A stretch of 64,000 nucleotides of DNA from an uncultured Spirochaetota bacterium (lineage in GTDB: Bacteria; Spirochaetota; Spirochaetia; SZUA-6; CAVTHK01): positions 192,001 through 256,000 of the forward strand of contig CAVTHK010000001.1 in the NCBI GenBank assembly GCA_963734495.1. The letters run 5' to 3'. Numbering within the stretch: position 1 is the first letter of the stretch; each line of letters starts with the position of its first letter. This document shows, in pieces, positions 1 to 64,000 of the stretch. Both the position numbers and the translations under genes were made by a program. Below the pieces are notes generated by a model. The model was given only the letters and a program-made list of their open reading frames with translations, did no database searches and was not told the DNA's origin.

Positions 1-340
1 GGAGATCCTCGGTTCGCGGGTCCCACCCCGCGGGGAGAACGGCGTTCATGGTCTTGGCGAGAAACTGATGGTGGGCCCTGTGGCTCGCGCTGATCTGGTC
101 TTCGGTGGTGAGGGCCGCCATCGCGGCCGCTGCCACCGCCTCCTGCCCGATGCTGATGTGGATGGGGCCGTTGACGCAGTCGTCCTGCTTGAGCCTGATC
201 ACGCTTCGTTCGAATGCGTTGATGAGGTAGATCTCGAAGAGCACCCGCACGGCCGTGAGGGGGTCCATCGCGCCGACATCGCTCCCGGCGGACCGCCACT
301 CCTCCCAATCGAAATCGACGCTGAGCTTCTCGCGAGTCAT
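1..340 (-). CDS. TPP-dependent 2-oxoacid dehydrogenase E1 (alpha or alpha/beta fusion), N-terminal part, truncated by window edge
   Basis: Not in ORF track. Manual translation from ATG 340 (GGAGG upstream) gives MTREKLSVDFDWEEW...NGPIHISIGQEAVAAAAMAALTTEDQISASHRAHHQFLAK, the E1-alpha H-x-S-x-GQEA and HR-x-H motifs. Confidence 0.8.
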   Translation of the reverse strand, partial: MTREKLSVDFDWEEWRSAGSDVGAMDPLTAVRVLFEIYLINAFERSVIRLKQDDCVNGPIHISIGQEAVAAAAMAALTTEDQISASHRAHHQFLAKTMNAVLPAGWDPRTEDL

Positions 341-374
341 TGCGGCCCCTCCCCGGCAGATGCGGTCGACGGAC

Positions 375-403
375 AGCCTAGGAGTGCAGCGGCAGGTCGT
401 CAA
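375..403 (-). promoter_or_regulatory. sigma70-type promoter for the E1 gene
   Basis: Minus strand TTGACG-17 nt-TAGGCT, about 35 nt upstream of ATG 340. Confidence 0.55.
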
Positions 404-405
404 GA

Positions 406-420
406 TCTGATATGATCAGA
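406..420 (+). promoter_or_regulatory. extended -10 (TGnTATGAT) inside palindrome TCTGAT-N3-ATCAGA, candidate operator
   Basis: TG 408-409, TATGAT 411-416, perfect 6-bp inverted repeat; ATG follows at 426. Confidence 0.45.
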
Positions 421-425
421 GCAAG

Positions 426-1497
426 ATGAAGGCAACACCCGGGCTCCTCGAGCTCGCAGACGGCCGCAGGGTCGCGAAGCCCGACTGGGCCGAGCGCCGC
501 AGGGAGCTGCATGCGGCGATCGTCGAGCACGAGTACGGCGGGATGCCGCCCGCGCCGAAGGGCACGACTGTCGAGCTCCTGTGCAGCTCGACGATCAGGA
601 GCGAAGGCGGCGTCGGGTTCCGCACCTACGAGGTCCGCTGCGATTTCGACCGCGGCCGCGAGCTCGCGTTCTCGCTGAACCTGTGGGTGCCGCCGGGCGA
701 CGGCCCGTTCGCCGTGGTGCTCGACGGCGACGGCTGCTGGCGCTACCTTCAACGACGACATCGTCCGGCGGGTGATCGCGCGGGGAGCCATCGCCGCCTC
801 GTTCAACCGGACCGCGATGGCCGCGGACAACGGCGAACGCCATCGCCAGACGGGCCTCTACCGGATCTTCCCCGAGGCGTCGTTCGGCGTGCTGGCGGCC
901 TGGGCCTGGGGCTATCACCGGTGCGTCGACGCGCTGGGAACCCTCGGCTTCGTGCGGTCCGACCAGATCGCCATCACCGGTCACTCGCGCGGAGGGAAGA
1001 CGGTGCTCCTCGCGGGCGCGACCGACGAGCGGATCGCCCTGACCAACCCCAACGACTCGGGCACCGGCGGCTCCGGGCTCAACAGGCTCAAGGGCAGGGG
1101 CGCGGAGGTGATCGACGACTTCTTCCGGTCGGGCAACATCTTCTGGTTCGGCAAGGGCTTCGCGGAGCACCGCAATCGGGATGCCGAGCTGCCGTACGAT
1201 CAGCACTACCTGCACGCCCTGATCGCGCCGAGGGCGCTGCTCGTCAACGAGGCCCATGGCGACGCGTGGGCGAACCCGCCGGGATCGTACGCGGCCTGCC
1301 TGGCGGCCCGCGAGGCGTACGAGCTGCTGGGCGCCCGCGACGCGATCGGCTGGTCGTTCCGGGAGGGGGCCCACGGGCACACGCCCGAAGACTTCGACGC
1401 GCTGCTGGATTTCGTGGACCTGCGCTTCTCCGGCAAACGGCCCGTGCGCGGATTCCAGCGCGAAGTGTTCTGCGACCTCGACGCGCAGCTCACCTGA
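426..1497 (+). CDS. CE15-family (glucuronoyl esterase-like) alpha/beta hydrolase, one frameshift near 749
   Basis: ORFs 426 and 772 join on removing one C (cgc tac c ttc aac). Motifs LAAWAWGYHRCVDAL, GHSRGGK (nucleophile Ser), SGTGG, LPYDQH, ALIAPR, DxWANP. Confidence 0.85.
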
Positions 1498-1512
1498 TGA
1501 GCGGGGCCACGG

Positions 1513-1541
1513 TTGAAAAACCCTGCGGCGTGCCGTAGGAT
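1513..1541 (+). promoter_or_regulatory. sigma70-type promoter for the two-component operon
   Basis: TTGAAA-17 nt-TAGGAT. Confidence 0.5.
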
Positions 1542-1567
1542 GCAGCCAGCCCCTCGGGGGATAGCCT

Positions 1568-3328
1568 CTGAGACTCAGAAGCATTCGGTCCAAACTGCTC
1601 TTCTCGTTCATCTCCGTCATCCTCCTGCCTCTCCTTACCCTTGGCGTGCTCGGCTCGTACCTCTCGGCGAGGACGCTGGAGAGCGAAGCCACCAGCAACA
1701 CGTGGCAGCTCATCAGGCAGGTCACACGAAGCATCGAGTCCTCGATCCGTCAGACCGAGAGCATCATCGCCGTCGTCGACGCCGATCCCGACGTGCAGGC
1801 GTTCATGGCCTTCCAGGGCTCGGCGCAGCCGTTTTCGCCCGGGGCGGAGGCCGCGGCCCGGCAGCTCCTGCGCTCCATCTCGAATGCGCATCCCGAGATC
1901 GCCGGGATCCTTGTCGTGAGCGCCGACAACCGTCCGCTGAGCAACGAGATCCAGCCCATCACGCGCGATCCGCTGACCGAGGAGAGCTGGTACAGGGCGG
2001 CGGTGGACAACCCGGGCAGCGTCAGGCTGCTGTCGCGACCCATCGGGCGCAACCTGCGGAGCAGCCGCGAATACAGCGCCGACGACGTCGTGTCCATCGT
2101 CAAGGCGGTCGTCGATCCCCGCACTACCCGGGTCAGGGGCGTCGTCCTCATCGACCTGCGCCTCGAGGTCATGGAGGCTATCTTCGCCGACCTGACCGTC
2201 GGCCTGGGCGGGTTCCTCTTTATCCAGGCGCCGGGCGCCGCCATCGTCTACACGCCGGTGAACCCGATCGTGTACCGGGTCCGCGACGAATGGCTCGGCG
2301 TTCCCCGGGCGATCAGCGTCCGGCGCATCAAGGGCGCGGACTACCAGATCGTCTCGCAGTGGTCCGACTACACCCAGTGGAAGACGGTGGGGGTGTTCCC
2401 CCTGAACGAAATCATGAGCCAGGTGAGCAGCATCCGCACCTCTTCGCTGATCATCGCCGGCATGACGGTGCTCGTGGCCCTGGTCGTCTCGGTCTTCTTG
2501 ACCGGCGGGATCGCGCGCCCGGTGATCGAGCTGCGCTCGCTGATGAAGGAGGCGCAGGACGGAAACCTCAGCGTCCGCTACAAGGGCCGCCAGGAGGACG
2601 AGATCGGCTATCTCGGCAAGAGCTTCAACGCGATGATCGAGGAGGTTCAGAAGCTGCTCGACATGGTCTACCGCGAGCAGCAGAGCAAGCGGGAGGCCGA
2701 GCTCAAGATCCTCCAGGAGCAGATCAAGCCGCACTTTCTGTACAACACGCTCGACACGATCCAGTGGATGGCCCAGCAGCACGGCGCGCAGGATATCGTG
2801 AAGATCGTGGGCGCCCTCACGAGCCTGTTTCGGATCGGGCTTTCCCGCGGCAGGGAAATGATCAGCGTGAGCGAGGAGCTCGAGCACGTGCGGAGCTACC
2901 TCATCATCCAGAAGGCGCGCTACGAGAACAAGTTCGATTTCGAGCTGCGCACCGACGACGACGTGGCCTCCCTCATGGTGCTCAAGGTCACGCTCCAGCC
3001 TCTGGTGGAGAACGCGATCTACCACGGCATCAAGGAGAGGCGCGGCCATGGCTCCATCCTCGTCGAGGCGCGGCGCGAAGACGGGATGCTCCTCATGCGG
3101 GTGACGGACGATGGAGTGGGCATGAGCCCGGCCAGGCTCGAGGAGATCCGGGCTCTCCTCGCGGCGAGCCCGTCTCCCGCGGGCGCGCTCGCGGGATATG
3201 GCATTCACAACGTTCACGAACGGATCCAGCTCTCCTTTGGCAGCCGCTACGGCCTGCGCTTCGAGAGCGAGCGCGACCGGGGCACGACCGTGGAGATCCT
3301 CCATCCGCTCGTCACCGCCGGAGGGTGA
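1568..3328 (+). CDS. YesM/LytS-type sensor histidine kinase (dCache-HAMP-His_kinase-HATPase); start uncertain
   Basis: LQEQIKPHFLYNTLDTI, LQPLVENAIYHG, DDGVG, GYGIHNVHERI motifs. The frame stays open upstream of the tracked start (1646) through TM1 (SIRSKLLFSFISVILLPLL) to an in-frame TAG at 1562. Confidence 0.92.
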   Translation: MRLRSIRSKLLFSFISVILLPLLTLGVLGSYLSARTLESEATSNTWQLIRQVTRSIESSIRQTESIIAVVDADPDVQAFMAFQGSAQPFSPGAEAAARQLLRSISNAHPEIAGILVVSADNRPLSNEIQPITRDPLTEESWYRAAVDNPGSVRLLSRPIGRNLRSSREYSADDVVSIVKAVVDPRTTRVRGVVLIDLRLEVMEAIFADLTVGLGGFLFIQAPGAAIVYTPVNPIVYRVRDEWLGVPRAISVRRIKGADYQIVSQWSDYTQWKTVGVFPLNEIMSQVSSIRTSSLIIAGMTVLVALVVSVFLTGGIARPVIELRSLMKEAQDGNLSVRYKGRQEDEIGYLGKSFNAMIEEVQKLLDMVYREQQSKREAELKILQEQIKPHFLYNTLDTIQWMAQQHGAQDIVKIVGALTSLFRIGLSRGREMISVSEELEHVRSYLIIQKARYENKFDFELRTDDDVASLMVLKVTLQPLVENAIYHGIKERRGHGSILVEARREDGMLLMRVTDDGVGMSPARLEEIRALLAASPSPAGALAGYGIHNVHERIQLSFGSRYGLRFESERDRGTTVEILHPLVTAGG

Positions 3329-3332
3329 GTCG

Positions 3333-4538
3333 ATGTGGAAGGTGATGATCGCGGACGATGAGCCGAAGATCCGCCGGGGACTCAGGGCCGCGATCGAGCG
3401 CATCCGGCCCGACATGAAAGTGGTGGCGGAGGCCGAGGACGGCGAGGAGGCGCTCGCGCTGGTGCGGAAGGAGCAGCCGGACATCCTCATGATCGATGTG
3501 CGGATGCCGTTCCTGAACGGCCTCGAGCTGATCGAGAAGGTCGGCGGCGAGGCGGGCGACTGCATCATCATCGTGGTGTCCGGCCACGACGAGTTCCAGT
3601 ATGCCCAGCGCGCGCTCCAGCTCAAGGTCTTCGAGTATCTCCTGAAGCCCGTGCCCGAGGACTTGCTGACCGCGGTGCTGGCCCGAGCCGAAGAGGCGCT
3701 CGCCGCCACCCGGCGCCAGCGCCAGTACCTCGGCTGGGCCCGCGAGCAGCTCGAGCGCAATCTCCCTCTCCTGCGGGAGCAGTTCCTGCGCGACTGGGCG
3801 AGGGGACGGCTCTCTGCGGTCGAGATCAACGAGCAGGCCCCGTTCCTCGGTGTGCGGGTGAGCGGTCCCGCCGCGATGGCCGTCGTCCACATCGTGGACC
3901 GGGCGGTCGCCACGGCGCCTTCGGAGGAGCGGGAACGCCGGATTGCCCTGTTTGCGATCCGTTCCGTCGTGGAGGAGACCCTGGCGGAGCTCGCCCCTCT
4001 GACGGTGTTCAGTGACGACAGGGACGACATCGTGGTCATCTGCGGGGCAGGCGGCGGGAAGACCTGGATCGAGGCGCCGGTGAAGATCGAGCAACGTGTC
4101 GTGCCCAGCCTGTGCCAGGCGCTGATCGTCGTGCAGGCTTCGGTCCCGGAAGCCCTGCACGGGGTGCCCGAAACGTACGAGACGCTCAGCGCGGAAGTGG
4201 CCAGGCGGTGCGGCCACCGGTCGCTTGTCGAGCTTGCTCAGCGCTACATCGACGCCCACTACGACGAGCCGACCCTTTCGCTCGAGGAGGTGGCCTCTTC
4301 GGCCAGGATCAGTCCCGGCTACCTCAGCAGGCTGCTCAAGCTGGAGACCGGATTCTCCTTCGTGGAGTACCTCACGCGGGTCCGCATCAACAGTGCGATC
4401 GAGATGATGAACGACCCCGCGGTAAAGGTATACGAAGTGGCCGAAGCAGTCGGCTACCAGAGCCAGCACTATTTCAGCCGGGCATTCAAGCGGGTGTTCG
4501 GCCGGCCTCCCGTGGAATACCGACAAGCCCGCACATGA
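3333..4538 (+). CDS. YesN-type response regulator (REC + AraC HTH)
   Basis: MWKVMIADDE, DVRMPFLNGLEL, YLLKP; C-terminal ISPGYLSRLLK...VGYQSQHYFSRAFKR. Confidence 0.95.
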   Translation: MWKVMIADDEPKIRRGLRAAIERIRPDMKVVAEAEDGEEALALVRKEQPDILMIDVRMPFLNGLELIEKVGGEAGDCIIIVVSGHDEFQYAQRALQLKVFEYLLKPVPEDLLTAVLARAEEALAATRRQRQYLGWAREQLERNLPLLREQFLRDWARGRLSAVEINEQAPFLGVRVSGPAAMAVVHIVDRAVATAPSEERERRIALFAIRSVVEETLAELAPLTVFSDDRDDIVVICGAGGGKTWIEAPVKIEQRVVPSLCQALIVVQASVPEALHGVPETYETLSAEVARRCGHRSLVELAQRYIDAHYDEPTLSLEEVASSARISPGYLSRLLKLETGFSFVEYLTRVRINSAIEMMNDPAVKVYEVAEAVGYQSQHYFSRAFKRVFGRPPVEYRQART

Positions 4539-6386
4539 AAGCCCGCACCCCCCTTCTGCTGCCGCTGCTGTTCGCCATGGCGGCCTGCCGGCCTTCGACC
4601 GATCCGAAGGCCTTCGACTACGTGATCGGTGTATCGATGGCCAACCTCACGGAACCGTGGCGCATCAACATGCGGGACGAGATCATGGCGGAGGCACGCC
4701 GGCACCGTGACCTGCGCATCGTGTTCACCGACGCCGCCGATTCCAGCGGCCGGCAGATCCAGGACGTGCACACCCTGCTCGGTTCGGGCATCGACCTGCT
4801 CATCATCTCGCCGAACGAGTCCGAGGCGCTTTCGCCGGTGATCGCCGAGGCGTACCAGAGGGTTCCCGTGATCCTGCTGGATCGGTCCGTGATCGGGTTC
4901 GACTACACCCTCTTTATCGGCCCGGACAATCGGCTCATAGGAAAGCAGGCCGGGCAGTACGTGAGAGAGCTCCTCGGCCCGAAGGGGGGAAAGATCGTCG
5001 AGATCCTGGGGCGGTCCGGCTCTCCGCCGGTTCTGGATCGCAGCGTCGGCTTCCGCGAGGCCCTGGCGCAGCAGGACGACATAGCGGTCGTGGACACGCT
5101 CGTGGGAGACTGGCTGCGCGACAAGGCCGAAGACGAGCTTGCGGCCTGGCTCCGAGCGGGCGGCCGCGTGGACGTGGTGTTCGCGCACAACGACGCCATG
5201 GCCGACGGCGCGCGCAGGGCAGCCGCGAAGCTGGGCATCCGCGGCATACGCGTGGTCGGCATCGACGGGCTGCCAGGCCCCGACGGCGGCATCGAGATGG
5301 TCAGGCGCGGCGCACTCTCCGCGACTTTTACCTGCCCCACGGGAGGCAAGGAAGCCGTCATCTACGCCCTCGACATCCTGCATCACGAAGAGGGAATCCC
5401 GAAGAAGATGATCCTCAGGACCTCGCTGGTGACACCCGAGACGATCGAGCGGGGCGCTCTCGCCGCCTCGCCGCGCGCCGCGTCTGCCCGGGCCGGAGCG
5501 CCGGATCGTGCTGGGATTCGCACAGGTCGGCAAGGAAAGCGACTGGCGCCTGGCGAACACGGAGTCGATCAAGACGGCGGCCCGGCAGGCCGGGATCGAC
5601 CTGATCTTCGTGGACTCGGAGCAGCAGCCGGAAAAGCAGCTCGAAGCGGTCCGCTCCTTCATCGCCCGCGGCGTGGACATCATTTCCTTCTCGCCGATCG
5701 TCGAATCGGGCTGGGAGCCGGTGCTGCGCGAAGCCAGGGCCGCGGGAATCCCGGTGTTCATCACCGACCGTGCGGTCGACGTCAAAGACGAGTCTCTCTG
5801 GGTGACCCTGATGGGCTCGGATTTCGTCGAAGAAGGCAGGCGCGCGGCGCGCTGGCTGATCGCCACCCTCAAGACGGACGCGCCGGTCAACATCGTGGAG
5901 CTTCAGGGCACGATCGGGTCCGCTCCGGCCATCGACCGCAAGATCGGCTTCGAAGAGGTCCTGAAGGACCATCCCAACTACCGGATCATCGTGTCCCGCA
6001 GCGGCGACTTCTTCCGCAGCGTCGGAAAGGAAGTCATGCAGCAGATACTCAAGGACCTCGCAGCCGACGGCCGCAGGATGGACGTCCTGTTCGCCCACAA
6101 CGACGACATGGCCATCGGCGCCATCGCGGCGATGGAAGCCGCGGGGATGAAGCCCGGCAAGGATGTCGTCATCGTTTCGGTGGACGGGATCCGCGACGCC
6201 TTCAAGGCCATGATTGCCGGCAAGCTCAATTGCTCCGTGGAGTGCAGCCCCCTGCTCGGCCCGCAGCTGATGAAGGCGGTCAAGGACTTCGCCTCGGGCG
6301 AGGAGCTGCCGGTGCGCATCGTCACTTCGGAGGTCGTGTTCCCCGCCGCGGTCGCGCGCGCCGTCCTGCCGACCCGCAAGTACTGA
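4535..6386 (+). CDS. tandem two-domain RbsB/YtfQ-type sugar-binding lipoprotein, one frameshift near 5465
   Basis: ATGA overlap with the regulator stop; lipobox LFAMAAC. Domain 1 IGVSMANLTEPWR...FAHNDAMA, domain 2 LGFAQVGKESDWR...FAHNDDMAIGA. Domain 2 has no RBS or signal peptide and domain 1 has no stop at the junction. Confidence 0.8.
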
Positions 6387-6520
6387 GCCGCCCACGCCAG
6401 GGTCGCGGTCCCGTTCGCCGCCGCCCCGCGCGTCGGCCGAAAAGTACACGAAATAGCGGAATCGTCTAAATACAACTCGACCCGGGCATGCTACACCCGC
6501 ACATGGGGAGGAGCAGTGCC

Positions 6521-7156
6521 ATGCGGAAGATTCTTCGAGGTGTGTGGGCGCCGTTGATCCTCTTGCTGACGACGGCGGCAGGCGCGTTCGCGCAAGCGGC
6601 GGGCAGCGTGACCTGCGTGGGCGTGTACTCGGAGACCGCCGCCGGATCCGTCAGCTACAGGGTCGGCAGAGGCGAGTGGGTCGCGATCAAAGTGGGCGAC
6701 AAGATCCCCGCCGCCGCTCAGATCAGGATCAACGTGGACAGGGACTGGGTGGAGCTCACTCCCTCGGGCAAACCGGACACGGTCTACGAAATCCAGGGGC
6801 CCGAACGGGGAGAGAAGCTGCTGTCGGTCACCGACATCCTCAAGGGCAGCCCGCGGACGGTCTCTTTCCCGAGCGGCACCAGGAGCAGGCCCGACCCGAA
6901 GTTCCAGGACAAGCTCGTCGTCACGCAGTACCTGGGGAGACAGATCTACATGACGAGCAACGGCAGCACGCGAGACATCAAGTACGGCGACGTCCTGGAG
7001 CTGGGAGGCAAGGTCACCATCATCGCCATCAACAACACCATCACGCTGATGAATGCCGGCGGCGAGGTGACGACCGTGATCGGACCGCTGAAGTTCGAAG
7101 TGGAACAGGTGCTCCACAACGAGAAACTTTACAAGTTCCTGAACGTCCCAAGATAG
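6521..7156 (+). CDS. secreted hypothetical protein with two FecR-N-like internal repeats
   Basis: GGAGGAG RBS, signal peptide ending AFA|Q, repeats WVAIKVGDKIP and TRDIKYGDVLE. Confidence 0.7.
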   Translation: MRKILRGVWAPLILLLTTAAGAFAQAAGSVTCVGVYSETAAGSVSYRVGRGEWVAIKVGDKIPAAAQIRINVDRDWVELTPSGKPDTVYEIQGPERGEKLLSVTDILKGSPRTVSFPSGTRSRPDPKFQDKLVVTQYLGRQIYMTSNGSTRDIKYGDVLELGGKVTIIAINNTITLMNAGGEVTTVIGPLKFEVEQVLHNEKLYKFLNVPR

Positions 7157-7281
7157 CAGCGCACAAGGAGGTCGGGGAGGAGAGAGGGGAAAGAAGGCCA
7201 GATCGTTTGAGGCTTTTCCCCGCCGGTCACCCGTCGGGGAAAAGGGACATCGCCGGAAGGCACGGCTCAAGGGAGGATTGC

Positions 7282-8257
7282 ATGAAGAAATGGGGAAAGA
7301 TTCTCGCGCTGATCGCGGTGGCGATGGTTGCGATTTCGGTCACCGCGTTCGCGCAGCCCAAGCAGTGGGTCGTCGGGTTTTCGCAGATCGGCTCCGAGAG
7401 CGAATGGAGGACCGCCGATACCATCTCCGTCCAGAACGCGTTTCTTGAAGACCCGAGCTTCACCCTGATCTACTCCGACGCTCAGCAGAGGCAGGAGAAC
7501 CAGATCAAGGCGATGCGGTCTTTCATCGCAAGAAGGGTCGACTGCATCCTGTTCACGGCGCTCGTCGAGACCGGCTATGGCCCCGTGCTCCAGGAAGCGA
7601 AGCGGGCCGGAATCCCCGTCGTCATGATCGACCGCGACGTCGCCAAGGAAGACCAGGGGTTGAGGCTCACGATCATGGGATCCGACTTCGTCAAGGAAGG
7701 CGAGAAGGCCGGCAACTGGCTCGCCGACTACCTGCAGAAGAAGGGTCTCGACGACGGCAGGAAGACCATGAACATCGTCGAGCTGCAGGGGACCACCGGA
7801 TCGGCGCCTGCCATCGAAAGGAAGACCGGCTTTGCCAACATCATGGCCAGGCATTCCAACTGGAAGCTCACGCCGCTCCCAGACCGGCAACTTCACCAGC
7901 TCCGAGGGCAAGCAGGTCATGGAGGCCTTCCTCAAGGCTGACAAGAACATCGAGGTCCTGTACGCCCACAACGACCAGATGGCCCTTGGCGCGATCCAGG
8001 CGATCAAGGAAGCGGGCCTCAAGCCCGGCAAGGACATCATCATCGTCGGCGTGGACGCCGTGAAGGGCGCCTTCGAAGCGATGGTCGCCGGCGAGATGAA
8101 CGCCTCGATCGAATGCAGCCCGCTCCTCGGCCCCCAGGCGGTGCAGGCGATCCGGGACCTGCGGGACGGCAAGAAGCTCCCCGCGCGGATCTACACGATC
8201 GAGGGCATCTTCGACGAGACCAACGCAGCCGCGGCGCTGCCTACCCGCCAGTATTGA
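7282..8257 (+). CDS. ytfQ: galactofuranose/sugar ABC substrate-binding protein (YtfQ-like), one frameshift near 7872
   Basis: VGFSQIGSESEWR, IVELQGTTGSAPAIERKTGF, AHNDQMALGAIQAIKEAGLKPGKDI, ECSPLLGP; GGAGG RBS. Confidence 0.85.
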
Positions 8258-8279
8258 TTTCGCTCACTCCGTGATGTAA

Positions 8280-8310
8280 GACCACCCCGGGGATCCGCCC
8301 CGGGGTGGTC
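8280..8310 (+). terminator. strong stem-loop after the binding-protein gene (partial terminator or mRNA stabiliser)
   Basis: GACCACCCCGGGG-ATCCG-CCCCGGGGTGGTC, 13-bp perfect stem followed by CTTCTT. Confidence 0.7.
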
Positions 8311-8363
8311 CTTCTTCCAGCCCGGCGGGTGCCCGCGAGGACAGCAAAGAGGAGGCGTGAGGT

Positions 8364-9892
8364 ATGTCCGAGAACGCTCCCATTCTCGAGATGAGGAAGA
8401 TCAACAAGCACTTCCCGGGCGTGAAGGCGTTGTCCGAGGTGAACTTCCGCCTCTTCAAGGGCGAGGTGCACGCGATCATGGGCCAGAACGGCGCCGGCAA
8501 GTCGACCCTGGTCAAGGTGCTCACGGGAGTCTACCGGCACGATTCAGGGGAGATGCTCCTCGAGGGCAGGCCGATCAGGCCGGACTCGCCCATGGCGGCG
8601 CAGCGGCTGGGGATCAGCACGGTATACCAGGAGATCAACCTCTGCCCGAACCTCTCGGTGGCGGAGAACGTCTTTATCGGACGGCAACCGATCAAGGCAG
8701 GGCGCATCGACTGGAAGGAGCTCAATCGCAGGGCGGACGAGTCGCTGAAGAGACTGAACGTCGCGGTCGACGTGACGCAGCCGCTCTCCTCGTATTCCAT
8801 CGCGATCCAGCAGATGGTTGCCATCGTGCGCGTGCTGGGCACTTCGTCGAGAATACTGATCCTGGATGAGCCCACCTCCAGCCTCGACGAGGCCGAAGTG
8901 GATCAGCTGTTCAAGGTCATCCGCAAGCTGCGCGACGACGGTCTGGCGATCGTGTTCATCACCCACTTTCTCGACCAGACCTACCGGATCTCGGACCGGA
9001 TCACGATCCTGAAGAACGGAGAGCTGGTCGGAGAGTACAGGCCGGAGGAGCTCCCCAAGGTGGAGCTGATCGCGAAGATGCTCGGAAAGGAGTTGTCCGA
9101 GTTCAGCTTCGCCGTGACGGGTGAGGACAGGAAGAAGGAAGGCGCGAGAGCCGCCAGGGACTCGAAGAGCGTCCTGACGGTCAAGGACCTCGGGCTGGAG
9201 GGCTCGATCGCCCCGTTCAGCCTCGACCTGGACGAAGGAGACGTGCTCGGGCCTGGCGGGACTCCTGGGCTCCGGGAAGAACGGAGATGGCCCGCCTCAT
9301 CTTCGGGATCGACGGGGCCAATCAGGGCGAGATCCACGTGAAGGGGAAGAAGACGCGCATCAACACCCCCCGCAGCGCGATGCTGGCCGGAATGGGTTTC
9401 TGCTCCGAGGATCGCAAGAACGAAGGCATCTTCCCCGAGCTGACGGTCCGCGAGAACATCGTCCTGGCCCTGCAGGGGAGACGGGGCGTCTTCCGCTACA
9501 TACCCAGGCAGAAGCAGCTCGAGATGGCCGACGAGCTGATCAGGTCTCTCGCCATCAAGACGCCCGGCGCGAACAACGAAGCCGGCCAGTTGAGCGGAGG
9601 CAACCAGCAGAAGCTGATGCTGGCGCGCTGGCTGGCCACCAACCCGATCATCCTCATCCTCGACGAGCCGACCCGCGGCATCGACGTCGGAGCCAAGCTG
9701 GAGATCATGGAGCTGATCCTGAACATGAGCCGCCAGGGCATGGGCCTCATATTCATCTCCTCGGAGTTCGAAGAGATCGTCCGCTGCAGCACGAGGGTCG
9801 CGGTCCTGAAGGACAAGGCGAAGGTGGCCGAGCTGAGCGGCGACGAAATCAGCGAAGGCGCCATCATGCACACCATCGCGGGGGGGAGATAG
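8364..9892 (+). CDS. ytfR: sugar ABC ATP-binding protein with two NBDs (YtfR/RbsA-like), two 1-nt insertions near 9250-9276
   Basis: GQNGAGKSTL, LILDEPTSSL, restored GLAGLLGSGRTEM, LSGGNQQK, LDEPTRGIDVGAK. Confidence 0.9.
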
Positions 9893-9894
9893 CC

Positions 9895-10917
9895 ATGGAA
9901 ACCTGGAGGCGCTTCGGCCGCAGCAAGATCATGTGGCCCCTGGTCACCCTGGCGATCCTGCTTCTCTTCAACCTCTTCTTCACGCCGAACTTCTTTCACA
10001 TCGAGATGCTCGAAGGACACCTGTTCGGCAACCTCATCGACATACTGAAGAACGGCGCCCCGATCATGATTCTCGCCATCGGGCTGACGCTCGTCATCGC
10101 GACGCACGGGATCGACATCTCGGTCGGATCGATCGTGGCGATCTCGGCGGGCGTCGTGGCGATGCTGATCGGCGGCGACCTGGCGGGCAATCCCAAGTAC
10201 CCCCTCGCCTTCGCGATGGTCGCCGCCCTGCTCGTCTGCACCGCGGCGGGAATGTGGAACGGGATGCTCGTCTCCTGGATCGGCATGCAGCCCATCATCG
10301 CGACCCTGATCCTGTTCGTCGCGGGACGCGGGATCGCCATGGTGACGACCAACGCCATGGTGATCTGGCTCTACGTCAAACCGTTCGCCCTCCTGGGACA
10401 GGGCTACCTGTTCGGCCTGCCCTTCTCGCTGTACATCGTGGCGTCCTGCTGGCCGGAACGCTGGCTGGTGACCAGGAAGACGGCCCTGGGCATGTTCATC
10501 GAGGCCGTCGGGATCAACCCGACGGCGACCCGCTTTGCCGGCATCAACGCGAAGAGCATCGTCTTCTGGTGCTACACCTTCAGCGGGTTCTGCGCGGGCG
10601 TGTCCGGATTGGTCGTCTGTTCCACGGTCATGAGCGCCGACGGGAACAACGCGGGCAACCTCTTCGAGCTGGACGCGATCCTGGCCGTGGTGCTCGGCGG
10701 CACGTCGCTCAACGGCGGCAGGTTCTTCCTGTTCGGCAGCATGGTGGGAGCCCTGATCATCCAGACCCTGACGACGACCATCTACGCCTTCAACGTGCCG
10801 CCCGAGATCGCCCAGGTCGTCAAGGCGCTGGTGGTGTACGCGGTCAGCCTGCTGCAGTCGGAGATCTTCAGAGCGCGGGTTGCGGGCGTGTTCGGGCGGC
10901 GGGAGGCGGCGGCATGA
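9895..10917 (+). CDS. ytfT: sugar ABC permease (YtfT-like)
   Basis: GIDISVGS, QPIIATLILFVAGRGIA, ADGNNAG, ELDAILAVVLGGTSL. Confidence 0.85.
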   Translation: METWRRFGRSKIMWPLVTLAILLLFNLFFTPNFFHIEMLEGHLFGNLIDILKNGAPIMILAIGLTLVIATHGIDISVGSIVAISAGVVAMLIGGDLAGNPKYPLAFAMVAALLVCTAAGMWNGMLVSWIGMQPIIATLILFVAGRGIAMVTTNAMVIWLYVKPFALLGQGYLFGLPFSLYIVASCWPERWLVTRKTALGMFIEAVGINPTATRFAGINAKSIVFWCYTFSGFCAGVSGLVVCSTVMSADGNNAGNLFELDAILAVVLGGTSLNGGRFFLFGSMVGALIIQTLTTTIYAFNVPPEIAQVVKALVVYAVSLLQSEIFRARVAGVFGRREAAA

Positions 10918-11922
10918 AAGCGAGACTTCCCATACTTCGTCACCCTGGGGCTGTTCGTCATCATGTTCGCGCTGGGCTCGATCGCGTTCACCGGGTTCTT
11001 CTCGGTGCAGAACTTCCTGAACCTCTTCATCGACAACGCCTATCTCCTGATCCTGGCCGTCGGCATGACCTTCGTCATCATATCGGGAGGCATCGATCTG
11101 TCGGTGGGCTCGGTGCTCGCGCTGTCCACAATGGTGGCGTCGAGCCTCCTCGAGAAGGCTCACGCGAGCCCGATCGTGGTGATCCCTCTCGTGCTTGCGA
11201 TGGGGACGGCGCTGGGCCTGTTCATGGGCTACCTGATCCAGAGCTTCAGTCTCCCCCCCTTCATCATCACGCTGGCGGGGCTCTACCTGGCGCGCGGGCT
11301 CTGTTACGTGGTGAGCATCGACACGATCGCGATCACCAACGAGTTCTGGAAGACGGTGGCGTACGCCTCGGTCAAGATCGTCGGCAAGGACTTCGTCTCG
11401 CCCGGGGCGATCATTGCGGTCGCCGTCGTGCTGGCCGGGCTGTACGTTTCCCGCTTCACCCGGCTCGGAAGGACCGCGTACGCGATGGGCGGGAACGAAC
11501 AGTCGGCCGTCCTGATGGGACTTCCGGTGGCGAGCACAAAGATCACGATCTACGCCCTGAGCGGGTTCTGCTCCGCGCTGGCCGGGATCGTGTTCACCTT
11601 CTACACGCTCTCCGGCTACGCGCTCCACGGCAAGGGGATGGAACTGGACGCCATCGCCACGGTGGTGATCGGCGGCACGCTGCTGACCGGCGGAGCGGGC
11701 AGCATCCTGGGCACTGTGCTGGGCGTGCTGGTCTACGGAATCATCCAGGTGCTCATCGTCTTCCAGGGCACGCTGAACTCCTGGTGGACGAGGATCGTGA
11801 TCGGCTTCCTGGTGTTCGTGTTCTGCCTCCTGCAGCGGCTGTTCGAATCGAAGAAGAAGAAGGCGACCGTGGGCAGGCGCCCTCCCGCAGAGCGCGCAGA
11901 GGTCCAGGCAGCGCGATTGTAG
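10914..11922 (+). CDS. yjfF: sugar ABC permease (YjfF-like), frameshift near 10930
   Basis: ATGA overlap; NLFIDNAYLLILAVGMTFVIISGGIDLSVGSV, GGNEQSAVLMGLPV, GTLNSWWTRIVIG. Confidence 0.88.
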
Positions 11923-11941
11923 CGGACGGGTGTCACGCGCG

Positions 11942-12829
11942 ATGCCGACGACGATGACCCGCAACAACTCCCATCGACAGCCGGATCCCGCCGAAAGCTG
12001 GGAGCTCGACCGCTCGGAATCCGCGGCAGACTCGTCCTCACGGGGGATCTACGACGTCTTCCCGCGCACTCCGCGCACCGCGGAGGACCTCCCCGAGGGC
12101 GCCCTCGAGACGCTCAACAGGGGCTGCTCCCTGGGAGGGCTTGAGCAGCTCTTCGTGATTCCCCGCGCGACGCGCTCGACGGGGTGCGGCGACCAGAAGG
12201 TGACATCGCCCCGATGCGTCCTGGGCATGGGCACGCGGGCCGTCGGGCTCTGGACCGAGGAGCCCGAGAGAGGGATGAAAGTGCTGATCCCCCTCGACAG
12301 GATCGGCGCGATCGAGGACGTCACGATCCTGCTCTACGGCAGGCTCAGCTTCTTCTCGTTCGCCGAGAGGCTGACGATCCGCTACAACACGCTGGCGCGG
12401 TCCGGCCTCAGGCCGGCCCTGCTCGCACTGCGGGAGAGGCTGACGGGCTTGCCGCTGCCCCTCCCCGCGGAGGAGAACGCGCGCGTGGAGCTCCCGGTCA
12501 AGTGGAAGCGCGTCCTCAGCGGCCCCGTGGCTCGATTGCGCGAAGGGGCCCCGGTCCTCTATCGGTTCGCCGTCGCCCCAGGGAGAACCGGCGAAGACGT
12601 CGATCGCGGCCAGCTTCTGGTCGTGAACCCCCACGAGCTTGTCTACACATGCGACCCGCTCGAGGCGTCCCACAACTATGGCGAGGACTCCTATGTTGTT
12701 CCCCGCGCGCGGGTCACCCGCGTGCGAGCCCGCGAGAGGCAGCTCGAAGTCACCGCCAATGGAGCTCGTTTGTCGCTGAGCATGGCGCCCGAGCTCCGAG
12801 AGGCCGCGGTCCGCTGGTTGACAGTCTGA
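11942..12829 (+). CDS. hypothetical protein, possibly two tandem PH-like domains; start uncertain
   Basis: Long ORF with gene-like codon usage directly after yjfF. Each half is beta-rich and ends in a helix (IPLDRIGAIEDVTILLYGRL; VPRARVTRVRARERQLEV). Confidence 0.65.
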   Translation: MPTTMTRNNSHRQPDPAESWELDRSESAADSSSRGIYDVFPRTPRTAEDLPEGALETLNRGCSLGGLEQLFVIPRATRSTGCGDQKVTSPRCVLGMGTRAVGLWTEEPERGMKVLIPLDRIGAIEDVTILLYGRLSFFSFAERLTIRYNTLARSGLRPALLALRERLTGLPLPLPAEENARVELPVKWKRVLSGPVARLREGAPVLYRFAVAPGRTGEDVDRGQLLVVNPHELVYTCDPLEASHNYGEDSYVVPRARVTRVRARERQLEVTANGARLSLSMAPELREAAVRWLTV

Positions 12830-12866
12830 AAGCCGCGGGCGCCCGCGGTGGAGACGCGAAGCGTTC

Positions 12867-13169
12867 CTATCGGCCGAGGCGCTGCTGCAGGACCTCGAAC
12901 CCCGCCCACGTGACCTGCTGGCACAGGGCGGTGATCTTGGGGAACGCTTCCTGGTGCTCGGGCGAGGCCACCCACTTGAGGCGCAGCTCCTCGCTCTCGA
13001 AGGCGAGCTCTATGCGATACTGCCTCAGGGCATCGCGTGCCTTGAGCAGGGCGACCCGCCGGAAGCCGTTCTGGACGGATATCGCCGGCGCGAACGCGTC
13101 GCGAAACGACGCCTCCAGCTCCGCGTCCTTTCCCGCGAGCGGCTCCAAGTAGATGTGCAGCTCCGTCAT
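12867..13169 (-). CDS. antibiotic biosynthesis monooxygenase (ABM, dimeric alpha-beta barrel) family protein
   Basis: 100 aa: GKDAELEASF, QNGFRRVALL, FESEELRLKWVASPEHQ; ATGA overlap with upstream gene. Confidence 0.75.
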   Translation of the reverse strand: MTELHIYLEPLAGKDAELEASFRDAFAPAISVQNGFRRVALLKARDALRQYRIELAFESEELRLKWVASPEHQEAFPKITALCQQVTWAGFEVLQQRLGR

Positions 13170-13912
13170 CGCTCCGGCCCCCCGATCTCGCAGCTTTCGC
13201 CGGGCTCCAGCGCCACGAGGCGAACCTTCGGCGCGCGCACCTTCATCTCGACTTCCAGGCGGCGCAGATCGAGCATCTGGTTGGCGAAAGTGCCGTGATG
13301 AATCGGTATGAGCACCCGCGGCAGGATCAGGGAGGCCGCGTAGGCGGCTTCGCGGTAGCCCATGTTGTACTTGCCGCCCACGGGACAGATCGCGAGGTCC
13401 GGAGCGTAGAGATCGCGAATCAACGCCATGTCGCCGAACACCCCCGTGTCCCCGGCGAAGTAGATGCCCGGTCCGTCCGCGATCCGCAGCACGTAACCGG
13501 CCGCGCCGGAACCGGGGACGACGGTGCCGTCCTTCTGGTACTCCTCGCCCAGGATTTCGGACGTGTGGTCGGCAGCGACCATCGTCAGGGTGAAGGCCTC
13601 CGTCTCCCAGCTCCCCCCGATGTTCAGCGGGTAGGAGTCCACGTCGTAGCGGATGCCTTTGTGGTCGGCGTAGATGGCGATCTCCGGGCTGCAGATCAGC
13701 CTGGCCCCGGTCTGCTTCACGATCTGGAGCGAATCGCCGATGTGGTCGTCGTGTCCGTGCGTCACGCAGACCGCGGTCGCCTGCCTGATGTCCTTCAATT
13801 TGATCGGGCATTTGGGGTTGCCCTCGATCCAGGGATCGAAGAAGATCGTCTGTCCGCCCGCCTCGACCCGGATCGAAGCGTGCCCCAGCCACGTTACCTT
13901 TGCCACAGTCAC
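13166..13912 (-). CDS. metallo-beta-lactamase-fold metal-dependent hydrolase (UPF0173-like)
   Basis: TWLGHAS, DPW, THGHDDHIGD, YFAGDTG, IPIHHGTF; GGGAGG RBS and GTG start overlapping the upstream stop. Confidence 0.9.
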   Translation of the reverse strand: MTVAKVTWLGHASIRVEAGGQTIFFDPWIEGNPKCPIKLKDIRQATAVCVTHGHDDHIGDSLQIVKQTGARLICSPEIAIYADHKGIRYDVDSYPLNIGGSWETEAFTLTMVAADHTSEILGEEYQKDGTVVPGSGAAGYVLRIADGPGIYFAGDTGVFGDMALIRDLYAPDLAICPVGGKYNMGYREAAYAASLILPRVLIPIHHGTFANQMLDLRRLEVEMKVRAPKVRLVALEPGESCEIGGPER

Positions 13913-14880
13913 GTTCCCGCCTCCCTTGCGCTTCGACCTCGACGCGGCCTGCGGACCGCCTCTGCCTCGAGCAGGGCCTGCAGGTTGCGGCCGATGACCG
14001 GGAGATATCCGTTCAGGCCGAGCCGGGAGAGCTTTTCGCTGATGGCGGTCCAGGGAGCGGCTCCCTTGTCGGGCGCAGCGCGCAGGATCGCCTCTGTCTC
14101 TTCGCGATCGAACGTCACCCGGCTGTCCCGCTCGACGAGCATGCCCTCGTTGGACGGGCAGATCTCCTGGCAGGCCATGCAGCCGACGAGGCAGTTGTGT
14201 GCCGAGGCGGGAATCCAGCGCGGCCAGCTGCCCGGAGCCTCGTTGAACGCGACCAGGCACCTCTCGGCGTTCAGGAGGAATCGCTGCCTCGGGATCGCTC
14301 CTGTCGGGCACGCGGCGAGGCACGCGTCGCACGATGCGCAGGCAGCCATCGAGGCGGGGCCCCGCGGCGCCGGAAGCGGCAGCGCGGGCGCCGCGCCAGT
14401 GAGCACGGCGCAGAGAAGCACGTAGCTGCCGAGGCCCCGCGCGTAGGTGACGTTGTTGCGGCCGTACTCGGTGAGGCCGAGACGAGTCGCGACGGCTTTG
14501 CGCGGACCGCGCAGCGGCACGAGGTCTCCGTCGAGCTCGGGCAGCAGCGCCTTGAGCTCGGCCACGATCGTCTGATCCATGCGCGCGTCCTCGCCGTAGG
14601 TCGGCGGCACGCGGGCCTCCACGATTCCATCGGGAAGCTCGAACGCTATCCACAACGCGGGACACGGCACGGCCACCGCGATCACGGCGCGAGAGCCGAG
14701 GTCGGACGGAAGCGTGGGCTCAGCGAGCCACCTGAGCCACTTTGTCACGAGGTCAGGGTCCAGCTCGCCGCCGCGGGCGCGAGCAGCGACGTCCTCCAGT
14801 GCCTGCGGAAGCACGGTTGCGGGTCCAGCCGCAACGCGGTAGCCCCTGACGCGAGCCCACTCCTGCAGACGGTCGAGCAT
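13909..14880 (-). CDS. QueG/reductive-dehalogenase-like 2x[4Fe-4S] protein
   Basis: GLTEYGRNN...GLGSYVLL, CASCDACLAACPTGAI, ERC, GCMACQEICP. Confidence 0.8.
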   Translation of the reverse strand: MLDRLQEWARVRGYRVAAGPATVLPQALEDVAARARGGELDPDLVTKWLRWLAEPTLPSDLGSRAVIAVAVPCPALWIAFELPDGIVEARVPPTYGEDARMDQTIVAELKALLPELDGDLVPLRGPRKAVATRLGLTEYGRNNVTYARGLGSYVLLCAVLTGAAPALPLPAPRGPASMAACASCDACLAACPTGAIPRQRFLLNAERCLVAFNEAPGSWPRWIPASAHNCLVGCMACQEICPSNEGMLVERDSRVTFDREETEAILRAAPDKGAAPWTAISEKLSRLGLNGYLPVIGRNLQALLEAEAVRRPRRGRSAREAGT

Positions 14881-14948
14881 GGTCCCAGCGTGCGCGCCAT
14901 GACGGCCGCTGTCAACGCGGACGCCGCCATGCGCGGCCCGCAACGAAT

Positions 14949-14978
14949 TTGACAGCGCTGTTTGGCGCCACCTATAAT
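14949..14978 (+). promoter_or_regulatory. perfect-consensus sigma70 promoter upstream of the giant gene
   Basis: TTGACA (14949-14954), 18 nt, TATAAT (14973-14978). Confidence 0.8.
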
Positions 14979-15028
14979 CATTGCTGCTCCCGTCACAACG
15001 CACGTTTTCAGGGGAAGTGCAGATCCAC

Positions 15029-18000
15029 GTGGAGAGGGAAAGCCGTACCTATGTGCTCGAATCTCTGGAGCAGCGGCTTCTCCTGTCAGGGACTGGAATC
15101 CCGGACGCGATGGCGGCGGCAGTCCCCCCATGTGAGTCGCTCATCCAGGTGCAGGTGCGCGGAAGCGGCGAGCAAGTAACGATTTCGCAACAGTCAAGCT
15201 CCGGGTACAGCCCCGAAGCCAAACTGTCTGATCTGTTCGGGGTCGGAGAGCAAGGCGACGAGAGCGAAGGCGACGAGAGCGGGCCTGTTCGCGAGGATCC
15301 TCTCGCCGGTCCGCAAACACCGGCTTCCACTACCGTTGATCCGAGCTCGCAGGGAACGGAGCTCGCATCTCCCTCGGATCAGGACGGAGACAGGGCGGAA
15401 GACCCCGTTTCCGACGGACCGATCGGGCGCTCGCTCAATCGATCGCGGCCGGCCGGCTCGTCGAAATGCTCGAGGCGGCACAGCCGCCCCCGGACCATGA
15501 GGACAGCGCAGCCGCGACCGGACTCACTCTCGGGGATCTGGACTCGTTCGTAGAAGAGGCCAGGAGACGGTGGCGGGAGAGTGCGTCGATCGACGACAGT
15601 GGGCTGGATCTCCTCGCGTCCGCTTCGTTCAGCATCGCGGATCTCGATGGCTCTGGCGCTGGGCCTGACGAACGGATCTGCGTCCAGATCGACGCAGACG
15701 CCGCCGGCCACGGGTGGTTCGTCGATTCCTCGCCTCACGACGACCAGGAGTTCGAGCTCGTGTTCGGCGATACGCTGCTGGCCGACTACCGCAGTGCAGC
15801 GGCCGGCCGCATGGATCTGCTCACGGTCGTGATGCACGAGCTCGGGCACGTTGCCGGTTTCGAGCATACCGCGCAGACGGGTCTGATGGCGGAGACTCTG
15901 CAGGCAAGCCAGAGGCATCTGCCGGCGAGCCGCAACGCTGGCCCGGACGCGGCTTCCGCAGCCGACGAGCTGGTTGAGACCCTGCGGGCCGGCGAGCCCC
16001 CGCCCGCGGACGGGCTGTTCCTCACGATCACCCCGGACCCCACCGGCGCGGACCTCAGTCTCCTGAGGCAGGGCCTGCCGGAATTCTTTGGCGGCCTGCA
16101 GGTCCGTCTGAACATATCGGTGTTCAATTCGGCCACCACGTACGTGGGGCTCCCCCTCATCGGCACGCAGATGGCGACGGAGACCCCGGGGCAGTTCGCC
16201 GACCTGCTTGCATCGCGGCTCTCGGACTTCCTGGCAGGGATCGACAACGTCTCCGTCGATTCCGTCGTCGCCGAGCTCGAGCGGACCCTGGCCGGCAGCA
16301 TCGCGGGCGACATCAGCGTGTACGGCCGCGACGGAGACCCCCTCATCCTCTTCCAGCTCACCCTCACCGGGACCATCTCGGACGCTGTGGATGCGGACCT
16401 GGGCCTGGGCGAGGATCCCTTCCTCGAAGTCCTGATCAACACAGAGGACATGGCGCAGGTCACCGCGACGTGGAGCCTGGAGGTCACCTTCGGGGTGATT
16501 GAAACGAGCGACGGCTCGTTCTTCGTCGTCGACACTTCGCAGGCTGACGAGGTCGCCGTCGAGGTCCAGGTGATCCTGGACAGCGACCTGTCCGCCATCG
16601 GGAAGCTGGGTGTCTTTTCGGCGCTGATCGAGAACGATCCGAATCAGGTCTCGACGTTCCAGGGCAGCTACACCATCGACCTGGTGGACCCCGACAACCA
16701 TCTGACAGTGGCGGAGCTCGACTCGCTTGTCCTCGACGCCTCGCTTTCAGGCACCGGCTATGCGGACCTCGACATCGAGGGCTCCTTTGTTCCCGATCTC
16801 TACGCCTGGACAGACGGGCAGTACCAGGGGCTGACCGACGCGGATCGCAACGACGTCTTCAACGTGGCGATCACGACCGACGCGAAAATCACCTACGCGT
16901 TTGCGGATGCCGACCCGTCATCCGCGACCTTCGGCACCGATCCGGTCATCGCGTTCGACAATGTCCAGCTCGACGCCGACGAGTACCTCGGCGGGTTCCT
17001 CGGGCCCGTCATCAGGGCGCTGCGGCCGGTCCTTTCCCAGATCAAGCCGATCCTGGATTTCCTGCAGACCCCCATCCCCGGCATCAGCGATCTGAGCGAA
17101 GCCGTGGGCGGGCCCCCGGTGACGTTCATGGACATGGCAAGCATCGGGTCCCCCGCTGCTTCCGCGGCCCTGCGCACCCTTTCCCTCATCACCACGCTGG
17201 TCACGGCCGAAGCGCCCGCGCGCACGGGAACCCTGACCAACCTGGTGGGCATGGGCTCGTTCAGGGTCCGCGCGTCCAAGGTGTTCGGGCAGAAGACCGA
17301 GGTTACCGAGTCGAAGCCGGCAACGGATGCAAAGAAGGGAGTGCAGAGCAAGAACGAGCTCGTCATGAAGCTCGGAGGAGACATCAGCCTGCCCCTCCTG
17401 GAGGATCCTCAGAACATCTTCAAGCTCATGCGCGGCGAGACCGACGTCACGATGCTCGGCCTGAGGATCGACCTCGACCTGCAGCTCAAGTTCGCCAAGA
17501 CAATCCCGGTGTTCTGGATCCTCTCAGTGAAGATCGAGGCGAAGTTCGGCATGCTGCTGGATTTCGACATGGGCTACGACACCCTCGGCATCCGCTGGCT
17601 GTCCGAGACGCTGGACTACAGCGATCTGTCCACCCTCGAAGCGAGCCTCCTGGGCAACAAGCAGCTCTTGAGAGAGGGACTATACTTCGACGACCACAAC
17701 AGCAAAGGGGCCGTGGACGGGAACATCTCGCCGCCGGCCTTCACGGTGTCGGGGGAGCTGGCCGAGGACCCGCCGAACCTGGACGGCGCCGAACTCAAGT
17801 TCTTCGCGTCCGTTGGCGCGGGGGTAGTCCTGGGGATCGACACGGGGGTCATCAAGATCAACGTCGGCGTGGACTTTCCGTTCACGCTGGACATCCTCTT
17901 CGACCTGAACGACCTCCCGAACCGGCTCCCTCCCGACCAATGGCGCGACCCCGCGCTGGAGCCCGGCGTCCTGTACCAGTATCCCGCATCGCCTGCCGAC

Positions 18001-21000
18001 TATACCTACGACGGCCGCGTGAGGCTCGGCGAGCTGGACATGGAGCTCGCCTCCGATCGCCTCGCCATCTTCAAGTCCATGGGAGAGTTCTCGGTAGCGC
18101 TGCAAGCGTACATACTGGGCACGCTGGATTTCGGGTTCTTCAAAATCGTCGTCGTCGACAAGCGATGGAATCTGTACAAGATGACGCTCGCCAATTTCGA
18201 CATCTACACGCCGCCCAGCGACACGGAGGTGCTGTCCGGTGTCGTCAAGCGGCCGCCTGTTTTTGCCGGTTTCCTCGATCCCGCAGATCCCGGCACGCTC
18301 ACCCTGTACATGGGACCCTACGACTACCTGCGCGAGAACACGAACCCCAACGGCCTCGGTCGCGATTACGGGTTGGACGAGGAGTTCCGCATCCGGTCGC
18401 TTGGCCCGACGGACCCGAACGATCCCGATGCGGGTGAGACCGTGGTCGTGAAGTACCTGGACACCTTCGAGCAGGAGTTCACCGGGGTCAAGAAGATCGT
18501 TGGAAACGGCGGCAGCGGCGACGATGTCTTCTACGCGGATGAGACGGTCGGAGTCGACGTGGTCATGGTGGGTGGAGACGGAGCCGACGCGCTGGTCTAC
18601 CGGGGCTCGGGCGACGCGACGCTCTGGGGCGATGCCGGCGACGACGTGCTCGCAGGCGGCGGCGGCAACGATACCCTGGTCGGCGGAGATGGAAAGGATG
18701 ACATCGACGGCCAGGCGGGCGACGACCTGCTGATAGGAGGCAACGCGATCCTGGACGTCGTCGCAGGCGTGATTCCCGATCCCGCGGATGACGCGGTCGA
18801 CGGCGACATGCTCCTCGGCGGTCCCGGCGCGGACGTTCTCTATGGACAGGGAGGCGAGGACTATCTCGACGGCGGGGACGGAGACGACGTGCTTGTCGGA
18901 GGCGCCGGCGCCGACCGCTACATCTGGCGGCCGGGCAGCGGCGCAGATACCTTTGTCGAGGCTCCCGGATTGGCGGACAGCGACCAGCTCACCGTCGAGG
19001 GCGGGCTGGAGCTCGTCGGCAGCGGCGAGGATGTCGAGAACTACTATTACCGCGAACTCGACGACGACATCACGCTGAGCAGCGCGGGCGCTGCCGTGAT
19101 CATCAACGACGGGTCCTCGTCGATCTCAGCGGAGAACATGGAACAGATTGTCGTCGCGGCCGGAGGCGGCGCGGACACGGTGACGATCGGAGACCTCTCC
19201 GGGACTCGCCTGGAGCGGCTCGCCATCGACCTGAGCTCCCCCGTGGAGACCGCTCCCGAGGGCGACAAGGTCGTGATCAACGGCAGCGCGGATCCCGCGG
19301 TGGTCGACGTGATCACTGTGGACGGCGTCTACGAGCAACACGATCAGACGAACCTCGAAACCGGGGAGACGGGACCCGGCTCGAGCCCCGCGGTGCGCAT
19401 CACCGACGCGCAGCTCTCCGGTGCGGGAAGCTCGCAGCCGTGGGAAGCCTTCATTATCAATTCCTCCCCAGACAGGGATCAGCTGGAGATCTACGGGAAT
19501 CAGGGCGACGACCGGCTCTCCATCACCGCGGGGCAGGAGGACGTCCGGGTCCATGACCTGATCGACGTTTCCCTCTATGGAGGAGAAGGCAGCGATACCA
19601 TCCGCTCGGTCTACGCCGACGTGCGGATCGATGGCGGGGCCGGCACGGATTTCGTCACCCTGGCGGACGACGAGTACGGCCGCGATCTGCCGAGCGCGAT
19701 GCGGTTCGATGAGCTGCAGAGCGATGTCCTTGAATACGGCGAGGACGGGCTCCTGCTGACCGGCTCGAGCATTCTGGCGGCTTCCGCGGAGGTCAGCAGG
19801 TCCGTCTATCCCTCGGACCCGGTCTCCGAGCTCTTCACGCTGCGGATGGCGGACGGCGGTGCTTTCGATCTCGATGCCCTGGACGTCCGCCTTCGCGACG
19901 CGGACACCGCCGGCCAGACCGTCATGTTTACGGGCACGACTGCGAGCGGCGGCACGGTCACGCAGAGCTTCTACGTCGACAGCGACGGGGCGGCCCCCGA
20001 GTTCCACACCCTGCTCTTCGGCGCCGGATTCGCCGATCTCGTCTCCGTCTCCTGGCGTCCCCTGATGACGGTGACGGACAACATCGTCGCCAACGGACCG
20101 CGTCTCACGCTGTCCAGGGCCGGATCGGATTCGGGTGCCTTTGTCGCAGCCAGGCGAGGATTGCCCGACACCGTTGCCTGGTTCGCGGGGATCGAAGAGA
20201 TGCGCCTGGAGATGGGTTGCGACGCAGCAGGAAACCACCTGCAGGTGTTGAGCTCGATCGACGGCCCTCTCACGGTGGACGACGGCGCGGGGAACGACGC
20301 CCTGTTCATCGGATCCACGCAGGGGCCCCTCGTCGTCAACCTGGAAGGCGGCAACAACGAGGTGTCGTTCGGAAAGGACGGCACGCTGGCCGCGATCTTC
20401 GGCAGCGCGCATGTGAACGGCGGCCCCGGCGAGGACACGATCGTGTTCGACAGCACGGGGGAGGTCTCCGTTCAGGGGCACGTGGGGAGCGACGAGGTCC
20501 TGGGACTCGCCGCCCCGGCGGTTGTCGGCTTTGACGCGAACGTCGAGAGCCTGTGTCTCCTGCTCGGACCGGGAGACGACACCCTGTGGGTCCCCGATCC
20601 CGGCAGGAACATCGTGATTCGCGGAGGTGAGGGGGAGGATACCCTCGTCCTCGATCTGGCCGCGGACCCGGTGACGGGCAAGGTGACGACCTTTGACGTC
20701 GAGACCATACGCGTCTCGGACGTTCGAGCCGCGGGCGCGGGCGTCTGGACCCTCACCGATGTTCCCGCAGGGACCGGCCAGCCGGTGGCGAACACCAGCC
20801 TCTGGGCGCTCGACGGGGCGCCGCTGCTGCAGACGTTCGACGCAGCCTCGAGCCTGCTCTCCCTCACGTACCGTGCCGACACCGTCGAGATACTCGACGT
20901 CAATCACGACACCTCGGTCGATCTGAAGCAGGGGGACGACGAGGTCCGGGTGGGTCTGCCGCAGCAGAGCCTCTACAAGAACCTGGATGACATCCTTTCG

Positions 21001-24000
21001 CGCCTCATCCTGCTGGGCGGGGATGGAAGCGATCGGCTGCGGCTCGCCGACACCGAGAGCGGCAGCGAAAGACAGATCGGCGTTCTCGGGGTCTCTTCGA
21101 TCGCCGGGTTCGGCATGCCCCTGGAGGCCCGTATAGAGCATTACGGTTTCGAGGAGCTGGCGATCGAAGCGCTGGACGACAGCGGATACGACGTCACCAT
21201 CCTCGAAAACGCAATCTCCGCGACGATCACGCTCGGGGCCGGCGACGACACGGTCTCGGTCGGCACGAGCTCGGGGCCGCTGAGCCTGAACCTGGGAGAA
21301 GGCGATGACGAGGTCGATCTCCATGCAGCAGCCGCTCTCCTGAGCATCGACGGAGGCGGCGGGGACGGAGACAGGCTCGTCTTTGACGGGACGGCAAGCG
21401 CATCTCCCCTGAGCGGGACCCTGTCCGACGGTGACGGCCCGCTCGGCCTGCTCGCCATCACCGGCCTCGTATCGGCGGCCTCTTTCCAGGGCATGGAAGA
21501 GGTCGATGTTCGTCTCGGCAGCGGCAGCGACGCGTTCCTCGTCGATCACGCCGGCGCGGGTCCCGTGCTGAACGTCTCCGGATACGGAGGCGACGACAAG
21601 CTCACGATACTCGACTGTGGGCTCGCGGCCGACTTTGTCGGCGGGTCGGGCAACGACACGCTGGAGATCGAGATTCCGGGCGATCCTGTCCTGGAGGATT
21701 TCACCGGCCTCACCTTTGTCACGGAGACGCTGGTCATTGACAACAGCAGCTACGGCTCCGGCGTGGACTGGACGCTGGAAGCCGGCGTCCTGTCCGCGGG
21801 CGGCAACGCCGTGGTCAAGACCGACGGAGCAGACGAGGTCAGGATCATCGGCGGCCTGGGGACCGACACGCTCGCCGTCGTGGAAACGGGCGGGCCGGTG
21901 GACGCGAGCATCAGCGGCAACCGCGTCAAGCTCATTCAGGGCGCGGTGGTCCTGGAGCCCGAGGATTTCGCGCACGACGACAGGCTGACCACCGCCGGCG
22001 GAATCGAGGGATTGGCGGGCCCCGAAGGTCTCGCGGTGGTCCCTGATCCGAACGGCAGCTTCGTGTATGTCCGCGATGCCGACGGCACGCTGAGCGTGTT
22101 CCGCGAAGGGCCGGCGGGCCTCGAGCTCCTCCAGGTGCTGCCGGCTTCGAGCGATGGCCTGGGCGGAGGCGTCGGGAACACGAGCGACCTCGTGGTCACG
22201 CCGGACCTGCGCTTCCTCTACACGAGCACCGGCGCGCTGAGCCAGATCGGTGTGTTCAGCCGCGATGCCGTGACGGGCCTGCTCACCTACGCCGCCACTT
22301 TCAAGGACAGCGAGAACGGGCTCGACGGCCTCGGCGGAGTCTCCGGCCTGGCGATCAGCGGGGACGGGGCCTTTGTCTATAGCGCGGCAACGGGCGAAGG
22401 CGCCGTCGGCGTGTTCGACGTTCTTGCGAACGGCAGCCTCACGCTGCGGCAGGTGCTCTGGGGCCAGGCCGGCGTGGACCGGATCGCGATCGCGGACGAC
22501 GGCTGCAGGGCGTACGCTGCTGCGGGCCACGACGTCATCGCCTATCTGCGTGATACGTCCACGGGGACTCTCACCTGGATGTACCGCATCGGGCCGGACG
22601 GGACCATAGTCAGGGACCTGACGTCTGCCGGGGGCGGGGATGCCGAGCCCAACGACCAGGCAGCATTTGCGCTGGATCTGGAAAGCATCTTTGCATCGGA
22701 TACGTCGTCCTGGTCGCAGAGCTGGAGCGCGTATATTCCCGGGCAGAGATACGCTTCATGGTCCACTACCTTCGCGGCAGAGGCAGGAGCAACCGTACGT
22801 CTGGACAACAGTGTCCGTCTGTCCGCCTACAGCGCGACCGCGACCATGGAGATCCGACTTGCCGGAAAAACGCTTACGTCGCTCATCAATAGCAGCCTGC
22901 TGCAGTACGAGTGTCCGACGTCGGGAACCTACGAGATAGTCCTCATCAACTGGGCTTATTTCATGGGGCCCATGTCGGGCACGCTGACGGCGACGGTCTC
23001 CCCCCTCGCTGCGAGTCGGAGCGCCACGGCAGAGGGCGAGATATCGGGCACGCAGGACGCCGACTTCTACCGATTCCAGGCTTCGCCCGGCGACGTCGTC
23101 ACGCTCACAGCGGATGCCCAGAACGTGACCCTGCCGAACCCTGCCTTGCAGGTCTTCGGGTACGACGAGCTCGACAACACGTGGGTGGAGCTGCCCTTTG
23201 CCCTCGTGAACGGCAGCCTGCGCTACACGGCCATGCCGTATTCGGGCGACTACTACCTGGTCGTCGAAGCGAGCGGCTCGCAGACCGGGACCTATCGGTT
23301 CACTGTTCAGCACAGCTTTCCGGGGATCCGCTCGGAGTCGGAGACCGGCGCGACCAACACGAATGACACGGCGGCGAGGGCCGACGACCTGACCGGGAGC
23401 TTCAGGCCAGGAGCGGGAGACGTCTATACGGCGCTGATAGGCGGCAGCCTGGACCCCGTCGACCTCACTCAGCCTGATCGTAGATCTGACCGCGCTCGGA
23501 CGAACCTCACCGTCGTACCCGGACCCCGTCGCCACCCAGTCGGCCAATCCGCCCTGGGGCGGCATAGCGCAGCTCGGCGTCGACGGCTACGTGCGCGTGT
23601 ACAACCCTCCAGGCAGCTATTTCCCGCGATACAGGGAACCGGGCACGCCGTTCTACCCGGGTCCCGGCTATCTCTACATCCTCGACGGGGTCTATCCCTC
23701 TCTGGAGGCCTTCGCAGTCGCCTCCACCAACTATCCCAATCCCGATCCCAAGTGGCTGCACTACTGGTGGAGCCTCGATCTGACCCCCAACGTGGACGAG
23801 CTCTACCAGATAACGGGCATAGACATCGTCGCTTTCTGCCCGTCAAAGGCGGTCGAGCTGACGGTCCTCGCAGGCGACTACATCTGGCCCAACGGACCGA
23901 ACAGGACATACGGGCAGGGCATTCCTTTCCAGTACGACCCCGGCCAGGACATCTGGCCGATGGAGTACGCCACTTACTCCATCACCATGCCGGCCGGATA

Positions 24001-27000
24001 TCTCACCTTCGGTGACCACGTCTTTATCAGGTCCAGCAACGCGATCTACTACGCATACGCCGACTCCGAGTGGCTGTACATCGGCGAGATGAAGGTATAC
24101 GGGAGGAAGGCAGATCCGGACGTCGACTTCTACAGCTTCGACGCGCAGGCGGGAGACACGCTCGACATCACGATGACCGGCGCGACGCTTGCGGATCCGA
24201 GGATCTGGCTCTACGACGCGCAGGGGAACGAGATCGCCGTGGGCCTCACCGGTTCCCTCTCCCGGCAATTGACCGACGATGGAACTTACTACGTCAAGGC
24301 GGGCGGAACGAGCCGGTACTCGTACGGCAGCTACGGCCTGAACGTGTCGGTCACCAGGGCGGCGCCGGCGGCATCCACCACCATCGACGACCCGCGGGCC
24401 ATGGCGACGATCACGATCGACGCGGCCGGCACGCCCGACTATCTCGACAAGCGATTCCTGTACATCGGCGGCACGACCTTGTCGGGCGAGAACGCCCTGC
24501 AGGTCTTCGACGTATCGGGCGTGCTGCCGCGGCCTCGGCTGCTCCAGACGGTGCAAGGCCTCGGGCAGGTCTACGGGATCTCGACGGGCGGGGCTGAGGA
24601 CGGCCTCGTGTTCGTGGCCCACCGCGGCGCCGGCGGCGAGGGAACGGTGTCGGTGTACCGCAGGCTTGCGGACGGCACCATCACGTGGATGCACAGCCTT
24701 GGCCTCGGCGTCACAGGCACTGCGGAGGCCGTCGCGGACATGGCCCTGGACGTCGAAGGCGACAGGATCTACGTCACCGATGAGAGCGGCCAGGACCTCA
24801 CCGCGCTGCGTTTCGACGGGACGCAGCTTTCCGAGGATTCCACGGCCTGGCACGGACAGCCCCTGGGAGACATCGTTCCGTGGCTGCAGTCCGTTCACGT
24901 GAGCGCGGACGGTCAGTTCGTCTACGGCGTCAACCCCCAGCTCGACGCGCTCCTGGTGCTCCGCTCGGACAGCCTGTCCTTTGCAGCCTGCTACATCGAC
25001 GGGCAGTCCGGAGTCGACGGGCTCGCCGGGGCCGCGGCGGTCGCCCTCAGCCCCGACGGGCTGCGGGTGTACGCGCTCGCTCCGGGCGACAACGCCGTCG
25101 CCGTGTTCGACGTGGTCTACTCGCCCGTGAATACCTGGAGACTGGCGTTCGTCGCCGCGATCCCGCTGGATTCGTCGGGGCTCGGCGATGCGACTGGCGA
25201 TGCGACGGCCCTGGCCGTGGGCACGGACAGTCTCTACGTCGGGTTTGCGGGAGGGATTGCCCGATTCGACTCCGGCTCTTTCCAGCTGCTCGGCTCGGCG
25301 CCGGCTCTCGGCGTGACCTCCCTCGAGGCAAACCCGACGTATCCGGCGCTCTATGCGACTGCCGACGGAGAGCTCCGGCGGTATGCGTCCGATCTCGCCG
25401 GCCTGCCCCAGGTCATCGGCGGCCTCCCCGGCGCCTGCGACATCGCGGTCAGCAGCGACGGCGGCACGATCTACGCAGCAGTGGCAGGCGCGAACGCTAT
25501 CGCCGCGTTCGGCGAATCCGGCGGCGCTTTGTCGAGCACGCCCCTTCAACTGATAAAGGAAGGCCAGAGAGGAGTCCGCGGCCTGGTCGGCGTGAGCGCG
25601 ATAGCCTTGTCACCCGCCGGCGACCTGGTCTTTGCGGTGGGGAGCGCCAGCGACTCCCTGGTCGTGCTCAAGAGAAATCCGGTCACCGGCGAGCTTCTGT
25701 TCGCCCAGGCCTTCAGGAACAGCGGCGAGCTGGGTCTCGAGTCGCCGAACTCCGTTGCTGCTGCGGGCACGCGCGTCTTTGTCGGGTCCTCGGCGGGGCT
25801 GGGCATCCACGGCGGAGGCGTCGCATCCTACAGCCGCGTCGAATCGGGCGACGCCGAGCAGGGGTACACGGTCAGCTTCGTGGACGTCGAGGAGCTGAGC
25901 CTCACCACCGGCCTGCATCAGGACACCGTTCGGGTAACGGACCCGCCCTCCGTGGATCTGCTTTCGATCGATACCGGTGCCGGCGCCGACGTTGTGAATC
26001 TCCAGGGTCTCGGCGCGCGGACGGAGATCCGCACGGGCGACGATGAAGACACAATTCTCGTCGGCTCGATCGACGCCGGGGCCCTGCTGGCCATCGACGC
26101 CGGGGCCGGGGAAGATTCGATTTTCCTCGCCGGCGCCGGCGCGGATGCACAGGTCGAGATTCACGCCGGCCCCGCGAACGACGTGATTCAGATCGCAGGC
26201 GCGGCGCTCCAGAACGGCTCCCCGGTAGAGCTCTTCGGCGACGACGGCGAAGACACGCTGCTCTTCGATCCTTCGGGGCAGCCGGTCGATCCTGCAGCTC
26301 CGTCGACCCCCGATGGCTCCCTCAAGGTGCTCGCCTCGGACGGCGGAGTCGTGGACTACTGGAGCATCGAGAGCGTGCCGGGATTCCAGGCCGCGACCGT
26401 CGAAGCGGGCGGAGACACCGCGCTCTCCGAAGGGCAGGACCTCATCCTCGCCGCGACGGCGACGGCGGCCACAAACACGCAGATCGTGTCCCTGCTCTGG
26501 GACATCAACGGCGACGGGTTCTTTGGTGATGCGCAGGGCGCGACCCCGACGGTGAGCTGGGAGGATCTCGTTGCGCTCGGCATCGGCGACGGGGCAGCGC
26601 AGGAAAAAGGCGGCACGCGCTACGTGGTCAAGCTGCGGGCCTACGACGACGCCGGACGGTTCGCCGAAGACGAAGCGGCGCTTACGATCTTCGATTCGCC
26701 GCCCGCGATCGCGGTCACCGCGCCTGCCACCGTGTCGGTCGGTGAGACCCTGACCATCGGCCTTGCTGCGCGAGATCCCGGCGACGACACCATCGCGCAG
26801 TGGACCGTCGACTGGAGCGACGACCCGCAGGTTCCCGCAATTGAGAGCTTCCCCAGCGATTGCGCTTCGATCGAGCTCGTGTGCCTTCGGACCGGCGTTC
26901 ACACGATCACGCTTGCGGCTTCCGATGAGGACGGGACCTACACGCGGACGATCTCGGTCACGGTCGAAGCCCCGAGACCCGATGCGGGCGGTCCATACAG

Positions 27001-30000
27001 CATTCTCGAAGGACAGAACCTCTCACTTCAGGCGACGGCTCCCGGCGGTCCGGACATGGCGTGGGACCTGGATGGAGACGGGGAGTATGATGACGCGTTC
27101 GGCGCTGGTCCTTTCCTGACGTGGAGCGATCTGGCGAACCTGTCGAATCGCATCGACGACGACGGCTCGTACGTGATTTCCGTGCAGGCTTCGTACCTGG
27201 ACATCTCGGGAGGCGTCGTCCATATGCGCACTGCAGATGCCCAGTTGCTGGTTTCTAATGCGAGCCCAACGGCGGACTTTGCGGGCGCCGGACCCGTGAG
27301 CGAGGGCGGGACAATCACGGTCGTCTTCGGCAATCAGCACGATGCCTCTTCCCGGGACGAGGCGGCCGGTTTTGGATACAGCTATGACCTCGACAACGAC
27401 GGGACCTTCGACATCGTCGACAGCGCCGATCCTTCGGTCTCGTTCACCGCGGCCGACTCCGGCTCCCGGATCGTCCGGGGCCGCATCACCGACAAGGACG
27501 GCGGCTTCTCCGATCACCTGGCAGGCGTAACGGTCTACGAGGTGGCGCCGCTGATCGAGCTCACCGGCTCCGATTCGACAAACGAAGGCTCGCCGTATTC
27601 GCTGGAGGCAACCGTCACCGACCCCGGGAACGACACCATCGTCGAGTGGGTCCTCGACTGGGGCGACGGAAGCGCGAGAGAGACCCTGGACGGCGGGACG
27701 CGGGCCTTTGCCCATGAGTTCGCGGACGACGGTGTCTTCGACGTCACGCTCACGGCCAGGGACGAGGACGGCATCTACATCGCGTCCAGGACGGTCACTG
27801 TAAGCAACGTGGCTCCAGTGCTCCGGATCGCCGGGGTGGCATCCACGGAAGAGGGCAGCACGTACACCCTGTTCCTGGCGTCCGATGACCCCGGCGAGGA
27901 TACCATTCTCGAGTGGACCATCGACTGGGGAGACGGCACGGTCGACACGATTTCGGGAGAGGCTCGAGCGGCCCGGCACGTTTACGCAGACGACTCTGCG
28001 GACGAGCCGTTGGGCGCCTATCGCATAACAGTCACAGCCACGGACGAGGACTCGCCTCCGGGCCAGCCTTACGCGGTCACGCAGGTGGCCGCGCTCACGC
28101 AGCCCCTCTACGCCTGGGACGAGGGCCAGGGGACCGTGCGCCGCTTCTACCTGCTGACCCGCGAGGGTCTCGCCTGGCGCGATGCCCTGCTCGAAGCCGA
28201 GGCCCTGGGCGGGAATCTTGCCGCGATCACGAGCCAGGCCGAACAGGACTTCCTGGACGATGCGTTTGTCCGCGGAGTGTTGTCGCCGCTGCCCCTCTGG
28301 ATCGGGCTCAACGACGCTGACGGCGACGGCGTGCTGGCCTGGGCGAGCGGGGAGAGCCTGCAGTACGCGAACTGGACGATCGGCGGCTGGGACGGCCTGC
28401 CGTACATCGCCCTCGTGCCCCAGGCGGGCGGGGACTTCGCGTCGCGGGTCATCGGGTTCGAGGCGCTTCCCGACAGCGTCAGGGTCTATGAAGAAGGCGG
28501 CCTCCTGCTGGCCACCGACGGGGCCGCGCTCATCGGCGCTGCAGGTCACGGAAGCCGCGCGGTAGCGTCGGCCTCCGCGACCGATGCCTTCACGCTGTCG
28601 CTCTCCGGCGGCGGTGTGTTCGCCGTCCGCTCGCTGGATATCTCTGCGCCCTCTCCCCAGACCCTCCGCTTCGACGGCACGACGCCCGAGGGGACAACGG
28701 TCAGCCTGACCTTCGAGGTCGGCGGCGCGGGGCCGGGGACCTTCGAGACCATCTCTTTCGGTTCCGCCTTCCTTCACCTTGTTTCCTTGACCTGGACGCC
28801 GGGGTCTACGGTCGTCGACAACGTAGAGATCACGGGGACACCGTCGCTGTGGGCCGGGTTCACCGACGAGCAGTGGCGCGGAATCGTCGAGCTCGGCTCG
28901 ATCTCTGGCCTGCCGTTCGTGGCCGCAGGCGTGCTGCCGGTCGTCGTCGAGAACGTGGCGCCGTCGATCCCGATGTCCGGAGCTGCCGCTGTGAGCGAGG
29001 GCGAAATCTACGTCCTTTCTCTCGGCGTTCCGTCGGACCCCGGCGCGGACACCGTGACGCGCTATCTGATTGACTGGGGCGACGCCGAGGAGCTCGTCGA
29101 TGCGCCGGCGCCCGGCGTGGATGGCTTCGTGCCGGCGCTCTCTGTCTCCCACGTGTATTCCGACGGTGAAGCGGCTTACGAGATCAGCGTCACGTTGATA
29201 GACGAGGACGGCAGCTACGAGAGCCCCTCGCGCCTGGCGGTGGTGGTCGAAAACGTGGCTCCGCTTGCGCAGCTTTCCGGCGCCTCGAGCGCGGATGAGG
29301 GCTCGCAGTACACGCTCTCCATCGGAGACCCTTACGATCCGGGCGTCGATACCGTGACCGAGTACGTCGTTCACTGGGGCGACGGCAGCGTTGAGAGCTT
29401 TGCTCAAGCCGGCGAGGTCGACCACGTCTACTATGGCGCCGCAGAGCGCGTGATCACCCTCGACCTGGTGGATGAAGACGGCGTCTACCTGGCTGTCGAT
29501 TCGCTGAGCCTCACCGTCAAGGACGCGCCGCCGAGCATCATTCTTGCCGGAGCGTCGGAGGTCGTCGAAGGGGCCGAGTACGCGCTCGTACTCGGCGAGG
29601 CGACGGATCCCGGACAGCCCGGCGTCGTCGTCGAGGTCGAGGAATACATCGTCCACTGGGGCGATGGCGCAACCGAGAGCTTCACGGAAGCGGGCGCGGT
29701 CCTTCACACGTGGCTCGAAGGCCCGTTCCAGCACGTCATCACGGTGGACCTGGTCGTCGGCGGGACGCTCTACAGCAACGCGGGCAGGCTCGGCATCTCA
29801 GTGAGGAACGCGCCCCCAGTCATCCTCAGTCTGGAAAGCAGCGCTTCCGGCACCAGCACGGCGCTGCCGGTCGAAGACGTCATCGTCACCGGCACATTCG
29901 AAGACCCGGGGATCCTGGACACCCATACGAGCGTCATCGACTGGGGCGACGGCACGGTGGAGCCCGCCGTGGTCACGCAGGGAAGCGGTTCGGGGACGCT

Positions 30001-32479
30001 CACCGGCAGCCACAAGTACACCTACAGCGGGTTCTACGACATCCGGGTGACGGTCACGGATGACGATGGCGCGAGCGACAGCGAGGGAACGCTGGCGATC
30101 ATCAGCGGCGTCGGCATCATCGACGGCGTCCTCTACATCGCCGGCACCCCGGGGGCGGACCACGTCGTTGTCAGCCAACTCTCCTATCCCATTTCGTACT
30201 GGAGCATGAACGAGGGAAGCGGGCACGAGATAGGCGACAGCGCCGGCGAGCCGCAGGACGGGTGGTTGTACAGCCCGTGGCCGGACCGCGACGACGCGGG
30301 GCCGTCGGAGGCGCCGTTCGACGCGCAGACCGGGGTCGACTTCCACCGGGAGCACCGCGAGTACATCGCGGTCGCTCACGATGAGGCCTTCGAGCTGTCG
30401 GAAGGCACGATCCAGTTCTGGTTCAAAAGCGACAAGGGCGGCCGCCAGGCGATGCTTTCCAAGGACGGCTGGGGGACGGGGGCCGGGGGACTGACCATCT
30501 GGCTGGTGGACTCCCGGGTCGAGGTGAGGCTGGAGAGCGAGGACGGCAGCACCACGATCAAGTCGTGCAAGGTGGTGGACCGGAGCGGGTGGAACCACCT
30601 GGCGTTCAGCTTCGGGCCCCAGGGGATGAAGCTGTACGTGAACGGGGAGCTGGTCGGGGAGAACGGGTACCAGGGAGGGCTCGAAGGGAACCGGGAGCCG
30701 CTGGTGCTGGGTGGCTCGATCGCGGGCAACAAGGGCGACAGCGCTGACCTGTCGCGGCTGAAGGTGACGGACTTCTTCGACGGCTCCCTCGACGAGGCGG
30801 CGATCTACGGCGAGCAGCTGGCGGAGGAACAAATCCGGCGGTTGATCACGGACGGGCCTGCACGCGTCGCCAGCGGCCGGGGAACGGTCATCGAAGTCCG
30901 GGCCGATTTCATTGACAACGAAGAGCACACGAAGCGCTTCAACGTCGCGGACATCGAAGCCATAGTGGTCCTCCTCGGGGACGGCGACGACACCGCCGAG
31001 ATCGGGGCAGAGATCACTCTTCCGCTGCGGATGTATGGAGGCAAGGGAGACGATCGGCTGGTCGCGGGCAGCGGCGACTCCGAGCTGTACGGCAACGAGG
31101 GAGATGACCGGATCGCCGGCGGTCCCGGGAACGACACCATCGACGGCGGTGAAGGCGACGACGTCCTGTTGGGCGGAGCCGGCAACGACCGTCTCTACGG
31201 TGGACCGGGAAACGACGTGCTCATCGGCGGGGCCGGGGACGACGTCCTGGACGGCGGCGAAGGGACGGACACGACGTTCGGCGATGCGCTTCTTCCCATT
31301 TCCTGCTGGAGCATGAACGAGGGGAGCGGCCACGAGATCGGCGACAGCGCCGGGCGAGCCGCAGGACGGGTGGCTGTACAGCGCGGTGGCCGGACCGCGA
31401 CGACGCGGGGCCGTCGGAGGCATCGTTCGATGCGCAGACCGGGGTCGACTTCCATCGGGAGCACCGCGAGTACATCGCGGTGGCTCACGACGAGGCCTTC
31501 GAGCTGTCGGAAGGCACGATCCAGTTCTGGTTCAAGACCGACAAGGGCGGCCGCCAGGCGATGCTCTCCAAGGACGGCTGGGGGTACGGGGATGGCCTGA
31601 CCATCTGGCTGGTGGACTCCCGCGTCGAGGTGAGGCTGGAGGGCGAGGACGGGAGCCACACGATCAAGTCGTGCAGGGTGGTGGACCGGCGCGGGTGGAA
31701 CCACCTGGCGTTCAGCTTTGGGCCCCAGGGGATGAAGCTGTACGTGAACGGGGAGCTGGTCGGAGAGAACGCGTACCAGGGAGGGCTCGAGGGGAACCGG
31801 GAGCCGCTGGTGATGGGCGGCTCGATCGCGGGCAACAGGGGCGGCGGCGCCGACCTTTCGCGACTGAAGGTGACTGAGTACTTCGACGGCTCCCTCGACG
31901 AGGCGGCGATCTATGGCGAGCAGATGACGCAGCAGCAGATCCGCCGGCTGATCGCAAGCGGACCTCTCGGGCTCTACGGCCTGCAGGGCTACGGCGGCAA
32001 GATCGCCGACTACCGATTCTCGTTCGAGGACGGCGGGCTCGTGGTCGGCGATCGGCGCGGGTCCGCGGGGGCGGACGGAACCGATACCGTGAGAGGTATC
32101 GAGCAGCTTCTCTTCGCCGACGGCTCAGTGGCCTACGTGCTGGGCGCCGGCAGCAGCAACCAGGCGGCGCTCTCAGCCCAAGAGGTTCTCCTGCTGTCGC
32201 CGTCGCACCGCCTCGTGGTGGTTGGAGAGGCCGGCGAGACCCTCCGCCTCGAAGGTGCCTGGATGAATTGCGGCGGGAGAACGGAAGGCGGCAACAACTT
32301 CTGGAGTTGGAAGCACGAGGATGGGAAGGCCGGACTCCTGGTGCTGGACGGCGTCGTGGTGGAACCGGATGTGCTCATTCCGACCCGGATCCCCCCTGCC
32401 TGCCACCACGGCGGCGCCCGATGTAAGCAGACTCGTCACCCGCCGCGGCACGACACAGCAGGCCGCTGCGCCCGCATGA
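15029..32479 (+). CDS. giant (~5,800 aa) LEPR-XLL-type surface protein/adhesin; frameshifts near 15415, 23464, 31352, 31385 and probably 32395; start 15017 or 15029, end 32426 or 32479
   Basis: Joins tracked ORFs 14981, 15466, 23591 and 31480. LESLEQRLLLS N-terminus; HELGHVAGFEH; GGxGxDxL repeats (~18500-18950, ~31040-31270); lactonase-type propeller blades; DxDFYxF PPC motifs; DWGDG PKD repeats; WIGLND C-type lectin; 2 LamG; C-terminal GTDTVRGIEQLLFADG. Confidence 0.85.
30188..30859 (+). repeat. LamG-coding direct repeat, copy 1
   Basis: ~670 bp, near-identical to 31295-31965; many differences are at third codon positions. Confidence 0.95.
31295..31965 (+). repeat. LamG-coding direct repeat, copy 2
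   Basis: Matches 30188-30859; carries two 1-nt insertions and is one codon shorter. Confidence 0.95.
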
Positions 32480-32543
32480 GCGCCTGCCTGCCTCACGCGA
32501 CGGTGTGGTCCTACGCCGGCAACGCGCCGCGCGCCGCCGGTGC

Positions 32544-34561
32544 TCAGCGCAGCCTTGAACGCCTCGGCCACCTTCGCGCCCTTGCGCACGTAGACCGGGA
32601 TGCGCGCGAGCGGCGCGTCGGCCTCGAACCACTCGCCGCCCCGCGCGGCCTTGCCGGTCCACGCGTCGACCCAGCTCCCGCCCGCAGGCAGGTACACGCG
32701 GCGCGACCGCGCCTTGTAGCTCGCGACCGGCGCGGCGACGATGTCAGGCCCGAACAGAAGCTCGTCGTCGATATCGTAGAGGACGCTCTCGCCGGGGTAG
32801 TCGAAGAACAGCGGTCTCATGGGCGGGACTCCGCTGTCGTGGGCCGCCTTCATTTGACTCTTTATGTAGGGCCGAAGGCGCTCACGCAGGAACAGCAGCT
32901 CCTTGATGATGGCGTACGCCTCCTCGCCGAACGACCAGACCTCGTTGTCGGCGCCGGTCCCGGGATTGGGGACGCGCGGCTCGCGCACGCCGTGCAGCCG
33001 CATAACGGGGCAGAAGACGCCCCACTGGAACCAGCGTACCACCAGCTCGCGGAACTCCGGGTCCGCGATCGCGCCGCCGAAGAATCCGCCGATGTCCGTC
33101 GTCCACCACGGGATGCCGGCCATCGCCATGTTCATGCCGTTCTTGATCTGCTGCCCCAGCACCTTGAACGTCGAGTAGATGTCGCCGGACCAGACGCACG
33201 CACCGTACTTCTGGCTGCCCGCCCATGCGCTGCGGCACAGGTTGATCGGCAGCTCTTCGCCCGCCGCCTTCATGCCTTCGTAGAATCCCATCTCCTCGTA
33301 CAGCGGGTAGAGCGCGGAGACCTTCGCGCCGGGGCCTGCATGGTAGCGCACGTTGTGGTTGTGGTAAGGCCTGTACTCGGGCTCGGCCTCGTCGAGCCAG
33401 AACAGGCGCACGCCGCGGTCGTAGTAGTTCTTCTTCGCGGTCTCCCACACCCAGCGCCGCGCCTCGGGGTTGGTGAAATCGACAAAATGAAGGTAGCTCA
33501 CCTCGGAATACGTGTCGACGAACCGCATAAAGACGGGCAGCCCGGTGTCGGCCTTCACCAGGAGCGCCTTGTCCATCATCTCGAGGGACTTCGGGTGCTC
33601 GCCCGCGACGGTGGGCCAGATCGAGACCATCGTCTCGATGCCCATGCTCTTGAGCTCCTTGATCATCCCCACCGGGTCGGGCCAGCACTTGGGGTCGAAG
33701 TCCCACGCGCCCTGCATCGGCCAGTGGAAGTAGTCGATGACGATCACGGACATGGGAAGGCCGCGGCGCTTGTGCTCGCGCGCGACGGCGAGCAGCTCGT
33801 CCTGCGTGCGGTAGCGCAGCTTGCACTGCCAGAAGCCCATGGCCCAGTCCGGCATCATCGTCGGGAAGCCGGTCAGGCGGGCGTAGTTGCCGGCGACCTC
33901 GGCGGGGTTCCCACCGCCTAACACGAAATAGTCGAGCTGGTCCGTCTTTTCCGCGATCCAGGTCGTGCCGTTGTTGACGAGCTCGGCGCGGCCGGCCGCA
34001 GGGTTGTTCCAGAAGAATCCGTAGCCCTTGGAGGAGTAGACGACGGGGACCACGGTGTGCGTGTTCATCTGAAGCAGCTCGACCACGCACCCTTTGAGGT
34101 TGAGGAAGCCGTACTGGTTGTGGCCGAGGCCGTAGAGCTTCTCCTCGGGGTCGGCGGCGAAGCGGGCCACCGCGCGCACGGCGCCGGGCTCTACGGGCCG
34201 GAGCTCGCGGCCCGCGTCGGGGTAGACGCGGAGCGTCTGCCGCTCCTCGAGCAGGGTGCGGCCGCTCGCGGCATCGACGAAGCGCAGCGGCGCCTCGAAG
34301 CCGGCGACGCCGCGCGCCGCCTGCTCGCTCATGTGCACCGCGAGCTTCCCGCAGCGCAGCACCACTTCGGTGTCCGTGGCCGTCACGGAGGCCTGCGAGG
34401 CCTTTCGCTTTCGGGTTGATGGTCCAGTCGAAGGGCTTCGGCTCCTCCCCCAGCGTGAGGCGCACGCGGATGCAATCCTGGCTCCACGCCTCAACGCGCA
34501 GTAGCTCGCCCTGGTAGCGCCGCTCGAAGAAATCCGTCCCGTGGGTTACCGACCCGACCAT
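32544..34561 (-). CDS. GH31 glycoside hydrolase (alpha-xylosidase-like); frameshift near 34400 and probably 32552
   Basis: GFWQCKLRY, IDYFHW, FWLDEAEPE, WSGDI, PWWTTDIGGF, RLHG. GGAGG RBS. Removing one G gives the terminus FKLR-stop at 32544. Confidence 0.9.
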
Positions 34562-34721
34562 GGCTCCCTCCCGCCCGCGAGCCCTCGCGCCCGCAGGTCT
34601 TTCACCGCGTACGGTATGTATAGCAGCGAAATCATCGCCATGCCCAGCGCTTCCATCGCGAGGATGTACCAGTTCATGGCGGTCGGCGACGAGGTGGTTG
34701 CCGCGGTAACTTGTCTGCTCC

Positions 34722-35288
34722 ATGAACGAGATATCGCGCAGGGACGGCACGGACCTCCGGCTTTCGGCCGCGGAGAGAGACGAGGCCGTGGCCAGGATCC
34801 AGACGGCTTACGCGGACGGGCGCCTCGAGGAGCAGGAGTTCGACCGCCGGCTCCGCGAGGCGATCGACGCGATCTACGCGAGGGACCTCGAGCCTCTCCT
34901 CGAGGATCTGCCTCGTGAGGCGCCCCCGGTCCCGACAAAGCCGGCGAAGGGCTCGATCGTGGCCTACGGGTCGCGCATCGAACGGACCGGGCGCTGGGCC
35001 GTCCCCGCCCGGCTCACGCCCACGATCCTCAAGGGGCACCTGCTGCTGGATCTGCGAGCGGCGCAGCTCCTGAGCGACGAGACCGTGGTACGAATCAGGG
35101 GCTACAAGAGCACCATCGAGATCGTGGTCCCTCCGGGCGTGGAGATCGACTCGCGAGGCTTCGCATACAAGGGGAAATGGGTCGCCGAACGGGCCGATGA
35201 CGCGCCCTCGCCCGATCGGAAGACGATCCGCATCCGCGGCATCGCGTATAAGAGCACCGTCGTCGTGCGGCGTTCCGGGCCCGTTTGA
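34722..35288 (+). CDS. DUF1707 (SHOCT-like) domain protein with LiaF/DUF2154-like C-terminus
   Basis: LRLSAAERDEAVARIQTAYADGRLEEQEFDRRL...LLEDLP; GRWAVP, LLDLRAAQL, IVVPPGVEI. Confidence 0.85.
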   Translation: MNEISRRDGTDLRLSAAERDEAVARIQTAYADGRLEEQEFDRRLREAIDAIYARDLEPLLEDLPREAPPVPTKPAKGSIVAYGSRIERTGRWAVPARLTPTILKGHLLLDLRAAQLLSDETVVRIRGYKSTIEIVVPPGVEIDSRGFAYKGKWVAERADDAPSPDRKTIRIRGIAYKSTVVVRRSGPV

Positions 35289-35351
35289 CCGCGCGGGGGC
35301 GGGCGGGCGCCTGCGATCCACGGGACCGCCCGCCACCCGCCATCGGGGACC

Positions 35352-35380
35352 TTGACCGGCGAATTTGCCGCGCTTAAGAT
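35352..35380 (+). promoter_or_regulatory. sigma70-type promoter for the GDPD gene
   Basis: TTGACC-17 nt-TAAGAT. Confidence 0.55.
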
Positions 35381-35445
35381 GCGCGGCAGCGCCACCCCTC
35401 GGGCGGCACGGCAAGCGCCGCAATCATCGAAAGCGAGGTCCGCCT

Positions 35446-36216
35446 ATGAGCCTGAAAGGCCTCGACATCATCGGACATCGGGGCGCCATGTCGGTCGCGC
35501 CGGAGAACACTCTCGAATCGTTCGCCAAGGCCATCGAGATGGGTGTCACCATGGTCGAGTTCGACGTGTGGCTGCTGTCCGACGGGCACTTCATCGTCCT
35601 GCACGATGAGAACCTGGAGCGCACCACCGACGGCACCGGGAGCGTGCTCCTGCGGACGTCGAGCGAGCTGCGCGGGATCGATGCGGGCTCCTGGTTCTCA
35701 GCCGCGCATGCCGGGGCCCGCATACCGCTTCTCGAGGAAGTGCTGGATCTGTGCAAGGGGAAGGTGCGCCTGCTCATCGAGATGAAGGCCCACTTCGCCG
35801 CGGGCTACAGGCCAGAACGACAGCTCGTCGACTGCCTTCGCAGGCACGGCATCACCCGGGACTGCCAGGTCATCTCGTTCAACCATCTGATGCCGCTGCG
35901 CGTGAAAGAGATCGACGCCTCGATCGACACCGGCATCAACTACTCGTGCGCGCCCGTGGATCCTCTCGTGGACGCGGTGCTCGCAAGGGCCGACACCATC
36001 CACCCGTCGATGAGCGGTTCGGTAACCGAGGAGCTGGTGGAGCGGGCGCACCGTCGGGGCATCGGCGTCAGCGCAACGACGAACGACAGGGCCGAGATGC
36101 TGCGGCTGCTGCGGGCCGGAGTCGACGGGATCTGCACCAACCACGTCGATCGGTTGACCGCCGCGGTGGCCGAGGTCGGCGGGCTCCGGCTCCGATCCGC
36201 CTTGCCGGCGGCATGA
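35446..36216 (+). CDS. glycerophosphodiester phosphodiesterase (GDPD family)
   Basis: IIGHRGAMSVAPENTLESF, EFDV, HDENLERTT, IEMK, GVDGICTN. Confidence 0.93.
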   Translation: MSLKGLDIIGHRGAMSVAPENTLESFAKAIEMGVTMVEFDVWLLSDGHFIVLHDENLERTTDGTGSVLLRTSSELRGIDAGSWFSAAHAGARIPLLEEVLDLCKGKVRLLIEMKAHFAAGYRPERQLVDCLRRHGITRDCQVISFNHLMPLRVKEIDASIDTGINYSCAPVDPLVDAVLARADTIHPSMSGSVTEELVERAHRRGIGVSATTNDRAEMLRLLRAGVDGICTNHVDRLTAAVAEVGGLRLRSALPAA

Positions 36217-36422
36217 GCAAAGCGCGGCGCGGCGCGAAGGCTCGCGCCACTGTCGGTGAGCGCCGCCGCTACCGGGGGCTTCGCACGCGTTTCCTGCTGC
36301 AGCTCGACCAGAGAGTGGGCCGCGAAAAAGCCGTGCTGCGAAAAACCATCGAGGCCCTGACACGAAGGTTGAGGTGAGCGACAACGCGTTCCCGGCGCGC
36401 GGCTCCCGCGGGGTCCATCCGT

Positions 36423-37832
36423 TCAGAACGCGACTTTTGCGCCGACCGTTGCCGTCACGAGGTTGTTGATGAATCCCCCGGTCGTGGCATCGTAGGTGGC
36501 GGTGTACTCGCTGTTGTCCGGCCCGAGGTACGAGCTGACCTGAAGCGACAGCGTAAAGTTGTCCACGGGCGAGATCGACAGCGACACCAGAGCGATCCCG
36601 GACATGTCGGAGAAGTTCGCGATTCCGCTCAGCCCCAGGGTCATGTCGCTCACGAGGAACTTGTTCACCGTCACAAAGGCCGCGGCATAGTACTTGCCGT
36701 AGTAGCCGAGGTGATAGGTGCCGCCGAAGAACCGCGCGCGGTCGATCCCGCTCAGCTCCTGGAACATGTTGTCCTCGTAGCCGCTGCCATTGTAGAAGAG
36801 CTCCGTGGTGACGCCGATGCGGTCCACCACGTTCCATGCATCGAAGGTCCGCGACAACCCGACGGAAGACTTGACCACCAGGTCGCGGCTGACTTGGTAC
36901 ACGCTCCCGTCGGCGTGCATCTTGGCCTGGTTGTCGCCCGAGGCAAAGCTCGCCTCGCCCGTCAGGTTCAGGCTCCAGGGAAGCGGGGCGGAGATGTCCG
37001 CCCCGAACACCGGGATCTTGCCCCCCTTGAACCAGCCCGACGCGCCGAGCTCGACGCTGCCCGCGAGCGCTTCGGCTCGCGCGGCAAAGGCCGCTTCGGT
37101 CGCGTTCTCGATCCCATCGGCGTTCAGGAATGTGTAGAGGCGCAGCTCTCGCGCGAACACCACGTCGGAACGGAGGCCGAACACGCCCTGGCGGAACGCA
37201 TCGAGGTTCGCGAAGGCCTTGTGCTCGATGTTGATGAGGTCCGTGGGGTTCCAGAAATAGCCGGTCCCCCACTGGAGGACCTGTTTCCCCGCTCGGAAGT
37301 AGACGGCGTTGGCGATGTTGAAGTCGACGAACGCTTCCTTGAGCCCGATCAGCGTGTTCTCTTGTTCGGTCACGATCAACGGCACGCCCGTCGGCAAGAC
37401 GGAAAAGTTGTGTGTCACCAGCGTCCCGGTCGTCAGGTAGCCGATGTTGAGGTCGAAAAACGCCCTGTAGCCGGGCTTGAGACGCACGTCGATGAGAAAG
37501 TCGCCCGCCACGCTTCCGGAGAGCGGATTGTCTGCCAGATCGCGTGTCCCTGCGGCAAAGGCCCGGGTGACGGTATAGCCGCTCTGGGCCTCGATGACCC
37601 CCGAAAGGCCGGTCCGCTGCTTGTCGATCTCCTCCTGGAGCGCCTTGTTCTCGGCGACCCCGGGCTTGACCTCGACATCGGGTGAGCTGAAAAACTCGTC
37701 TTCGCTCCCAGAGCCCGCTCCCGACCCGCCCCCCGGCGTCTGGGCCGGAGGCTGGGCCGGCGTCTGCGCGACGAGGGCCGCCCCGCACAGGGCGAGCATC
37801 GCGGCCGCCCATGCGCAACTTCTTTTCTTCAC
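36423..37832 (-). CDS. predicted outer-membrane beta-barrel protein
   Basis: Signal peptide; LKEAFVDF, RAGKQVLQWGTGYFWNPTD; amphipathic strands; C-terminal VGAKVAF (terminal Phe); GTGA overlap with upstream stop. Confidence 0.75.
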   Translation of the reverse strand: MKKRSCAWAAAMLALCGAALVAQTPAQPPAQTPGGGSGAGSGSEDEFFSSPDVEVKPGVAENKALQEEIDKQRTGLSGVIEAQSGYTVTRAFAAGTRDLADNPLSGSVAGDFLIDVRLKPGYRAFFDLNIGYLTTGTLVTHNFSVLPTGVPLIVTEQENTLIGLKEAFVDFNIANAVYFRAGKQVLQWGTGYFWNPTDLINIEHKAFANLDAFRQGVFGLRSDVVFARELRLYTFLNADGIENATEAAFAARAEALAGSVELGASGWFKGGKIPVFGADISAPLPWSLNLTGEASFASGDNQAKMHADGSVYQVSRDLVVKSSVGLSRTFDAWNVVDRIGVTTELFYNGSGYEDNMFQELSGIDRARFFGGTYHLGYYGKYYAAAFVTVNKFLVSDMTLGLSGIANFSDMSGIALVSLSISPVDNFTLSLQVSSYLGPDNSEYTATYDATTGGFINNLVTATVGAKVAF

Positions 37833-38617
37833 TTGCTCAGGCTCTCCAGGTACGCCTTGTCGAACTTGTAATCGTCGACCCTGGCGAACGACACCCCGCT
37901 GATCTCCATGACTGACGTGCGCCCCTTCTCGATCTCGTCCGTGAACTTCTGCAGCAGCGGGATGTAGCGGCCGTCGACGTCCTTGTAGTTCGTGAACAGG
38001 TCCGTCTCCATCAGGGTGCCGGACAGGCTGTAGGATTCCCGCTTGAGCTCCAGGTACTTGTCGCGCGTCACCCACATTACCAGCCTGGGGTACTTGACGT
38101 CGTTCACCTTCGCGATCACCTCGAGCCTGTACACGGGGATCCTGGCGCTGCCGATGGTCTCGGCCGACAGGATCTCCCTGCCGGACGAGTCGAGCGCGGG
38201 CTTGTACAGCTCCCGGAATTTGCGCGTCTCGATGTCGCCGGCGCTCGTGTTGGACCCGCCGATCTTCTCGTCGCGCCCCATGTGGGTAAAGGTGCGCGTG
38301 CTGCGCTTGTACATCCACATGTTGTCGCCCACGCGGAGGTAGCCGTTGCCGCGATCGGTCTCGGGGTCGGCGATCACGATCAGGAACGCGTCGTCGCGGT
38401 CGCGGCGGTACAACACGCTCTCGATCACCTTGGTCCCCTGCTCGGGGTCCCTCGTCGTGATCCGCGCCTGGGCGGTCACGTCGCTGCGCACCTGCTGATT
38501 GGCGTCCACCATCTCGATGACCTGCTGCACCGACGGCTCCGCGTCAGCCGCGGCCGCCAGCGCGATCCACAGCGCGAAGGCGGCGTGCGAGACGAGCGTG
38601 CGATGGGACTTCATCAT
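37829..38617 (-). CDS. LolA-like periplasmic protein (outer membrane lipoprotein-sorting protein family)
   Basis: Signal peptide; PETDRGNGYLRVGDNMWMY, IGGSNTSAGD, KYPRLVMWV, YSLSGTLM. Confidence 0.85.
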   Translation of the reverse strand: MMKSHRTLVSHAAFALWIALAAAADAEPSVQQVIEMVDANQQVRSDVTAQARITTRDPEQGTKVIESVLYRRDRDDAFLIVIADPETDRGNGYLRVGDNMWMYKRSTRTFTHMGRDEKIGGSNTSAGDIETRKFRELYKPALDSSGREILSAETIGSARIPVYRLEVIAKVNDVKYPRLVMWVTRDKYLELKRESYSLSGTLMETDLFTNYKDVDGRYIPLLQKFTDEIEKGRTSVMEISGVSFARVDDYKFDKAYLESLSK

Positions 38618-38623
38618 TCTCTC

Positions 38624-40357
38624 CTACTCGTAGTGTCGGAGCGCGTCCGCGACCCTCATCTTTGCCGCCCGCCTCGCCGTCGCGAACGCGATCGCGAAAG
38701 ACACGAGCACGATCGTGGCGAAATTGGCCGCAACGGCGGCGATCGTCGGCACGAAGTACAGGTGCTTGTTCACGAAGAACATGGTGAAGGGGCTGTCGCG
38801 CAGCTCGATCGTGAAGCCCGACAAGAGCGCCATCACGCCGTAGGCGAGCGCCAGCCCCGCGGCGCAGGCGACCACGGCGAGAAAGACGATCTCGAGCACG
38901 AACACCGAGCGCACGTCGCCCCGCTGCATGCCGACCGCCCGGGTCGTCCCGATCTCGCGCGTCCGCTCGCGGATGCTCATGCGCATCGTGTTGACGACGC
39001 CGATCAGGATGACCCCAAAGAGGATCAGCACCGCCACGACCGACACGAGGTTGAGGCCGCGCTGGAAGTCCACGACCATGCTCGCCGTCTCGTACATCGT
39101 CTGAACGTCCACTCGGGCGCCCTTCCAGGATTCACGGTTCAGCCGCAGGGCCTTCTTCGTCGCCGCGTCCGTGTTGGGGCTGCGCTCCAGCAGCTCCCAT
39201 TCCGGCAGCAGCGCTTTGAACAGGGGCGACTGGGCCGGGGCGACAGCCGGCTCGCGGGGAATGTTCCAGAAATAGGTGTCGTAGAAAAGGTCTTCGTGCG
39301 CAAACGCGGTCGACTCGCCAAACCCGGCGGGGGTCGCGACGATGCCGCGGACCGTGAGATCCCGCTCGACCGGATCCGCCTCGTACTTGGGCACGTAGGC
39401 GTAGCGCACCGCGGAGCCGATCCCCGCCCGGAGCCGGTTCGCCAGGGTTTCGGTGAGGATCACGCCCTGCTTGTCCGCCGCCAGCGCGGCGAGGTCGCCG
39501 CGCCTGAAGGCCAGCGCCTGGCCCGCCGCGGCCGCCGCTGAGGCGTCGGTCTCCAGCCTGAGCGCAAACACGCCCGCATCCGCCTGAGCCGCGCCGAAGT
39601 CGAGCCGGCCCTCGACGCCGGCCGCGCCCGGAGCGAGGGCCCTGTGCAGTCGGTTGGCCTCGGCGATGATCTTTGCCGAGTCCTGCGGGTAGCTGGTCAC
39701 GACGTTCAGCCCGAGGCATTCGGAGGGCTTGAGGTTCAGGAACCCCCGGAGCACTCCTATGTCGACGAACGCCGCGACGTCCATGAACAGGTTCTCCGAC
39801 GCAACGATCCCCACGACCTTGAACTTGGGCGCCTGGGCCTGGCCGTACACGCTGTTGAAGCGCACCGTGACGATGTCGTTCATCCCGACGTTGATGTCCC
39901 GCGCGGCGTTCCTGTACAGGATGATGCCCGGGAAGACGTCGGGCTTGAACAGGTCCCCGGGATCTCCGGAGACGAGCTGGATCTCCCTGGCAAAGTCGGA
40001 GCCCCTGTCCAGTCCGACCAGGGCGACCAGCCCCGTCCTTCCGTTGCCGACCGTGCGGCCGAAAGCGCTCACGTCTTCGTCGATTCGCACGATCCCGTCG
40101 ACCGTCTTTCTGATCGCCTGCACGAACCGCGGCGTGTCGCGGATCACGTCGGTGCGCCGCGACGTGTATTCATGCACCTGGACGCGGATGTGCCCGGTGA
40201 TAAAGACCATCACCTTGTTGAAGAGTATGTCCGTGAGCCCGTTGGTGAACGAGCTGGTGACCACGAGCACGCACATCCCGACGGCGATGCCGATGGCCAG
40301 CAGGGCGTTGCGGCGGGACTGCCGAACCAGGTTGCGAAAGGCGATCGTGGCGATCAT
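38624..40357 (-). CDS. FtsX/LolE-like ABC permease
   Basis: IAFRNLVRQSRRN, TGHIRV, NTMRMSIRERTREIGTTRAVG; GAGGGG RBS before ATG 40357. Confidence 0.9.
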   Translation of the reverse strand: MIATIAFRNLVRQSRRNALLAIGIAVGMCVLVVTSSFTNGLTDILFNKVMVFITGHIRVQVHEYTSRRTDVIRDTPRFVQAIRKTVDGIVRIDEDVSAFGRTVGNGRTGLVALVGLDRGSDFAREIQLVSGDPGDLFKPDVFPGIILYRNAARDINVGMNDIVTVRFNSVYGQAQAPKFKVVGIVASENLFMDVAAFVDIGVLRGFLNLKPSECLGLNVVTSYPQDSAKIIAEANRLHRALAPGAAGVEGRLDFGAAQADAGVFALRLETDASAAAAAGQALAFRRGDLAALAADKQGVILTETLANRLRAGIGSAVRYAYVPKYEADPVERDLTVRGIVATPAGFGESTAFAHEDLFYDTYFWNIPREPAVAPAQSPLFKALLPEWELLERSPNTDAATKKALRLNRESWKGARVDVQTMYETASMVVDFQRGLNLVSVVAVLILFGVILIGVVNTMRMSIRERTREIGTTRAVGMQRGDVRSVFVLEIVFLAVVACAAGLALAYGVMALLSGFTIELRDSPFTMFFVNKHLYFVPTIAAVAANFATIVLVSFAIAFATARRAAKMRVADALRHYE

Positions 40358-40415
40358 TTTCGCCCCTCGCGCCCGGGCGGCCAGAACCCCTGCAGCATTC
40401 ATGCGCGCCCCCATT

Positions 40416-41930
40416 CTAGTGCCGGTTGATGGCGTCCAGCGGCGTGATCCGTCGCGCGACAAAGACCGGGTAGATCACCGCGCACACCGTGACGACGGCG
40501 AGCCCGACGGCGCTGATCACGAGCCCGGTCGCGCCCAGGGCGGGTCTGAAGACCTCCCCTCCGAACAGGATCTCGAGGATCTCGCTGCCTCCGGATCCGA
40601 GGCGCAGCGGCCGCACGATCCAGGTGGCGAGGACGCCTGCGAGAATCCCGGCCCCGCCGAACACGGAGGACAGCGAAAAGGTCTCGGCGAGGAACATGCG
40701 CGTGACGAAGCCCTTGCGGGCGCCCACGGCGCGCATCATGCCGAACTCCTCGGTGCGCTCCAGGGCGTTCATGCTCAGCGTGTTCATGATGATGATCACG
40801 GCGACGAAGAAGAGGATCAGGACGAACACCACGACGATCCCCTGGAAGATGTCCGAGATCTGGGCCACCTGTCCCGAGGCCGTCTTCCAGGAAAGCACCT
40901 TGACGGGAAGGCCGTTCTCTCTGGCGATCCGCTTCATCTCGGCCACCGCCGCGTCCAGGTTCTCGCCGGGCTTGAGCAGTATCGACACGTAGTTGTAAGC
41001 CGCCGTGTCGAAGTCGATCTTCCGCTCGGTCGTCGTCCGGGTTCGTATCCGGGCTTCCAGCGCCGAGATGGGCGGCGCGGCCGAGCCCGTGGAGTAGATG
41101 CTGCCGCCGCCGAAAAGGGAGTCCTCGCCGGCGTCGAGCAGGGCGCTCTGGTCGGGCGGCAGCTCCGTGACGACGTCGCGCGCGGTGAAGTAGCCAAAGA
41201 GCTCCCTGTAGGTCTCGATGTCGACAAAAGTGATCTCGCGCATCAGGGAGTTCAAGGATCTGAAGCGCACCACGCCCCTGATCGGCACCTGCTTGTCCGT
41301 GGAGTTCGGCTCGCCGAACCCTTCGAGGGCGAGCGAGGTGCGCGTCTCGAGCCTGGGCAGCTCCTTGCGGGCGTCGTCGCTCAAGTTGTCCCGGTTGAGC
41401 TCCTGCCCCTCGGGCGTGAGCCAGTAGCCCTGGAACTTGTAGAGGTTCTTGCGGCCCTCGACGTTGACCAGGAGGCCGTGGTCGCCGTTCGCGAGGAGGT
41501 TTCCCTCGATCGCCTTGACCGGGCTCCCGAAGATCCTCTGAAAGTCGTCGAAGTTGCAGCCAAAGGTGAGCATAAAGGCCATGTCCTGGCCGCCGAGTAT
41601 CGCGACGCCGCCCCTGGTCATGGGAATGAAGCCCTGGACAAAGTCCTGGCGCGCGAGGATCTCCTTGATCTTCTCGTACGACTTGAGCACCTTGAGCGGC
41701 TTGGCCATGGGAGTGAACAGCACGTTGTCCTTGGTCTCCTCGTCGGAGACCAGGATGATGTGCCCGGTGAAGCTCCGGACGATGTTCTCTTCCACGCCGC
41801 GGCGCATCCCGATCACCGTGGCGTCGCCTATGGTCATGATGAACGCCCCGAGAAAGAGAATCGTGCCGATGATGAGGCTCTTGGCCTTGTGCCGCAGGAC
41901 GCTTCGCCAGGCGATCTTGAGGATCAGCAT
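40416..41930 (-). CDS. FtsX/LolC-like ABC permease
   Basis: IAWRSVLRHK, FTGHI, NTLSMNALERTEEFGMMRAVG, YPVFVARRITPLDAI. Confidence 0.9.
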   Translation of the reverse strand: MLILKIAWRSVLRHKAKSLIIGTILFLGAFIMTIGDATVIGMRRGVEENIVRSFTGHIILVSDEETKDNVLFTPMAKPLKVLKSYEKIKEILARQDFVQGFIPMTRGGVAILGGQDMAFMLTFGCNFDDFQRIFGSPVKAIEGNLLANGDHGLLVNVEGRKNLYKFQGYWLTPEGQELNRDNLSDDARKELPRLETRTSLALEGFGEPNSTDKQVPIRGVVRFRSLNSLMREITFVDIETYRELFGYFTARDVVTELPPDQSALLDAGEDSLFGGGSIYSTGSAAPPISALEARIRTRTTTERKIDFDTAAYNYVSILLKPGENLDAAVAEMKRIARENGLPVKVLSWKTASGQVAQISDIFQGIVVVFVLILFFVAVIIIMNTLSMNALERTEEFGMMRAVGARKGFVTRMFLAETFSLSSVFGGAGILAGVLATWIVRPLRLGSGGSEILEILFGGEVFRPALGATGLVISAVGLAVVTVCAVIYPVFVARRITPLDAINRH

Positions 41931-41940
41931 GTCTTGGATC

Positions 41941-42621
41941 TCAGCCCGCCATGAGCCCGTCCCTGATCTTCACCACGCCATTGGCGTACTTGAGGATGTC
42001 CGGATCGTGCGTGGAAAAGATGAAGGTCGTCTTCTCGATCGTGTTCAGGTCCTTCATCAACCGGAGGATGACGTCCCCCGTCTCCGAGTCGAGGTTCGCG
42101 GTCGGCTCGTCGGCGAGCACGATGGCCGGCCGCGTGATCAGGGCCCGCGCGATCGCCACGCGCTGCCGCTGGCCGCCGGACAGCTCGAACGGCTTGTGGT
42201 TCGCCTGGTCGAGTATCCCCACCTCGTCGAGAAGCTTGTCCGCGCGCGCTCTGATCTCTCTCTTGCTGAGCGCGCCCTTCTTCATGAGCAGGAGCGGAAA
42301 CTCCACGTTCTCCCGCGCGGTGAGAACCGGGATCAGGTTGAAGGTCTGGAAGATGAACCCGATCGTGTGCAGCCTCAGGTCCGTGAGCTCCCGGTCCGAC
42401 AAGGCGGTCACATCCTCGTCGTGGATCCTGACCGCGCCCTCGGTGGCGTGGTCTATGCAGCCTATGATGTTCAGCAGGGTCGTCTTGCCGCTCCCCGACG
42501 GGCCCACGATCGAAAGAAAGTCGCCCTCCTCGATCGCGAGCGAAACCCCCCGCAGGGCGTGGACCGTCGTCGCCCCCAGCGGATAGTCCTTCTTCACGTC
42601 CCGAAGCTCGATCACTTTCAT
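41941..42621 (-). CDS. LolD/MacB-type ABC ATP-binding protein
   Basis: GPSGSGKTTLL, IGFIFQTFNLIP, LSGGQRQRVAIARAL, ADEPTANLDS, STHD. Confidence 0.95.
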   Translation of the reverse strand: MKVIELRDVKKDYPLGATTVHALRGVSLAIEEGDFLSIVGPSGSGKTTLLNIIGCIDHATEGAVRIHDEDVTALSDRELTDLRLHTIGFIFQTFNLIPVLTARENVEFPLLLMKKGALSKREIRARADKLLDEVGILDQANHKPFELSGGQRQRVAIARALITRPAIVLADEPTANLDSETGDVILRLMKDLNTIEKTTFIFSTHDPDILKYANGVVKIRDGLMAG

Positions 42622-42927
42622 CCTGCGTGCTCCTCGCGTGCCGCCAGCCCGATTTCGCCCGCCCGACCGGCGGCGCTCTGCCTTCGACGCCCCTGCAGAG
42701 CGCCCTGCGTACGCCAGCGCCTCCCTGGCCTGCGGACCCTGTGCTCGAGGGGACTCGACCTCAATGACGCGGCCGCGCGGGGATTATTGCCGCGTGGAGG
42801 CGCCTCCGACCCGAGATCCACAACGATATCAAACATAACATCCCGGGTCATCAGCGTCGCGCGGCTTGAGCCGGCGCGAGTCGCCCGTCCTGGGCGCTGA
42901 TAGGGTTTGGACGGCCGCGGGAGCGCG

Positions 42928-44911
42928 CTACTTCAGCTTCACCTTCGAGCCTGCCCTGAGATAGACCGGGATGCGGTCGAGCGGCGCGTCGGCCTCGAGC
43001 CACTTGCCCGACGCGACCGCCTTGCCGCTCCACGCATCGACCCACGAAGCGCCCGCAGGCAGCCACACCTTGCGGCCGCGAGCGCCCTTGTCCAGCACAG
43101 GCGCGACGAGGATGTCCGGGCCGAAGAGGAACTCGTCCTCGATGCTCCAGCACTCGCTCTCGTCGGGATAGTCGAAGAACAGCGGCCGCATGGGAGGCGT
43201 GCCCTTTTCGGACGCGGCCTTCATCTGCTCCATGATGTAGGGCCTGAGGCGCTCGCGCGTCTCGAGCAGCCCCTTCACGATGCCGTAGACCTCGTCGCCG
43301 TACGACCACACCTCGTTGGGCGCCCCGGTGGAGCCCGCGCCGCCGGTGGTGCGCGGCTCGCGCACGCCGTGCAGGCGGAACAGCGGGCAGAAGAGGCCCC
43401 ACTGGAACCAGCGCACGAAGAGCTCGCGGAACTCGGGGTCGTCGGGCTTGCCGCCGTAGAAGCCGCCGATGTCGGTGGTCCACCACGGGATGCCGCTCAT
43501 CATGATGTTGAGGCCGGCGCGCACCTGGCTGCGCAGCGTCTGCCACGTCGACGGGATGTCGCCGGACCAGATGGCCGCACCGAAGCGCTGGCTGCCCGCC
43601 CAGCCCGAGCGGCAGAGGTTCACGATCTCGGCCTGCCCGGCCGCCCGCATGTGCTCGTAGAACCCCTGCTCGTGCAGCATCGGGTAGATGCAGGCGACTT
43701 CGGCGCCCGTGCCCGCGGCGAAGCGCATGTTCGCGAAGTCCCACGGGTAGATCTCCGGCTCGCACGCGTCGAGCCAGAAGATGCGCACGCCCTTGTCCCA
43801 GTAGCTCGCCTTGACCCTGTTCCATACGTGATCGCGCGCCTCGGGGTTCGTCGAGTCGTAGTAGTGGACGTAGGCGGGCCGTTCCTCGTAGGTGTCCACA
43901 AAGGGAAAGATGGCGTCGACGCCGTGATTGGTGCCGATGAGCCAGCCGCTTCGCCTTCATCTCCCTGCCGTTCTCTCCCTTGACGTTGACGCTCGGCCAC
44001 ACCGAGACCATGAGCTTGACGCCCATCGACTCGAGCTCGCGGATCATCGCGGCCGGGTCAGGCCAGCACTTCGGGTCCCACGCCCAGTCGCCCTGGCGGG
44101 TCCAGTGGAAATAGTCGACGACGATGACGGACAGCGGCAGCTTGCGCTTCCTGTACTCGCGCGCCACCTCGAGCAGCTCCTCCTGCGTGCGGTAGCGCAG
44201 CTTGCACTGCCAGAAGCCCGCGGCGTACTCGGGGAGCATCGGCGCGTGGCCCGTCGTGTCGGCGTAGCGCTCCATGATCGCCGCGGGGCTCGCGCCGGTC
44301 ATCACGACGTAGTCGATCTGGCGCGTCGCGTCCGCGACCCAGCGCGTCATGCTGGTGCCGAGCTCCACGCGCCCGACCGCGGGGTTGTTCCAGAGAAAGC
44401 CATAGCCCCGGGAGGACAAGGTGAAGGGGATCGTGACCTCCGCGTTTCTCTGCTCCAGGTCGATGACCGCGCCCTTCTGGTCGAGCAGCCCGTGCCTGTG
44501 CTGGCCGAGGCCGTAGAAGCGCTCGCCCGCGTGCGCCGCGAGGCGCAGCTCCGCGCGGAAGAGGTCGCTTTCCAGCGGCGCGAGCTCGCGGCTGGCCGCG
44601 TAGAGCACCGGGGCATCCGCGCGCCAGTCGACCTCCTCGACCAGCGGCTCGGCGGCGCCGGCGCGGAAAAAGCGCACGCGGCCGTAGCTCGAAACGCGCG
44701 CCTCCAGCGTCCCGCTGCGCACCACCGCGCCGTCGCCGCCGATCTCGACCGCGCCCGCTGTGCCGCTTTCGGCCACCAGCGCGCCCGGCACGCTCGCGAA
44801 GTCGCGGTTGGCCGTGGCGCGCACGCGGATGACGTCCGTTCCCCAGGGCTGCACCTCGAGCAGGTGGCGCTCGCCCCTCCAGATCAGCCGGCTGCCCTTC
44901 TTCTCGAACAT
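42928..44911 (-). CDS. GH31 glycoside hydrolase (alpha-xylosidase-like), frameshift near 43945
   Basis: GFWQCKLRY, VDYFHW, FWLDACEPE, WSGDI, PWWTTDIGGF; joins tracked ORFs 42851 and 42928. Confidence 0.9.
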
Positions 44912-44920
44912 GTCCGTCTC

Positions 44921-46042
44921 CTATTCGAACGCCGGGATCTCGACGCGCTCGCCGTTGCGCATCGCGGACTCGTGCGCGCAGATGCCCGCCGCCGTGATGT
45001 TGGCCGCGGTCACCGCGTCCACCAGCGGCTTCCGTCGCTCGGCGATCGCGCTCACGAACTCGTGCACGAGGTGCGGGTGCGAGCCGCGGTGGCCGCCGCC
45101 CTGAAGGAACGAGAGGTGCGGGTTCTTCTCGTCGTAGACGCCCTCGCCTCGTGAAGCGGCGGATCGGCTCCGGCAGCAGGTCCTGGCGGTCGGGCGCCTC
45201 GACGCGCTCGACCTTGATGGGCCGGCCGCGGCCGGGCGCGAGCGGCTCCATCCGGAAGAGCACGGAGCTTCTCCTCCTCGATCTGCTGCCACTCGAACGT
45301 CGTCTTCTCTCCGTAGACGGCGAACGCCTCGGTGTACGCGCGGGCGATGTGGAAGAGCGTGCGCGTCACCTCGGCGGCCACGTCGCTCGAGTCGAAGCGG
45401 AAGATGGCGGTCTCGGCAGGGAACGGGTTGCCGTACTGCGCGTGCAGCTCCTGCCTCATCGCGCCGCTGCCGAGGCAGTGCACGAAGCGCGCGCGCTTTC
45501 CGAGGAGCAGGAACAGCGGCGCCATCGCGTGCGTCGCGTAGTGCATGGGCGGAAGCCCCATCCAGTAGGGCGGCCAGTTCTCCATGTCCTGGTAGTGCGA
45601 GCCGCGCAGGAGCTGGATGCGGCCGATCTCGCCGCGGGCCATCAGGTCGCGCGCCAGGAGGAACTCGCGCGTGTAGGCCGAGGTCTCCATCATCATGTAG
45701 GTGCGGCCGGAGCGCTTCTCGGCCGCGACGATCGCGCGCAGGTCCGCAAGGGTGGTCGCCATCGGCACGGTGCAGGCGCAGTGCTTGCGCGCCTCGAGCA
45801 CGGCGAGGGTCTGCGCCGCGTGCATCGGGATCGGCGTGACCAGGTGCACGGCGTCGATCTCAGGCGAGCGCAGCACCTCGCGCCAGGTCGGTCGCGCGGC
45901 TGTCGATCTCGAAGCGATCGCCGATCGTCTTGAGCGCGGCCGGGTCGGGGTCGACGATGGTCAGCCCGTCGACCAGCGGATGGTGCAGGTAGATCGGCAC
46001 GAACTCGGCGCCGAAGCGCATGCCCGCGACCGCGACGCGCAT
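44921..46042 (-). CDS. Gfo/Idh/MocA-family NAD(P)-dependent oxidoreductase; frameshifts near 45880, 45265, 45150
   Basis: MRVAVAGMRFGAEF, HCACTVPMA, GLPPMHYATH, GGGHRGSHPHLVHEF spread over successive frames. Confidence 0.85.
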
Positions 46043-46045
46043 GGA

Positions 46046-47902
46046 TCACCTCTTCTTCGTCACCGGGAAATACACCGTGTACGGCTCGTCCGTCACCTCG
46101 AAGAGCGGCACGAAGCGGATGCCGTGCTCCTGGCCGACGGTCCGCCAGCCGCCGAGCCAGCGCCACCACTCTTTCTCGTTGTCGGGCACGAGGAAAGTCG
46201 AAGGGTCCTTCGGGTCGCCGACGAGCGTGCGCTCCTCGGCGCACAGGCCCGCGAGCACGACGGGCCCGTCCATGACCGCGACGGTGTCCGGCCGGTCGGG
46301 GAGCGGCGACGCGTGCAGCGCCCGCGGCAGCTCGAGCACGACCCGGTCGTTGTGCCACCGGCGGGAGATTCGGGCGAACCCGGGCGCCTTCGCGTCGACC
46401 GGCGCCTCTGCGCCGTTCACGGTCACCGACGGGCGGCCGCTCGTCCACCAGGGCAGACGCAGCGACAGCGCGAACTCCGCGGGCCTGTCGCAGGACACCT
46501 CGAGGGCGATGCGCCACGCCGGCGGCCTGTGCCACTGCGCCTCGGCAGCGTCGTACGCCCGCCGGTTCTCGTCGCGCAGGCCCGCGGAGTCCAGGTTCAA
46601 GCGGATCGTGACCGCGGACCCGCCGCGGCCGAGCCGGGCCTCGCTCGGGACGTACTGGCTGACGATCACGCCCGCGTCGTCCTCGTACCAGGCATAGGCA
46701 TTGTGCAGCGTGTGCGCCTGCATGAGCGTGCCGTGGCAGCACCAGAAGTCGTGCGTCGGCGAGCCGTAGACCTTGCGCGCTCCCGCCTCCAGCGGCAGGA
46801 AGTAGGCGATCATGCCGGTGCGGGGATGCTGCTGCGCGAGCACGCCGTTGTAGAGGCTGCGCTCGATGTAGTCGGCGTACTCCACCTCGCCGGTCCAGCG
46901 GTAGAGCCAGTCGGCCAGGCGCATCATGTTGTAGACGACGCAGTGCTCCTGGTTGGTGTCGTTGAGCCGGGCCGAGAAGCGGCCCGGCGGCGTCCAGACT
47001 TCACCTGAAGTCTGGCTCCCCGTGGCGAAGACCCCGCGGTCGGTGACCGCCGCCTTCCAGTACGCCTCGACGATGCGCCGCCAGCGCTCCTCGCCCGTGG
47101 CGTCGAACGCCCGCGCCGCGCCGTGGATCTCCGGGATCGTCGTGTTCGCGTGGCGGTTGGTGAGCACGTCCTTGCCTTCGAGCAGCGGCTGAAAGAGCCG
47201 GTTGCGCGTGTAGCGCTCGATGAGCTCCTTGTGCCTCTTGTCGTGCGTGACGCCGTAGAGCGCGGCCCAGATCTCGAGCATGCCGCCGGTCTCGACGTCG
47301 AGGATCTCGTCCATCTGCTCGCGCGTAAAGGTCGCGGCCCAGCGATGAAACCAGCGCGACGTCCGGTCGAGGATCTCGAGCGCCTGCGAGCTCCCGGCGA
47401 GCTCGTGCATGTCCCACAGACCCATGAGCGTCTTGTGGATGGTGTAGTGAGGCGCCCAGATCTGCTGCCCGCGGGCGATGCGGTCGAGGTAGCCCGGCGG
47501 GATCGAGGCGACCCACTCGCCGCCGTTGGCTTCCTGGCACCGGGCCAGCTCGGCCACGATGGCTTCCGCCTTGGCCCGCGCCTCGCCGTCGCCTCCGGCG
47601 GCCAGACGCGCCGCGGCGGAGAGCCAGTGCCCGAGGAAGTGGCCGCGCAGCTGGCAGCTCGGCGACTCCCACCCCCAGTGCAGCGCCTCCTCGCGGCCGA
47701 GCTGGCCGGGGTCGTAGTTTCGGTTGCGCTTCGTCTCGCCGATGCGCGCCTGCCACAGGCCCGCTTCGAGCAGGTGGTTCTGCAGCAGGGCGCCGCTGTC
47801 GAGGCTCATGACGTAGCGGCGGTTGAGATTGAACCTGTCGAGAAAGAGCCCGGGCAGCAGGCTCGTGCGGGCCGGGGCGAGAGGTCGGAATCGTCCGGAC
47901 AT
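46046..47902 (-). CDS. DUF1680-type glycoside hydrolase (GH146/GH127, beta-L-arabinofuranosidase-like), cytoplasmic
   Basis: LRGHFLGHWLS, WAPHYTIHK, HANTTIP, EHCVVYNM, FWCCHGT; AGGAGG RBS. Confidence 0.9.
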   Translation of the reverse strand: MSGRFRPLAPARTSLLPGLFLDRFNLNRRYVMSLDSGALLQNHLLEAGLWQARIGETKRNRNYDPGQLGREEALHWGWESPSCQLRGHFLGHWLSAAARLAAGGDGEARAKAEAIVAELARCQEANGGEWVASIPPGYLDRIARGQQIWAPHYTIHKTLMGLWDMHELAGSSQALEILDRTSRWFHRWAATFTREQMDEILDVETGGMLEIWAALYGVTHDKRHKELIERYTRNRLFQPLLEGKDVLTNRHANTTIPEIHGAARAFDATGEERWRRIVEAYWKAAVTDRGVFATGSQTSGEVWTPPGRFSARLNDTNQEHCVVYNMMRLADWLYRWTGEVEYADYIERSLYNGVLAQQHPRTGMIAYFLPLEAGARKVYGSPTHDFWCCHGTLMQAHTLHNAYAWYEDDAGVIVSQYVPSEARLGRGGSAVTIRLNLDSAGLRDENRRAYDAAEAQWHRPPAWRIALEVSCDRPAEFALSLRLPWWTSGRPSVTVNGAEAPVDAKAPGFARISRRWHNDRVVLELPRALHASPLPDRPDTVAVMDGPVVLAGLCAEERTLVGDPKDPSTFLVPDNEKEWWRWLGGWRTVGQEHGIRFVPLFEVTDEPYTVYFPVTKKR

Positions 47903-47949
47903 GCTTCCTCCTGTCGCAAGAGATTATTGACAACGGGGATGCGCTGTCT

Positions 47950-47988
47950 CAAGATTACGGAAGGTCACAAAAGCAAGACAATTCCGAC
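47950..47988 (-). promoter_or_regulatory. candidate AraC-family activator site overlapping -35 of the leftward operon
   Basis: 27/39 ungapped identity with 48979-49017, same orientation relative to its gene; followed by TTGAGA-18 nt-AATAAT. Confidence 0.65.
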
Positions 47989-48015
47989 CTTCGGGGTGCG
48001 GCGAGAGGGTGCGGC

Positions 48016-48852
48016 ATGAACGAGGGAGAGACGCTGCGGATCGAAAGCCTTTCCGTGCTGGAGCCGCAGAACGCCGGCCTCTTCGTGTCGGCCGGCCACG
48101 GACAGCACGCGACGCGGACGCTCGCGACCTACGAGCTTGTGTTCGTCAGGTCGGGCGAGCTGCAGCTCTTCGAGGAGGAAGACGTCTTTACGGCGCGCAG
48201 GGACCAGACCCTGCTGCTGTGGCCCGGCAGGACCCATGGCGCGACCGGCCCCTTCCCGCGGGACCTGCAGTTCTACTGGATCCACTTCGCTTATCACAGG
48301 CCGCAGAACGGGCGCCGCGACCTCGGCGAGGTCCTCGAGGTGCCCCGGCAGGCGACCCTCGACGGGCCCGAGCGCCTGGCGGAGCTCTACCAGCGGTTCA
48401 TCGCGGACCAGGAGACCGAGAGGCTCACGAAGCTCGAGGCCGCGCTGCTCGTGATGCTCATGCTTTCCGAGGTCGCGCGGGCGACCACCGGCGCCGGGCG
48501 GAGAAGCAATGATTCGGCCCTGGCGGGAGCCGTGCTCCAGCACATCAGCGCCCACTACAACGAATCGATCAGCACCGCCTCGATCGCCGCCCACTTTCAC
48601 TACAACCCCGACTACCTCGGCCGCGCCTTCCGCGAGGCCACCGGCGGGTCGATCACGGACACGATCAACCGCAGGCGCATCAAGGAGGCACGGGCCCTGC
48701 TCGTGGGCGAGCAGATGCGGGTCAGCGAGGTGGCGGACTGCTGCGGCTTCCAGGACGCAGGGTATTTTCGGAAGGTCTTCCGCGCGGTCTGCGGAGTGAC
48801 GCCCCGGCAGTACCGCAACCTCTACAGCCACCACCACATCAACCGGCACTGA
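48016..48852 (+). CDS. AraC-family transcriptional regulator
   Basis: Cupin N-domain (FYWIHF); C-terminal YNPDYLGRAF...CGFQDAGYFRKVF...TPRQYR. Confidence 0.95.
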   Translation: MNEGETLRIESLSVLEPQNAGLFVSAGHGQHATRTLATYELVFVRSGELQLFEEEDVFTARRDQTLLLWPGRTHGATGPFPRDLQFYWIHFAYHRPQNGRRDLGEVLEVPRQATLDGPERLAELYQRFIADQETERLTKLEAALLVMLMLSEVARATTGAGRRSNDSALAGAVLQHISAHYNESISTASIAAHFHYNPDYLGRAFREATGGSITDTINRRRIKEARALLVGEQMRVSEVADCCGFQDAGYFRKVFRAVCGVTPRQYRNLYSHHHINRH

Positions 48853-48978
48853 CGCAAGGCGGGTCCGCGGGCGGGTCGCGGGCGCGCAGGGGTGGCTCCG
48901 ACCGTGGGCCGCCGCGGCGGCGGACCGCCGGGCTGCGGCGAGCGTGCAAGGCCTGCCGTCGCCCGCGGGCGGGCCAAT

Positions 48979-49017
48979 GTCGGAATTATCCTCTTTATGT
49001 GCGGAATCGTGATCTTG
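48979..49017 (+). promoter_or_regulatory. candidate AraC-family activator site overlapping -35 of the rightward operon
   Basis: Matches reverse complement of 47950-47988; CGGAAT repeated at 21-bp spacing; followed by TTGTGG-17 nt-CAAAAT. Confidence 0.65.
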
Positions 49018-49098
49018 TGGCCGGTGGGGTCTGCCTTCAAAATTACTACTGGTCACACAACGACAAGAGCCGGACGTTCGCACACCAGGGAGGCACCC

Positions 49099-51229
49099 GT
49101 GGCAGAGCGCTCTCGAGGGAACACAGCGATCGTCGACACGTCGCGCAGCCCCGCGCGCAAGCTGCTTTCCCTTCCGTTCGATGCCGTGCGCCTCGGCGCA
49201 GGCTTCTGGTCGAGCTGGCGGGCGACCAACCGCCGTCAGGCGCTGCCTTACGGCTACGACAAGCTCGTGTCGAGCGGCGTCATCTCGAACTTCGAAGTCG
49301 CCGGCCGGACGGAAGCAGGGCGCGTTCCAGAACATGCGCTTCGCGGACTCCGACCTGTACAAGTGGCTGGAGGCCGCCGCTTACGAGCTGGCGAACGCCT
49401 ACGACCCGGCGCTGGACCGAAGGGTCGACGACGCCGTCGCGCTCCTGGCGGCCGCCCAGAAGCCGGACGGCTACCTCGACACCTACTATCAGCTCGGCGA
49501 CTACGCGAAGCGCTGGACCAACATCATGCAGGACCACGAGCTGTACTGCGCCGGGCACATGTTCCAGGCAGCCGTGGCCCACTACCGGGCGACCGGCAAG
49601 CGCTCCTTTCTCGACGTGGCCTGCCGCCTGGCGGACCACATCGATTCGGTCTTCGGGCCCGGCCGCAAGGAGGCGGCCCCCGGCCATCCCGAGGTCGAGA
49701 TGGGCCTGGTGGAGCTCTACCGCGCGACCGGGGAGAAGCGCTACCTCGACGTCGCTCGATTCTTCGTGGACACCCGCGGTCGCGGCACCATCGGCGGCTC
49801 GCCCTACTACCAGGATCACGCGCCCGTGCGGGAGGCGCCCGAGATGGCGGGACACGCCGTCCGGCAGGTCTACCTGCTCGCCGGCGTCGCGGACGTCTAC
49901 CTCGAGACCGGCGACAGGAGCCTGCTCGCCGCCTGCGAGCGGCTGTGGCTCGACATGATGGCGCGCAAGACGAGCATCACGGGCGGCATCGGGGCCAGGC
50001 ACGAGCGGGAGAGCTTCGGCGAGAGCTACGAGCTGCCCAACGACCGCGTGTACAACGAGACCTGCGCGCAGATCGGCAGCGTCATGTGGAACTGGCGCCT
50101 CCTGCTCGCCACGGCGGATCCGCGCTACGCCGACCTGATCGAGTGGACGCTGTACAACGGCGTGCTCAGCGGCGTCTCGCTCGACGGCAAGCGCTACTTC
50201 TACCCCAATCCGCTGCTGTCGCGCGGAAGCGTCGAGCGCAGCGAGTGGTTCGCGTGCGCCTGCTGCCCGCCCAACGTGATGCGCACCCTCGCTTCCGTGC
50301 ACAACTACTTCGCCACCTCCACGGAGACGGGGCTTCAGGTGCACCTCTACGACAGATCGGCGATCCGGGCGTCCGTTGCCGGGTCGGAGGTGACGCTCGC
50401 GATCGACACCGCCTACCCGTGGGAGCCGTCGGTGCGCATCACGGTGGAGGCGCCGGGCAAGGGCGAGTGGACGCTCAGCCTCCGCGTCCCGGGCTGGTGC
50501 CGCGGCGCCATGGCGCACATCAACGGGGGAAAGGCCCTCGCCGGCAAGCCCGGCAGCTACCTCGAGATCCGGCGGATGTGGCGGAGCGGCGACGCGGTCG
50601 AGCTCAGGCTGCCGCTCGAGCCGACCTTCCACGAGCCGCACCCGTGGATCGAGGCGGCCCGCGGGTGCGCAGCGCTGACGCGGGGACCGCTAGTATACTG
50701 TTACGAGGAGTGCGACCAGCCGGCCGGCGTCCGGATCCTGGACAGCGCACTCGATGCGACCACGCGGCCGGCCGCGACCTGGCGGCCCGACCTGCTCGGC
50801 GGCGTGGTCACCCTGGCCGCCGGAGGGAGGGTGCTCAACCGGACGGGATGGGACAGGCGCCTCTACCGGGTCTACGGGTCCGGCCCCGGGACGCGAAGCC
50901 GCAAGATCAGCCTCACGGCGATTCCGTACTTCGCCTGGGCCAACCGGGCAAAGGCGCCGATGTCCGTCTGGCTTCCCTCGGCCGACGGCCCCGAGGGAGG
51001 CAGGAAGCAGGCGCGGGCCGCGGCTGCCCCGCAAAGGGAGCCCGCGCGAAAGGCGGCGCGCGCCCCGCGCCGCAGGCCGGGGACGAAGGCGGGAAAGGCC
51101 GCCGCGGCGCGAAAGGCGCCCAGGAAGGCTCCCAGAAAGTCGCCCCCGAAGATCAGAAGCGTCCGCAAAGCCGGCTCGAAGCGGCCGGCTAGGAAAGCAT
51201 CGCGGAAGACCGCGAGGAGGAAAGGATGA
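49099..51229 (+). CDS. GH127 glycoside hydrolase (HypBA1-like) with Lys/Arg/Ala-rich C-terminal tail; frameshift near 49301
   Basis: FADSDLYKWLEA, HELYCAGH, GHAVR, YNETCA, WFACACCPPN, AIPYFAWANR; GGGAGG RBS before GTG 49099. Confidence 0.92.
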
Positions 51230-52500
51230 AGAGACTGCTTTCTCTCTCGATCCTGCTGGCCTTCGTTCTCACCGGTGCGCTCTATGCCGCCGGCGGAACC
51301 GAGAAGCCGGCTGCCGCTGCCGGGCCGATCACGCTCCGCTTCATGGAGCACATCGACCGGATGAACGTGAACCCCAAGATCATGGCGCTCTATGAGCAGA
51401 AGAACCCCAACATCAAGCTGGAGTTCCTGGTCGAGCCGCAGGGCGGCGCGAACTCGGTCCACGACAAGCTGGTGACGATGCTCGCGGCCAAGGACGGCAG
51501 CGTCGACGTGTTCAACACCGACGTGATCTGGCCCCCCGAGATGGCGGCTGCGGGATGGCTGAGACCCTTGAACGACGTCTTCCCCACCGATGAGCAGAAG
51601 AAGCACGTCGCGGCCATGATCGATGCCCAGACCGTCAACGGCAAGATCTACGGCGTGCCCTGGCTCAACGACATCGGGCACCTGTTCTACCGCAAGGATC
51701 TCCTCGACGCCAACGGCATGCAGCCGCCCGACCTCTGGTCCGACCTCGTGCAGATCAGCCAGAAGCTGCAGAACCCGAACCTCATCGGCTACTCGGCCTG
51801 CTTCTTCGCGGACCAGCAGCTCATGTGCAACTACTACGAGTACCTCTACAGCAACAACGGCAAGTTCCTCGACGACACCGGCAAGAAGATCCTGTTCACC
51901 GAGAAGCCGAGCATCGAGGCCGTGCAGTTCATGGCCGACCTCGTCAACAAGTACAAAGTCGTGCAGCCGGGCATCGTCACGATGAGCCTCGACGACGGCC
52001 GCGTGATCTTTACCGAGGGCCGCGCGGTCTTCCACCGCAACTGGAACTACGTGATGGCCCAGGCCCAGAACAGCAAGGACACCAAGGTCAAGGACAAGGT
52101 CGCGACGACCACGGTCCCGCGCTTCGCCAATGGCCCGCACGTCGCGACGCTGGGCGGCTGGAGCTACTCGGTCAACGCCTTCTCGAAGTACGGGACCGAG
52201 GCGGCAAAGCTGGCCGTGTGGCTGGGCAGCGCGGAGATCCAGAAGATCCGCGCCCTCGAGGCCGACCGGACGCCGACGATCCTCTCGCTGCTGTCCGACC
52301 CGGACATCGTCAAGGTGTACCCGGCCTACCCGGCCTGGCAGAAGGAGGCCGACGCGGCGAAGTCGCGGCCCAAGAGCCCGTTCTACACGCAGCTTTCGAC
52401 CATCTTCCAGGCCGAGCTGCAGAACGCGATCCTGCAGAAGAAGACTCCCGAGCAGGCGATGAAGGACGCGGCCGACCAGATGAAGCCCATCCTCCAGTAA
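51226..52500 (+). CDS. CUT1 sugar ABC substrate-binding protein
   Basis: Signal peptide; DVIWPPEMAAAGWL, LFYRKDLL, FHRNWNY, TLGGW, RPKSPFY. Confidence 0.92.
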   Translation: MKRLLSLSILLAFVLTGALYAAGGTEKPAAAAGPITLRFMEHIDRMNVNPKIMALYEQKNPNIKLEFLVEPQGGANSVHDKLVTMLAAKDGSVDVFNTDVIWPPEMAAAGWLRPLNDVFPTDEQKKHVAAMIDAQTVNGKIYGVPWLNDIGHLFYRKDLLDANGMQPPDLWSDLVQISQKLQNPNLIGYSACFFADQQLMCNYYEYLYSNNGKFLDDTGKKILFTEKPSIEAVQFMADLVNKYKVVQPGIVTMSLDDGRVIFTEGRAVFHRNWNYVMAQAQNSKDTKVKDKVATTTVPRFANGPHVATLGGWSYSVNAFSKYGTEAAKLAVWLGSAEIQKIRALEADRTPTILSLLSDPDIVKVYPAYPAWQKEADAAKSRPKSPFYTQLSTIFQAELQNAILQKKTPEQAMKDAADQMKPILQ

Positions 52501-52511
52501 CGATCCCGCCG

Positions 52512-52537
52512 GCGGCAGGGGGGCAGCCCCCTGCCGC
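52512..52537 (+). terminator. stem-loop after the binding-protein gene (no U-tract; likely mRNA stabiliser)
   Basis: GCGGCAGGGGG-GCAG-CCCCCTGCCGC, 11-bp perfect stem. Confidence 0.55.
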
Positions 52538-52563
52538 ATCCCGTTCCCGAGGCGAGGTGCCAG

Positions 52564-53475
52564 ATGCCCGCAGAGAAAAGAGGCCATATCCGCACGGGGG
52601 CGCTGACGCGCAATCAGCTCGGCTACCTCCTGGTGTCGCCCGCCCTGCTGATGATCGCGTTCGTCTCGGTGTACCCCTTCTTCACGACGTTCTGGTACAG
52701 CCTGCACTCGATGAGGCTCAACGTGCCGGCCGCGGGCCAGCCCTTCGTGGGGCTGCAGAACTTCGGGCTCATCTTCGGCCTGGAGCGTTTTCGCAACTCG
52801 CTGAACCTGACGTTCCTGTTCGCGGCCGCCTTTGTCACCTTCGAGATCGTCTTCGGCCTGTTCATCGCCCAGGTGCTCAACTTGAGCTTCGCGGGCCGGG
52901 CGCTGGTGCGCGCCTCGATCCTGATCCCCTGGGCCATGGCCACCGTCATCACGGCGATCCTGTGGCAGTGGATGTACAACGCCGTCTTCGGGGTGGTGAA
53001 CGCGATCTTCCTCGGCCTCGGGATCTCGAAGTCGCCGGTGGATTTCCTCGGCGGCAGCGGGCTGTCAGCGTTCTTCAGCGTCTTCGCCGTGGACGTGTGG
53101 CGCGAGACCCCGTTCGTCGCCATCGTGCTGCTCGCCGGCCTGCAGGGCATCGCTACCGAGCTCTACGAGGCCGCAAAGATAGACGGCGCCGGCCGCATGG
53201 CGTGCTTCTGGAACATCACGCTCCCGCAGCTCAAGCACGCGATGCTCGTCGCCCTGCTCTTCCGGTCGATCAACGCGCTGCGGGCCTTCGACCTGCTCTT
53301 CGTGCTCACGCAGGGCGGGCCCGGCACGTCGACCGAGATCGCGTCGCTGTTCTCATACCGCATCCTGTTCCAGTACCTGGACTTCGGCCGCGGGTCGGCG
53401 GCGAGCGTGGTGCTCGCGTTCTTCACGACCGCCTTGAGCCTGATCTACATCAACGTGATCCAGGTCAAGGATTGA
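52564..53475 (+). CDS. CUT1 sugar ABC permease (MalF/UgpA-like)
   Basis: FVGLQNF, ELYEAAKIDGA EAA loop, TQGGPG. Confidence 0.93.
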   Translation: MPAEKRGHIRTGALTRNQLGYLLVSPALLMIAFVSVYPFFTTFWYSLHSMRLNVPAAGQPFVGLQNFGLIFGLERFRNSLNLTFLFAAAFVTFEIVFGLFIAQVLNLSFAGRALVRASILIPWAMATVITAILWQWMYNAVFGVVNAIFLGLGISKSPVDFLGGSGLSAFFSVFAVDVWRETPFVAIVLLAGLQGIATELYEAAKIDGAGRMACFWNITLPQLKHAMLVALLFRSINALRAFDLLFVLTQGGPGTSTEIASLFSYRILFQYLDFGRGSAASVVLAFFTTALSLIYINVIQVKD

Positions 53476-53487
53476 GGGGGTGATGCG

Positions 53488-54345
53488 ATGACGACCACTG
53501 CGAGCACCTGGATCCGGAGAAAGGTCACCCCGTTCAACGCCCTCATCGTGCTCTTCACCGTCTGCTTCGTGACGTTCTTCCTGTTCCCGTTCTACTGGCA
53601 GGTGACCACCTCGATCCGGACGGCGGAGAACCTTACGAAGATTCCGCCGCAGCTCTTTCCGAATCCGATCTACTTCGGCAGGTACGTCTGGATCTTCGCG
53701 GAGACGCAGTTCCCGCTGAACGTCCGCAACAGCCTGATCATCTCGTCGGTCACGACGCTGACCTGCCTGACGTTCTCGATCCTCTCGTCCTACGCGATCG
53801 CGCGCCTGCAGATCCCCGGCCACAAGGCGATCCTGATCGCGGTCCTGGTGATCTCGATGTTCCCGGGCGTCTCGATCGTCGGCCCGCTGTACCTCACGTT
53901 CAAGAACGTCGGGCTGATCAACACGCGCCTGTGTCTCGTGATCGCCTACACGGCGGTTTTCCTCCCGTTCACGATGTGGTTCCTCTCGAGCTTCTTCCGC
54001 ACGGTGCCGCCGGACCTCGAGGAGGCGGCCACCATCGACGGCTGCACGCCGCTGCAGTCGCTGTTCCGCATCATGATCCCGCTTTCGGCCCCCGCGGTCT
54101 TCACCATCGCGATGCTGATCTTCATCTTCTCGTGGAACGAGTTCCTGTTCTCGTTCACGTTCACGAGCTCCGACGAGGTGCGCACCTATCCCGTGGGTCT
54201 GGTCATGTTCCGCGGACTGTGGAACGTCCCCTGGGGGGACCTGTGCGCAGGCTCGTCAGTGGTCGCCCTGCCGATCGTCGCGCTCGTGTTGATCGCGCAG
54301 CGATTCGTGATCCAGGGCCTGACAGCGGGCGCCGTCAAGGGATAA
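53488..54345 (+). CDS. CUT1 sugar ABC permease (MalG/UgpE-like)
   Basis: LEEAATIDGC, SWNEFLF, GLTAGAVKG. Confidence 0.93.
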   Translation: MTTTASTWIRRKVTPFNALIVLFTVCFVTFFLFPFYWQVTTSIRTAENLTKIPPQLFPNPIYFGRYVWIFAETQFPLNVRNSLIISSVTTLTCLTFSILSSYAIARLQIPGHKAILIAVLVISMFPGVSIVGPLYLTFKNVGLINTRLCLVIAYTAVFLPFTMWFLSSFFRTVPPDLEEAATIDGCTPLQSLFRIMIPLSAPAVFTIAMLIFIFSWNEFLFSFTFTSSDEVRTYPVGLVMFRGLWNVPWGDLCAGSSVVALPIVALVLIAQRFVIQGLTAGAVKG

Positions 54346-54383
54346 CAAAGAGTCAATAATGGAAGAAGGCCGCCGCGGCCCGC

Positions 54384-54887
54384 TCAGCCGCCGGCCGCCG
54401 GCGCCGCTTTTCTGGCGTACTGCACTTCCCCGAAGCGCGAGCCGTAGCGCTCGCTCTCCCGCCGCTCCCCCGTGGGCGAGAAGCCGCCGCGCTCGTAGAA
54501 GCCGCGCGCCCGCGCGTTGTCGCGCATCACCCAGAGGACGACACGCGCCGCTCCGGCCGCGGCCAGCCGCCCGAGCGCCTCGCCCATCAGGAGCCGCCCC
54601 ATGCCCTCGTGCCAGCGCGACGGGTCCACGTACAGGCCGATGATCTCGGGCTCGGGCTCCACGCGAAAGGCCACGAAGCCGGAGGGCTGCGCGCCCTCAG
54701 GGCAGGCGACGAGCGTCGTGCGCTTCGGGTCGCGCAGCAGCCCGCTCCAGATGCGCTCGAACTCGCTCACGCTGAGCGCGGCAAGGACCTGCTGCGGCAG
54801 GATCCCCTGGTAGGCCAGGCGCCACGCGGCCACGTGCAGCCGCGCCAGCGCAGGGATGTCCGCGGCGGCGGCCCTCACAGAAACCAC
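54384..54887 (-). CDS. GNAT-family N-acetyltransferase
   Basis: HVAAWRLAYQGI, LYVDPSRWHEGMGRLLM, LWVMRDNARARGFYERGGF. Confidence 0.9.
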   Translation of the reverse strand: MVSVRAAAADIPALARLHVAAWRLAYQGILPQQVLAALSVSEFERIWSGLLRDPKRTTLVACPEGAQPSGFVAFRVEPEPEIIGLYVDPSRWHEGMGRLLMGEALGRLAAAGAARVVLWVMRDNARARGFYERGGFSPTGERRESERYGSRFGEVQYARKAAPAAGG

Positions 54888-54964
54888 GGGTCAACCCTCG
54901 TTCGCGGCCGTGGACAGCTCGCGATCACGCTCACCATGACGAAGCGCTCACCTCCGGCGTGTCG

Positions 54965-56985
54965 TCACTTCAAGAACCACTGCTCGGCCACGTGCGGCTC
55001 GAAAAAGCCGTAGGCGACGCTCCACACGGCGCCGTCGCCGGGTGTATTGCGAAGGTTGCTCTTCATGATGACCGGCCGCGGCACGAGCCCGACCGTTCCG
55101 ATGTAGTACAGACCCTCTCCGTGGATCTTGAGGATTTCCTTGCCCAGCTCCTTGTAGCGCGGGGACCCGCGCTGCGTCGTCTGCCACTCGTCTACGGCGT
55201 CGAACAGCCGCTTGATGGTCGCCGGCGGCTCTTCGCCGCTCTTGCCCTCGTGTTGTACCAGTTCTCCCAGGGCGTGCCGATGCGCAGCACGCCCCAGGCC
55301 GGCCTGTGCAGCGGAGCGCCCGATATGTACATCTGCAGCTCGCCCCCGTTGCCGCCGAACTGGAAGGACGAAGCGTCGAACTCGTTGGCGTTCCCCCTCT
55401 GGTTGTACAGGTTTCGCTGCTCCTCCTTGATCGCGGCCTGCACGCCGACCTTGCCCCAGTACTCCCGGATGAGCTCGAGGATCGGTTTTTCGGGGGCCGC
55501 CTCCGCGGGTGTGTACTCGATCGTGAGCGAAAACGGCTGGCCGTCGGACCGCAGGCGAACCTTGTGCGCCTGGTCCCACTTGAGCCCGATCTCGTCGAGC
55601 AGCTTGTTCGCGCGGTCCGCGTCGTATTCGACAAAGTACTTGCCCATCCAATCCTCGTAGAACGACGTGTCGGGGGTGGTCGTGGCCTGGCGGGGGGTCC
55701 CGCGTCCGTAGAAGAAGACCTTGTTGATCTCGTCCCGGTTGATGGCGAGCGACATGGCCTGCCGGAAGCGGACGTCGGCAAAGATCGCGCGCAGCACGGG
55801 GTCTTTGTGCGTCACGTTGAACCCGAGCCCCAGGTTCGACCCGAGGGAGTTCTGCCACAGAGTCACCCGGTAGTCGCCCTTCTTCTCGTTCTCCTTGTAG
55901 AGCGGGTAATCCTTGAGGTACAGGACAAAGGTGGTGTAGGTCAGCTCACCGGCGATGGCCTTGAGGTTGATCATCTCGGGCGTGGAATAGAACCTCACGA
56001 CCTGTCTGTCGGCGTAGGGGAGCTGGTTGCCCGCCGTGTCCACCTTCCAGAAGTACGGGTTCCGCTCGAAGACCTTTTCCTCCGTGGTGATCTTTGTCAC
56101 GACCCAGCTGTCGAGCCCCGGCAGGTTCGGATCGAGGCGGTTCTCGGGGTTCCCGGACCAGCTCGCAAAGTGGAAGGCAAACGCCTTCCACCAGCCGTCG
56201 AACCCTTCCTGCTTTGCGACCTGCTCGGCTTGCGTGTTGTAGTCCGCATGCCACTTTTTCAGATAGTGCGCGGGCGCAAATGGCGTGTCCTGCAGCGCGA
56301 GCCGCGCGATGATCGGCGGGTAGGGCGCTGCGAACTGCATGCGCACCGTCGTGTCGTCGAGCTTCTCCACCTTCGCCATCTGGCCGCCGGGAGACCACGT
56401 TCGCGGCTTAACCGGCGTGATCTTCTCGTTCAACACGATGTCCTTGTACCAGAACATGATGTCGTCGGCCGTGAACGGCGCCCCGTCGCTCCACTTCATG
56501 CCTTCGCGGAGCTGGATCGTCAGGGTCTTGCCGTCATCGGACATCGTCCAGCCTTTCGCGATGTTAGGCGCCACCGTCGCGAGATCGGGGGCGAGCTTGA
56601 ACAGGCGCTGGATGCGCACCGGGTAGGCGTCCCAGCCCTGGTCCGGGCCGAGGCTGTCGACGATCAGGTCGCCGCCGTACTTGCCGATCTCCTCCAGAGG
56701 CGACACGACCACCGGCTCGGCCGGCATGCGCTTCTCGACCGCCGGGAGCTTGCCCGCGGAGACCAGCGCCTTGAGCGCCGGCGCTTCGCCGTAGCTGCGG
56801 ATCTTCCTGCCCGTTGCCTTTTCGTAGTCCGCGGGCGTGTTGTAGACCTGCAGCTTGCCGCCGCCTGCGGCTGCCGCCGCCGCCCCGCCCGCCGCGCCGG
56901 TCTCCTTTGTGCCGACCGCAAAGACGCCGATGCAGACGAAAGCGAGCGCTGCAGCGCAAAGGACGACTCGTGTGGTTCTCTTCAC
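54965..56985 (-). CDS. family-5 (Opp/Dpp-fold) ABC substrate-binding protein, oligosaccharide-binding type; frameshift near 55250
   Basis: GKLPAVEKRMP, LREGMKWSDGAPFTADD, ERNPYFWKVDTAGNQLPY, FRQAMSLAINR; AGGAGG RBS before GTG. Confidence 0.9.
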
Positions 56986-57037
56986 CTTGGCCTCCTATGA
57001 TCAGAACCCCGATCCATGCCGCCTGACTCCGTGCGCT

Positions 57038-58360
57038 TCAAGTCTCCGGCTCGTACGAGGAGCTGACCTCCGCGTGGAGCCGCTTCTCCCGCTCCGTGGG
57101 TCGAGAGAACATCTGATCGTCCCTGATGCGGGAATGGAGCATGCGCTCGAACAGCTCGCGTCGCATCTCCCGATGCTCGGGCCCGCCGAACAGGTTGTCC
57201 AGCTCCATCGGATCCCGATCCAGGTCGTACATCTCGCCGTCGCCGTCTATCGGATTGTACCAGAGTTTCTGCCCGGCGGTGCGGATCATCATCCCGCGGG
57301 TATTGGTGCAGGTGACGTACTCCCGCGCGGTCCCTGTGCCGCGCATCGCGGGCAGGAGCGAGATGCCGGGCAGGGAAACGTCCGGCCGCACTCCCAGGAT
57401 GTCGAGGATCGTCGGCATCACGTCCACTCCCGAAGCGAAGCCCGGCACGCGTTCGCCGGCGCGATAGAGATCCGGAAAGCGGATCAGGAACGGGATCCGG
57501 ATCTCACTCTCGTAAAAGGTAGCCGCCTTGTTGAAAAGGCCGTGCTCGCCCAGAAGGTCGCCGTGGTCGGAGCAGTAAACGATCAGCGTGTCGTCAAGGA
57601 GCTGCAGGCTCTCGAGCCTCTCCATGACGCGCCCGACGCAGTCATCGACCATCTTCATCAGGCAGTGGTGACCAGCGATGCCGGTCAGCGTCCGTTGCTG
57701 GTCAATGCTGCCGCCAAAGAGATTCCTGAAGTGCTCGACGCGTGCGCGGTAGGCGCTCGACTTGGTCCGGTACTCGTCCTCGCGGCGGGCAGCCGGCAGC
57801 GGCGCGTCCTCCGGGCGGACAAAACCCATGTAGCGGCGCGGCATCACGTAGGGCTCGTGCGGGGCGTGGAGACCGAGGAACAACGCGAACGGGCCGCCTT
57901 TGAGCCGTTCCAGCGCGCCGCACGCCCTCTCGGTGGCGTGGATGTCGAAGTAGGTGCTCTCGGGCTCGGGGCTCTCCACGATCTCGAAGTGGTTCCACCC
58001 GTCGCGCCCGCCGAAAGTCTCGCGCACAGGCACCTGTATGTGGAAGCTGCCGGCGTGGCACATGTGCGTCTTGCCCACGGACACGCACCGGTAACCCTGG
58101 TCGCGCAGCAGGCCCATCCAGGTCGTGTCCTCGGCCGTGTTGAACTTCATGTTGCCCCAGCCGCGCGACATCCACTCCTGCCTGCCGGTGAGCATCGTCT
58201 GGCGCGAAGGAACGCACGGGATCGCCGAGGCGTAGAAGCGGTCGAACGAAAGCGACTCGCCGCGCAGCCGCTCCAGCACGGGGTAGTCGGCGCACGGGTG
58301 GCGGCCCGGGCCGATCGAGTCGGCCCTCTGCTGGTCCGACATGATGAACACGACGTTCAC
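57038..58360 (-). CDS. Cys-type formylglycine-dependent sulfatase, cytoplasmic
   Basis: SDQQRAD, CVPSRQTMLTG, GKTH, PHEPY, SDHGD. Confidence 0.92.
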   Translation of the reverse strand: MNVVFIMSDQQRADSIGPGRHPCADYPVLERLRGESLSFDRFYASAIPCVPSRQTMLTGRQEWMSRGWGNMKFNTAEDTTWMGLLRDQGYRCVSVGKTHMCHAGSFHIQVPVRETFGGRDGWNHFEIVESPEPESTYFDIHATERACGALERLKGGPFALFLGLHAPHEPYVMPRRYMGFVRPEDAPLPAARREDEYRTKSSAYRARVEHFRNLFGGSIDQQRTLTGIAGHHCLMKMVDDCVGRVMERLESLQLLDDTLIVYCSDHGDLLGEHGLFNKAATFYESEIRIPFLIRFPDLYRAGERVPGFASGVDVMPTILDILGVRPDVSLPGISLLPAMRGTGTAREYVTCTNTRGMMIRTAGQKLWYNPIDGDGEMYDLDRDPMELDNLFGGPEHREMRRELFERMLHSRIRDDQMFSRPTEREKRLHAEVSSSYEPET

Positions 58361-58422
58361 GGCTTCCTCCCGCTCTCAGGCCTCGGCCCTGTTCCACAAC
58401 CGGCCGTCTTCACCACCCTCGG

Positions 58423-59295
58423 TCACCGCGCGCTTATGCTCCGAAGCTCGCTGCCCAGCCGCGTAAAGTACTTCTGGAACACCAGGTAGAGAGCGACCGG
58501 TGGAAGGATGTAAAGCACCGAGTTCGACATCATCAGGTGCAGGGCAAGGGTGGGCTCCTCGCGCTGCAGGTTCAGGAACGCCAGGCCGACGGGCACCGTC
58601 CGCATGTAGGCGCTGTTGAGGAACAGCACGGCCCGCATGAGCTCGCCCCAGTGGCCCATGAATGCGTAGATCGCCACGGTGGTGAGGACCGGCCGCGAAA
58701 GCGGCAGCAGGATGCTCCAGAAGATCCGGTACCAGCCGCACGCATCCATCTTGGCCGCTTCATCGAGCTCACGCGGAATGGTCATGAAGAACTGCCGCAT
58801 GAGGAAGATGTGGAACGCCGGCGCCGCCAGGATCGCCGGTACGGTCATGACGGTGTAGGTGTCGATCCACCGCAGGGCGCGGAACAGTACGAAGCTCGGA
58901 ATCATGATCGCGGCGAAGGGCAGCATCATGGTCGAGAGAACCAGTGCGAACAACACCTTCTTCCCCGGAAACTGCAGCCTGGCAAAGGCAAACCCGGCCA
59001 TCGCGGAGACGGCGGTCTCCCCGACCACGTTCGTGATCGTGATGACGGCCGAGTTGAGGAAGTACCGGCTGAAGCCCATGATCGTCAGGCCGTCGATGTA
59101 GTTGCGCCACTGCGGCACCCGGGGCAGCCAGCTGAACTGGTAGACCTCGGTGAGCTTCTTCAGGCTCGCGGACAGCATCCAGAAGAGGGGCACGAGCACC
59201 CCCAGTGCCACGGCCGAAAGGACGACGTAGACAAGCAGGTCGGCGAGTCGGAGGCGGCCTCGCAGCGGCATGGACCGCGGAACCGGCGCGCTCAC
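58423..59295 (-). CDS. CUT1 sugar ABC permease (MalG-like)
   Basis: FLMRQFFMTIPRELDEAAKMD, multiple TM segments. Confidence 0.92.
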   Translation of the reverse strand: MSAPVPRSMPLRGRLRLADLLVYVVLSAVALGVLVPLFWMLSASLKKLTEVYQFSWLPRVPQWRNYIDGLTIMGFSRYFLNSAVITITNVVGETAVSAMAGFAFARLQFPGKKVLFALVLSTMMLPFAAIMIPSFVLFRALRWIDTYTVMTVPAILAAPAFHIFLMRQFFMTIPRELDEAAKMDACGWYRIFWSILLPLSRPVLTTVAIYAFMGHWGELMRAVLFLNSAYMRTVPVGLAFLNLQREEPTLALHLMMSNSVLYILPPVALYLVFQKYFTRLGSELRSISAR

Positions 59296-60176
59296 CGGGC
59301 GCCTCCGTAGTAGACCCAGGATTCCGAAGAGCGAAACGTCAGCATGGTCATGGCGCCGATCAGCAGGAACAAAATCACCGAGAGAGCGGCGCCATACCCC
59401 AACTCGAAGTACTGGAACGCAACCCGGTAGATGTTGAAGACGTAGAACAGGGTCGCTTCATTCGGGCCGCCCTGGGTCATCACGTAGACCGGCGCGAAGT
59501 ACTGGAAGTTGCCTATGATCCCGACGATCAGATTGTAGAGAATGATCGGCGAGAGCAGGGGCAGCGTGACGCTGAGGAACACGCGCGCGGCGCCGGCGCC
59601 GTCGAGCCGCGCCGCCTCGTGCAGCTCGTCCGGTATCGTCTCCAGCCCCACCAGGTAGAGGATCATCGCGGCGCCCGACTGCCACACGAACATCAGCATC
59701 AGCCCTACGAGCGCCCACTCCTCGCTGTAGAGCCACATCGGCCCCTTGATCCCGAAGACCGCCAGCAGCCGGTTGATCAGCCCCGCCCGAGGATTGAGCA
59801 CGAACGTGAACAAGAGCGCCATGGCCACGCCCGGGATCACGGCGGGCACGTAGAAGACCGTGGAAAAGAAAGCGCGCAATCGCCTGGCGCTCCTGAGAAG
59901 CAGCGCGAGGGAGAGGGCTACGGCCATCCTGACCGGGAGCGCGGCAAAGACAAACGTCGCGGTTACGCGCAGCGACTGCCAGAAGGCCGGATCCCCCAGG
60001 GCCTTGGTGTAGTTGGCCGCGCCCCGGTAAGAGAAGGCGCCGATCCCGCGCCACTCGAAGAAGCTGAAGCTCATCGCGCCGAGCATGGGCCCGAGCAGGA
60101 ACACGACGAACCCGACGATCCAGGGCGCGAGAAAGACATATGCGGCGATGGCCTCGCCGCGACGCTCGGCTCTCAT
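59292..60176 (-). CDS. CUT1 sugar ABC permease (MalF-like)
   Basis: ELHEAARLDGAG, MTQGGP. Confidence 0.92.
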   Translation of the reverse strand: MRAERRGEAIAAYVFLAPWIVGFVVFLLGPMLGAMSFSFFEWRGIGAFSYRGAANYTKALGDPAFWQSLRVTATFVFAALPVRMAVALSLALLLRSARRLRAFFSTVFYVPAVIPGVAMALLFTFVLNPRAGLINRLLAVFGIKGPMWLYSEEWALVGLMLMFVWQSGAAMILYLVGLETIPDELHEAARLDGAGAARVFLSVTLPLLSPIILYNLIVGIIGNFQYFAPVYVMTQGGPNEATLFYVFNIYRVAFQYFELGYGAALSVILFLLIGAMTMLTFRSSESWVYYGGAR

Positions 60177-60201
60177 TCGCTGACTCCGGCGGTCGAAACG
60201 A

Positions 60202-60225
60202 CGGGACGCCGCGACGGGCGTCCCG
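60202..60225 (-). terminator. stem-loop after the binding-protein gene (likely mRNA stabiliser)
   Basis: CGGGACGCC-GCGACG-GGCGTCCCG, 9-bp perfect stem. Confidence 0.45.
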
Positions 60226-60237
60226 CCGGGACCTCAT

Positions 60238-61530
60238 CTACTTCGCGTCCAGGAGCGGCTGAATCTCCGCCTTGAGCTGCTGCATCATGTCCGCGGCGCT
60301 CAGCTTGTTCTGCCAGAACAGGCTGAATTTCTTGCCCCACGCCGTGTTGATCTTGTTGCCGTTTGGCAGCGACGGCTCGACCACGACTGCCTTCTCGAGA
60401 ACTTTGACACGAGCCGCGTTGTTGGCGGGAGCGCCCTTGGGACCCTTCATGAAGGCCTCCGAGTAGGCGATCTTCTTGAGCGGGGGGTTGTTGAAGCCCG
60501 AGGAAACGCTGAAGTACCCCTGCCCGACCGGGCCGTTGATCATGTTCACGAAGGCCAACGAGTGGTTGAGGGCCTTGGTCGTCTTCAGGATCGCGAGCTT
60601 GCCTCCGTAGATGTCGGACCAGCTCCCGTTCGGGCCGCCGGGCAGCATCTGGATATCCCATGGGAATTCGGCGGTGTAGAGAGGCGGGAATTCGAACGTC
60701 GGCAGGATGTACATCGCCGCGACCTGCGTCGTGAAAGGCCCGCCCGACGGCCCGCCGAACGCCTGTTCCTCGGCTGGGGTCGGGTGCACTTTGTACTTGT
60801 AGATCAGATCCTGCCCGAACTGGAACGCCTTGACGACCCGCGGATCATCACCCGTGAACTTCATGGCCTTCAGGTCGTAGATGTCGGCTCCGAACGCCTT
60901 GGCAATCGGCCCGAGCACGTTGCGGCCGCGGTACGGGAAACCCGTTATGCCCCAGCGGTCCTTCTGCTGGCTCAGCTTCTGCGCGGCCGTGAGAAAGTCG
61001 CCTTCCCAGGTCCACTTCTCGGTCGGATACGCGACGCCTGCCTGGTCGAAGAGCTTCTTGTTGTACGCGAGGACGTCGCTTCCCGTACCCAGCGGCGCCT
61101 GATAGATCTCATCGCCCTTCTTGTAGGCGCCTTCGAGGGCAAGCATGTCCCACCAGCCCTCCCACAGCCCGTCCTTCGGATCGTAGTAGCCGAGATCGGC
61201 CATCCGCTTGCTCAACGGCACAAGCTGATCCTTGAGCGGGGTGGCGAGGTCGGGGTTGATGTTGATCACGTCGGGCGGCGTGCCGCCCGCGATCATTGCG
61301 AGGACCTTGCTGGCGTAGTCGCCGGGGATCGAGATCAGCTCGATCTTGACGTTGGCGTTCTCCTTCATGTAGTCGCGGGCGGTGTCCTCAAAGGCCTTCG
61401 CCTTGACGCCCCCGCCCCAGAAGGTGGTCACGAGCCTGACCGGGCCCTCCGTGCCCTTGGACTCCGTGTCACCGCCCGCGAACACCCACACGGCAGCCAG
61501 GACCAGAAATGCAGCGATCGCTGTCTTCAC
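60238..61530 (-). CDS. CUT1 sugar ABC substrate-binding protein
   Basis: GGAGG RBS before GTG 61530; signal peptide ending VFA|GG; AGGTPPDV, YNKKLFDQAGVAYP. Confidence 0.9.
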   Translation of the reverse strand: MKTAIAAFLVLAAVWVFAGGDTESKGTEGPVRLVTTFWGGGVKAKAFEDTARDYMKENANVKIELISIPGDYASKVLAMIAGGTPPDVININPDLATPLKDQLVPLSKRMADLGYYDPKDGLWEGWWDMLALEGAYKKGDEIYQAPLGTGSDVLAYNKKLFDQAGVAYPTEKWTWEGDFLTAAQKLSQQKDRWGITGFPYRGRNVLGPIAKAFGADIYDLKAMKFTGDDPRVVKAFQFGQDLIYKYKVHPTPAEEQAFGGPSGGPFTTQVAAMYILPTFEFPPLYTAEFPWDIQMLPGGPNGSWSDIYGGKLAILKTTKALNHSLAFVNMINGPVGQGYFSVSSGFNNPPLKKIAYSEAFMKGPKGAPANNAARVKVLEKAVVVEPSLPNGNKINTAWGKKFSLFWQNKLSAADMMQQLKAEIQPLLDAK

Positions 61531-61561
61531 GGATCCCTCCTTCACACAAGCGGACGCAGAC

Positions 61562-61589
61562 AGGATAGCTCAGGCCCTCGCGAAGTCAA
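61562..61589 (-). promoter_or_regulatory. sigma70-type promoter for the leftward ABC/sulfatase operon
   Basis: Minus strand TTGACT-16 nt-TATCCT. Confidence 0.5.
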
Positions 61590-61666
61590 GGGAGCCGCCC
61601 CCGCGAGCACGCGCCTGCAGCGGGTCCTCGAAGGGCGCCGAAAGCGGCGCGCCGCAGCGTCTGAGC

Positions 61667-61695
61667 TTGCCGCCGTCGGCGGGCGGTGCTATCCT
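61667..61695 (+). promoter_or_regulatory. sigma70-type promoter with extended -10; near-leaderless transcript
   Basis: TTGCCG-17 nt-TATCCT with TG at 61687; ATG 9 nt after the -10, no SD. Confidence 0.55.
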
Positions 61696-61704
61696 CGAAA
61701 CCCC

Positions 61705-63195
61705 ATGAAACAACCTCACATCCTGTTCGTGTTCGCAGACCAGCTGCGCTACGACGCCCTGGCGTGCAACGGAAATACCGTCGTCCGCACGCCGAATATC
61801 GACCGGCTCGCGCGCGAGGGCGTCGTGTTCGACCAGGCCTATTCCTCATGCCCGATCTGCTCGCCGTACAGGGCGCAGGTGCTCACGGGCAACTACTCGC
61901 ACGTCAACGGCGTCATGTGCAACGAGTACCGGCTGTTCGACAACCAGAGGACGCTCGCTCACAGGATGAAGGAGCTCGGCTATCGCACCGCGTACGTGGG
62001 CAAGTGGCACCTCGGTTACCCGCCTTACCCGGAGCACCGCCGCTACGGTTTCGACGACATGCTGGCCTACAACTGCATCCACAGCTACTACGAAGTCAGC
62101 TACTACCACAACGAGAAAGGGCCGATGCCCATGGTGCAGTTCGCTCCCGTGGTGGAGAGCGAGCTGGCCCTGGACTATCTCAAGCGGCACGGCAGCGGGC
62201 GTAACGCGGCGCCCGTGTGCCTGCTGCTGAGCTGGGGACCTCCCCACTGGAACGCCCTGAGGAAGCCGCGCCGATACGGAGACTATCCCCAGCAGTACAA
62301 CCTCTACCGGCCCGAGCAGATCGAGCTCTCACCGAATGTGCCGATCCAGTTCCGCGACTACAGCAGGAGGGACACGGCCGACTACTACGGAATGGTCACC
62401 GCGCTCGACGCGAGCATCGGGCGGATCGTGGAAGAGCTGGACCGCACCGGCCTGGCGGAGGACACGATCCTGTGCTTCACCTCGGACCACGGGGACCACC
62501 TCAACTCCCACGGCTACGGGACCCCGGGCGACCAGTGGATGCATCACAGCCTCCGCGGTTCCAAGGCGACGCCCTACACGGAGTCCTGCCACATCCCGTT
62601 CGTGCTCCGCTACCCCGCAAGGGTCGCAGGCAACCGGCGGACGGACACCTTCTTCAACTCCGTCGACGTGCTTCCCACGCTGATGGAGCTCGCCGGCCTG
62701 CAGGCGCCCGCGGACGTGCAGGGCCGCAGCGTCGCCCATGCGGCTCTCGGACGCGAAGGCGAGAATCCTGACTCCGTGTACCTGCAGATCCTCGGGACGG
62801 GATGGCCGGACCGCGAGAGGTGGCTTGGCCTGTGGCGGGGTCTGCGCACGCGCTCGCATATGTACGCGCGCTGGCACGATCTGGGCGGACGGCGCCTCTT
62901 GTTCGACGTCGCGAGCGATCCCGCCGAGCTGCGCAATCTCGCCGGCGACCCCCGTCATGCCGAGCTGGAGGCGCGGATGGAGACTCTCCTCCAGGAATGG
63001 ACCCGCAAGACCGGAGATCCTTTCGACAGCGGCCCGAGGCTGCCGGTCACGCAGATGCTGGACCTCGGCCAGGCTCCCATCACGCGGGATTGGCTGCCCA
63101 GGATGCCGCCGGCATACGCCGCCGCGGTCAGGGACAATCACCGCCGCTTCAAGACCGGCGAGCAGGAAGGCGAGCCAGGACCCGGGTTGAGGTAG
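61705..63195 (+). CDS. Cys-type formylglycine-dependent sulfatase, cytoplasmic
   Basis: MKQPHILFVFADQLR, CSPYRAQVLTG, GKWHL, PPH, SDHGD. True start lies inside the tracked ORF 60562. Confidence 0.92.
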   Translation: MKQPHILFVFADQLRYDALACNGNTVVRTPNIDRLAREGVVFDQAYSSCPICSPYRAQVLTGNYSHVNGVMCNEYRLFDNQRTLAHRMKELGYRTAYVGKWHLGYPPYPEHRRYGFDDMLAYNCIHSYYEVSYYHNEKGPMPMVQFAPVVESELALDYLKRHGSGRNAAPVCLLLSWGPPHWNALRKPRRYGDYPQQYNLYRPEQIELSPNVPIQFRDYSRRDTADYYGMVTALDASIGRIVEELDRTGLAEDTILCFTSDHGDHLNSHGYGTPGDQWMHHSLRGSKATPYTESCHIPFVLRYPARVAGNRRTDTFFNSVDVLPTLMELAGLQAPADVQGRSVAHAALGREGENPDSVYLQILGTGWPDRERWLGLWRGLRTRSHMYARWHDLGGRRLLFDVASDPAELRNLAGDPRHAELEARMETLLQEWTRKTGDPFDSGPRLPVTQMLDLGQAPITRDWLPRMPPAYAAAVRDNHRRFKTGEQEGEPGPGLR

Positions 63196-63279
63196 ACACA
63201 CCCGACGCGAGCGCTCAGGCCACGCCCCGCGGCTCTTGCGGACCAGGGCCCCGACAGCCACCAGAGCCCCCCTTCAACT

Positions 63280-63308
63280 TTGACGGCCGCAGCAGCCGGT
63301 GCTACGCT
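63280..63308 (+). promoter_or_regulatory. sigma70-type promoter with extended -10
   Basis: TTGACG-17 nt-TACGCT with TG at 63300. Confidence 0.55.
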
Positions 63309-63342
63309 GGCGGCTCGCCCGAACGACCGAGGAGGTGGTGTG

Positions 63343-64000
63343 ATGAGAATGCTCAAAGGCATCGCTCTGCTCATTCTCTGCCTGGTTGCGGCGCCCGTCC
63401 TGGCAACAGGCCAGAAAGAGGAACCAAAGGCCGGCGCCGCCGCTGCGGTCCAGGGCAGCGGCCAGCTCAAGTCCTATGCGACGCTGCAGGAATACGAGAA
63501 AGCGACGGGAAAGAAAGTCTCCACGTTCAGCGAGTCCCCCGTGCTCAAGAGCAAGGTGGCAGCGGGGACGCTCCCGCCGGTCGAAAAACGCCTGCCGGCG
63601 GAGCCGCTGGTCCTGCAGCCCCGGAACGAGATCGGCCGCTACGGCGGCATCTTCCGGGTGGGCTCCATAAACCCGGGTGCCGGAGGCACCGACGAGTACC
63701 TCTCCCGCTGTCAGCCTCTGGTGATTCTGACCCCCGATCTCAAGAGCATCGTTCCCAACATCGCCAAGGGGTGGAGCTTTTCCGACAACAACACAGTCTT
63801 CACTCTCTACCTCAGGAAAGGCATCAAGTGGTCCGACGGCGCCCCTTTCACAGCCGACGACTTCGTCTTCTGGTACGAGGACATCCTCCTCAATGACCAG
63901 CTCACCCCGGTCAAGCCGCGGGAGTGGTCGCCGGGCGGCAAGCTGGTGAAGGTCGAGAAGGTGGACGAGACGACGGTGCGGTTCACGTTCGGGCAGCCCT
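63343..64000 (+). CDS. family-5 ABC substrate-binding protein (paralogue of 54965-56985), truncated by window edge
   Basis: Not in ORF track. GGAGGT RBS; MRMLKGIALLILCLVAAPVLATGQKEE...GTLPPVEKRLPAEP...LRKGIKWSDGAPFTADD. Confidence 0.9.
   Translation, partial: MRMLKGIALLILCLVAAPVLATGQKEEPKAGAAAAVQGSGQLKSYATLQEYEKATGKKVSTFSESPVLKSKVAAGTLPPVEKRLPAEPLVLQPRNEIGRYGGIFRVGSINPGAGGTDEYLSRCQPLVILTPDLKSIVPNIAKGWSFSDNNTVFTLYLRKGIKWSDGAPFTADDFVFWYEDILLNDQLTPVKPREWSPGGKLVKVEKVDETTVRFTFGQP

Follow-up and report, generated by a model that had tools for sequence, protein, structure and literature searches.

Nested domain insertions in a giant RTX-type, adhesin-like gene of an uncultured Spirochaetota bacterium

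Results

Layout and reading frames of the giant gene

The window, a 64,000-nucleotide stretch of contig CAVTHK010000001.1 (positions 192,001 to 256,000) from the MAG of an uncultured Spirochaetota bacterium, carries one giant RTX-type gene on its forward strand (Table 1). The gene is read in three frames because it contains three +1 shifts: frame 0 covers 15466-23457 and frame 1 covers 23441-31363, followed by a short piece in frame 2 (31317-31385) and by frame 0 again (31384-32388). With the frames joined across the shifts, the predicted product comprises ~5,600 residues; as assembled, the gene does not translate in one piece. The continuous reading of the original prediction crossed these three frameshifts without mentioning them. 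The second and third shifts are two 1-nt insertions in LamG2, at ~31352 and ~31385.

The frame changes bear on the state of this copy. The nested anatomy could be real and the copy nevertheless a decaying pseudogene, with true +1 mutations, a lost stop and no full-length protein; the chance of this lies just short of even. Three frame changes in 17 kb are set against the uninterrupted frames of 3,848-4,843 aa in the 10 longest of 13 related loci. The first in-frame stop appears only at 33921, none being found near the position where relatives terminate, and the readthrough frame past the gene runs antisense to a GH31 gene. The ~15 ABC-type matches on the window's contig (C1) are each one unbroken piece, the fragmented ones lying on contig C3, and a lectin-region query found no orthologue in the same-genus genome G001. 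Against decay, each of the three indels adds one base to a short run of G or C, as is usual for consensus errors of long reads, and two of them sit within a 95% repeat, a setting in which polishing often goes wrong. The assembly does contain indel-ridden sequence: matches to a second rpoB, on contig C3, come as seven fragments, with the open frame rotating among three. Each frame in turn retains a strong GC3 coding signal, which would make any decay very recent. A young pseudogene and consensus errors are about equally likely explanations of the three indels.

Table 1 Features of the giant gene (positions in the window)
Feature	Position	Strand	Basis or remark
Giant RTX-type gene	15466..32388	+	three reading frames; GC3 frame plot
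Conserved N-terminal scaffold, ~1,200 aa	16048..19674	+	31-46% identity in relatives; includes RTX repeats
Jelly-roll cassette, copy 1	19678..20097	+	insert relative to 16/17 relatives; 37% identical to copy 2
Propeller 1, blades 1-4, Lactonase-type	22012..22593	+	blade profile, two-chain model
PPC1 N-terminal strand, EPND motif	22633..22686	+	motif
PPC1 candidate insert, ~114 aa, no family assigned	22687..23028	+	Pfam, relatives
PPC1 C-part	23029..23313	+	Pfam PPC positions 1-69, 20.5 bits, cut-off 25.9
PPC2 N-part, TNTND motif and strand DVYTALIGGSLDP	23347..23457	+	last sense codons of frame 0
Frameshift 1 zone (frame 0 to frame 1)	23441..23500	+	C4 run at 23453-23456 inside
PPC2 insert, ~210 aa (originally 'discoidin')	23480..24112	+	family not established
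PPC2 C-part	24113..24358	+	Pfam PPC 28.3 bits; last strand pairs with PPC2 N-part in model
Propeller 1, blades 5-7	24422..24850	+	blade profile, two-chain model
Propeller 2, seven blades	24872..25846	+	conserved across family
PKD repeat upstream of lectin	27803..28096	+	own full-length last strand (YAVTQVAAL)
C-type lectin domain, N-part	28097..28435	+	Pfam Lectin_C, AF2 model, alignment
Jelly-roll cassette, copy 2, within lectin domain	28436..28840	+	fold not confidently modelled
C-type lectin domain, C-part (W...RGIVEL)	28841..28900	+	alignment, AF2 model
Second PKD last-strand motif LPVVVENVAP, leading into next PKD	28934..28963	+	motif, relatives
First rungs of RTX beta-roll (GVGIIDGVLYIAGTPGADHVVVSQ), LamG1 host N-part	30107..30184	+	relatives, AF2 model, fold comparison
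LamG1 cassette (Laminin_G_3)	30187..30857	+	Pfam
Remaining RTX beta-roll	30884..31294	+	Pfam, AF2 model, fold comparison
LamG2 cassette	31294..31957	+	92-95% DNA identity to LamG1; two 1-nt insertions, one 3-nt deletion
C-terminal element beyond LamG2	31960..32388	+	weakly alignable to C-termini of four relatives

The N-terminus yields a Matrixin-like HExxH stretch (24.5 bits) as its sole Pfam match. Jelly-roll copy 1, which follows, is an eighth insert beyond those listed originally, and is missing in 16 of the 17 relatives with alignable flanks.

A propeller opened by PPC domains

The Lactonase-type blades span 22012-25846 and the PPC block 22594-24358, in agreement with where the original prediction had placed them. 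The blade profile counts 14 blades, four before the block and ten after it, and the Pfam match to the Lactonase-type propeller PF10282 reaches 39.2-43.8 bits (cut-off 21.7). In the two-chain model, built from the halves in frame 0 and frame 1, contacts join blade 4 to blade 5 (1:168-177 / 2:327-329) and blade 1 to blade 7 (1:9,18 / 2:431), a ring closure seen in this model only. The ipSAE is 0.61 (runs 0.61, 0.66 and 0.52; best of three controls 0.00); 116 of 157 solved complexes score this high, as do 2 of 215 mismatches, counts that are only rough here because the alignments were custom-made. Contact agreement does not fall below 64%, nor partner pLDDT below 56. The construct (blades 1-7) was chosen by the analyst, and the propeller halves may have docked through what the predictor had learned from solved propellers. 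The model nevertheless supports well the originally proposed split of propeller 1, four blades to three, by a block of two PPC domains.

The lowest-error contacts pair DVYTALIGGSLDP (chain 1, 470-482) with SYGSYGLNVSVTR (chain 2, 281-293), the strand pairing in PPC2 and the propeller being read from the two-chain contact list alone. PPC2 belongs to PF04151 (28.3 and 31.8 bits, cut-off 25.9), and its predicted opening by the ~210-aa insert is well supported by this pairing of its N-part with its last strand. The name 'discoidin', also part of the original prediction, is unproven: the insert gives no Pfam match at E<=10, PDB sequences yield nothing meaningful, and weak language-model look-alikes (0.82-0.83), including F5_F8_type_C and CBM32 clusters, serve as a lead only. 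PPC1 stays below the same cut-off (19.4-20.5 bits). Its EPND and DADFY motifs lie ~135 aa apart, compared with ~25 aa in one canonical PPC taken as a single example, and Pfam PPC positions 1-69 all lie downstream of the insert; the opening of PPC1 is, on these motifs, plausible only. The PPC block has no counterpart in the 29 family sequences compared (~25 distinct), and P0169 has ~230 aa at the place of the window's ~790 aa.

A C-type lectin domain opened by a jelly-roll cassette

Downstream, Pfam recognizes ~8-10 PKD repeats and beta-roll spacers; other Ig-type matches (Big_13, InlK_D3, He_PIG) are weak and overlap the PKD repeats. The C-type lectin domain that branches here matches Lectin_C at profile positions 4-71 only (25.7 bits, cut-off 22.6), and its WIGL and W..D...G(I/V)VE motifs align with those of plain lectins. 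Solved CTLDs align whole, across both halves, to range 100..366 of AF2 model 1 with Z 12-13.7, just 96-130 residues being aligned, as for 4yli_A (Z 13.7, rmsd 2.9, 120 residues) and, with low-confidence parts trimmed, 1egg_A (Z 12.3, 101 aligned). Mean pLDDT of the model is 71, and 33-60 in the jelly-roll and lectin loops. Plain lectins, both canonical (P0091) and from a relative (P0155), have a few residues where the window has ~135-185 aa. The split of the lectin domain by a ~135-aa 'jelly-roll', as originally described, is thus well supported, although the name of the insert found no family support in searches. The position of the lectin itself, originally assigned to the last strand of a PKD repeat, is ambiguous because the strand motif is present on both sides: it does resume after the lectin, as a second copy, and the PKD repeat upstream is already complete.

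LamG cassettes in an RTX beta-roll at the C-terminus

A HemolysinCabind match (E 1.3e-27, 95.8 bits) marks the C-terminal RTX nonapeptide beta-roll, and both LamG1 (71.1 bits) and LamG2 (71.7 bits) belong to Laminin_G_3 (cut-off 27.6). RTX beta-roll structures align over range 93..491 of AF2 model 2 with 122-140 residues, spanning LamG1; the matches include 3p4g_A (Z 13.8) and, at Z 11.9-12.3, the CyaA RTX blocks (7usl_C, Z 12.3; 6sus_A, Z 11.9). Mean pLDDT of this model is 61, and 24-63 in LamG. LamG1 had already been listed as an insert between two flanking motifs, and its budding out of the beta-roll behind the first rungs is well supported. Nesting of LamG2 near the end of the roll is plausible only, the alignment being made by eye (BLAST E 0.77). 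Both cassettes have sharp borders, and their ~95% DNA identity points to LamG2 as a recent intragenic copy; a scan of 30000-32200 revealed no near-identical tandem repeats besides this pair.

A purely sequential arrangement, with the resuming host motifs as chance look-alikes or separate small domains, is improbable. It would suit the PKD repeat, complete before the lectin and followed by a duplicate strand, and LamG2 might simply be one more bead, placed between the roll and a C-terminal domain. Models, fold comparison and relatives contradict it for the propeller/PPC block, PPC2, lectin/jelly-roll and LamG1: whole solved lectin domains need sequence on both sides of the jelly-roll, beta-roll matches span LamG1, the halves of PPC2 and of the propeller pair at low expected error, and host segments are contiguous in relatives.

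Presence and absence of cassettes among relatives

With ~25 distinct members compared, the relatives constitute a family of proteins of 4-5 kaa that occur patchily in MAGs of several phyla. They have a common scaffold and differ by whole cassettes, present or absent at fixed junctions, which was the comparison originally suggested. LamG1 is missing in P0155, P0166, P0177, P0189, P0190 and P0014, where the flanks join within 2-10 aa, and also in L012 and L014; L015 has a LamG at this site. Lectin and jelly-roll are both missing in 11 relatives, the flanks joining within -19 to +9 aa. P0155 carries a plain lectin, P0014 and P0016 carry the lectin with the jelly-roll, and P0169 has a lectin with LamG in another loop; L018, in which the lectin N-half and two LamG matches downstream are seen, resembles P0169. 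Four lectin states therefore coexist (none, plain, with jelly-roll, with LamG), and the jelly-roll cassette occupies four different sites in the family. Anatomy, presence/absence series and LamG duplication are shown by the data, and among the relatives modules appear to have been acquired, dropped and duplicated singly. The proposal of a branched protein diversified by in-frame cassette insertion finds support in this clean series and in the LamG copy.

It is highly improbable that the inserts are assembly artefacts (chimeric joins or a collapsed or expanded repeat): the 18-contig MAG is 83% complete with 4.7% contamination and carries a second, error-ridden rpoB/rpoC set, the PPC block occurs in this gene alone and frameshift 1 coincides exactly with the junction between the PPC2 N-part and its insert, but lectin and jelly-roll recur in the independent records P0014 and P0016 (40-43% identity end to end), LamG recurs at the LamG1 site in L015, the halves flanking each insert fit one another in models and fold comparison, and composition is even across the gene.

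Discussion

The nesting is largely real, and its principle, already published for RTX adhesins, is extended here. Graham et al. 2024 (Proteins 92:933) is reportedly a source for the split-domain, projecting-domain architecture of these adhesins. Split domains with projecting ligand-binding domains are described for AhLap of Aeromonas hydrophila, FrhA of Vibrio cholerae and MpIBP of Marinomonas (PMC12077191; PMC10865825; bioRxiv 10.1101/2025.09.30.679566), and in one case a vWFA domain, split in its turn, interrupts a beta-roll (PMC12077191). Two-level nests are thus on record (beta-roll, vWFA, then an insert or CBM). More generally, one survey reports domain insertion in 20% of multidomain proteins, with nests up to six levels deep (PMC13114784). 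The premise that a giant adhesin is as a rule a string of beads is not supported, and neither is the suggestion of a possibly undescribed diversification mode.

The likeness to RTX adhesins is close. In both, a binding module exits its host domain and re-enters it, and ligand-binding modules are swapped between isoforms. The vWFA domain of AhLap is described as emerging after two turns of the beta-roll, LamG1 here after the first rungs, and the best structural match of the LamG1 host is the MpIBP beta-helix 3p4g. Fold matches, the two-chain model and relatives all place putative ligand-binding domains on split domains. Unlike in RTX adhesins, no long tandem BIg extender array is seen by Pfam in the giant gene. 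General Pfam searches detected no N-terminal retention module. For type I secretion genes, TIGR01843 and TIGR01846 gave no match above curated cut-offs in the 83% complete genome, and none lie in the flanks of the gene. The hosts also differ (beta-propeller, PPC domains, C-type lectin domain), and one branch reaches three levels. At family level, a large non-repetitive N-terminal scaffold is present, and the same cassette (jelly-roll, LamG) occurs at several sites, with one apparently recent LamG copy. General domain insertion (A1-B-A2, recursively up to six levels) follows the same principle; the words adhesin, propeller and lectin have 0 occurrences each in that survey (PMC13114784), and the giant-gene family differs in that every intermediate stage of one nest persists among its members.

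The gene likely encodes one giant RTX-type, calcium-binding, adhesin-like protein, with modules as side branches of a scaffold that diversifies cassette by cassette. The protein is probably secreted or surface-exposed, secretion being something we infer; 'adhesin' and 'ligand-binding' are putative terms taken from the domain types. The family scaffold consists of the ~1,200-aa N-terminal region, beta-roll spacers, a propeller of seven blades, a PKD array and a C-terminal RTX beta-roll. From it the presumed binding modules would project as side branches, with N and C termini together, exiting at a loop or inter-strand turn, and the host fold would close behind each. In an extra 7-blade propeller, two PPC domains stand between blade 4 and blade 5, PPC2 and probably PPC1 being opened in turn by a further insert, giving three levels. 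The C-type lectin domain, opened by a jelly-roll, branches at a PKD-PKD junction; LamG1 buds from the beta-roll after the first rungs, and its cassette copy LamG2 sits near the end of the roll. Most likely, cassettes of whole domains are gained, lost, swapped and duplicated within the gene by ordinary in-frame events, at sites whose structure tolerates this, and we infer recombination as the mechanism. It is rather unlikely, though conceivable, that the scaffold is insertion-tolerant in a stronger sense, with jelly-roll, LamG and lectin cassettes copied in frame to new loops, within and between genes, by recombination with some site or border specificity. If true, new binding specificities would arise through copy-and-paste at the level of domains, a route that could be traced stepwise because all intermediate states survive in relatives.

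Cassettes gained and lost among relatives

The N-terminal 1,200 aa of the giant gene recognise a family of 4-5 kaa proteins. The 13 related loci compared lie in MAGs that bear the labels Accumulibacter, Chromatiaceae, Rhodospirillaceae, Alphaproteobacteria, Spirochaetaceae, Planctomycetaceae/Pirellulaceae and Cyanobium, and 10 of them hold uninterrupted frames of 3,848-4,843 aa. Queried with the scaffold, a sample of 400 genomes of the window's phylum yields no family member. The lectin-region query finds no lectin plus jelly-roll orthologue in 40 close relatives, a same-genus genome included, and short C-type-lectin matches only in five of these. The three frames of the window were compared by collinear BLAST with 16 proteins and 13 loci, six pairs of which are >90% identical. 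Three alignments were left out: a global one between the query and entire relatives of 4-5 kaa, in which the lectin region is misaligned, one smearing propeller rows across the PPC block, and one with all fragments on blades 1-4.

The cassette junctions obtained in this way are clean, which bears out the precise presence or absence of inserts expected of homologues by the original prediction. At the site of jelly-roll copy 1, the flanks of relatives without the cassette join within -13 to +46 aa (0 aa in locus L015), and locus L021 is ambiguous. Eleven relatives are without the block of lectin and jelly-roll, and their flanks meet within -19 to +9 aa. The related protein P0155 carries an uninterrupted lectin, P0014 and P0016 carry lectin plus jelly-roll at 40-43% identity end to end, and P0169 has a lectin with a LamG in a loop other than that of the jelly-roll. 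L018 looks like P0169, the parts seen being the lectin N-half and two downstream LamG matches only; in P0174/L020 the lectin N-part is matched and the site is spanned at equal length. LamG1 is absent in P0155, P0166, P0177, P0189, P0190, P0014, L012 and L014, where the host continues unbroken, as in GVLYIAGTAGDDRVSINKACGSIMVHANF of P0014. L015 has a LamG at the LamG1 site with ~45% identity; a run of N interrupts it (protein residues 4304-4337), so the exact cassette length is not comparable.

The region between the conserved VVLEP..F motif and the conserved propeller is variable family-wide: PA14, P-domain or FG-GAP propellers occur in it, and the jelly-roll cassette is found there in at least 11 relatives. 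This ~135-aa cassette (two window copies; P0155 1943-2071; others) occupies four different family sites, most often directly C-terminal to the motif. In P0155, the closest full-length relative, the variable region also includes a glycine-rich low-complexity stretch of ~400 aa (~2180-2560). P0016 and P0174/L020 have one propeller nested in another: a whole FG-GAP propeller (P0016 1715-2050; L020/P0174 ~1700-2030) follows blade 1 of the conserved Lactonase-type propeller, whose six other blades, 2-7, come after it. The PPC block matches nothing in any family sequence compared, its position holding ~230 aa in P0169 versus ~790 aa in the window, and searching relatives for PPC at E<=1e-8 returns a single locus.

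Features of the giant gene and its surroundings in the window
Feature	Position	Strand	Remark
Open reading frame	15466-24015	+	sense up to 23457
Open reading frame	23591-31600	+	open from 23441
Open reading frame	31480-33921	+	sense 31384 to ~32388
Matrixin-like motif	15466-15900		HELGHVAGFEH; 24.5 bits, cut-off 24
Jelly-roll copy 1	19678-20097	+	absent in 16 of 17 relatives with aligned flanks
PPC1 insert	22687-23028		no Pfam match, even at E<=10
Frameshift 1	23441-23500	+	precisely at the junction of the PPC2 N-part and its insert
'Discoidin'	23480-24112		no Pfam match, even at E<=10
Jelly-roll copy 2	28436-28840		no Pfam match for jelly-roll, even at E<=10
LamG1	30187-30857	+	92-95% DNA identity with LamG2
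LamG2	31294-31957	+	92-95% DNA identity with LamG1
GH31 glycosidase gene	32173-34494	-	convergent with giant gene (plus-strand stretch 32388-33921)

Domain content of the giant gene

Pfam profiles identify an N-terminal, Matrixin-like HExxH stretch, RTX repeats, Lactonase-type blades that flank the PPC block, two PPC domains, two Laminin_G_3 domains, ~8-10 PKD repeats and, of the C-type lectin domain, one half only (profile positions 4-71 of 107). The N-terminal zinc-binding motif is also present in the Spirochaetaceae relative L015 (L015:7641-8600, 26.5 bits), and because the two share it, the family may start with a metalloprotease-like module. The language-model look-alikes of the 'discoidin' at 0.82-0.83 include F5/8-type-C and CBM32 clusters, a lead only; those of the jelly-roll are unnamed clusters. 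The PPC2 insert and PPC1 return nothing meaningful in PDB sequence searches. The PPC block read through as one frame, with CGTA counted as a single step, has no protein match among 320-1,019 aa at E<=0.001, and the jelly-roll query none among lengths of 85-273 aa, each result bearing only on relatives of those lengths.

The PPC block within a propeller

The blade profile locates 14 blades, four on the N-terminal side of the PPC block and 10 on its C-terminal side, which make up two seven-blade propellers. Blades 8-14 correspond to the conserved propeller, since in P0155, as in others, the count is exactly seven, with no upstream blade. The halves in frame 0 (22012-23457) and frame 1 (23480-24880) were predicted together as the two chains of a complex. 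The model scores 0.61 (runs 0.61, 0.66 and 0.52) against 0.00 for the best of three controls, with a contact agreement of at least 64% and a partner pLDDT of at least 56. Of the 157 solved complexes used for calibration 116 attain this mark, as do 2 of the 215 mismatched pairs; the calibration is only approximate because the alignments were the analyst's own. The construct was likewise the analyst's choice, and propeller halves may dock because solved propellers are familiar to the predictor.

In the model, low-error contacts set blade 4 on blade 5 and blade 1 on blade 7, the PPC2 strand DVYTALIGGSLDP pairs with the last PPC2 strand, and the TNTND stretch is placed against DVDFYSF. These contacts support two of the proposed nestings: a propeller split by the PPC block, with blades on both sides, and a PPC2 domain split by its insert. 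For the proposed insert in PPC1, EPND precedes DADFY by ~135 aa, a spacing that is ~25 aa in a single canonical PPC of a related genome, and the Pfam PPC model falls wholly after the insert.

The lectin branch and its jelly-roll

The PKD repeat preceding the lectin has a full-length last strand, YAVTQVAAL, which the model also renders as a strand (pLDDT 92). The motif recurs after the lectin as LPVVVENVAP (pLDDT 93), leading to the next PKD, and in lectin-free relatives a single strand aligns with both copies. Because the motif is complete before the lectin and repeated after it, the lectin is a branch leaving the chain where two PKD repeats meet, between the two copies of the strand. The branch that had been proposed there is thus retained; its placement inside the last PKD strand is not clear. 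The jelly-roll within this lectin is supported by the model of the region: whole solved lectin domains align across the insert with range 100..366 (96-130 residues, Z up to 13.7), the predicted jelly-roll copy 2 itself being poor (pLDDT 33-60). Foldseek with the whole of this model returns tandem Ig-like arrays only.

LamG cassettes of the beta-roll region

The model of the LamG1 region is confident (72-92) for the host on either side of the LamG, at 93-119 and at 353-491. Together these two segments match the RTX beta-roll 3p4g_A (Z 13.8, 122 aligned) and CyaA blocks (Z 11.9-12.3, 139-140 aligned), all of them spanning 93..491. The nesting of LamG1, as originally proposed, is supported by these joint matches to a beta-roll and by the unbroken host of LamG1-free relatives. 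The segments flanking LamG2 resemble, by eye, a contiguous element in four relatives (BLAST E 0.77). The LamG1/LamG2 repeat has abrupt borders and unrelated flanks, and its sequence identifies the pair as an apparently recent in-frame copy to a second site of the same beta-roll region. Inspected by eye, the LamG junctions have no standout flanking direct repeat or microhomology.

Reading frames and state of the gene

The plus strand carries one coding signal from 15466 to ~32400, spread over three frames, and GC by codon position passes from frame 0 to frame 1 and back to frame 0. A C4 run (23453-23456) lies inside the zone of frameshift 1. Frameshifts 2 and 3 each add one base to LamG2 when compared with LamG1, at ~31352 and ~31385, where the repeat spacing rises from 1107 to 1108 and then 1109. 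All three are +1 bases in short G or C runs, and the continuous reading of the original prediction passes over them unmentioned. At the position of the relatives' ends the giant gene has no stop codon, its frame continuing antisense into the GH31 gene, to which the coding signal passes at ~32490 in the codon-position GC plot. The open frames of these two genes each cross the other's 3' end, and both are without a stop codon near the apparent end of sense.

Judged from the assembled sequence, a pseudogene and an assembly error are about equally probable. A look-up of public sequencing runs for 23200-32200 lists none. ABC-type matches are unbroken on the window's contig, C1; split ones occur on contig C3 of the same genome. 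This genome has two rpoB/rpoC sets (C3:43503-50324 and C16:21064-28772). On C16 both genes are whole; on C3, rpoB is matched as seven pieces cycling through three open frames, and the second rpoC is split, with a TAG. The double set suggests either contamination or the assembly, rich in indel errors, of a second strain. A per-contig count of frame switches was discarded, as it does not separate gene borders from frameshifts.

Relation to known adhesins

The ligand-binding region of RTX adhesins has a published hallmark, namely ligand-binding domains that project from split domains; the AhLap example is a vWFA domain, itself split, that exits the beta-roll after two turns (PMC12077191). Domain insertion is common, and PMC13114784 records nests of up to six levels. 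Given these precedents, the diversification mode suggested earlier as possibly undescribed is not new. Novelty lies in the protein family, its types of host (propeller, PPC, lectin), a branch of three levels, the survival of the intermediate states as a series and a cassette copy that can be dated. Split-domain display is common to this family and the LapA-type RTX adhesins of pathogens, whereas the present family is unrelated and from environmental bacteria, and its propeller, PPC and C-type lectin hosts are not named as such in the adhesin papers compared. The RTX roll and the domain types suggest type I secretion and adhesion of the giant protein; the profile search returned no dedicated T1SS gene above cut-off in the incomplete genome.

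In conclusion, the split-domain display of binding heads takes in a wider range of host domains, being at work also in an environmental giant-protein family. Such proteins are under-annotated because profile searches detect only host fragments. The family keeps every stage (no lectin, plain lectin, lectin with jelly-roll, lectin with LamG) together with one very recent cassette copy, and with these preserved intermediates both the order and the mechanism by which nested insertions arise can be tested.
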